DNA of 12,307 nt from Candidatus Methanophagales archaeon (GTDB lineage Archaea; Halobacteriota; Syntropharchaeia; Alkanophagales; Methanospirareceae), in contig JAUWNY010000068.1 of the NCBI GenBank assembly GCA_030612405.1, forward strand, positions 1 through 12,307, in the 5' to 3' direction. A program made the position numbers and the translations under genes. Positions within the stretch are counted from its first letter, which is position 1. Each line of letters opens with the position of its first letter. Of this stretch, positions 1 through 12,307 are shown in pieces. The notes beneath the pieces were generated by a model. The model worked only from the letters and a program-made list of their open reading frames with translations. It made no database searches and had not been told where the DNA came from.

Positions 1-112
1 ACTGCACGTGTTTAGCAAAAAAGACGCTGAAATTCGCACTTAATGAATATAAGTAATAAGAGATAAAAGAAAGGAAAGGAAAACTAAAATAAAAGCCAAA
101 TATCAAAACCAA

Positions 113-162
113 CAAGAAAACAGAAAATAAATTATGGACACAGATTAACGCAGATTAACACA
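113..162 (+). repeat. Intergenic repeat 'module A', copy 1 (contains the tandem decamers CACAGATTAA/CGCAGATTAA)
   Basis: caagaaaacagaaaataaattatGgacacagattaacgcagattaacaca. Manual alignment gives 49/50 identity with 7596..7645. Confidence 0.9.
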
Positions 163-165
163 AAC

Positions 166-243
166 CTTTCTTTCAAAAAGAAAGCTTTACCAAAGAAATT
201 TGTTTTTCTTTTAGCACAGGTTTTCTTTTTTTGAAAAAGAAAA
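166..243. repeat. Three consecutive AT-rich hairpins built from CTTTCTTT/AAAGAAAG-type arms
   Basis: Hairpin 166-184: ctttcttt-caa-aaagaaag. Hairpin 192-211: aaagaaa-tttgtt-tttcttt. Hairpin 221-243: ttttcttttt-ttg-aaaaagaaaa. Confidence 0.7.
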
Positions 244-259
244 AGTGTTGTGTAAATCC

Positions 260-312
260 GTGTAAATCGGTGTCTTAAATAGGAGGAAGCTATAGTTTAT
301 ATACAATAAAAA
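260..312 (-). repeat. Intergenic repeat 'module B', copy 1 (TATA-containing, ends in CAC(C/G)GATTTA units)
   Basis: The reverse complement of 260..312 aligns with 11794..11846 at 48/53 positions (tttttattgtatataaa.tatagcttcct.ctatt.aagacac.gattta). Confidence 0.85.
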
Positions 313-313
313 G

Positions 314-754
314 ATGGATGATTTAGATAAGAAGATACTGAGAGAACTGCAGCGGAATTCTCGCAGTTCGTTCACGAAGATTGCACAGAACATAGGTGTA
401 AGCACTGCCACGGTAAGCGAGAGAGTAAAAAGGCTAACGGAAAAAGGAATTATCTGCGGCTATACTGCGGTTCTCAATACCTCTGAACTCGGCATGGTAA
501 CGTTAATCACAAAGATAAAAATCAAGCCGGGATATAGTGTTGATGAGGTGGGGAAGGAGATAGCGAAACTGGATGAGAGCTGCTGCATTCATCACGTAAC
601 CGGGGATTACGACCTGCTCGTTATCTCTAAGTGCGTGGGCCACGGGAAATGTGGAGCAGTGATAGAGAAAAAGAAGAACATAGAGGGTGTGCAGAGCGTG
701 GATGCGGAACTCGTGCTAAAAACGTTGAAGGAAGAGCTTAAGGTCAAACTGTAG
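314..754 (+). CDS. Lrp/AsnC-family (feast/famine) transcriptional regulator, HTH plus RAM domain
   Basis: N-terminus MDDLDKKILRELQRNSRSSFTKIAQNIGVSTATVSERVKRL is a typical AsnC HTH. The C-terminal half has VTGDYDLLV, typical of the RAM domain. 146 aa. Confidence 0.9.
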   Translation: MDDLDKKILRELQRNSRSSFTKIAQNIGVSTATVSERVKRLTEKGIICGYTAVLNTSELGMVTLITKIKIKPGYSVDEVGKEIAKLDESCCIHHVTGDYDLLVISKCVGHGKCGAVIEKKKNIEGVQSVDAELVLKTLKEELKVKL

Positions 755-803
755 CTTTCAGATTTTGTCCCGTGATTTTGAGCAATTAAGGTGGGGGATT
801 TTT

Positions 804-819
804 TTGTATATAAAGTATA
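804..819 (+). promoter_or_regulatory. TATA-containing 16-mer shared with module B (ttgtatataaagtata)
   Basis: Identical 16-mer at 11800..11815. tatataaa lies at 807-814, about 23 bp upstream of the middle of the left palindrome arm. Confidence 0.4.
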
Positions 820-825
820 ATTTTT

Positions 826-887
826 GCCACAGAGTACACAGAAAGCACAGAGTATTTACCCTCTGTGTCCTCTGCGGTCTCTGTGGC
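826..887. repeat. Long imperfect palindrome. Each arm holds three ~9-bp CACAGA(G/A)NN units, with an 8-nt loop.
   Basis: Left arm gccacagagtacacagaaagcacagag. Right arm ctctgtgtcctctgcggtctctgtggc. Hand pairing gives 9 bp, a 2-nt mismatch, 1 bp, a 1-nt mismatch, 4 bp, a 2-nt mismatch, then 8 bp. Loop is tatttacc. Confidence 0.85.
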
Positions 888-892
888 TATCA

Positions 893-903
893 TTTTTTTT
901 TTT
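893..903 (+). terminator. T11 run, archaeal oligo-T terminator candidate
   Basis: Eleven consecutive T immediately after the 826-887 hairpin. Confidence 0.5.
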
Positions 904-914
904 GGAGGGAAAAA

Positions 915-929
915 CCTAAAATGTTTAGG
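915..929. promoter_or_regulatory. Perfect 6-3-6 palindrome CCTAAA-atg-TTTAGG (operator candidate)
   Basis: The same half-sites with a different spacer (aca) occur at 8603..8617, at the equivalent position of U2. Confidence 0.6.
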
Positions 930-1023
930 GAAAAGGTGGAAAACCTCACAGTAATTTAGTGAATCACATGAAAGTTCATTTTTAAAAAGTTTTTCGGCTA
1001 AAACTTCATGTTCGTTCACACCT

Positions 1024-1050
1024 GTAAAAAAACCGCAAGTTTTATATACT
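1024..1050 (+). promoter_or_regulatory. Core promoter (A-rich BRE-like tract plus TATA tttatata at 1041-1048)
   Basis: gtaaaaaaaccgcaagttttatatact. 21/27 identical to 10008..10034 and similar to 8712..8738. Confidence 0.6.
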
Positions 1051-1087
1051 GTAAATATACAATCTACCAGCAGGAGGTAAAAAATAA

Positions 1088-1114
1088 ATGCCTTCAGGGG
1101 AAAAAAAGAGGTGA
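1088..1114 (+). CDS. 8-codon upstream mini-ORF (MPSGEKKR), speculative
   Basis: Preceded by agcaggaggtaaaaa, the same 15-mer that precedes the start of the 10083 gene. Its stop lies 5 nt before the 1120 ATG, and its 3' end supplies gaggtga as an SD for 1120. Confidence 0.2.
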   Translation: MPSGEKKR

Positions 1115-1119
1115 AATAA

Positions 1120-3882
1120 ATGGCGACAAGAACGAATTCTATAAGTAGTTGTAGTGATTTCAGAATGTCGCGGCGGACGTTCACTAAACTGGCGGCTTTA
1201 GGAACGGCGGCTGCTATCAGTGGAATCGGTGAAGTCGGCGCGTATCCTACGAAGTTTGTGGATAAACTGATCGAACCCGCGAGTGCGGCTCCGGAACCGA
1301 AAGTGGATCTTGTGAGGTCTATATGCGCGCATTGTTCAGTCGGCTGTGGATTCTACGGAAAGGTCGAGGATGGCGTGTTTACGGGCATGGAGCCCTGGGA
1401 GACTCATCCGATAAATGCCGGCGGGATGTGTTCCAAGGGCGCTTCCACGAGGGAAATGGTGGTCTCAGAGAGAAGGTTGAAATATCCGATGAAAAAGGTC
1501 GGCGGTAAGTGGGAGCGAATATCGTGGGATGCTGCGTTGGACGAGATTGCATCAAAGATGGCGGAAGTGAGAAGCAAATACGGACCAGATTCGGTGATGT
1601 TCCTGGGCTCGGCAAAGATGAACAACGAAGAGTGCTATATATACAGGAAGTTAGCTGCTTTCTGGGGCACGAACAATGTTGACCATCAGGCACGAATATG
1701 CCACTCCACTACGGTCCAAGGACTGGCGAACACGTGGGGCTTCGGCGCTCAAACGAACAACATTAATGATATGAGGCACTGCAAATGCCTGTTCTTCCTT
1801 GGCTCGAATGCTGCGGAAGCACATCCAGTGGCGATGCAGCACTTCCTCGAAGCTAAGGACAGGGGTGCTAAAATAATCGTTCTGGACCCGAGACGCACAA
1901 AAACCGCATCAAAGGCGGATATATTCAGTTGGTTCAGACCAGGAACAGATATACCAATAATGCTTGGGCTCATTAATGTCATTGTGAACAACGGCTGGCA
2001 CGATGAGGAGTTCATAAAGAACAGGACTATTGGATTCGATGATTTATGGGAAGTTGCAAAGGACTACACGCCTGAAGTGGTAGAGGACATCTCCTGGGTG
2101 CCTGCTGATACAATCAGGAACATAGCACGAACGCTGTACGAGAATAAGCCATCTGCAATATTCTGGGCAATGGGGCAGACACAGCATACTGTGGGGTCGA
2201 ACAACATCCACATGTCTGCGATTCTACAATTAGTCCTTGGGCATGCTGCACGGTCAGGAGGAGGTTGCCAGGCATTAAGGGGACATGACAACGTTCAGGG
2301 CTCTACCGACATGTGCTTACTCGCGCATTTACTACCAAGTTATTACGGACTTACTGAGAAAGGTTGGAAGCACTGGTGCGAGGTATGGGGCATTCCATAC
2401 GAGGAGATGGTCGGCAGGTTTGCATCGAAGGAGTTCATGGGAAAGAATGGGTTCACAGTTGCGAGATGGTATGAGGGAGTTATTATGCCCGAATCACAAA
2501 TAGACCAGCCACATAACATAAAAATATGCCTTGTGTGGGGTGAAGCGTTAAACTCAGTCACCGAAATGAAGCGGCAGAATGAAGCAATGGAGAAGCTTGA
2601 CCTCATGGTCATCGTTAACCCGCGTGCAAGTCCCGCTTCCGCATTGCCTGAGCGGTCAGATGGTATAATACTGCTTCCTGCATGCACATCATTCGAGAAA
2701 GCGGGAAGTGTAACAACCACCGGCAGACAAGTTCAGTGGAGACATAAGATTATAGACCCGCTTTGGGAGAGTAAGTCAGACTTCGTGATATATCAGGAAC
2801 TTGCAGCGAAGTTAGAGGAGAAGACGGGATTACCATTCAAGAAATACTTCACTTACTCACGTTCAGAGGATGTTTGGCCGGAGCTAAAGGCTGGGATGTT
2901 AGTCATCGGAATGCGACAAGACCCAGAGAGGCTGAAGACGCAACAGGAGTATGATACTACCTTTGATAGGGATACGCTGTGGTCAGAAGCTCTCAAGGAA
3001 TACTGGGGACTACCATGGCCTTGCTGGAACGATACGCACTGTGGAACGCCGCTATTGTATGATGCATCGAAACCTGTAAGCAGAGGAGGACATGACTTTA
3101 GAGTGAAATGGGGCAACACCGTTCCGGAGAACAAGTTTGGTAAACACGTTGGCGAGTCAATGCTGAGAGAGGACTATCCAGTTCCTCAGTATGGTTATGC
3201 ATACGACCCAGCGGAGATAGAGCGTGCACTTGCAGATGGCGAACCACCGACAGGGAGAGGGAAAGCAAGGATATGGATTTGGACATTTGCAGACCCGATT
3301 CCAATACACAGAGAGCCGATAGAGAGCCCAAGACCAGACCTAATTGATAAGTATCCGACGTACGACGATGTAGCATTCCAATACAGAGTACCCGCACCAT
3401 ATAAATCAAATCAGCAGGCGAGAAGGAACATTGTCGATAAGTATCCAATCGTTCTTACCACGGGCAGACAGGTAGAGCACATGGGAGGAGGTGCTCAAAC
3501 AAGAGGATGCGCTTATCTTGCGGAGCTTCAGCCAGAGATGTACGTGGAGATGAACCCAAAACTTGCTAGCGAAATCGGTGTTAATGTGCATAAAACAGGA
3601 ATAACGGATGACTATGTATGGGTAGAGACGCTCAGGGGGAGATGTAAGGTCAAAGCTTATGTGACGGAAGCAGTACCATACGACGAGACGCGGAAGACGG
3701 TATTTATGCCTTACCACTGGGCAGGCATATTTGAAGGCGTGTCTTATGAGGACAGATACCCGCCAGGATGCGGTGAAATCGTAGTCGGTGATTCAGTCAA
3801 TATCATTTGCGTTGACGGGTATGACATTCACACTCAGATGCAAGAGACGAAAGTGTGCCAATGTAATATATACAGGGCATAG
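1120..3882 (+). CDS. fdhA: Tat-exported molybdopterin (bis-MGD) oxidoreductase catalytic subunit, FdnG/FdoG-like formate dehydrogenase alpha, Cys-type
   Basis: Twin-arginine motif SRRTFTKL. N-terminal FeS motif CAHCSVGCGF...CSKG. DHQARICHSTTV and GSNAAEAHPV match E. coli FdnG DNQARVUHGPTV and GNAAEAHPV, with Cys replacing Sec. LRGHDNVQGS is also present. An alternative start at ATG 1165 (MSRRTF) is possible. Confidence 0.9.
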   Translation: MATRTNSISSCSDFRMSRRTFTKLAALGTAAAISGIGEVGAYPTKFVDKLIEPASAAPEPKVDLVRSICAHCSVGCGFYGKVEDGVFTGMEPWETHPINAGGMCSKGASTREMVVSERRLKYPMKKVGGKWERISWDAALDEIASKMAEVRSKYGPDSVMFLGSAKMNNEECYIYRKLAAFWGTNNVDHQARICHSTTVQGLANTWGFGAQTNNINDMRHCKCLFFLGSNAAEAHPVAMQHFLEAKDRGAKIIVLDPRRTKTASKADIFSWFRPGTDIPIMLGLINVIVNNGWHDEEFIKNRTIGFDDLWEVAKDYTPEVVEDISWVPADTIRNIARTLYENKPSAIFWAMGQTQHTVGSNNIHMSAILQLVLGHAARSGGGCQALRGHDNVQGSTDMCLLAHLLPSYYGLTEKGWKHWCEVWGIPYEEMVGRFASKEFMGKNGFTVARWYEGVIMPESQIDQPHNIKICLVWGEALNSVTEMKRQNEAMEKLDLMVIVNPRASPASALPERSDGIILLPACTSFEKAGSVTTTGRQVQWRHKIIDPLWESKSDFVIYQELAAKLEEKTGLPFKKYFTYSRSEDVWPELKAGMLVIGMRQDPERLKTQQEYDTTFDRDTLWSEALKEYWGLPWPCWNDTHCGTPLLYDASKPVSRGGHDFRVKWGNTVPENKFGKHVGESMLREDYPVPQYGYAYDPAEIERALADGEPPTGRGKARIWIWTFADPIPIHREPIESPRPDLIDKYPTYDDVAFQYRVPAPYKSNQQARRNIVDKYPIVLTTGRQVEHMGGGAQTRGCAYLAELQPEMYVEMNPKLASEIGVNVHKTGITDDYVWVETLRGRCKVKAYVTEAVPYDETRKTVFMPYHWAGIFEGVSYEDRYPPGCGEIVVGDSVNIICVDGYDIHTQMQETKVCQCNIYRA
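1165..1287 (+). other. Tat signal peptide region of the catalytic subunit
   Basis: MSRRTFTKLAALGTAAAISG... with the RR consensus, a hydrophobic core and a candidate A-S-A cleavage site. The cleavage position is a guess. Confidence 0.6.
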
Positions 3883-3894
3883 GAGGGATAAAAA

Positions 3895-4440
3895 ATGGTA
3901 ATATATAAATTCTTACATGATGTGGACCGATGTATAGACTGTGGAGGCTGCTTTGCTGCATGCAAAGACCATAACGGTGTTCCAGAGGGTGTAGCGAGGA
4001 TACGAGTGATAAGACTTAACGAGGGAAAGCCAGGGGAAAAATACGCAGCAATGGCTTGCATGCATTGCACTGACCCCGCATGCCTGAGAGCGTGTCCTAC
4101 GAAAGCGATAACCAAGCGACCAGATGGTATTGTGATAAACGACAAAGCCAAATGCATAGGATGTGGATACTGTAGTTGGGCGTGCCCGTTCGGGGCTCCG
4201 AAGTATCCGGATAAAGGACCTGTTGAACTCAGGGGAATAATGGACAAATGCACTTTCTGCGTTGTTCCATATGAACAAGAGAAGGATGTAGCGGGGAATT
4301 TAATACAGCACGAACCAAAACCAGTATGCGTTTCCTTCTGCGCAACCAAGGCACGGCTTGCAGGGGATGTCACGGAGATAACAAAAATATATACTGCGAG
4401 AATGGCTGGGAGATTGGTGCAAAGGCAAGTGGGGGTGTAA
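3895..4440 (+). CDS. fdhB: Four-cluster [4Fe-4S] ferredoxin-type electron-transfer subunit (DmsB/FdnH-core-like, no TM helix)
   Basis: Cys groups CIDCGGCFAAC, CMHCTDPACLRACP, CIGCGYCSWACP, CTFC...CVSFC. SD aggaggg lies upstream. 12-nt gap after the alpha gene. Confidence 0.9.
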   Translation: MVIYKFLHDVDRCIDCGGCFAACKDHNGVPEGVARIRVIRLNEGKPGEKYAAMACMHCTDPACLRACPTKAITKRPDGIVINDKAKCIGCGYCSWACPFGAPKYPDKGPVELRGIMDKCTFCVVPYEQEKDVAGNLIQHEPKPVCVSFCATKARLAGDVTEITKIYTARMAGRLVQRQVGV

Positions 4441-4447
4441 ATAGAGT

Positions 4448-5422
4448 ATGAGCCACACAGCATACGTTGTATTTACAGTATTCAGTCAGATGGCAGTGGG
4501 CGCACTGATAGCAATGGTCATCGCAGACTTTCTCGCGAAGGGAAAGGAGGATGCGAAGTTCTTTGAGACCGGGGCATGGGTATGTGTCCCGGTCGCGGTT
4601 ATTGGCTTGATAGCAATGCTCTCACACGAGGCACGTCCAATCCAAGCGATGATGACGATGAACGCAAACTTAGCTACGTCGTGGCTGAGCAGAGAGTCCT
4701 TAGCATTGACGGTGTTTGTAGTCTTAGCGGTGATATATACGGTGCTGTGGCTATTTGAGCCAGAATACGGCAGTCTCAAGGGGATACCCGTAATACCCAA
4801 GATAGCAAAGTTTTTTATGCCGCTCAGGAAGGTTGTTGGAATCTTAGGTGCGGTTATGGGATTTGCGTACCTCGGTATAGGTGCAAAGGCGTACATGATG
4901 CCCACTATGCCTTCGTGGAACTTAGACACAACGCCGCTGTTCTTCCTGGTTACTACTCTACTCGTGGGCGTAACGGCAGTAGCAGCAGTTCTTTCAGCGA
5001 AATACATGCTTAAAAAAGAAACCGTGGAACGTTTTGCGAACTTTCTTTGGGCTACATGGGGAATTGCGCTGGTAATGGTAATTGTGCTGCTCTTTACACT
5101 GTTTGCAAACATATCTGCGTTACAACAAGTTGGAGTGACAGAAGCCACAACACTAGCTCAAGCGGGAACACTGGAAAACATGCTGCATGGTGATTACACC
5201 GCGCTTTTCTATGCACGAGTGGTAATAGGCGTTATTCTGACACTCGTATGCTTGACAGCGCTTGTATTGCCGCTGAAGAAGAAGGACATCTCAAAAGCAT
5301 CGGCTCTTACACTCGCAGTGTTTCTGTGTGCGCTAATCGGCGAACTTCTGGGAAGGGCGGTGTTCTTCGGTGCGAACGTGTCACTTGGTGAAGTCATGCC
5401 CTACGTGTTATCTACGATATAA
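4448..5422 (+). CDS. Integral membrane anchor subunit, DmsC-like (about 8 TM helices)
   Basis: N-terminal VVFTVFSQMAVGAL resembles DmsC PLMIFTVFGQCVAG. C-terminal GELLGRAVFFG resembles the DmsC GR..FY motif. Eight hydrophobic segments counted by eye. Starts 7 nt after the FeS gene. Confidence 0.7.
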   Translation: MSHTAYVVFTVFSQMAVGALIAMVIADFLAKGKEDAKFFETGAWVCVPVAVIGLIAMLSHEARPIQAMMTMNANLATSWLSRESLALTVFVVLAVIYTVLWLFEPEYGSLKGIPVIPKIAKFFMPLRKVVGILGAVMGFAYLGIGAKAYMMPTMPSWNLDTTPLFFLVTTLLVGVTAVAAVLSAKYMLKKETVERFANFLWATWGIALVMVIVLLFTLFANISALQQVGVTEATTLAQAGTLENMLHGDYTALFYARVVIGVILTLVCLTALVLPLKKKDISKASALTLAVFLCALIGELLGRAVFFGANVSLGEVMPYVLSTI

Positions 5423-5440
5423 CATAAAAAAATAAAAAAC

Positions 5441-5498
5441 GGTTGTGGAAACAAACTTTAAGAAAGTTTGTTAAAAATCCACAACCTACTATTTTTTG
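5441..5498. terminator. Strong hairpin plus T-run between convergent operons (bidirectional terminator candidate)
   Basis: ggttgtggaaacaaacttt-aag-aaagtttgtt(aaaaa)tccacaacc, followed by tactatttttt. Confidence 0.6.
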
Positions 5499-5628
5499 CA
5501 AAATCTTTAAAAAATCTTCAAAATCAGAAGAAAAAAAACTCCATTTATCTCATCACTTACTTTTAACATCTACCTGGCTTCCCGAAATAAATCCAACCAT
5601 TTCAAACACCAAAGGAGTTTATTTAAGT

Positions 5629-5994
5629 CTATTCCTTCTCGGACTTAGAGGCTTCCAGCTTTGCCTGAACTTCCTCTTTTAACTCCTCTTCGGTCTTCCC
5701 TTCGGTATCTATGCCCATATACGCAGCCACTTCTGTTATGTTTACTTCCTCGCCCTTTGTCTTCGCGGTCGCTTTTTTCGGTATCTCTTCTTCACTGCCT
5801 GTCACAGATTCTTCAAATTTCTTGTAGTTAATCTCCGCTTCCTTCCTCGCTTTTTTGAACTCCCCCATTGCCTGTCCAAACGACCTGGCAAGTTGCGGCA
5901 CCTTAGTTGCGCCGAACAGCAGAATGATTATCAATACTATTATCCCAATCTCAGTTGGTCCTATCCCTCCAATAAAAAGCATTCCTCCAATCAT
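5629..5994 (-). CDS. tatA: Sec-independent translocase TatA/E-family protein with a long acidic C-terminal tail
   Basis: GPTEIGIIVLIIILLFGATKVPQLARSFGQAMGEFKKA matches the TatA TM-hinge-amphipathic helix signature. SD ggaggtg lies 8 nt upstream of the ATG. Confidence 0.85.
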   Translation of the reverse strand: MIGGMLFIGGIGPTEIGIIVLIIILLFGATKVPQLARSFGQAMGEFKKARKEAEINYKKFEESVTGSEEEIPKKATAKTKGEEVNITEVAAYMGIDTEGKTEEELKEEVQAKLEASKSEKE

Positions 5995-6065
5995 CGTTTT
6001 TTGGCACCTCCAATTTATATAATATTAATTAAGGTTGAAGGTATATATAAATATATCGTATTTTT

Positions 6066-6815
6066 TCAAGCTTTCTTTTTTAAAGAGAGTCTTGCTATTA
6101 GTAATCCAAGCTCGAACATAGCTATTGACACCACCGCCATCAACATTGAAATACCCGTAGGGTCGGCGATGACAAAGAGAGCGATTCCTATTATCAGCCC
6201 ATAAAATATCAGTCGCTTACCCCTGAGCCATGAATACGTTACGAGCTTCATCCTTACCGCCAGAGCCATTATTAAAGGGATTTGAAAAATCAGCCCGAAT
6301 CCCACAGCGGTGTAAAGGATAATAGAGAAAACCCTTTTAGCTGAAAGCCTCACCAGTGCTATCTCGCCGGAGTAGGCGATAATGTAATCAAAAACGCGTG
6401 GAAGCACGATGTAATAGGCGAAGAAAGCGCCGAGTCCATACAAGCATAGCGAAGGAATAACAACAATCATGAAAAATCGCCTCTCCGACGGATATAAACC
6501 CGGTCGCATAAAAGCGAAAATCTCATATAGTAACAAGGGTAAAATAACAGAAAGAGCACATAAAAAGGAGAACATCAGCCTCACGCTTAGCCATTCCATC
6601 GGACCGTACACAAATAAAGACATATCACCGTGGAATAGATGGGTTAATAAGACGTGAAGGTAATCGTTTGAAAAAGGGAACATGATCAGGGTAACCGCTG
6701 CGAACGGGATTAAAACAACGACGAGTCTTCTTCGTAGTTCGGCGAGATGCGCGATTAATGGAAGCTCCTCATCGCTCACAGGTTCACTTATCTCATTTCC
6801 AGTTTGCAATTCCAT
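6066..6815 (-). CDS. tatC: TatC paralogue 1
   Basis: LIAHLAELRRRLV (TatC N-terminus) and FMRPGLYPSERRF (compare E. coli FIAPALYKHERRL). Six hydrophobic segments. I prefer ATG 6815 (MELQ...). The ORF-track start at 6851 is a TTG. Confidence 0.8.
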   Translation of the reverse strand: MELQTGNEISEPVSDEELPLIAHLAELRRRLVVVLIPFAAVTLIMFPFSNDYLHVLLTHLFHGDMSLFVYGPMEWLSVRLMFSFLCALSVILPLLLYEIFAFMRPGLYPSERRFFMIVVIPSLCLYGLGAFFAYYIVLPRVFDYIIAYSGEIALVRLSAKRVFSIILYTAVGFGLIFQIPLIMALAVRMKLVTYSWLRGKRLIFYGLIIGIALFVIADPTGISMLMAVVSIAMFELGLLIARLSLKKKA

Positions 6816-6857
6816 TTTTTTCTTATCCTCTTCCCTTTTAGTCAGGAGCAATGACAG

Positions 6858-7592
6858 ATGACAAGCAGTAGCATCAGCGAGGAGTTTGGATATATAATAG
6901 AAGCGTTAAAGAGAAAAATCATGCTTATTTCGGGCATTGTCATCGCTACTATGCTTCTCTCTTTTTCTTTATTGGTAGACCCCGCGTTACAGAGGATAAA
7001 ACAAGACCTCCTGCCTGCAGGCGCCACCCTCATCTATATTTCACCCGTAGAAGTGATAATGCTGAAGTTAAGGATAGCCTTGCTCACTGGCGTAATACTT
7101 GCCACTCCTGTTGTATGCTATTATGCATATAAGACATTAAAAGCGAGGTTCGGGATAAAGAGTCCAATGAAAAAAACACATCTCTTTATATTGCTTGGTT
7201 CTGCCATTTCTTTGTTCATTGCAGGGATAAGTTACGCTTACTTCCTTATGCTGCCGCTCGTTCTCCGTTATCTCAACTATATGTCATCATCAGCGGGTGT
7301 TATTGCTACCTGGTCAATCAACGAGTTCGTATTTTTTGTTGTTGTAATAACGCTCATACTGGGGTTAGCGTTTGAACTGCCTATCGTTATCGTCTTTGTC
7401 GTTTATTCCGGACTCGTCCAGGTAAACACGCTGAAGGAATACAGGCGGTACGTCCTTGTGGGAATGTTCGTTCTCGCAGCATTTTTTACACCGCCAGATG
7501 TGGTGAGTCAGCTCATTGTCGCTTTTCCTTTGATTGTTTTCTATGAGGTAGGAATAATACTTGCGAGCATTATCTCTAAGAGACGTTTGTAA
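6858..7592 (+). CDS. tatC: TatC paralogue 2, divergently transcribed from paralogue 1
   Basis: [30 protein letters not shown] matches E. coli [32 protein letters not shown] matches FEVPVAIVL. SD caggag lies upstream. Confidence 0.85.
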   Translation: [244 protein letters not shown]

Positions 7593-7595
7593 TTG

Positions 7596-7645
7596 CAAGA
7601 AAACAGAAAATAAATTATAGACACAGATTAACGCAGATTAACACA
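7596..7645 (+). repeat. Intergenic repeat 'module A', copy 2
   Basis: 49/50 identical to 113..162. Starts 4 nt after the tatC2 stop. Confidence 0.9.
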
Positions 7646-7750
7646 GATGATAAGAATCAACACGCTTAAACTACAAGAAATGGTAGTAAACATAGGATAA
7701 AATCATTAATATAACGCTGAAAATGGGTTTCTGTTATTGTTCTCTCGTGA

Positions 7751-7770
7751 AAATCTGTGTAATCTTGTGG
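7751..7770 (-). repeat. Inverted arm partner of module A copy 2 (CCACAAGATTACACAGATTT on the minus strand)
   Basis: aaatctgtgtaatcttgtgg is an imperfect reverse complement of the CACAGATTAA units at 7621-7645. A tttata box (minus strand, 7796-7791) lies about 23 bp away. Confidence 0.55.
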
Positions 7771-7796
7771 TTAATACTTTTTGGAATGACTATAAA

Positions 7797-8522
7797 TCAC
7801 AAAATCCGCCATCCGTTCGTGTACACATTAAACCGTTTATCGCGGGCGAACCCGACAAGGGTTATGCCAAATTCGGTTGCATCTCGTATTGCCTGTTCAG
7901 TAGGTGCAGAAACGCTTATGGCAACAGGGAAACCCGCAAAGAGCACCTTCTTCACGGTGGTGTGCGTTTGTCGGGAAGAAGTAACTAAAATGTTTTCAGA
8001 AATCGCTATCCCGTTTTTAATGCACGTCCCTATGAGCTTGTCTATCGCGCAATGCCTGCTAACATCTTCGATAAAGATGCCCTGTCCATTTTGATCGAAA
8101 GCCGCAACCACATGCGTGCCACCCGTCGCTTTATACAATACGCCCTCCTCTTCTAACTCTTTTACACGTTTAAACACGTCTTCGCACCTTATTTTTATCC
8201 TTGAGTTGACCTTCGAGGGCTTCCGATGGACTTCTCGCTCTAACGTAACACGTATTACATATTTCCCGGGTTTCGCCTCTTCGACATCGAGATTCGCGAT
8301 GTAAGAAGTGTCAAGCCCCTCGGAGTTCAAATGCCCGATTGCCAGCTCTTCAAAATGCGAAGGCAGGCAAAATAACTGGCTGTGTAGTTCTCCCCCTACG
8401 TCTATCCTTACTTCCGCTTCGCGAACGACAAAATCGTCTCTACGTCTTTGTAAGCATTTATCTCCAGAAACTTCGCGGATTTTCACGGGGGCAAGCGCTC
8501 CCCCCCTTTTCTTCGGGTCCAT
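7797..8522 (-). CDS. fdhD: FdhD-family formate dehydrogenase accessory sulfurtransferase
   Basis: ATGGTHVVAAF, SRHCAIDKLIG (compare GRHNAxDK), LVTSSRQTHTTVKK, VSAPTEQAIRDATEFGITLVGFAR. 241 aa. Confidence 0.85.
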   Translation of the reverse strand: MDPKKRGGALAPVKIREVSGDKCLQRRRDDFVVREAEVRIDVGGELHSQLFCLPSHFEELAIGHLNSEGLDTSYIANLDVEEAKPGKYVIRVTLEREVHRKPSKVNSRIKIRCEDVFKRVKELEEEGVLYKATGGTHVVAAFDQNGQGIFIEDVSRHCAIDKLIGTCIKNGIAISENILVTSSRQTHTTVKKVLFAGFPVAISVSAPTEQAIRDATEFGITLVGFARDKRFNVYTNGWRIL

Positions 8523-8578
8523 ACTGTTTTATCAATCATATTTTTAAACCAAATCTTCTTAAATCAAACGACTGAAAG

Positions 8579-8738
8579 TTTGGTTAGAAGATGCAGACAA
8601 AACCTAAAACATTTAGGGAAAAAACCAAAAACCTATCAATAATTTAGAAAAAACAGTAAAAACTTCATTTTTAAAAAGAATCTTCGTTAATGTCTTATAT
8701 TCATTTGTGTCGCAAAAAATCGAAAGCTTTTTATACTG
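8579..8738. promoter_or_regulatory. Control module U2 in the fdhD / cytochrome divergent intergenic region (homologue of 901..1051)
   Basis: The collinear block 8599..8738 (140 nt) aligns with 911..1051 (141 nt) and shares all conserved sub-blocks. TATA tttttata at 8728-8735. Confidence 0.75.
8603..8617. promoter_or_regulatory. Perfect 6-3-6 palindrome CCTAAA-aca-TTTAGG (operator candidate)
   Basis: Half-sites identical to 915..929 with a different spacer. Confidence 0.6.
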
Positions 8739-8795
8739 CGTAATCCCAAAGTTACGTAACAGCGATTCTATTGGATATAGGGAGATAGAAGAAAG

Positions 8796-9929
8796 ATGCC
8801 AAAAAGAGAATACGCAAGAAGCTGTAAATCGATGAGTGCAATAGTGAAGACTGCGAAGCCAATGTTGCCCCTGCTAGTTATTGCAGTGTTAGCGGTATCG
8901 CTGGTGAGTATAGCGATAGCGGCTGAGGAAGACTTCGGCGGTTGTGAAGGCTGTCACCCGGGAATTGCCGAGAATTTTTCGACATCGCTGCACTACACCC
9001 TCAGGGGAATGCCGGCAGAGTGGGAGAAAGGTGCAGCAGGGCATTTCGGAATTGATATGGATGCGTTTTATGCAAAGGGCAACTGCACTAACTGCCATGT
9101 CAGCACCTGCGAAAAGTGCCATGAAGGAGGGCATGGTGCGGAGATAACCATAGATACATGTGACCAATGCCATTTAAAGAAGCAGGCAGGGTTTGTAGGA
9201 GATACTCCAGCACATAAAGGTACAGGACCCAACGCCGACATCCACTATGAGATGGGGCTTATATGCATAGATTGCCATACAGCGGAAGAGATGCACGGTA
9301 CTGGTGTTGAGTATAGCACGATGCTTGAAGCAGTCACGACAGAGTGTGAGGACTGCCACAACAGTCCGGGGAAGGTTGTCAAGGACATGCCCGTGACGCA
9401 GTATTCACCTGATACGCCATCGCACAAGATACACGGAGAGAAACTTGACTGTACAGCATGCCACTCAGGATGGACGCCAACATGTACAAACTGCCATATA
9501 GATATCGAGAAGCCTCCCGGGACGGCTACAGTAGTGACAGACGAGTTCTATCTTGCTAAAGGTGTTGATGGCAAGATAAAACCGTTCCTTAAAATAGCGG
9601 CTATCTATAATAACGAAACGCATACAGGATGGGCTGAATGGTTCCCTCATACAACCACAAAAGTGGCAAAAGACTGTGCATTCTGTCACGAAAACCCGGA
9701 AGTGCTCTGTGAGGGTTGCGAGGATCAAACCCCCCTCACAATGCTCGGACCCGGAGGTTCATTCATACCACAAGAGACGATAGACAAGGTTTTAGCTGTA
9801 GAAATGCCTGCGGCACCAACGGAAACACCAGCAGAACCAGCAGCAACGCCTACACCACCAGGTTTCGAACTGATATTCGCAGTGATTGCTATTGCAGTGG
9901 TTGTGCTTCTTGCAAAACGGAGACATTAG
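8796..9929 (+). CDS. Nonaheme c-type cytochrome, secreted, with Thr/Pro linker and PGF-CTERM anchor
   Basis: Nine CxxCH motifs: CEGCH, CTNCH, CEKCH, CDQCH, CIDCH, CEDCH, CTACH, CTNCH, CAFCH. N-terminal hydrophobic signal MLPLLVIAVLAVSLVSIAIAA. C-terminus PAEPAATPTPPGFELIFAVIAIAVVVLLAKRRH. Confidence 0.95.
   Translation: MPKREYARSCKSMSAIVKTAKPMLPLLVIAVLAVSLVSIAIAAEEDFGGCEGCHPGIAENFSTSLHYTLRGMPAEWEKGAAGHFGIDMDAFYAKGNCTNCHVSTCEKCHEGGHGAEITIDTCDQCHLKKQAGFVGDTPAHKGTGPNADIHYEMGLICIDCHTAEEMHGTGVEYSTMLEAVTTECEDCHNSPGKVVKDMPVTQYSPDTPSHKIHGEKLDCTACHSGWTPTCTNCHIDIEKPPGTATVVTDEFYLAKGVDGKIKPFLKIAAIYNNETHTGWAEWFPHTTTKVAKDCAFCHENPEVLCEGCEDQTPLTMLGPGGSFIPQETIDKVLAVEMPAAPTETPAEPAATPTPPGFELIFAVIAIAVVVLLAKRRH
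9858..9926 (+). other. PGF-CTERM archaeosortase-A sorting signal
   Basis: PGF, then a hydrophobic helix, then KRRH at the extreme C-terminus, preceded by a T/P-rich linker. Confidence 0.85.
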
Positions 9930-9944
9930 GTAAAAAAGAGTGTG

Positions 9945-9986
9945 AGGGTCTAAGCAATCGGCTGGACCCTTTTTTTTATTTTTTTA
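9945..9986 (+). terminator. Hairpin (agggtc/gaccct) plus T8-A-T7 terminator
   Basis: agggtctaagcaatcggctggaccctttttttttattttttt. Duplicated at 11759..11799. Confidence 0.7.
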
Positions 9987-10007
9987 TTGCATAATACTCA
10001 ATAAAGC

Positions 10008-10034
10008 GTAAAAAATCGGAAACCATTATATACT
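10008..10034 (+). promoter_or_regulatory. Core promoter U3 of the 426-aa gene (TATA ttatatac at 10026-10033)
   Basis: gtaaaaaatcggaaaccattatatact is 21/27 identical to 1024..1050. The downstream 15-mer agcaggaggtaaaaa (10067-10081) is identical to 1069-1083. Confidence 0.6.
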
Positions 10035-10082
10035 CTAAAATTTAAGGAAGATATTACATGTCTAATAGCAGGAGGTAAAAAT

Positions 10083-11363
10083 ATGGGTAAAAATAGAATA
10101 GTGATAACTGTTGTAGCAACAGTTATTGTTGCTGCTCTGGTTCTATCGGCTGTATCTGTTGCACAGATGCACGGTAAGGGCGGAATGCAGAGAATGGGGC
10201 CACAGCAGGCAATGGGCGTAGGGCAGGGGTTACGTCATGGAGCTGGCATGCACGGTGGTCCAGGATTTATGTATCAGAGCGGGTGTGCGTATGGCGAATA
10301 CGTAACATTTTCTGTGGATGAAACAAGCGGAATCGTTTATGACTATGGCATAGCCGGGGATCCTATGCTGACCTCCATCGAGGTCGTTGATTTTGAATAT
10401 GGCGACACAATAGTGAGTGGTGCAGTCACACGGATTATAAATGAGAATGGCTCAATAGCGATTATGTTGCACGATACGCCGTCAGCGCCGTTGAATTTTT
10501 TAGCCACAACGGATTTCACCGTTAAATTCGAGGTGGCAGACGGCGTAACGATATCAGAGGACGATACTGGTGTGAAACTCGAATCAGGCGAGGTGTCTGC
10601 ATATATCCTTGCAACTGCGCCAGCAGGCGTCACAGCACCAGCAGTAACGATATCCGGGCAAATAGTCACGATTGATGCACCTGCTAGCAGTGTAGTGCTG
10701 CTTCGAGCAGTACCTGTGATTTTTGGGTATGACGGTGCCACCATGACAATGAACAGAAACTTCGTCAGGCGGATGGTAAACGACCAAATCGGGGCTGATG
10801 TCACCATCGGTGCACAACAAAGTGCATATTGCATTTTTGATTACGCCAACCTGACTCCGATGCAGTTATCATACAACAACCGAACATGCTTTAGAATACT
10901 AAATAGAACTCCGACACAACTTAAAATCGCACTGAACTCGGATTCACCATTGGGCAGGCTGATTGGCATCAATCTCGACAATGCTTTCGGACTGCAGGAC
11001 CGTGAGACGTTGCAGATTCGATACGATGGTAGGGTTTTGCCGTGTTTATCTAATCCCGAACAGGTAATACAAGCACGTGAAACTACCTGCTGGTTAAATC
11101 GATACAACAACACAAGGGCACAGTTGATGCTATATGTAAGCAACTTTTCCGAGCATATTCTCGAAATCGAAGTTTATGAGGAGAGAGAAGAGGTGGAGCC
11201 TACTGCCGCTCCGAATGTGACTCAAACACCGACATCCACGCCATTCGAACCAACTGTGACAGAGTCACCCACACAGGACACACCAGGATTTGGTGCACTT
11301 GCAGTCGTTATGGGGGTTATCGTTGCATTAATCATGAAACGGCGTTACGGGCGTTCCAAATAA
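10083..11363 (+). CDS. Secreted PGF-CTERM surface protein of unknown function with a Met/His/Gly-rich N-terminal segment, probably a glycoprotein
   Basis: Signal/TM IVITVVATVIVAALVLSAVSVA. Then MHGKGGMQRMGPQQAMGVGQGLRHGAGMHGGPGFM. Seven N-x-S/T sequons. C-terminal T/P-rich linker plus PGFGALAVVMGVIVALIMKRRYGRSK. I recognise no family for the central domain. Confidence 0.8.
   Translation: MGKNRIVITVVATVIVAALVLSAVSVAQMHGKGGMQRMGPQQAMGVGQGLRHGAGMHGGPGFMYQSGCAYGEYVTFSVDETSGIVYDYGIAGDPMLTSIEVVDFEYGDTIVSGAVTRIINENGSIAIMLHDTPSAPLNFLATTDFTVKFEVADGVTISEDDTGVKLESGEVSAYILATAPAGVTAPAVTISGQIVTIDAPASSVVLLRAVPVIFGYDGATMTMNRNFVRRMVNDQIGADVTIGAQQSAYCIFDYANLTPMQLSYNNRTCFRILNRTPTQLKIALNSDSPLGRLIGINLDNAFGLQDRETLQIRYDGRVLPCLSNPEQVIQARETTCWLNRYNNTRAQLMLYVSNFSEHILEIEVYEEREEVEPTAAPNVTQTPTSTPFEPTVTESPTQDTPGFGALAVVMGVIVALIMKRRYGRSK
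11283..11360 (+). other. PGF-CTERM sorting signal
   Basis: TPGFGALAVVMGVIVALIMKRRYGRSK. Confidence 0.8.
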
Positions 11364-11374
11364 CCTCCCCCCAC

Positions 11375-11382
11375 TTTTTTTT
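11375..11382 (+). terminator. T8 run after the 426-aa gene
   Basis: ccccccacttttttttccc lies 12 nt after the stop codon. Confidence 0.45.
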
Positions 11383-11461
11383 CCCAATTCCGCAAAACAT
11401 TAAACAGTATTCCAATTTTGAACAAAACCCCTTCGGGGAAATTTAGAACGCGTTAGTTCGC

Positions 11462-11743
11462 ACACACAGTAACAGACACAAGCCAAAGGATTGTGTATTC
11501 TGCCACGACAGCAAGGAAGTGCTTTGCGAGGGTTGCGAAGGTGATATTCTCGGACAAGGAGGTTCACTTATAGCTCAAGAGACGATAGACAAGATATACG
11601 GGATAGCTATGCCAACTGAAACACCAACACCAACGGTCACATCGGCTACGCCAGCAGCAACGCCTACACCACCAGGTTTCGAACTGATATTCGCAGTGAT
11701 TGCAATTGCAGTGGTTGTGCTTCTTGCAAAACGGAGACATTAG
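11462..11743 (+). pseudogene. 5'-truncated remnant of a paralogous multiheme cytochrome gene (last CxxCH, linker and PGF-CTERM)
   Basis: In-frame translation ...KDCVFCHDSKEVLCEGCEGDILGQGGSLIAQETIDK...PGFELIFAVIAIAVVVLLAKRRH parallels residues KDCAFCHENPEVLCEGCEDQ... of the 8796 gene. The frame is closed by TAG at 11444-11446 and has no ATG upstream of the homology. The ORF-track start at 11519 is a GTG inside the homology. Confidence 0.75.
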
Positions 11744-11758
11744 TTAAAAAAGAGGGTG

Positions 11759-11799
11759 AGGGTCTAAGCAATCGGCTGGACCCTTTTTTTATTTTTTTA
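11759..11799 (+). terminator. Second copy of the hairpin plus oligo-T terminator
   Basis: agggtctaagcaatcggctggaccctttttttattttttt. Confidence 0.7.
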
Positions 11800-11846
11800 T
11801 TGTATATAAAGTATAGCTTCCTTCTATTCAAGACACAGATTTATAC
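11794..11846 (+). repeat. Intergenic repeat 'module B', copy 2 (TATA tatataaa at 11803-11810)
   Basis: 48/53 identical to the reverse complement of 260..312. Confidence 0.85.
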
Positions 11847-11855
11847 AAATTAAGC

Positions 11856-11931
11856 GAGTTTAGAGGTTTAGCTCGTTAGCGGCTCAGTCCATTTGACCAA
11901 AACGCTAAACCGCTAAACCGCCAAACCGCTA
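11856..11931. repeat. Palindromic array: GTTTAG-type units (11856-11882) facing a tandem 8-bp repeat CGCTAAAC x3.6 (11903-11931)
   Basis: gagtttagaggtttagctcgttagcgg ... cgctaaac cgctaaac cgccaaac cgcta. The arms are mutually complementary in several registers. Confidence 0.8.
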
Positions 11932-11933
11932 TA

Positions 11934-11965
11934 TTATCATCTGTGTTAATCTGTGAATAATTTTT
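11934..11965 (-). repeat. Intergenic repeat 'module A', copy 3 (inverted, one decamer unit fewer)
   Basis: The reverse complement of 11934..11953 (cagattaacacagatgataa) is 20/20 identical to 7634..7653. The upstream aaaaattatt resembles aaataaattat of copies 1 and 2. Confidence 0.75.
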
Positions 11966-12307
11966 GGTAGTGTCCTAATTAAGAATAGTTAATGAAAAGA
12001 AATCGTGCCATGTCCATAGGTGGTCTGTTAATCCTTCCAACATTGCAGGTGAAGTTCTTCTTTTGAACTCATTTATGAAATTCCAGTAGAATTGAAACAG
12101 TTGGATTGAACCTTCCAATCTCCATCTCCGTTTTGAGAAACATTTTGTCTTTCGTACTAATCTACCATTCCTCTCTCGTAGTATTCCATTGAAGTTCTCA
12201 ATGTCGGTGGTTTCTATATCGCCGTGGTCGGGGTTGCCGTATATTGTCCTTTTCTCCTTACGGACGACTCTTCCCTTCTCCCTGATCTTTACAAGCTGCC
12301 CATAATC
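11966..12307 (-). mobile_element. Terminus of an IS1-family-like insertion sequence that continues beyond the window
   Basis: The outermost bases ggtagtgtcctaattaag begin like IS1 inverted repeats (GGTA/GATG...). The transposase stop codon lies inside this terminal segment, as in IS1. Confidence 0.55.
11975..12307 (-). CDS. C-terminal part of an IS1-family-like DDE transposase (5' end outside the window)
   Basis: My own minus-strand translation: ...TTDIENFNGILRERNGRLVRKTKCFSKRRWRLEGSIQLFQFYWNF.... The pattern T-x2-IE-x2-N-x2-LR-x4-RL-x-RK-x3-FSK matches E. coli InsB [28 protein letters not shown]. This ORF is absent from the supplied ORF track because it has no start codon in the window. Confidence 0.65.
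   Translation of the reverse strand, partial: DYGQLVKIREKGRVVRKEKRTIYGNPDHGDIETTDIENFNGILRERNGRLVRKTKCFSKRRWRLEGSIQLFQFYWNFINEFKRRTSPAMLEGLTDHLWTWHDFFSLTILN

Follow-up and report, generated by a model that had tools for sequence, protein, structure and literature searches.

A large modular intergenic repeat family of ANME-1 archaea that may supply promoters and terminators to neighbouring genes

Described intergenic repeats and the ANME-1 repeat

The Correia elements (CREE) of Neisseria are hairpin repeats of ~100-200 nt that occur in more than 100 copies per genome, lie upstream of genes, carry outward promoters, can be co-transcribed with their neighbours and differ between strains (PMC10969869). 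Together with the mosaic BIME/BOX/SPRITE repeats, of which the pneumococcal SPRITE is terminator-like (PMC10969869), they are the closest analogues of the intergenic repeat described here from ANME-1 archaea. Like a Correia element, the ANME-1 repeat is dispersed, intergenic and hairpin-forming and sits immediately upstream of genes, with a promoter that, judged from its position, points outward. Correia elements, however, have true terminal inverted repeats, a TA target duplication, sigma-70 promoters and an IHF site, whereas the ANME-1 repeat has non-terminal arrays of 10-nt units, no duplication that could be seen and an archaeal TATA promoter predicted to give leaderless or short-leader mRNAs. 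With BIME/REP and BOX/RUP/SPRITE it shares a small set of modules in varied order and orientation, clustered or nested copies and terminator-like modules; REPs differ in being GC-rich palindromes of 20-40 nt linked to RAYT transposases, where the ANME-1 units are AT-rich decamer arrays accompanied by a promoter block.

Among archaea, the MITEs of Sulfolobus (SM1-4), Halobacterium and Haloquadratum are small non-coding dispersed repeats (PMC10969869). Unlike the ANME-1 repeat, those elements carry terminal inverted repeats matching known IS as well as target duplications, and none has been reported from ANME-1 or with a promoter cassette. In Pyrococcus furiosus, dRNA-seq has shown that a symmetric TATA can fire both ways, the product being a short divergent RNA, or an antisense one where the gene upstream lies head-to-tail (PMC6640164). 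Pyrococcus uses one shared TATA with starts ~50 bp apart, whereas the ANME-1 unit has two interleaved TATA-like boxes 13 nt apart, each predicted start lying just beyond the other box, and a built-in hairpin and T tract on the leftward side. Searches of the published literature by sequence and by topic found no description of this repeat family, and a paper on ANME-1 genome variation makes no mention of such repeats (PMC13385816). Judged from sequence, our best reading is a new Correia/BIME-like mosaic repeat that would supply both promoters and terminators.

Anatomy and distribution of the repeat family

The stretch of DNA analysed as a whole (the window) comprises 12,307 nt of contig JAUWNY010000068.1. 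It is archaeal, with genes for an Lrp/AsnC regulator (314-754), for a molybdopterin oxidoreductase and its Fe-S and DmsC/NrfD subunits (1120-5422), and for TatA, two TatC, FdhD and two multihaem/PGF-CTERM proteins. Its DmsC-like protein has close homologues under the name Methanophagales, and the identical Lrp protein is encoded in the NCBI MAG GCA_028571495.1 and on a 39.5-kb ENA contig (L001), on which window position 1 corresponds to position 9688. A first-pass annotation had named three hairpin-forming loci (113-313, 7596-7796 and 11794-11965; copies 1, 2 and 3 below), all of which we recovered at those positions with TATA-like boxes and T-rich far ends. Over 50 nt, module A of copies 1 and 2 (113-162 and 7596-7645) shows 98% identity, which is the 49/50 that had been claimed, and module B of copies 1 and 3 (255-315 vs 11791-11851) is 87% complementary over 61 nt, against an earlier figure of 48/53. 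The count of three was too low: four copies are present in the window, and L001 carries a fifth immediately upstream of it (Table 1). Decamers resembling CACAGATTAA with at most two mismatches number 26 in the window, compared with 14.0 ± 3.6 in shuffled sequence (0 of 200 shuffles reach 26), and they concentrate in the named loci. The proposed hairpin formation by the arms holds well for copies 1 and 3, which fold at z −6.8 and z −7.0 against shuffles, as does the family consensus at z −6.3 (z −6.2 to −7.4 when either strand of these three is folded), but poorly for copy 2 (z −2.5).

Table 1. Parts of the repeat copies in the window and on the overlapping contig L001
Feature	Position	Strand	Remarks
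Copy 1 left strip CAAGAAAACAGAAAATAAATTATGGA	113..138	+	A-rich on +, T-rich on −; 98% identical to 7596-7621
Copy 1 left arm GA-CACAGATTAA-CGCAGATTAA-CACA	137..162	+	exact 24-mer in at least 110 contigs among the matches listed
Copy 1 core B	163..246	.	two small A/T hairpins; T5-T7 runs, both strands
Copy 1 right arm, inverted CACCGATTTA and CACGGATTTA decamers	245..274	-	pairs with 137-162 in the fold
Copy 1 promoter block (putative) CTTAAATAGGAGGAAGCTATAGTTTATATACAA	274..306	+	conserved in ~100 copies
Copy 4 remnant of putative promoter block, TTATACTTTATATACAA on − (TATATAAAG on +)	803..825	-	without TTAAATAG
Copy 4 hairpin, CACAGAG-type 9-mers 826-887, then T11 893-903	826..903	+	−37.8 kcal/mol, z −9.0
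Copy 2, entire	7577..7800	.	224-nt segment; related ANME-1 genomes lack it at the orthologous TatC/FdhD junction
Copy 2 left strip, three decamers and first half of canonical loop (GATGATAAGAATCAACACGCTTAAACTA)	7596..7673	+	nhmmer, model 3-77, E 7e-17
Copy 2 T-type right module: inverse of AACCACAAGATTACACAGATTTTCACGAGAG, T5 7778-7782, GGAATGACTATAA	7740..7800	-	in 25 other loci
Copy 3 (inverted) putative promoter block, TTATTGTATATAAAGTATAGCTTCCTTCTATTCAAG on +	11798..11832	-	87% complementary to 255-315; nhmmer model 73-135
Copy 3 arms 11831-11853 and 11934-11955 around core C	11831..11955	-	fold z −7.0
Copy 3 left-strip remnant AATAATTTTT	11956..11966	-	truncated by IS1-like element; IS boundary common to L054
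Copy 5	L001 8434-8547		just upstream of the window

The multi-copy family recognised in the first-pass annotation is real and far larger than three copies. In a collection with one genome per species, the exact left-arm 24-mer CACAGATTAACNCAGATTAACACA occurs in at least 110 contigs among the matches listed; within the same matches nearly all carriers are ANME-1, Methanophagales or Syntrophoarchaeum MAGs, and the density reaches at least 10-15 loci per ANME-1 genome. Searching 711 kb with nhmmer and a profile HMM built for the unit gave 256 hits (182 merged intervals, 64 full length), many of them at contig ends, as expected of a repeat that breaks assemblies. All of these loci belong to one very large, undescribed and lineage-specific family of modular repeats, which occupy intergenic spacers in the methane-oxidising ANME-1 archaea and their relatives (class Syntrophoarchaeia).

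The canonical unit of ~135 nt consists of an A-rich strip, three CRCNGATTAA decamers, a loop or core, three inverted CRCNGATTTA decamers and a 33-nt block, CTTAAATAGAAGGAAGTTATACTTTATATACAA; whole units span 90-200 nt, and their arms are AT-rich arrays of 10-nt units. Alignment of 32 canonical copies extends from AAAATAAATTATnGA to TATACAA with unrelated flanking sequence, so that the borders are sharp (AAAATAAATT on the left, TATACAA on the right). Left strips of the copy 1 type form the conserved left border of this alignment. The A-rich strip, often preceded by (A)CAAGAAAA(CAGAAA), is followed by the left array CACAGATTAA CGCAGATTAA CACAGAT, the loop GATAAGAATCAACACGGTTAAACTAAAATAA, then ATCTGCGTAAATCAGTGTAAATCTGTGTC and finally the 33-nt block. 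In 39 of 52 full units the left neighbour gene is co-directional with the unit, and its stop codon typically falls ~−14 to +40 nt from the left border, with a tail to ~400 nt.

Several known element types were considered for these copies. Rfam 15, searched over the window at E up to 1, gave no match at any copy (one PYLIS_2 match lies inside a gene and is put down to chance), ARAGORN found neither tRNA nor tmRNA in the window, and copy number, context and the 10-nt unit size led us to reject a replication origin or CRISPR. A search of IMG/VR with the 24-mer, made with a viral origin in mind, gave 0 hits.

The same 24-mer is also present at ~20 loci of unrelated bacteria among the matches listed, as single loci that are often inverted arrays; a Bacteroides isolate (Bacteroides sp. 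224) carries one perfect palindrome with 26-nt arms. Genes neighbouring these bacterial arrays are diverse, and the arrays have no Rfam match. Perfect tandem decamers in bacteria could be chance occurrences in 596 Gb; the imperfect ones and their inverted partners are less readily accounted for.

The 33-nt block and gene boundaries

Among 92 copies of the right block, 71 have a same-direction ORF of at least 60 aa that starts no more than 150 nt away, and in ~47 an ATG lies 0-30 nt past the CAA with a mode of 7-11 nt; in six copies it follows at 0 nt, reading TATACAATG. Shine-Dalgarno sequences occur in leaders of at least 19 nt and not in shorter ones. The ATGs after the block are real starts, since the Pfam matches of 10 downstream proteins (class I LysRS, IPMDH, EPSP synthase, ICDH, ASADH, AtpF, Rpo7, SecF, corrin methylase and FecCD) begin at residue 1-11 and profile position 1-6; the functions of these 10 genes are unrelated and housekeeping. 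The Pfam match of the Lrp protein in the window begins at residue 1. Furthermore, four tRNA genes follow the block, with TTAAATAG ending 36-60 nt and TTTATATA ending 15, 20, 28 and 39 nt upstream of the mature 5′ end. As a rightward TATA box TTTATATA, the box of the first-pass annotation, was rejected, as ATGs and two of the tRNA 5′ ends are only 9-20 nt away, which is too close in two of the four tRNAs. The start codons and tRNA genes 0-30 nt past the CAA point to TTAAATAG as the rightward TATA box. On this positional evidence we take the 33-nt block to be the promoter of the adjacent gene, with TTAAATAG as its TATA box and a predicted start at CA|A 24 nt downstream; leaderless mRNAs, mRNAs with leaders of 7-30 nt and tRNA precursors would be its products.

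The TATA spacing, the YR start and the AT-rich −11 to −2 stretch of this predicted promoter, which is filled by ACTTTATATA, fit the archaeal consensus of a TATA at −30 to −23, an AT-rich −11 to −2 and a YR start (PMC6640164), and TTTATATA occupies −10 to −3. A purine-rich BRE (RRAAA) is absent upstream of the rightward TATA, where the right-arm end CTGTGTC takes its site. Scanning for sigma-70 promoters and GC-rich terminators, which are not relevant to an archaeon, gave no more than the shuffle expectation. An operator for the adjacent Lrp/AsnC regulator was rejected because in many genomes the unit stands ahead of tRNA genes and unrelated housekeeping genes, and a 5′-UTR riboregulator was rejected because start codons 0-30 nt past the block place the hairpin upstream of the start site.

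The individual copies in the window illustrate how such a block may be combined with other parts. Copy 1 is a full unit with a terminator-like core that would likely end the NifU transcript and promote Lrp with a leader of 8-9 nt, its TATA(+) lying at 275-282, a second TATA-like box at 296-303, the predicted start at A305/306 and the Lrp/AsnC ATG at 314. Its core B is found in 31 other loci at 90-100% identity and has sequence features of a two-way terminator. Copy 4 is situated downstream of the Lrp gene, and its hairpin and T11, the former recurring in two loci (L076 and L092) at 92% identity, likely form the terminator of Lrp. Copy 2, in which only 66 nt of the middle are unique, combines a left half with a T-type end that contains the FdhD stop codon (7797-7799); it lies where TatC and FdhD converge, has a T tract at each outer side and would likely serve as a two-way terminator without a promoter. 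Copy 3 is likely an orphan, inverted, with no gene in the rightward sense of its block to serve, and with its left strip cut by an IS1-family element; the IS1-like fragment beside it was recognised via a full copy in L054 and has no Pfam or NCBIfam match. The core C of copy 3 contains an 8-mer tandem repeat (11899-11930) and recurs in four loci (L070, L014, L032 and L056).

Runs of T differ among the copies in strand and side. In the canonical unit the stretch just past the hairpin is T-rich (at least 5 of 8 T) on the − strand only (TTTATTTT), copy 4 has its T11 on the + strand, copy 2 has T-rich tracts on both sides (the T5 and the left strip), and those of core B lie on both strands. On its + strand the canonical unit lacks a T run, which leaves termination of the upstream gene unaccounted for.

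We propose that the copies are gene-boundary cassettes, each with a promoter and often a terminator, that behave as modular repeats in being gained, lost and swapped, and that they are not guide-RNA genes, a reading towards which the sequence evidence leads us to lean. A full unit would usually fill the entire spacer between two same-direction genes, running from the A-rich strip at the upstream stop through the CRCNGATTAA array, an exchangeable core and the inverted array to the 33-nt putative promoter block. The perfect TTTATATA at −10 could also load TBP for the opposite strand. As the upstream gene is co-directional and its stop lies near the left border, a leftward transcript would be antisense to that gene unless ended at the T strip, and the hairpin and T-rich strip may therefore stop it before the upstream gene is reached, giving a self-insulated promoter. 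Cores with T runs on two strands, as in copy 1, and T-type right ends, as in copy 2, may terminate neighbouring genes. Insertion or recombination would account for the gain, loss and exchange of units and half-units between lineages. Less easily reconciled with the cassette are the mismatch at the BRE site, the lack of a T run on the + strand of the canonical unit, the spacing from the second TATA to the hairpin, which differs among subtypes, and searches that found neither a target-site duplication nor a mobilising enzyme.

Arm pairing, turnover and the leftward strand

The first-pass annotation had named arm complementarity without compensatory changes as an outcome that would speak against its structured elements, and compensation did not appear in 37 distinct arm pairs, in which 82.4% of cells pair as against 81.7% with shuffled partners, a comparison in which the left arm is nearly invariant, partly from how the copies were collected. 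Five arm columns are mostly unpaired, reflecting an A.A at decamer position 9 (left TTAA, right TTTA) and the free position 4, which varies without compensation (the middle decamer is paired in just 13-16% of copies), and 10 of 29 pairs depart through unpaired cells alone. The conserved feature is not the arm pairing, it is the motif CRCNGATTWA. Copies with only a right arm or only a left arm are common, the right-arm-only ones keeping their decamers beside the TATA box, and arm lengths are loosely matched (3x3 in 25 of 71 copies, with r = 0.13 between unit numbers). At a NarJ-like promoter, one GTAATCTGTGG box abutting the TATA is common to L001 and the related cluster L117, and the sequence upstream differs, that of L001 being ~100 nt longer. 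The right-arm-only copies and this single box both suit a site for DNA binding better than a hairpin.

The missing covariation, the half-units, the loose arm lengths and the NarJ-like box make DNA binding the main rival to the cassette, namely that the decamer arrays are sites for a protein (a global regulator, a chromatin protein or a roadblock) that activates, represses or insulates the promoter, with the hairpin as a by-product. The conserved motif, the persistence of copies with the promoter-proximal array only, the single box kept at the NarJ-like TATA, the weak correlation of unit numbers and a 10-nt period of one helical turn, which would put the sites on one face of the helix, all agree with it. 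We nevertheless regard it as unlikely, given that no candidate protein has been identified, that a systematic difference between TTAA on the left and TTTA on the right is unexpected for identical sites, that arrays also stand between convergent genes with no promoter near (copy 2), and that unrelated housekeeping genes downstream do not make up a specific regulon.

The exchange of parts that the gene-boundary cassette would involve can be followed in the genomes themselves. A GC-rich 48-nt insert is found in seven loci, always at the identical place in the left arm. Between two near-identical strains the entire right half has been swapped, the breakpoints falling in the loop and at the predicted start site, and left half, right half, cores B and C, T-type end and GC-rich insert are combined in various ways. 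The cores, which had been put forward as variable and possibly guide-like, recur in other loci; the centres are recurrent modules, not guides.

BLAST of flank against flank among the loci gave few pairs that could be used to look for empty sites; informative orthologous clusters of related ANME-1 were obtained via the DmsC-like protein, which is 88% identical in L117 and 84% in L118. In both, TatC and FdhD overlap at their 3′ ends and GCATTATCTC and AAAATCC are contiguous; the window has a clean extra 224 nt between these two words, with new stop codons for TatC and FdhD and only an imperfect ATCTC/ATCAC at the insertion flanks. Copies 1 and 4 and most of copy 5 are missing in L117, L118 and a third cluster, L120, copy 1 together with a NifU gene, so that copies 1, 2 and 4 are all lacking in the orthologous cluster of related ANME-1 species. 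L117 and L118 have one canonical unit each, elsewhere in 21 kb, and L120 has none. A target-site duplication could not be detected in 54 full units: the two flanks of a unit have a longest word in common of 4.83 nt, compared with 4.65 ± 0.14 nt for shuffled pairs. This puts recombination on a par with transposition as the route of spread.

These comparisons bear on the suggestion that the elements are MITE-like. Their dispersal and their presence or absence between related species support it, but two marks of MITEs in the strict sense, a target-site duplication and inverted repeats at the termini, were not found. Taken to its end, the suggestion is a purely selfish non-autonomous transposon without host function, whose association with gene starts reflects tolerated insertion sites. 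High copy number, dispersed and lineage-specific occurrence, inverted arrays that resemble subterminal transposase-binding repeats, a left end with stop codons in all frames and the breaking of contigs at copies are all in keeping with such an element. It is improbable, however, in view of the missing duplication, the conserved non-palindromic blocks outside both arms (AAAATAAATTATnGA on the left, the 33-nt block on the right), which prevent the inverted repeats from being terminal, and recombination that exchanges half-units; the distances to start codons are also too sharply distributed for passive tolerance. No autonomous IS with matching ends was seen in ~750 kb, the IS1-like element by copy 3 having unrelated termini, and no mobilising enzyme for the repeat was identified.

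Archaeal TATA boxes can fire in both directions (PMC6640164), and in the cassette the box TTTATATA reads leftwards as TATATAAAG, 22-23 nt away from where the hairpin starts. Its type is that of the TATA of ordinary promoters in the window, e.g. GTTTTATATAC at 1024-1055, 8711-8742 and 10008-10039. The leftward sequence beyond the hairpin is TCTATAATTTATTTT(CTGTTTTCTTG), and the spacing from the second TATA to the hairpin varies by subtype (12, 22 and 29 nt). The geometry of the first-pass annotation, with a box ~23 nt away from where the arm starts and a T-rich stretch past the far arm, is sound and makes a short leftward hairpin RNA plausible, but the block as we read it would drive the neighbouring gene in the other direction. 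That the repeat is a stand-alone small-RNA gene, in which TATATAAAG drives a ~90-150-nt hairpin RNA (~130-150 nt in the original proposal) ending at the T-rich tract with a trans-acting centre, e.g. a guide, is an improbable explanation, for although the 22-23-nt TATA spacing, the T-rich tract (7/8 T), the strong folds (z −6 to −9), the likeness of TTATATAC to the TATA of bona fide window promoters and copies 3 and 4 without a protein gene to serve in the other direction accord with it, the centres are shared by many copies and genomes, mismatches are fixed without covariation, half-units lacking a partner arm are common, Rfam offers no match, and the block is precisely placed upstream of real start codons with the TATATAAAG box at the −10 of the predicted rightward promoter.

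A bolder form of the cassette is possible, if doubtful. In this form a self-propagating, self-insulated cassette would stand at the 5′ boundaries of a sizeable fraction of ANME-1 genes, with twin interleaved TATAs that fire in opposite directions, one yielding a leaderless mRNA and the other a short hairpin RNA, and a dedicated factor would recognise the hairpin or the decamer arrays; the same arrays in unrelated bacteria would then point to a cross-domain partner.

ANME-1 archaea are uncultured and genetically intractable, and their gene punctuation and regulation are almost unstudied. If the proposed reading is correct, the repeat supplies a promoter, and often a terminator, for about one gene every few kb, so that its copies would provide a map of transcription-unit boundaries, and leaderless mRNAs are predicted. 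The family also explains the fragmentation of ANME-1 assemblies, in which many contigs end inside copies. Furthermore, it would represent a natural case of mobile promoters rewiring expression between close lineages. Finally, genetic tools to be developed for ANME-1 could draw on the 33-nt block and the hairpin as obvious components.

Sequences inserted in and beside the repeats

Copy 3, an inverted copy of the ANME-1 intergenic hairpin repeat, is adjoined by an IS1-family element whose terminus is GGTAGTGTCC and whose InsB-like C-terminus continues past the window edge. A 110-aa fragment of this element gave no match to Pfam or NCBIfam; a complete copy is listed in the table below, together with the other features and the numbered loci (L) compared. 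Arrays of the GGTTTAGCGG type, longer than the tandem 8-mer within the core of copy 3, were observed in L096. Within the left arm of the repeat family a GC-rich 48-nt insert, CGCTCGTGGGCTCTGCCCACGTCCCCGCAAGCCCAGAAAGGGCTTAAT, occupies a single fixed position and contains two small hairpins, and it looks like a nested mini-element. At the end of one public MAG contig (L009, ~4510-4549) we also observed an Illumina adapter (AGATCGGAAGAGCACACGTCTGAACTCCAGTCAC) immediately after a repeat copy.

Locations of the features in the window and in the compared loci
Feature	Location	Strand	Remark
IS1-family insertion sequence	window 11960-12307	-	adjoins copy 3
Complete copy of IS1-family element	L054 4435-5470		ORFs: InsA-like 161 aa, InsB-like 168 aa
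48-nt insert sites	L087 4874, L067 130, L110 3112, L021 4638, L070 3651, L076 4307, L090 778		upstream regions
Tandem 8-mer (A)AACCGCT x3	window 11899-11930		copy 3 core
Acylphosphatase-like conserved gene	L050 1355-1867	-	
Loci with same flank as L050 gene	L017, L029, L030, L037, L045, L055, L059, L075		
Bacterial decamer arrays	L011, L015, L018, L020, L039, L044, L046, L048, L052, L061, L062, L079, L095, L098, L109, L111, L112		
AAAAA(A)CCnnAAG-TTTTATATAC promoter motif	window 1024-1055, 8711-8742, 10008-10039		
Conserved Shine-Dalgarno leader	window 1063-1083, 10061-10081		respiratory-cluster genes
NifU region compared	window 1-56 and L001 9342-9743 vs L117 5880-5921		

Decamer arrays in coding sequence and in bacteria

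The decamer array directly encodes the C-terminal end (...KTQINAD*, L050) of a conserved gene whose N-terminus resembles acylphosphatase, read as AAG ACA CAG ATT AAC GCA GAT TAA, and this gene is found in Methanoperedens and ANME-1 MAGs alike. The array (CCACAGATTAACACAGATTAA...) is also present in unrelated bacteria, one per genome, and in many cases an inverted partner lies within 20-60 nt of it. In Bacteroides sp. 224 (L018) the arms are perfect over 26 nt and identical to the ANME-1 left arm. The genes flanking these bacterial arrays are diverse, and the arrays matched no Rfam family.

Gene content and promoters of the respiratory cluster

In the window lineage NifU sits between the NarJ-like and Lrp genes; in the related ANME-1 contigs L117 and L118 it is reduced to a 10-codon remnant, and L120 has none. 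The multihaem/PGF-CTERM gene is duplicated in its 3′ portion, together with its terminator (window 9667-9984 and 11484-11798, 76-92% identity). A longer gene following 10083-11363 may have been interrupted, with the 74-aa ORF at 11519-11743 as its tail. A weak match to PYLIS_2, the pyrrolysine insertion element, inside the DmsC-like gene (4487-4585) scores 20.4 bits, below the gathering threshold of 36, with E 0.53, and is most likely due to chance. The respiratory-cluster genes have in common a separate promoter motif, AAAAA(A)CCnnAAG-TTTTATATAC, as well as the conserved Shine-Dalgarno leader, and could form a regulon of the local Lrp/AsnC protein.

Follow-up and report, generated by a model that had tools for sequence, protein, structure and literature searches.

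Two stretches of intergenic DNA in an ANME-1 genome, one in front of the formate dehydrogenase genes fdhABC and the other between fdhD and the gene for a nine-haem cytochrome, are true copies of one promoter region that arose by a lineage-specific duplication. We lean towards the view that they are paralogous copies of an ANME-1 intergenic control region, which would work as a bidirectional promoter cassette with a candidate operator palindrome. Its rightward core promoter (A-run, BRE and TATA box) would drive fdhABC in copy 1 and the cytochrome gene in copy 2; about 60 bp upstream of this core, a T5A5 tract with an adjacent CGAA would form a leftward BRE/TATA on the minus strand; and further upstream a palindrome (site A) and a degenerate partner (site B) would be operator sites for a dimeric DNA-binding regulator. 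The leftward promoter of copy 2 would face fdhD and be held under constraint, and that of copy 1, facing no gene, would be decaying, with the proximal part retained. Through such a cassette, fdhABC would plausibly be coupled to fdhD and the cytochrome, on indirect evidence of shared regulation.

A duplicated intergenic region at two loci

The host is an ANME-1 (Methanophagales) archaeon, its close relatives being MAGs named Methanophagales or ANME-1, and PGF-CTERM, found at the end of the cytochrome, is a mark of archaea. The window - the whole stretch of DNA analysed, 12,307 nt in length - is part of a 39.5-kb ENA metagenome contig and carries the genes and elements collected in Table 1. According to Pfam, fdhABC begins with a Tat-signal molybdopterin enzyme, the formate dehydrogenase alpha subunit FdhA (1120-3882; best PDB match 9vap_A, 'Formate dehydrogenase FdhA', E = 3.5e-246), and continues with a 4Fe-4S subunit and a DmsC/NrfD-type membrane anchor to 5422, whilst minus-strand genes for TatA and TatC and a second, plus-strand TatC gene lie between fdhABC and fdhD. 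A search for tRNA genes gave none. There are several further recent intergenic and segmental duplications within the window, and the genome carries other MITE-like intergenic repeats. Upstream of fdhABC, asnC ends in a terminator (a hairpin at 826-888 followed by a T-run), and module copy 1 starts right after it. The seeming lack of asnC 5' of copy 1 in the relative GoMg1 is a MAG contig break; a related scaffold (L063) has asnC directly upstream.

Table 1. Genes, module copies and predicted elements in the window (L numbers denote loci of relatives).
Feature	Position	Strand	Remarks
Lrp/AsnC-family regulator gene (asnC)	314-754	+	146 aa; Pfam
Module copy 1, upstream of fdhA	911-1051	+	141 nt; orthologues in L004, L007, L010, L025/L063, L029, L050
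Palindrome A1, candidate operator	915-929		CCTAAA-ATG-TTTAGG, centre 922; intact in 7/7 copy-1 orthologues, 5 of them retrieved by palindrome pattern
Site B1, degenerate palindrome	945-959		CTCAC-AGTAA-TTTAG, 30 bp from A1; variable among copy-1 orthologues
Leftward BRE/TATA-like element, copy 1	979-998	-	GCCGAAAAA-C-TTTTTAAAAA on minus strand; pattern match; orphan, no downstream minus-strand gene
Predicted rightward core promoter of fdhABC	1026-1049	+	A-run, BRE CCGCAAG, TATA TTTTATATA; predicted start near 1069-1073
Start of fdhA 5'UTR, including AGCAGGAGGTAAAAA	1054-1083	+	matches 10050-10081 at 27/31
fdhABC	1120-5422	+	Pfam
fdhD, formate dehydrogenase maturation factor	7797-8522	-	Pfam
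Module copy 2, divergent fdhD (-) / nine-haem cytochrome (+) intergenic region	8599-8738	+	140 nt; orthologues in L025, L027, L031, L048, L050
Palindrome A2	8603-8617		CCTAAA-ACA-TTTAGG, centre 8610; one arm base changed in L050 (TTTAGA)
Site B2	8633-8647		CTATC-AATAA-TTTAG, 30 bp from A2
Leftward BRE/TATA-like element, copy 2	8668-8688	-	AACGAAGA-TTC-TTTTTAAAAA on minus strand; fdhD start codon 145 nt beyond its end
Predicted rightward core promoter of cytochrome gene	8714-8735	+	A-run, BRE TCGAAAG, TATA TTTTTATA; predicted start near 8757
Cytochrome c	8796-9929	+	nine CxxCH motifs, PGF-CTERM anchor; Pfam, motif count
Predicted core promoter of 426-aa PGF-CTERM surface protein gene	10008-10034	+	generic BRE/TATA, no distal module
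15-mer at 426-aa gene	10067-10081	+	identical to the fdhA one; GGAGGT 7 nt before ATG at 10083
426-aa surface protein gene	10083-11363	+	signal peptide, PGF-CTERM-like C-terminus

A first-pass annotation of the window had described two segments of nearly equal length (indeed 141 and 140 nt) that share an ordered set of blocks. Both copies begin with AAAACCTAAA and finish with TATACTG, and in a MAFFT alignment that included their orthologues they are collinear, identical at 96 of 141 positions with three 1-nt indels. Their local alignment scores 70, compared with 18.5±2.7 (maximum 30) in 500 shuffles, and BLAST between the copies gives E = 4e-9 to 1e-10. Mismatches are clustered, leaving 24 match runs, fewer than expected (permutation, P = 0.004). 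Robust similarity is limited to 911-990, at 76% over 80 nt by alignment count and BLAST pieces; identity is about 49% across 991-1025, and the remainder consists of the BRE/TATA. The proposed order of blocks stands as a collinear alignment, but its 'ttcgtt' block occupies non-corresponding positions: TTCGTT of copy 1 (1011-1016) pairs with TTCATT of copy 2 (8700-8705), and TTCGTT of copy 2 (8683-8688) with TTCGGC of copy 1 (993-998).

Beyond the window, the module is confined to the same two contexts. An exact-pattern scan for the palindrome with its flanks, covering 185,579 species genomes (one genome per species), returned 19 matches; four were in ANME-1, every one of them a copy-1 orthologue upstream of fdhA. 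A slightly looser pattern run against JGI metagenomes added two copy-1 and four copy-2 orthologues, and the matches of these scans outside ANME-1 are unrelated, with the palindrome alone in common. In GoMg1 (L025/L063) and GCA_034660015 (L050) the two copies stand where they do in the window, at loci that were fetched via their proteins and hence independently of the motif. No third context emerged from the exact-pattern genome and metagenome scans, from a viral scan or from BLAST of both modules against all 118 fetched loci, and allowing the palindrome up to two mismatches brought no further credible match in some 130 kb of ANME-1 loci. Considering that these scans turned up no copy in any third context, the module is not a high-copy repeat; the alignment score and the conserved contexts bear out the earlier view of the two modules as homologous promoter-region DNA.

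The module was compared among close relatives, the more distant syntenic clusters being without its distal part. In the latter - L053/L054, at about 68-73% nucleotide identity, L119, whose FdhA is 85% identical, and L121, whose FdhA is 77% identical - both the palindrome and the distal part are absent. Since the FdhA orthologues at 85% and 77% lack it, the distal stretch of 80-110 nt is of recent date and peculiar to one shallow clade. A longer history belongs to the proximal part: copy 1 and the fdhA promoter of L121 align collinearly from the A-run to the end of the TATA box and on over all of the 5'UTR (score 59; shuffles 17.8±2.2), so the proximal part of copy 1 is, to judge from this alignment, the ancestral fdhA promoter. 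In L119 the core promoter resembles that of copy 1 and a segment around the start codon is shared; in L053 and L022 the cytochrome gene is preceded by a promoter of another kind, with a long leader. The direction of the duplication is something we infer.

Generic core promoters and the 426-aa surface protein gene

The same BRE/TATA form, with a TTTAWATA-like TATA box and a purine-rich, CGAAA-like BRE, is present at 1026-1049, 8714-8735 and 10008-10034, in each case upstream of a gene in matching orientation (fdhA, the cytochrome and the 426-aa gene). The first-pass annotation took the third of these as a core shared with copy 1, and drew fdhABC, the cytochrome with fdhD and the 426-aa gene into a single regulon. 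Its match of 21/27 to the 27-nt copy-1 core is exact, but unrelated promoters score 17-22/27, so the likeness is generic: fdhA of L121 reaches 22/27, the ANME-1 promoters of NifU and of a second Mo-enzyme in L119 both reach 21/27, that of the L053 cytochrome 20/27, and the histone promoter 17/27 ungapped, or more with a gap. All three cores fit the scheme A-run / (C/T)CG-N-AA / TTTATATA, as do the ANME-1 histone, NifU and other cytochrome promoters, and this is the generic archaeal BRE/TATA. On this comparison, we regard the core promoters of fdhA, the cytochrome and the 426-aa gene as ordinary, generic ANME-1 BRE/TATA promoters.

The 15-mer common to 1069-1083 and 10067-10081 is likewise exactly identical, as had been claimed, but it is not a regulatory block: by its position it would act as an ordinary Shine-Dalgarno site at the 426-aa gene, and at fdhA it belongs to an ancestral 5'UTR. 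There, GGAGG(T)AAA recurs in every fdhA orthologue down to L053 (also in L119 and L121), and would stand at the predicted 5' end of the mRNA since it follows the TATA box by 24-26 nt. We considered a conserved leader peptide after the 15-mer and ruled it out, as the ATG at 1089 is replaced by ATA in L007, L010 and L029 and has no counterpart in L119, L121 and L053. The fdhA and 426-aa leaders agree at 27/31 positions (score 33; shuffles 17.6±2.9, maximum 32), a likeness beyond what chance would give; perhaps the 426-aa gene borrowed a piece of the fdhA leader, with no regulatory block in common. The regulon of three units is not supported, given a 426-aa gene without any distal block, a generic core and a palindrome that the pattern scans found at no other locus; because of the last, nothing speaks for a regulon that extends beyond the two intergenic regions.

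A leftward promoter-like element and asymmetric constraint

The shared blocks had also been read as upstream elements of the rightward promoters. This does not hold for all of them, as part of the module resembles a leftward BRE/TATA aimed at fdhD: the blocks ttcatttttaaaaag and ttcg compose, on the minus strand, the BRE/TATA form seen in the histone and fdhA promoters. When a relaxed BRE/TATA pattern was run on both strands of 157 kb of ANME-1 loci, it gave 10 matches, against 1.3±1.2 in block shuffles that kept local composition. Nine of the ten lie upstream of a correctly oriented gene, including the copy-2 element that points to fdhD, and the tenth is the leftward element of copy 1, which faces the asnC terminator only. 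Among six orthologues, the copy-2 element sits in the longest nearly invariant run of the intergenic region (29 nt), and the stretch TTCATTTTTAAAAAGAATCTTCGTTAAT is nearly invariant; most copy-1 orthologues vary in that stretch, and the copy-1 element is lost or altered in L050, L063, L007 and L010. A second, weaker TATA-like element lies 17-26 nt before the fdhD ATG, in a geometry that fits a leaderless transcript, and for this reason the distal leftward promoter may be unnecessary.

The two copies are under unequal constraint. In copy 2, columns identical between the paralogues are variable among orthologues in 11/102 cases and columns that differ between them in 15/40 (P = 5e-4); in copy 1 the same comparison gives 24/102 and 11/40 (P = 0.67). 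The expectation that blocks are conserved and gaps diverged, as in functional elements, is thus upheld for copy 2 but not for copy 1. With the third codon positions of the neighbouring gene as yardstick (32/147 variable columns, 22%), copy 1 evolves faster in its distal part (28/63, P = 0.001) and tends to evolve more slowly in its proximal part (6/55); copy-2 segments show no significant difference from third codon positions, and neither copy as a whole is significantly slower than these. With copy 1 failing the constraint test and its distal part outpacing third codon positions, the blocks are not equally functional at the two genes. The asymmetry is as expected if a divergent promoter pair was shared and a gene on its left remains only at copy 2.

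How far can such comparisons be pressed? The module-bearing relatives are all close (about 88-95% nucleotide identity, and 86-91% at the third codon positions of asnC and fdhD), so the power of footprinting is low, and as the palindrome pattern itself served to find 8 of the 13 orthologous copies, the apparent conservation of the palindrome is inflated. Moreover, asnC is 94% identical to its L050 counterpart and the distal part of copy 1 is 87% identical, with 95% for the core, leader and signal peptide and about 70% from 1250 onwards. This drop is a recombination breakpoint inside fdhA, and the locus is a recombination mosaic, so that high promoter identity partly reflects recent common ancestry and not selection.

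These caveats bear on the most durable rival reading, in which the module is a neutral relic: a promoter region copied by segmental duplication, with function only in the generic BRE/TATA cores, the rest being undecayed ancestry with ordinary rate variation. Such a relic would sit well with the other recent duplications in the window, with a distal part restricted to a shallow clade and absent at 85% and 77% FdhA identity, with a module rate not significantly below that of third codon positions (and above it in the copy-1 distal part), and with the mosaic nature of the locus. We nonetheless consider it unlikely, as it would have to accommodate the block-specific conservation of copy 2 and its nearly invariant 29-nt stretch, a minus-strand BRE/TATA match that is very improbable by chance, and a palindrome that is perfect in both paralogues despite some 30% of positions differing between them.

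Candidate operators, a possible regulator and known systems

Within the window, CCTAAA-N3-TTTAGG occurs at 915 and 8603 only, even with a tolerance of two mismatches. Site A forms a perfect 6-3-6 palindrome with a 5-3-5 core, CTAAA/TTTAG, and an AT-rich centre; to our knowledge, this half-site matches no known Lrp half-site. Site B has two mismatches and a 5-bp centre, and lies exactly 30 bp (three helical turns) from A in both copies. No half-sites beyond A and B are recognisable in the module, and a periodic array of five Lrp-like sites was rejected, the likeness being confined to these two. Measured from the predicted leftward start, sites A and B lie near +36 and +5; measured from the rightward start, likewise predicted, they lie near -149 and -119. 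Positions like +5 and +36 are often used by archaeal repressors; by analogy, a repressor on A and B would block recruitment of RNA polymerase to the predicted leftward promoter.

Do the blocks instead form an upstream activating array for the rightward promoters only, through which one activator would govern a regulon of fdhABC, the cytochrome (with fdhD) and the 426-aa gene? This we find decidedly doubtful. The blocks are shared in order, with clustered mismatches, and their centres run to the TATA box at intervals of about 30 bp (922/952/983.5/1013.5/1045.5 and 8610/8640/8672.5/8702.5/8731.5), a spacing that fits wrapping by an Lrp-type oligomer (PMC2995911), with an Lrp/AsnC gene directly upstream of copy 1; however, the fourth 'block' is weakly similar and its ttcgtt misaligned, the distal blocks are unconstrained at fdhA, and the position next to the BRE, from which known archaeal Lrp activators act (PMC2995911), holds no recognisable site. 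Nor does the array reach the 426-aa gene, which has no distal blocks and a generic core match, or any further locus in pattern scans, and AsnC is equally conserved in L119 and L065 (orthologues 85-86% identical), with no palindrome within either locus.

A third reading would have the distal part act by shape - through bending, or histone or TBP/TFB access - with phased A-tracts curving the DNA and no specific regulator involved. A-tracts do recur every 10-11 bp in the distal halves, but the statistics are weak and the null model permissive (a 10.5-11 nt peak with P = 0.009 in copy 1 and 0.084 in copy 2 against mononucleotide shuffles), and the model does not account for both copies having kept a perfect 15-bp palindrome; we regard it as very unlikely. 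Barely credible is a mobile or interspersed (MITE-like) repeat, a small RNA gene or a small ORF, for despite the other MITE-like repeats in the genome and a gene caller's 77-aa ORF at 786-1019 on the minus strand, the module has two contexts only in genome, metagenome and viral scans and ends without terminal inverted repeats or target duplications, Rfam gave no match, folding z-scores are -0.3, -0.9, +0.1 and +1.9, alignment folding found compensatory changes in 0/41 predicted pairs of the leftward leader, and the ORF is called on window-type contigs only, extends into 757-895, a segment missing from L004, L007, L010, L025 and L050, and, like any reading frame, would be broken by the 1-nt indels between blocks.

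If, as we prefer, A and B are operators in a two-way promoter cassette, which protein might bind them? Archaeal Lrp-type regulators recognise (semi)palindromes of 13-15 bp around an AT-rich centre; imperfect sites occur in clusters, their centres spaced by two or three helical turns, and two targets of Ss-LrpB have their core site more than 100 bp upstream of the start (PMC2995911). The palindrome form in the module, and tentatively the three-turn spacing of A and its candidate partner B, would fit this description, which covers Ss-LrpB of Sulfolobus solfataricus, Ptr2 of Methanocaldococcus jannaschii and FL11 of Pyrococcus (PMC2995911), and here too an Lrp/AsnC gene adjoins. In contrast to those site clusters, the module offers two recognisable candidate sites only. 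At promoters activated by Ptr2 and LysM, a site abuts the BRE (PMC2995911), whereas some 70 bp separate the rightward A-run/BRE from the nearest site here, B, upstream of it; the dimer site a few bp upstream of the BRE that marks Lrp activation is not found at the rightward promoters. AsnC is kept throughout ANME-1 (67-98% identity), also in lineages that lack the palindrome, and co-occurrence of gene and sites, which might have identified it as the regulator, is not borne out in L119 and L065. Because the gene persists in genomes without the palindrome, its protein is a candidate binder of A and B by position only, and a rather improbable one.

Repressor systems offer a second comparison. At nif and glnA of Methanococcus maripaludis, the NrpR operators GGAA-N6-TTCC form a pair downstream of the TATA box. 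LrpA of Pyrococcus furiosus similarly has an operator downstream of the TATA box at its own promoter (PMC2995911). In the module, B and A would take up comparable places at about +5 and +36 of the leftward promoter, although the motif differs from theirs and the leftward start is a predicted one.

As for the genes themselves, a membrane-bound, Tat-exported formate dehydrogenase cluster of ANME-1 has been described by Chadwick et al. 2022 (PMC9012536), and earlier fosmid work, as cited there, proposed that the cluster is anchored through a c-type cytochrome. The words 'promoter' and 'FdhD' are absent from the main text of that paper, and to link the fdh operon with the fdhD/cytochrome pair at the promoter level is a new, though minor, point. 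Much of the remainder is ordinary: generic cores, one of several duplications in the window, and a distal element in a shallow clade. Yet the module makes a clean archaeal example of the duplication of a promoter region followed by asymmetric decay and, if the operator reading is true, its 15-bp palindrome would be a defined DNA probe with which to fish a regulator from an uncultured lineage. A bolder proposal, and in its entirety an unlikely one, is that A and B serve an uncharacterised regulator, which may be the neighbouring Lrp/AsnC protein, as operators through which it jointly switches on or off the secreted formate dehydrogenase, its maturation factor FdhD and the extracellular nine-haem cytochrome - a dedicated circuit for formate-linked extracellular electron transfer in ANME-1, recently assembled by copying a portable two-way cassette within a horizontally mobile gene island. 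The described cluster has the same gene set as the present one (a signal-peptide-bearing FdhA, an FeS subunit, a DmsC-like anchor and a cytochrome next to them), and its sporadic distribution (PMC9012536) fits the recombination mosaic seen at this locus. Should the control region tie FdhD and the multihaem cytochrome to the periplasm-facing formate dehydrogenase, an old suggestion would gain sequence-level support, namely that the sporadically distributed ANME-1 enzyme works with a c-type cytochrome in electron export.

The fdhA leader and neighbouring promoter elements

Among fdhA orthologues as far as L053, the most distant of the syntenic fdh clusters compared, the leader keeps the element GGAGG(T)AAA 24-26 nt 3' of the TATA box, a position that corresponds to the predicted 5' end of the fdhA mRNA. 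A real Shine-Dalgarno site, GAGGTGA, stands before the fdhA start codon, separate from and additional to this element; in none of these leaders is GGAGG(T)AAA followed by a conserved upstream ORF.

The hexamer TTCGTT lies 13-60 nt 5' of the TATA box at several promoters of the fdh gene island. Immediately to the left of copy 1, the promoter module 5' of fdhA, is a G-run that varies from G3 to G11 across orthologues.

Positions of the features discussed, in the window and in compared loci
Feature	Locus	Position
fdhA leader with GGAGG(T)AAA	window	1069-1119
fdhA leader with GGAGG(T)AAA	L119	8960-9000
fdhA leader with GGAGG(T)AAA	L121	640-676
fdhA leader with GGAGG(T)AAA	L053	2290-2326
TTCGTT	window	1011-1016; 8683-8688
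TTCGTT promoter, NifU	L001	
TTCGTT promoter, fdhA	L053	2175-2205
TTCGTT promoter, Mo-enzyme	L119	5895-5990
fdhA	window	1120-3882
Cytochrome gene	window	8796-9929
Cytochrome 3' end, two copies	window	9667-9984; 11484-11798
74-aa ORF	window	11519-11743
asnC upstream region	window	255-315
Its inverted copy	window	11791-11851
Second TATA 21-mer	window	799-819
Direct repeats	window	about 250-285
10-3-10 palindrome	window	221-243
10-3-10 palindrome	L063	about 6530-6560
Region of hairpin and T run	window	757-906
Hairpin	window	826-888
Window-specific segment	window	757-895
50-nt repeat	window	113-162; 7596-7645
Its partial inverted copy	window	11934-11955
Surrounding genes	L055	1-9700
Surrounding genes	L050	9974-13184
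Surrounding genes	L053	10152-12392

Mosaic structure of fdhA and divergence of the cytochrome gene

The fdhA gene is a recombination mosaic. Compared with the related locus L050, it shows 95% identity until about 1250; the figure falls to about 70% over the stretch that runs on to at least 2400, and it stands at 83.5% from about 3290 on. The cytochrome has a protein identity of just 60-81% to its counterparts in L050 and L025, between DNA flanks of about 94%. Taken together, the fdhA mosaic and a divergent cytochrome between similar flanks fit allele exchange within ANME-1.

The window contains two copies of the cytochrome gene's 3' end (76-92% identity), the terminator being duplicated along with the PGF-CTERM anchor. 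The 74-aa ORF is only the C-terminal tail of the cytochrome, left by this duplication.

asnC surroundings and intergenic repeats

The asnC upstream region, with its TTTATATAC, recurs as an inverted copy (87%) 3' of the 74-aa ORF, and its TATA 21-mer is found once more at 799-819. The TATA of the asnC upstream region lies just 10 nt 5' of the annotated asnC ATG, and so cannot serve that start codon as promoter. Direct repeats GTGTAAATC are also kept in L119. The palindrome TTTTCTTTTT-TTG-AAAAAGAAAA is 5' of asnC in the window and, in the GoMg1-type scaffold L063, 3' of asnC and directly left of copy 1; asnC and the palindrome segment have thus swapped places. Downstream of asnC, a hairpin (GCCACAGAG...CTCTGTGGC) followed by an eleven-T run looks like its terminator, and a segment here is specific to the window genome, its counterpart being absent from L004, L007, L010, L025 and L050.

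A 50-nt intergenic repeat (98% identical) contains CACAGATTAAC sub-repeats, and in L119 its motif borders a GC-rich hairpin that has been inserted. A MITE-like element and an insertion hotspot are two possible readings of this repeat. Tandem arrays of many ACCTAAAAnTTTTTAGGT-type palindromes are present on two unrelated JAAUYB01 metagenome contigs, L034 and L044, retrieved solely because the search pattern occurs in them.

The wider gene island in relatives

In relatives, the fdh/cytochrome cluster is surrounded by genes for cytochrome c maturation (CcmABCE), a NarJ/TorD-type chaperone and NifU, together with siroheme-decarboxylase-like AhbA/B and radical-SAM genes. With the fdh/cytochrome cluster they make up a larger island for the production and export of haem and Mo enzymes.

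Follow-up and report, generated by a model that had tools for sequence, protein, structure and literature searches.

A membrane-bound, outward-facing formate dehydrogenase island inserted next to a nine-heme cytochrome gene in ANME-1 archaea

Does the formate dehydrogenase (FDH) cluster of this Candidatus Methanophagales contig form a dedicated extracellular electron-transfer module with the nine-heme cytochrome encoded beside it? The initial annotation of the window, i.e., the whole 12,307-nt stretch of DNA analysed here, proposed that it does, and every gene that it listed was recovered at its position. The window holds the ANME-1 (Methanophagales) membrane-bound, outward-facing formate dehydrogenase cluster. 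On balance, we lean towards reading it as a formate:menaquinone oxidoreductase island whose tie to the nine-heme cytochrome is regulatory, not dedicated.

The catalytic subunit FdhA (1120..3882, + strand, 920 aa), a Tat-exported protein of the W/Mo-bisPGD, Cys type, contains three Mo/W-bisPGD Pfam domains, a Tat motif (S17-RRTFTK) and the FeS motif C69AHCSVGC (C69xxCxxxC). Its active site keeps Cys194-His195, within ARIC194H195, and Arg387, within R387GHDNVQG. The best solved relative is the Shewanella SoFdhA (PDB 9VAP_A), which matches over the full length (E 3.5e-246, 823 bits). Each of the best 24 PDB matches is an FDH or FDH-like protein (YjgC), and FDH models top the NCBIfam ranking, the best being FDH alpha for FdhA and FDH3 beta for FdhB. 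Both rankings bear out the proposed formate dehydrogenase type and separate FdhA from the tetrathionate, polysulfide and arsenate types. FdhA scores 508.7 bits with TIGR01591 (curated cutoff 666) and FdhB 194.8 bits with NF038355, FDH3_beta (cutoff 240). Because these equivalog scores lie under their cutoffs, the substrate assignment rests on homology and active-site residues, which predict a true formate-dehydrogenase type. The low scores would also fit another Mo/W-bisPGD oxidoreductase with, for example, an oxyanion of sulfur, nitrogen or arsenic as its substrate, and the cited part of Chadwick et al. warns that the substrates of other ANME FdhA homologs, which are cytoplasmic, are unknown (PMC9012536). 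However, rival models score far lower (NasC 315, PhsA 224, NapA 175 and ArrA 67 bits, versus 509 for Fdh-alpha), and the full-length SoFdhA match, the conserved Cys-His pair and catalytic Arg motif, and the adjacent fdhD gene make this reading extremely improbable.

FdhB (3895..4440, + strand, 181 aa; 9VAP_B, E 3.9e-50) is the electron-transfer subunit, with 16 Cys for four [4Fe-4S] clusters. It contains neither a signal peptide nor a TM helix, in keeping with a Tat hitch-hiker. The third gene (4448..5422, + strand) encodes a heme-free anchor of the DmsC/NrfD type (PF04976 DmsC, 73 bits; PF03916 NrfD, 41.7 bits) with about eight hydrophobic segments, three His and a presumed quinone site; a DmsC-like gene is the third gene of the operon throughout the ANME-1 and Alkanophaga loci (51-96% identity). 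The architecture first suggested for the complex is thus upheld: FdhA carries the SRRTFTK motif for Tat export, its FeS partner FdhB lacks a signal, and the third subunit matches PF04976 as an anchor of the DmsC/NrfD type.

Further downstream lie genes for TatA (5629..5994, - strand; PF02416; TIGR01411, 62 bits, cutoff 53.9), two TatC paralogs (both PF00902) and FdhD, the sulfurtransferase/chaperone for the FDH cofactor (7797..8522, - strand; TIGR00129, 167.5 bits, cutoff 140.9). The first TatC (6066..6851, - strand) fits the general tatC model best (TIGR00945, 143.3 bits, cutoff 132.7), and the second (6858..7592, + strand) the archaeal TatC model (TIGR01912, 169.3 bits, below the cutoff of 192.6). 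That the Tat genes are dedicated to the FDH would follow from gene position only. Upstream, an Lrp/AsnC-family transcription regulator (314..754, + strand; PF13404, PF13412, PF01037) is a candidate regulator of the island; lrp directly precedes fdhA in L001-L004, L009, L014, L020 and L034, and is deleted in L006. Among ANME-1 and Alkanophaga relatives, FdhABC, Tat and FdhD are co-conserved, so that the co-conservation anticipated for the whole module holds for these genes but not for the cytochrome or the 426-aa protein.

The FDH, Tat and FdhD genes form an insertion of about 11.8 kb in a conserved ccm/ahb heme locus; in several ANME-1 lineages, it has a radical-SAM gene of the heme-synthesis type on one side and the cytochrome gene on the other. 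In L002, the order is radSAM (- strand), polyFd, TorD, NifU, Lrp, FdhABC, TatA, TatC, TatC, FdhD and cytochrome. In L021, which is an FDH-less locus though not necessarily an FDH-less genome, the orthologous radical-SAM gene (84% identity) lies 314 nt from the cytochrome gene, with ccmCAB upstream and ahbAB downstream. Downstream in L020, the order is cytochrome-moaA-ahbAB-radSAM. The FDH island recombines among ANME-1 lineages. L020 is a mosaic in which the flanking genes are 92-97% identical while FdhA and FdhB are 59% and 76% identical, and in L001 fdhABC are 93% and the tat genes 77% identical.

In the cytochrome (8796..9929, + strand; PF14522, PF14537), the CxxCH motif occurs exactly nine times. 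The N-terminus bears a hydrophobic segment of the Sec type, and a match to PF18204 (23.5 bits, over the cutoff of 18.8) marks a lipid anchor of the PGF-CTERM type. The anchor supports the proposed surface anchoring as far as the outer face of the cytoplasmic membrane, but not necessarily beyond the cell envelope. The 152 homologs of the cytochrome occur in ANME-1, Syntrophoarchaeum, Argoarchaeum and Methanococcoides, and this widespread family includes contexts without FDH (L018, L019). The FDH island adjoins the cytochrome in the window, L002, L006 and L020, and five FDH loci lack the nine-heme cytochrome (L001, L005, L014, L017 and L028). The cytochrome is a resident gene of the ccm/ahb heme locus and no dedicated part of an FDH module: the claim of membership fails on the same locus without the island in L021, on the spread of the family without FDH and on the five FDH loci devoid of it.

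What links the two is a regulatory sequence. The fdhA upstream module (905..1062, + strand) comprises the 15-bp palindrome CCTAAAATGTTTAGG (915-929), a second box and a BRE/TATA-like core (1028-1048); the cytochrome upstream module (8593..8740, + strand) comprises the palindrome CCTAAAACATTTAGG (8603-8617) and a BRE/TATA-like core (8715-8735). These modules of about 150 nt are 66% identical over 162 columns, with an alignment score of 41 against -10 +/- 5.7 for shuffles, and the palindrome occurs twice in the window versus 0.06 times expected. In L002, L006 and L020 the module precedes the cytochrome gene, but it is missing before the cytochrome gene of the FDH-less loci L021 and L018; among the loci compared, it is hence confined to FDH-positive ones. 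Shared promoter modules had been described for three transcription units; the likeness holds for fdhA and the cytochrome, and for the 426-aa gene it is limited to the core promoter and the RBS region. Because both promoters carry the same palindromic operator-like module, fdhA and the cytochrome are probably co-regulated, as the sequences suggest for island-bearing genomes, and the adjacent Lrp-type regulator is the candidate for this control.

Several known systems resemble the window in part. The Shewanella oneidensis FdhA1B1C1 (So_4509-4511; PDB 9VAP) is homologous over the full length of both subunits (E 3.5e-246 and 3.9e-50), has an identical ARICHSTTV active-site stretch, is likewise exported by Tat and clusters with a TorD-type chaperone, but in the membrane it uses a cytochrome b, FdhC, instead of the heme-free DmsC/NrfD type. 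SoFdhAB is W-dependent and reversible, oxidizing formate at 253 s-1 and reducing CO2 at 52 s-1 (PMC13066108). The E. coli FDH-N (FdnGHI) is likewise a respiratory FDH of three subunits that faces the periplasm and delivers electrons to the quinone pool. However, the selenoprotein FdnG is more distant from the window FdhA (246 bits), FdhB lacks the C-terminal TM helix of FdnH, and the di-heme cytochrome b FdnI sets up a redox loop, which a DmsC/NrfD anchor would not. DmsABC and PsrABC combine a Tat-exported catalytic subunit and a four-cluster subunit with an eight-helix, heme-free quinone anchor, whereas the catalytic subunit of the window belongs to the FDH clade and not to the DMSO or polysulfide reductase clades. 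The Desulfovibrio FdhABC3, which the window resembles in that FdhB fits the FDH3_beta model best (though below its cutoff), has a periplasmic FdhAB able to pass electrons to multiheme c-type cytochromes; its cytochrome c3 is dedicated, while that of the window is nine-heme, PGF-CTERM anchored, outside the operon and also found without FDH. The true FdhABC3 analogues are the sister-clade archaeal operons L013, L030 and L031, in which a lipid-anchored triheme PGF-CTERM cytochrome c accompanies FdhA and FdhB and replaces the anchor. A Methanocellales relative (L017) retains a cytochrome b membrane subunit. FdhA homologs with 47-48% identity occur in Methanonatronarchaeia (P0052, P0080), where, as summarised in PMC7374477, a membrane-bound FDH was modelled as an electron input to the membrane pool (Sorokin et al. 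2017), a precedent for the direction of electron flow favoured here. According to this summary, FdhABI resembles the window in being an archaeal membrane-bound FDH that feeds a membrane carrier in a host with c-type cytochromes, but it has a b-type heme anchor and HdrDE as sink, which ANME-1 lack.

The initial annotation did not recognise this gene combination as a described system. However, the 'Formate transfer' section of Chadwick et al. 2022 (PMC9012536) presents an ANME-1 FDH that faces outward, bears secretion signals, is tied to the quinol pool by a DmsC-like anchor and is sporadically distributed; it suggests a c-type cytochrome link as possible and cites Meyerdierks 2010 as having drawn a cytochrome as the FDH anchor. 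Since the outward-facing ANME-1 FDH is published, the system is not undescribed: the window cluster is the same thing as the ANME-1 FDH cluster of Meyerdierks et al. 2010 and Chadwick et al. 2022, and its FdhA is 95-97% identical in four public ANME-1-type contigs, including L001 (GoMg2), L006 (GoMg1) and L004 (M5.MMPM). The parts of the Chadwick et al. text available to us make no mention of the Tat and FdhD genes as parts of one island, of the ccm/ahb/cytochrome insertion site, of an operator common to the fdhA and cytochrome promoters, or of the catalytic-subunit allele swap. Hence the FDH island is a useful lead, though no new system.

By analogy with these families, FdhA would be folded and loaded with W- or Mo-bisPGD in the cytoplasm, assisted by FdhD and probably by the TorD-like chaperone that relatives encode just upstream of the window. 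FdhA and the signal-less, four-cluster FdhB would be exported together by the TatA/TatC/TatC of the neighbouring genes, and the pair would dock on the heme-free DmsC/NrfD-type subunit. Formate would be oxidised outside the membrane and its two electrons would pass through five FeS clusters to a membrane quinone, probably menaquinone in ANME-1, making the complex a formate:quinone oxidoreductase and electron-input module. Any path from FDH to the cytochrome would require the quinone pool and a putative quinol oxidase, or direct contact. A P-side quinone site on the NrfD-type anchor would conserve little energy from the drop of ~350 mV, which would be odd for a respiratory input, and the shared operator and triheme operons may mean that cytochromes are closer FDH partners than this preferred reading holds. 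As reported in sections of PMC9012536, Fqo and futalosine-pathway genes are present in ANME-1. Against the preferred reading, the same source notes that ANME-1 lack HdrDE, with no obvious sink known for formate-derived quinol, and that in the papers it summarises added formate did not inhibit AOM and did not consistently stimulate consortia.

The extracellular module proposed at first would carry electrons from formate, oxidised outside the membrane, through the membrane pool and the nine-heme surface cytochrome to an acceptor, either insoluble or syntrophic; the 426-aa protein would perhaps take part. It agrees with the adjacency of island and cytochrome in four loci, with the operator restricted to FDH-positive loci and with the scores, albeit weak, of the cytochrome family against Geobacter ExtN/ExtO/ExtM-type models. 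It nevertheless appears unlikely, given the cytochrome loci without FDH and FDH loci without cytochrome described above, the PGF-CTERM anchor that holds the cytochrome at the membrane, the lack of any encoded quinol:cytochrome oxidoreductase in the window, and a 426-aa gene unique to the window lineage, between a duplication and an IS1 fragment.

Methane oxidation leaves ANME with eight electrons per methane to export. In reverse operation, the enzyme would dispose of electrons by reducing CO2 outside the cell, and the formate would act as a diffusible sink, passed on to a sulfate reducer by interspecies transfer. Menaquinone lies at about -74 mV and CO2/formate at about -430 mV; the step from quinol to CO2 would be strongly uphill, and the heme-free NrfD-type anchor provides no obvious means of driving it. 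The closest characterised homolog, SoFdhAB, is a fast CO2 reductase, and formate is considered more plausible than H2 for ANME-1 in the cited part of PMC9012536. However, the lack of inhibition of AOM by added formate (PMC9012536) argues against this direction, and because the island is sporadic it cannot be a general AOM mechanism; we regard reverse operation as distinctly unlikely. Direct exchange between FdhAB and a lipid-anchored multiheme cytochrome, as between the Desulfovibrio FdhAB and cytochrome c3, would leave the DmsC-like subunit mainly as a docking site. The FDH3 beta similarity of FdhB, the triheme operons, the common operator and the cytochrome anchor of Meyerdierks 2010, as cited in PMC9012536, are in line with it, but the DmsC-like third gene is strictly kept in ANME-1 and Alkanophaga, and the nine-heme cytochrome has a transcription unit of its own, bears no relationship to the triheme protein and occurs without FDH, leaving this option very unlikely.

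The 426-aa protein (10083..11363, + strand) is an uncharacterised surface protein of the MAST family (PF27849) and PGF-CTERM type. Its N-terminus bears a TM/signal segment, and its C-terminus an invariant PGF, TM and basic tail. It was counted as a module component, but it lies outside the conserved island and none of the other FDH loci examined has it; it is a later, lineage-specific insertion. Its gene is flanked by a duplicated cytochrome 3′ end and by the C-terminal part of an IS1-family transposase that runs off the window (11990..12307, - strand). The transposase fragment was detected by tblastn against the IS1 family (E 4e-8 to 2e-4), with no match in Pfam or NCBIfam. The truncated duplicate (11456..11743, + strand), which the initial annotation did not list, retains the ninth heme motif CVFCH, the linker and PGF-CTERM, and duplicated sequence continues to about 11811. 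The repeats D1, D2, D4 and D7 align 9667-10006 to 11484-11811 (71-92% identity), and each copy corresponds to the 3′ end of the cytochrome gene in L020.

All the components listed in an initial annotation of the window, which had proposed a formate dehydrogenase (FDH) joined to a surface cytochrome for extracellular electron transfer, were recovered at the positions given for them by ORF listing and profile searches. On the forward strand, an lrp/asnC gene (314-754) precedes fdhA, encoding the 920-aa Mo/W-bisPGD subunit (1120-3882), fdhB (3895-4440; 181 aa with 16 Cys, i.e., four clusters, and neither a signal peptide nor a TM helix) and the gene of a DmsC/NrfD-type membrane protein (4448-5422) that has about eight hydrophobic segments but just three His. 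Downstream lie tatA (5629-5994) and tatC (6066-6851) on the reverse strand, a second tatC on the forward strand (6858-7592) and, again on the reverse strand, fdhD (7797-8522), whose product scores above the cutoff of TIGR00129. The forward-strand cytochrome gene (8796-9929) encodes 377 aa with a Sec-type leader, exactly nine CxxCH motifs and a PGF-CTERM match (PF18204, 23.5 bits against a cutoff of 18.8); no archaeosortase gene is found inside the window.

FdhA combines an N-terminal [4Fe-4S] domain (C69AHCSVGC...C104) with the molybdopterin oxidoreductase fold (PF04879, PF00384 and PF01568), in which C194-H195 of ARICHS form the metal ligand and catalytic pair and R387 of LRGHDNVQG is the catalytic Arg. 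The active-site stretch ARICHSTTV is identical in SoFdhA, the FDH catalytic subunit of Shewanella oneidensis, and the R387 stretch aligns with LRGQNNVQG of HDCR FdhF. In a sequence search of the PDB, the top 24 matches of FdhA were without exception FDHs or the FDH-like YjgC; the best was 9VAP_A over the full length (E 3.5e-246, 823 bits), chain B of the same entry being the best match of FdhB (E 3.9e-50). This structure is the W-dependent SoFdhAB of S. oneidensis (So_4509/4510), with rates of 253 s-1 for formate oxidation and 52 s-1 for CO2 reduction (PMC13066108). Among NCBIfam models, Fdh-alpha TIGR01591 ranked first (508.7 bits), ahead of NasC (315), PhsA (224), NapA (175) and ArrA (67). 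FdhA scores below the curated equivalog cutoff of every FDH model (TIGR01591, 508.7 vs 666.25; TIGR01553, 366.2 vs 814.2), but despite this the FDH models rank at the top by a wide margin. FdhA is of the formate dehydrogenase type, and the clustering with non-formate enzymes that would have spoken against the initial annotation was seen neither in the PDB search nor in the NCBIfam ranking. In a scan of one genome per species, FdhA was 95-97% identical in contigs that include those of ANME-1 GoMg1 and GoMg2, of Methanophagales MAGs and of the MAG M5.MMPM, whose record gives Methanomicrobiales, and 78% identical in Candidatus Alkanophaga; the window is accordingly assigned to ANME-1 (Methanophagales). 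In relatives at 83-85% identity, a second molybdopterin oxidoreductase of 734-754 aa, about 30-32% identical to FdhA and accompanied by its own FeS subunit, is encoded directly upstream of fdhA (L014:7072-9800, L015 and L016; the loci of relatives are designated L001-L034). Similar gene pairs occur at L022:788-3516 and L023:16706-19269.

FdhA carries the Tat motif S17RRTFTK followed by a hydrophobic stretch, and FdhB, its signal-less partner, is predicted to be a Tat hitch-hiker. The operon has the layout of the DmsABC/PsrABC-type CISM enzymes, i.e., a catalytic subunit, a four-cluster subunit and a DmsC/NrfD anchor, and the FdhABC order is kept in L001, L002, L004-L007, L014-L016, L020, L024, L026 and L028. 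It differs from FDH-N (FdnGHI), whose beta subunit is TM-anchored, in that FdhB lacks a TM helix and the third gene encodes a DmsC/NrfD-type protein rather than a di-heme cytochrome b gamma subunit. It also differs from the FdhABC3 type, the cytochrome of the window being encoded outside the fdhAB operon, about 3.4 kb downstream (5422 to 8796) and past the four Tat and FdhD genes, three of which are on the opposite strand. The DmsC-like subunit had no sequence match in the PDB at E <= 1.

A cytochrome within the operon is found in L013, L030 and L031, a sister clade of 'Halobacteriota' MAGs and metagenomes with FdhA 53-55% identical to that of the window. There, the third gene (L013:10854-11381, L030:4375-4890 and L031:9690-10238) encodes a 171-182-aa triheme c-type cytochrome with a PGF-CTERM anchor and stands where the DmsC/NrfD or cytochrome b gene would be, so that these operons look like an archaeal counterpart of FdhABC3. 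A cytochrome b anchor was seen only in the Methanocellales locus L017 (FdhA 68% identical), where L017:13363-14361 encodes a Ni_hydr_CYTB-type protein; molybdate/tungstate-type ABC transporter genes also lie near this FDH locus. With this cytochrome b, the archaeal FDH clade has at least three alternative third subunits (DmsC/NrfD, cytochrome b and lipid-anchored triheme cytochrome c), a series whose comparison shows which electron partners are open to the enzyme.

By translation, the FdhD protein has five Cys and lacks a CxxC pair, and its Pfam match is split into two stretches. E. coli FdhD relays sulfur via a Cys pair, which FdsC-type homologs are not known to have. Upstream of lrp in relatives, beyond the window, are genes for a FlpD/HdrA-like polyferredoxin, a TorD/DmsD-like Tat chaperone and a NifU-like protein. 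The polyferredoxin, a cytoplasmic protein of 686-716 aa that combines FlpD/MvhD-like with HdrA-like parts, shows strong co-conservation with the exported FDH (L002:5317-8760; also L014, L016, L017, L022, L026, L028-L030 and L034) and is accompanied by the TorD/DmsD-like chaperone and sometimes by NifU. The polyferredoxin may have a role in maturation, or it may be an alternative partner in the cytoplasm.

The initial annotation did not recognize this gene combination as a described system, but it is not undescribed: Chadwick et al. 2022 (PMC9012536), in their part on 'Formate transfer', describe a membrane-bound FDH with secretion signals in five ANME-1 genomes, four of which add a DmsC-like gene that probably links FDH to the ANME-1 quinol. 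As cited there, Meyerdierks et al. 2010 drew the ANME-1 FDH either free in the pseudoperiplasm or anchored by a c-type cytochrome. [quoted passage not shown] A 2026 paper on ANME-1 'genomic hotspots' mentions neither formate nor cytochromes nor Tat (PMC13385816). The system is thus already known and the existence of the cluster is not news; new here are the boundaries of the island, the operator common to the fdhA and cytochrome promoters, the mosaicism of alleles and the variety of third subunits, all of them useful as leads and moderately interesting.

L002, L006 (GoMg1, without lrp) and L020 share with the window the order Lrp-FdhA-FdhB-DmsC-TatA-TatC-TatC-FdhD-cytochrome. At L006:5-270, lrp and its surroundings (window about 260-906) are deleted, and the palindromes upstream of fdhA and of the cytochrome gene are retained. 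The FDH genes form an island, which in L002 runs from the polyferredoxin to FdhD over about 11.8 kb, between a minus-strand radical-SAM/SPASM gene and the cytochrome gene. In L021, an island-less locus though not necessarily from an island-less genome, the orthologous radical-SAM gene (84% identity) and the cytochrome gene are direct neighbours, 314 nt apart. This comparison of presence and absence places the left boundary between the radical-SAM and polyferredoxin genes and the right one some 75 nt before the cytochrome gene begins. As island ends, the 61-nt inverted repeats (255-315 and 11791-11851) were considered and rejected, because the same comparison puts the boundaries elsewhere. A defined island of this kind, carrying Tat, FdhD and TorD genes of its own, explains the sporadic distribution of FDH, and its known insertion boundaries allow presence/absence comparisons between otherwise similar populations.

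The cytochrome was initially regarded as part of a dedicated unit with the FDH, an expectation which co-conservation does not bear out. It adjoins FDH in four loci (the window, L002, L006 and L020), is absent from five informative FDH loci (L001, L005, L014, L017 and L028) and occurs without FDH in three (L018, L019 and L021, the first two in unrelated contexts). In GoMg2 (L001, FdhA 95%), both FdhD and the cytochrome are missing after TatC, where a 916-aa FeS/flavoprotein ORF that looks HdrA/HdrD-like is found instead. The Alkanophaga-type loci L005, L026 and L028 (76-78%) keep FdhABC, FdhD and Tat; no multiheme ORF is present at the FDH locus of L005 or L028, and the L026 sequence ends shortly past TatC. 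In L014-L016 (83-85%), FdhABC is kept with its NrfD/DmsC anchor, past which neither Tat genes nor a cytochrome adjoin in L014 and L015; the L016 sequence stops with the anchor. In L021, ccmC/A/B lie upstream of the cytochrome and radical-SAM genes, and ahbA/B with another radical-SAM gene lie downstream; the same ahb genes follow the cytochrome in L020. These neighbourhoods, together with that of L002, indicate that the cytochrome belongs to a heme-biosynthesis/cytochrome-maturation locus, with or without the island. Both this and the breadth of the family, of which 152 members were detected in ANME-1, Syntrophoarchaeum, Argoarchaeum and cultured Methanococcoides, speak against FDH and cytochrome forming a dedicated unit. 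Searches of the cytochrome against PDB sequences gave weak heme-motif matches only.

Some loci are mosaics. Between L020:447-3797 and window 1120-4440, FdhA is 59% and FdhB 76% identical, with Lrp, DmsC, TatA, both TatC and FdhD at 92-97%; the divergent FdhA retains the Tat motif, the Cys-His pair and the Arg. Within an otherwise near-identical island, fdhAB has been replaced by recombination. L001 shows the opposite mosaic, with fdhABC at about 93% DNA identity and the tat genes (L001:11643-13607 vs window 5639-7588) at only 77% (TatC1, 67% at the protein level). The window cytochrome is 60-71% identical to those of L002, L006 and L020, all of which keep nine hemes, and the flanking genes are 90-97% identical, which points to fast evolution or allele exchange of the cytochrome gene.

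What stands of the link between FDH and cytochrome is a shared upstream module. The regions upstream of fdhA (905-1062) and of the cytochrome gene (8593-8740) are 66% identical over 162 columns, with a global alignment score of 41 (shuffles, -10 +/- 5.7, maximum 9) and a local score of 54 (<= 25 against other intergenic regions of the window). Both contain a 15-bp palindrome, CCTAAA-NNN-TTTAGG (915-929 and 8603-8617), and the 17-nt palindrome pattern occurs twice in the window for 0.06 expected. Among 23 loci, the palindrome is confined to the upstream regions of fdhA (L001, L003, L004, L006, L009 and L020) and of the cytochrome gene in FDH-positive loci (L002, L006 and, with one mismatch, L020); it was not found upstream of the cytochrome gene in L021 or L018. 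The core promoter AAAAAYCGNAANNNTTNTATA, BRE/TATA-like and downstream of the palindrome, was rejected as a specific sign of co-regulation since it also occurs at unrelated genes (L021 and L023), leaving the upstream palindrome as the only specific element. Such an AT-centred 15-bp palindrome would be consistent with archaeal Lrp/AsnC operators, which makes the product of the adjacent lrp gene the obvious candidate for the regulator. The initial idea is thereby restored in part: in loci with the island, the fdh operon and the cytochrome gene are probably co-regulated, and the palindrome, common to both promoters only in island-bearing loci, offers a testable handle. A further short element, TCTAnnAGCAGGAGGTAAAAA, lies upstream of fdhA (1063-1083) and of the gene of the 426-aa protein (10061-10081). 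At the latter it supplies the ribosome-binding site, and at fdhA it is followed by a mini-ORF of 8 codons (1088-1114), whose end lies immediately ahead of the real RBS and the start codon.

From the gene content, motifs, homology and synteny observed here, a mechanism may be proposed in which FdhD would sulfurate the FDH cofactor, FdhAB would be exported via Tat and dock on the DmsC/NrfD subunit, and electrons would pass to menaquinone. The established potentials of CO2/formate (about -430 mV) and menaquinone (about -74 mV) make formate oxidation the favourable direction; for quinol to reduce CO2, electrons would have to be driven steeply uphill, and no coupling device for this step is apparent. 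Catalytically, enzymes of this family are nevertheless reversible (PMC13066108), and in Methanonatronarchaeia, whose homologs are 47-48% identical, FDH is modelled as an electron input to the membrane pool (PMC7374477). Alternatively, electrons may pass directly from FDH to cytochromes, as suggested by the sister-clade operons, at 53-55% identity, that encode a triheme PGF-CTERM cytochrome c instead of an anchor. The observation of the initial annotation is confirmed and its interpretation partly supported.

The cluster bears on how ANME-1 hands electrons over to its partners, including a possible part for formate. Beyond co-regulation, we consider it possible but rather unlikely that in island-bearing ANME-1 the resident cytochrome has moved under the Lrp-type palindromic operator of fdhABC, giving a formate-responsive regulon that joins an outward-facing formate/CO2 enzyme to cytochrome-based electron exchange, in a unit with its own Tat that spreads and swaps catalytic alleles by recombination between ANME-1 populations. 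If such a regulon exists, some ANME-1 would be able to alternate between interspecies electron transfer by formate and by cytochromes, or to use the two together. If W-dependent and oxygen-tolerant like its Shewanella relative, the FDH may also interest CO2-reduction biocatalysis.

The 426-aa protein (10083-11363, forward strand), also proposed as a component of the module, is instead a lineage-specific insertion: it is absent at every other FDH locus examined, and its gene is flanked by a duplication followed by an IS1 fragment. The protein has a leader and an archaeosortase A-type sorting signal, with a Thr/Pro-rich linker, an invariant P401-G402-F403, a TM helix and a KRRYGRSK basic tail; its PGF-CTERM HMM match is under threshold. 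All ten detectable homologs carry a precomputed PF27849 'MAST' annotation, and the protein itself does not match the MAST profile TIGR04204 at E <= 0.01. MAST genes neighbour an ArsP_1 permease and a thioredoxin in L022 and L023, where they lie 4-6 kb from the molybdopterin oxidoreductase pairs. An AlphaFold2 model from the ten homologs is mostly beta and of low confidence (mean pLDDT 51.8), and Foldseek comparison with the PDB was uninformative, reaching TM-scores of only about 0.2 to beta-sandwich domains of glycosidases. The duplication (9667-10006 vs 11484-11811, about 330 nt, 71-92% identity) comprises the cytochrome 3' end and a terminator-like sequence. From 11456 on the forward strand, this truncated second copy still encodes, by translation, the ninth heme motif CVFCH and the PGF-CTERM. 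The C-terminal part of an IS1-family transposase (reverse strand, 11990-12307) runs off the right window end; it has no Pfam or NCBIfam match and was recognized by tblastn against plasmids (E down to 4e-8). The IS1 fragment and the duplication mark the right end of the window as rearranged.

No RNA gene was found in the window by an Rfam scan at E <= 0.1 or a tRNA scan, so the dispersed intergenic repeats do not belong to any known RNA family. One of these, of 50-80 nt with tandem CAGATTAAC motifs, is present at 113-162 and 7596-7645 (98% identical), with partial copies at 11826-11853 and 11934-11953 and L002 copies at 7409-7486 and 8745-8815; several copies lie within the island in different lineages. 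The 61-nt inverted repeat (255-315 and 11791-11851, 87% complementary; also 799-819, L020:9228-9288 and L006:8866-8928) contains a BRE/TATA-like TTTTTATTGTATATAAAGTATAGCTTCC with AAGACACAGATTTA after it. One copy directly adjoins the lrp start codon and the other is 3' of the cytochrome gene or its remnant, a position kept in relatives between convergent gene ends; the repeat might serve as promoter for a small RNA that is not annotated.

Follow-up and report, generated by a model that had tools for sequence, protein, structure and literature searches.

Two promoters of an ANME-1 archaeon, one preceding a formate dehydrogenase operon (fdhABC) and the other a multihaem c-type cytochrome gene, carry the same inverted repeat, CCTAAA-N3-TTTAGG, which the Lrp/AsnC-family regulator encoded in the same locus (lrp, Table 1) probably uses as its high-affinity operator, a reading to which we assign a probability of about 0.6. 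Judged from its sequence, the palindrome forms with a weaker neighbouring site a probable Lrp-type (FFRP) operator pair, new in ANME-1 and of an already known kind, and the fdhABC and cytochrome operons probably stand under one common switch. An earlier sequence-only reading of this DNA had proposed the same regulator and is supported in every part that could be tested in silico, with binding itself standing as a prediction.

The window, that is, the whole 12,307-nucleotide stretch analysed, is part of a 39.5-kb metagenomic contig, and the relatives that bear the motif carry ANME-1 or Methanophagales labels. By its gene content, fdhABC matches the outward-facing membrane-bound formate dehydrogenase of ANME-1, an enzyme of sporadic distribution in this group that was seen on an early fosmid adjoining a c-type cytochrome (PMC9012536). 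Orthologues of the window cytochrome are found across ANME and alkane-oxidising archaea. According to the annotation of the window genes, lrp is the sole DNA-binding gene in the locus.

Table 1. Genes and promoter elements of the window, in order of position; U1 and U2 are the promoter modules before fdhA and before the cytochrome gene.
Feature	Positions	Strand	Remarks
lrp, Lrp/AsnC (FFRP) regulator, 146 aa	314-754	+	Candidate binder of the palindrome; Pfam and PDB matches
U1 site 1, CCTAAA-ATG-TTTAGG, CCTAAAATGTTTAGG	915-929	.	Perfect palindrome, 5' of fdhABC
U1 site 2, AACCT-CACAG-TAATTTAG	942-959	+	Sequence reading, spacing measured
U1 A/T box, TTCATTTTTAAAAAG	975-989	.	Exact match to the U2 copy
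fdhABC-operon BRE (CGCAAG) and TATA (TTTTATATA)	1034-1048	+	Palindrome centre to TATA start, 119 bp
fdhABC operon	1120-5422	+	Proposed U1 target
fdhA-like molybdoenzyme with Tat signal (exported), formate dehydrogenase alpha family	1120-3882	+	
4Fe-4S subunit of fdhABC	3895-4440	+	
NrfD/DmsC membrane anchor of fdhABC	4448-5422	+	
tatA	5629-5994	-	
tatC	6066-6851	-	
Second tatC	6858-7592	+	
fdhD, FdhD/NarQ sulfurtransferase	7797-8522	-	Oriented away from the cytochrome gene; the U2 site may control it as well
fdhD TATA-like box, TTTAAAAATA	8539-8548	-	About 17 nt upstream of the fdhD ATG; putative promoter
U2 site 1, CCTAAA-ACA-TTTAGG, CCTAAAACATTTAGG	8603-8617	.	Perfect palindrome; 13-bp core CTAAA-N3-TTTAG
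U2 site 2, AACCT-N5-TAATTTAG	8630-8647	+	Imperfect: good TTTAG half, TAA spacer, poor left half
U2 A/T box, TTCATTTTTAAAAAG	8664-8678	.	Longest exact U1/U2 match, 15 nt
Cytochrome-operon BRE (CGAAAG) and TATA (CTTTTTATAC)	8721-8737	+	Sequence and orthologue conservation
Multihaem c-type cytochrome with PGF-CTERM anchor	8796-9929	+	Proposed U2 target
426-aa protein	10083-11363	+	No assigned function

The two inverted repeats, for which identical half-sites and a differing 3-bp spacer had been claimed, were confirmed in both position and exactness. A search of the window for CCTAAA-N3-TTTAGG returned exactly these two matches whether 0, 1 or 2 mismatches were allowed, and over a 14-kb stretch of the contig (L001) the same pair stood alone at up to 3 mismatches. 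A perfect match arose in none of 200 dinucleotide-preserving shuffles. The proposed Lrp/AsnC-type form, abcde-WWW-e'd'c'b'a' (a 13-17 bp dyad typical of archaeal FFRP operators), is borne out by the perfect dyad: CTAAA-N3-TTTAG is a perfect 5+5 dyad in all nine copies of the promoter module and extends to 6+6 in the window. The conserved core is taken to be this 13-mer because the outermost right-arm G is an A in two relatives, L032 and L038. Between the fixed half-sites the spacer reads ATG, ACA or ATA, the first two with one G:C pair each and the all-W version in L038 only. Three spacers combined with fixed half-sites are the trace expected of a dimeric protein that would ignore the centre.

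Each palindrome is embedded in one of two homologous modules and is not an isolated element, a context that the sequence-only reading understated. U1 and U2 are homologous over ~140 bp (68% identity), from the palindrome to the BRE/TATA, and this homology begins exactly at AAAACCTAAA, with no alignable sequence 5' of it; the palindrome marks the 5' boundary of a promoter module, ~140 bp long, that has been duplicated. Read in the 5'-to-3' direction, this module comprises site 1 (the palindrome), site 2, an A/T box and the BRE/TATA, with 118-120 bp between the palindrome centre and the TATA start in the two copies. The distance to the cytochrome TATA had been given as ~125 bp. In the other direction, the palindrome centre lies about 62-70 bp from the TATA-like box of fdhD, in keeping with the ~60-70 bp proposed.

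Site 2 corresponds to an extra TTTAG half-site that had been placed about 35 bp downstream; it is real in both modules, at a spacing of 31 bp. Its TTTAG starts 31 bp after that of the palindrome in both window modules, and its centre lies ~31 bp (three helical turns) from the centre of site 1. All nine module copies keep a CCT-to-CCT spacing of 29 bp and a TTTAG-to-TTTAG spacing of 30-31 bp, and the TTTAG half of site 2 is retained in every copy except L007, where it reads TTTGG. The A/T box TTCATTTTTAAAAAG is degraded in L007, GoMg2 and L038 and may be either a stretch that bends easily or a secondary TATA-like box. It was rejected as a third Lrp site, as its TTT..AAA polarity does not suit the half-site. 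A third site confined to U1 (CTAAA-ACT-TCATG, 998-1010), with one perfect half, was also dismissed in view of its absence from U2.

The sequence CG(C/A)AAG followed by TTTTATATA precedes the fdhA and cytochrome genes in every lineage examined, distant ones included, and because of this conservation CG(C/A)AAG with its TTTAWATA box is read as the putative archaeal BRE/TATA core promoter. An 8-codon upstream open reading frame at 1089-1115 was dropped, its ATG being ATA in L007 and GoMg2.

The gene at 314-754 had been called Lrp/AsnC, and its product is a true member of that family. It combines an N-terminal AsnC-type helix-turn-helix (PF13404, 61.8 bits; HTH_AsnC, 5e-17) with a C-terminal RAM domain (PF01037, 32.9 bits; 6e-8), both above the Pfam thresholds. 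A siroheme decarboxylase identity was discarded, the AhbA and AhbB models scoring far below their cut-offs. Its top PDB matches are FL11, Grp and LrpA, and the best solved relative is FL11 of Pyrococcus (E 2e-18), to which the helix-turn-helix aligns without gaps at an offset of +4. An AlphaFold model of the regulator, built from an input alignment without the L003 protein, has a helix-rich N-terminal domain and a beta-alpha-beta-beta-alpha-beta domain (mean pLDDT 79).

The gapless alignment permits the DNA contacts of the regulator to be read from the published recognition code of FFRPs. According to this code, residues 34 and 37 (FL11 numbering) read base a, residue 36 reads base b and residues 24, 35 and 39 read bases c to e (PMC2715240). 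At base b, Ser36 goes with G or A and Ala36 or Thr36 with T; Thr37 goes with T or C at position a, and Arg39 with C at position c (PMC2715240). The corresponding residues of the regulator are F20, S30, T31, A32, T33 and S35 (FL11 positions 24, 34, 35, 36, 37 and 39), which show little or no variation among 30 orthologues (67-100% identity). Applied to Phe24, Ser34, Thr35, Ala36, Thr37 and Ser39, the code gives Y-T-(not C)-A-A as the expected half-site, and the window has C-T-A-A-A; the half-site bases thus fit what these residues would be expected to read. The comparison was one that could have failed, for example with Arg39 present. The code is semi-quantitative, since the G36A substitution in TvFL3 took the share of T at position b from 3.6% to no more than 25% (PMC2715240).

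Of the characterised systems, FL11 itself offers the closest parallel. Its SELEX optimum, CCGAAA[AAT/ATT]TTTCGG (Yokoyama et al., PMC2715240), is again palindromic over 15 bp, its 6-bp halves flanking an uncontacted 3-bp centre, and it differs from the window site by one base per half-site (b, G to T), matching the change from Ser36 in FL11 to Ala36 in the window protein. The likeness to FL11 that had been proposed stands, whereas the consensus quoted for it, TGAAA...TTTCA, is a poorer match than the SELEX optimum. Both proteins have Thr37 and lack Arg39, which fits AAA at positions c to e. Whereas the centre of the FL11 site is WWW, the window spacers hold one G:C pair each; centres with two W and one S make up 6-37% of SELEX-selected FFRP sites (PMC2715240). 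The two systems also part in their biology: FL11 is a repressor that acts from promoter sites and responds to lysine or arginine, whereas the window sites lie ~90-125 bp upstream of the TATA, the regulator has a cysteine-rich effector domain and the targets, unlike those of FL11, are respiratory operons.

Other archaeal Lrp proteins share further elements of this arrangement. Ss-LrpB of Sulfolobus solfataricus likewise uses a palindromic box and helically phased sites (PMC2995911), and spacings of two or three helical turns between sites are documented for archaeal Lrp proteins (PMC2995911). The box of Ss-LrpB has a WWW centre and, unlike that of the window, a TTGCAA half-site, and the protein has Arg39. 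The Ss-LrpB promoter has three regular boxes, whereas the window lrp shows no clear autoregulatory box. Ptr2 of Methanocaldococcus jannaschii and LysM of Sulfolobus, both Lrp-family activators, resemble the window system in having two phased palindromic sites upstream of the BRE/TATA, and Ala36 of LysM is a precedent for T at position b. In these systems the proximal site lies a few bp from the BRE and contacts TBP, whereas the nearest recognisable site in the window is ~85 bp from the BRE; Arg39 and Glu35 impose on their half-sites a CG core that those of the window lack. Ss-Lrp of S. solfataricus has Ser34, Ala36 and Thr37 in common with the window protein, and its predicted site, TTAAA-WWW-TTTAA (Yokoyama et al. 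2009), differs from CTAAA-N3-TTTAG at position a only. It departs from the window protein in having Leu24, Pro35 and His39 instead of Phe24, Thr35 and Ser39. Ss-Lrp binds its own promoter, and its site is a prediction supported by footprints only.

The distribution of the palindrome among related genomes was followed by pattern scans and through the neighbouring proteins. A scan of 185,579 species genomes with the strict pattern AAACCTAAANNNTTTAGGGAAA (palindrome plus flanks) yielded 19 matches, of which four fell in ANME-1 genomes, all upstream of fdhA, and a 22-base version of the pattern added two further module copies from metagenomes. Both scans returned U1-type copies and chance matches only; the flanks in the pattern caused the U2 copies of GoMg1 and L032 to be missed, and both were later recovered via proteins. 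Altogether ten contigs, representing about eight lineages or strains of ANME-1, have the site; fdhA is very divergent in one of them. The U1 palindrome is identical in L007, L011, L014, L029, GoMg1 and GoMg2 and reads CCTAAA-ATA-TTTAGA (AAAACCTAAA-ATA-TTTAGA) in L038, while the U2 palindrome is kept in GoMg1 (L037, 7515-7529) and, bar the outermost G, in L032. The literature searched held no description of such a motif in ANME-1.

In most of these contigs the regulator gene accompanies the site. Both occur together in L001, L007, L011, L014, L017, L029, L032 and L038, and in L002 and GoMg1 (L037) the contig ends before the position of lrp. In seven of these eight (L001, L007, L011, L014, L017, L029 and L038) lrp is directly upstream of U1, and in L032, which is without fdhABC, it adjoins the fdhD-U2-cytochrome segment.

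Agreement among close relatives adds little, because their module identity (0.85-0.92) sits near the neutral expectation given by four-fold degenerate sites (0.79-0.87). The informative comparisons are two only, U1 against U2 and the window against L038. In L038, fdhA has 61% protein identity to that of the window and 35% identity at four-fold sites, that is, saturation, and the locus retains the order lrp (88% identical), palindrome core, site 2 at 30 bp and fdhA. Between these two intergenic regions the longest collinear exact matches are the BRE/TATA (13 nt, CAAGTTTTATATA at the U1 BRE/TATA), the left half of the palindrome (12 nt) and the ribosome-binding site (11 nt), although an exact match of at least 12 nt occurs in 4% of shuffles of these A/T-rich spacers. 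No invariant run in the nine module copies is longer than AAAACCTAAAA (11 nt), after which come two variable centre bases and TTTAG; second in length, as measured in an eight-copy alignment, is TATACTG of the TATA box.

Retention at orthologous loci holds for the ten ANME-1 contigs, the divergent L038 included, and does not extend to the other lineages examined. No palindrome was found upstream of fdhA in L003 (fdhA 85% identical), L005, L006 or L008, nor before the cytochrome genes of L034 and L035. One CTAAAGTCTTTAA does occur in L008, 390 bp before fdhA, probably by chance. In L003 (Lrp 77% identical) and in L041-L043, where a nifU-lrp pair (Lrp 83%) lies in an unrelated neighbourhood, no YTAAA-N3-TTTAR was found within about 10 kb. 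The Lrp proteins of these two lineages have identical contact residues, and other ANME-1 Lrp paralogues could have the same ones. Nor was an autoregulatory site found before lrp or nifU, where only a AAAACCTAT box is in common with site 2.

Such absences lend some weight to a different account, in which the operator is real and bound by another dimeric factor encoded elsewhere, an Lrp paralogue or a member of another winged-helix family, while the adjacent lrp serves nifU or other targets. The nifU-lrp pair is kept in L041-L043 without fdh, cytochrome or palindrome, and lrp adjoins molybdoenzyme operons without the site in L003. This account is nevertheless unlikely: an FFRP is indicated by the form of the site, by its agreement with the contact code and by the relationship of the protein to FL11, no second regulator gene lies nearby, and the linkage of lrp and site persists in L038 despite replacement of fdhA by a version that is 61% identical.

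Homology between U1 and U2 over ~140 bp means that shared ancestry could explain part of the identity of the two palindromes, and taken further it would make the palindrome a functionless passenger in a duplicated promoter cassette, its copies alike through common descent only. Most orthologues are too close to inform on this point, and long stretches of exact identity are not unusual in A/T-rich DNA. Even so, a passenger is improbable. The half-sites are intact at 68% U1/U2 identity while the centre differs, and L038 has a third centre, the site surviving there although neighbouring synonymous sites are saturated; insertions of repeat elements abut the palindrome and never enter the module, and a perfect 6+6 palindrome is not produced by descent alone. 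It is far less probable still that the repeat acts as a nucleic-acid hairpin (a terminator of lrp or an RNA element) or as a recombination or transposon end, even though in U1-type loci the lrp stop codon precedes it by 57-160 bp and MITE-like repeats abound around it. An intrinsic terminator or structured RNA was rejected on account of a stem of only 6 bp with a 3-nt loop (-3.3 kcal/mol), no T-run after it and no match to an Rfam family; moreover, U2 is not behind any co-oriented gene, and the spacer changes leave pairing unaltered, so that covariation cannot be assessed. A MITE or transposon terminal repeat was likewise rejected, as there are only two copies, one per promoter, neither at the end of a repeat family, and the MITE-like families of the window have other termini.

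Under the preferred reading, with the lrp product as the binder, what we infer of binding, oligomer wrapping and the sign of regulation can be put as follows. One dimer would occupy the 13-bp core CTAAA-N3-TTTAG, inserting its two recognition helices into consecutive major grooves and bending the 3-bp centre without reading it. The weaker site ~31 bp downstream, on the same helix face, would take up a further dimer from that oligomer, and the complex would bend, wrap or spread along the A/T-rich DNA toward the BRE/TATA. One protein would then co-ordinate the secreted formate dehydrogenase (fdhABC, through U1), electron export by way of the cytochrome operon (through U2) and possibly the divergent fdhD.

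Archaeal repressors usually overlap or follow the TATA box. For this reason, and because two targets of Ss-LrpB are activated from a core site that lies over 100 bp upstream and from which the protein spreads downstream (PMC2995911), an upstream activating site is somewhat more likely here than a repressor site. A complex ~90-125 bp upstream of the BRE/TATA would more probably stimulate than block the pre-initiation complex. The site is farther from the BRE than the classic activator sites of Ptr2 and LysM.

The signal to which the regulator responds, likewise inferred, may differ from that of the amino-acid-sensing members of the family. Among the 30 orthologues C90, C107 and C113 are invariant, C91 and C48 nearly so and His94 largely conserved, and all six residues are absent from FL11. 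In the AlphaFold model the cysteines and histidine of the RAM domain fall where beta-3 begins, where beta-4 ends and in the opening turn of the helix after it, a region in which the effector pocket of the Lrp family forms (PMC2995911), so the model would place these cysteines near the canonical pocket. The gene is also co-operonic with one for a NifU/IscU-type Fe-S scaffold, including outside the fdh context. An Fe-S, metal or thiol signal is possible because of the conserved cysteines near the pocket and this partner. Tentatively, and at a low probability, the regulator may represent a new sensory type of Lrp, responding through an Fe-S cluster, a metal or a thiol redox switch, and not an amino-acid-sensing feast/famine protein; no precedent for an Fe-S Lrp was found in the literature searched.

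ANME-1 archaea are uncultured consumers of much of the methane in marine sediments, and the transfer of electrons to their partner bacteria is a long-standing open question for which formate and direct transfer via multihaem cytochromes are the candidates. To our knowledge, no gene regulation has been described in ANME-1. An operator common to the promoters of fdhABC and the cytochrome gene, together with a named candidate regulator, would imply that the two systems are switched together. The pairing of regulator and operator is approachable without culturing ANME-1, and CTAAA-N3-TTTAG with the 146-aa protein provides a clean, independent test case for the DNA-recognition code of FFRPs. If the sensory reading is true, an Fe-S, metal or thiol signal would set both candidate routes of interspecies electron transfer by way of the CTAAA-N3-TTTAG operators.

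The Lrp/AsnC regulator encoded at window 314-754, the proposed binder of the palindromes that head the homologous promoter modules U1 (before fdhABC) and U2 (before the multihaem cytochrome gene), belongs to an orthogroup found in ANME-1 only. Its C-terminal RAM domain carries conserved cysteines and a conserved histidine (SCCIHH ... SKCVGHGKCG) that are missing from FL11, the Pyrococcus protein that is its closest solved relative. The pairing of lrp with nifU, an IscU-like gene, recurs in several contexts, and a metal, an Fe-S cluster or a redox signal is a possible effector of the regulator.

Among the lineages, the nifU(-lrp) promoter shows strong conservation, with the arrangement CCATGTTTGTTTAAAAACCTATG...TATATTCGTTAAAAACC-N6-TTTTATATA, and shares a AAAACCTAT box with site 2 of U2. 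The motif AAAACCT occurs 10 times in L001, the 14-kb contig stretch that includes the window, against 2.3 expected. In the related locus L038, only a remnant of nifU persists, and lrp is driven by the nifU promoter.

The window contains MITE-like repeats that form a family whose terminal inverted repeats (GACACAGATTAACGCAGATTAACAC / GTGTAAATCCGTGTAAATCGGTGTC) are imperfect. One copy lies between nifU and lrp and supplies the TATA box that precedes lrp in this contig; it is also present in the related locus L003 and is absent from L007 and L014, where lrp directly abuts the nifU stop codon. Pieces related to the same family are found at the rearrangement junctions of L032, L011, L017, and GoMg1. 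On its other side, lrp is separated from U1 by an insertion composed of a 63-nt hairpin-like element and an inverted promoter-like copy; the 96%-identical strain L007 lacks the hairpin-like insertion.

Positions of repeat, promoter, and protein features at the lrp and cytochrome loci
Feature	Sequence or character	Position
MITE-like repeat pieces		window 113-162, 7596-7645, 11826-11853
MITE-like repeat pair, inverted		window 255-315 vs 11791-11851
MITE-like element		window about 135-275
Inverted promoter-like copy accompanying the hairpin-like element		window 799-819
Hairpin-like element, 63 nt	GCCACAGAG...CTCTGTGGC, CACAGA/TCTGTG-rich	window 825-887
Third core-promoter copy and U1-type 5' leader copy, before the 426-aa gene	GTAAAAAATCGGAAACCATTATATACT (promoter); TCTAATAGCAGGAGGTAAAAA (leader)	window 10008-10039 and 10061-10081
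nifU(-lrp) promoter		L001 760-835 (just upstream of window); L041 9490-9560; L038 6100-6175
Conserved Cys/His positions of window Lrp		residues 48, 90, 91, 94, 107, 113

A 27-bp insertion in the L038 module gives rise to a second TATA-like box (L038 6855-6915). Measured from the palindrome centre, one of the two boxes is at +120, as in U1 and U2, and the box that is homologous by sequence sits at +148. The third promoter and leader copy, before the 426-aa gene downstream of the cytochrome gene, comes without the palindrome module.

Following this 426-aa gene stands a second copy of the cytochrome gene's 3' third, including the PGF-CTERM region and downstream sequence (window 9667-9984 vs 11484-11798, 76-92% identity); it yields a 74-aa ORF that bears a PGF-CTERM motif. 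The GoMg1 cytochrome (L037 7708-8817 vs window 8796-9929) is 67% identical to that of the window by global alignment and 60% by BLASTP, with a 4-fold identity of 0.67, while U2, fdhA, and fdhD are 92%, 97%, and 90% identical, respectively. Behind a conserved promoter and N-terminus, the cytochrome body has apparently undergone exchange or is evolving fast.

In strain L032, U1 and fdhABC are missing, as are tatA and the two tatC genes (L032 1168-2400, against window 755-8600). Its cytochrome and Lrp are 95% identical to their window counterparts, and the order there is lrp, MITE-like stretch, fdhD, U2, and cytochrome gene. This pattern fits the sporadic occurrence of this formate dehydrogenase in ANME-1.
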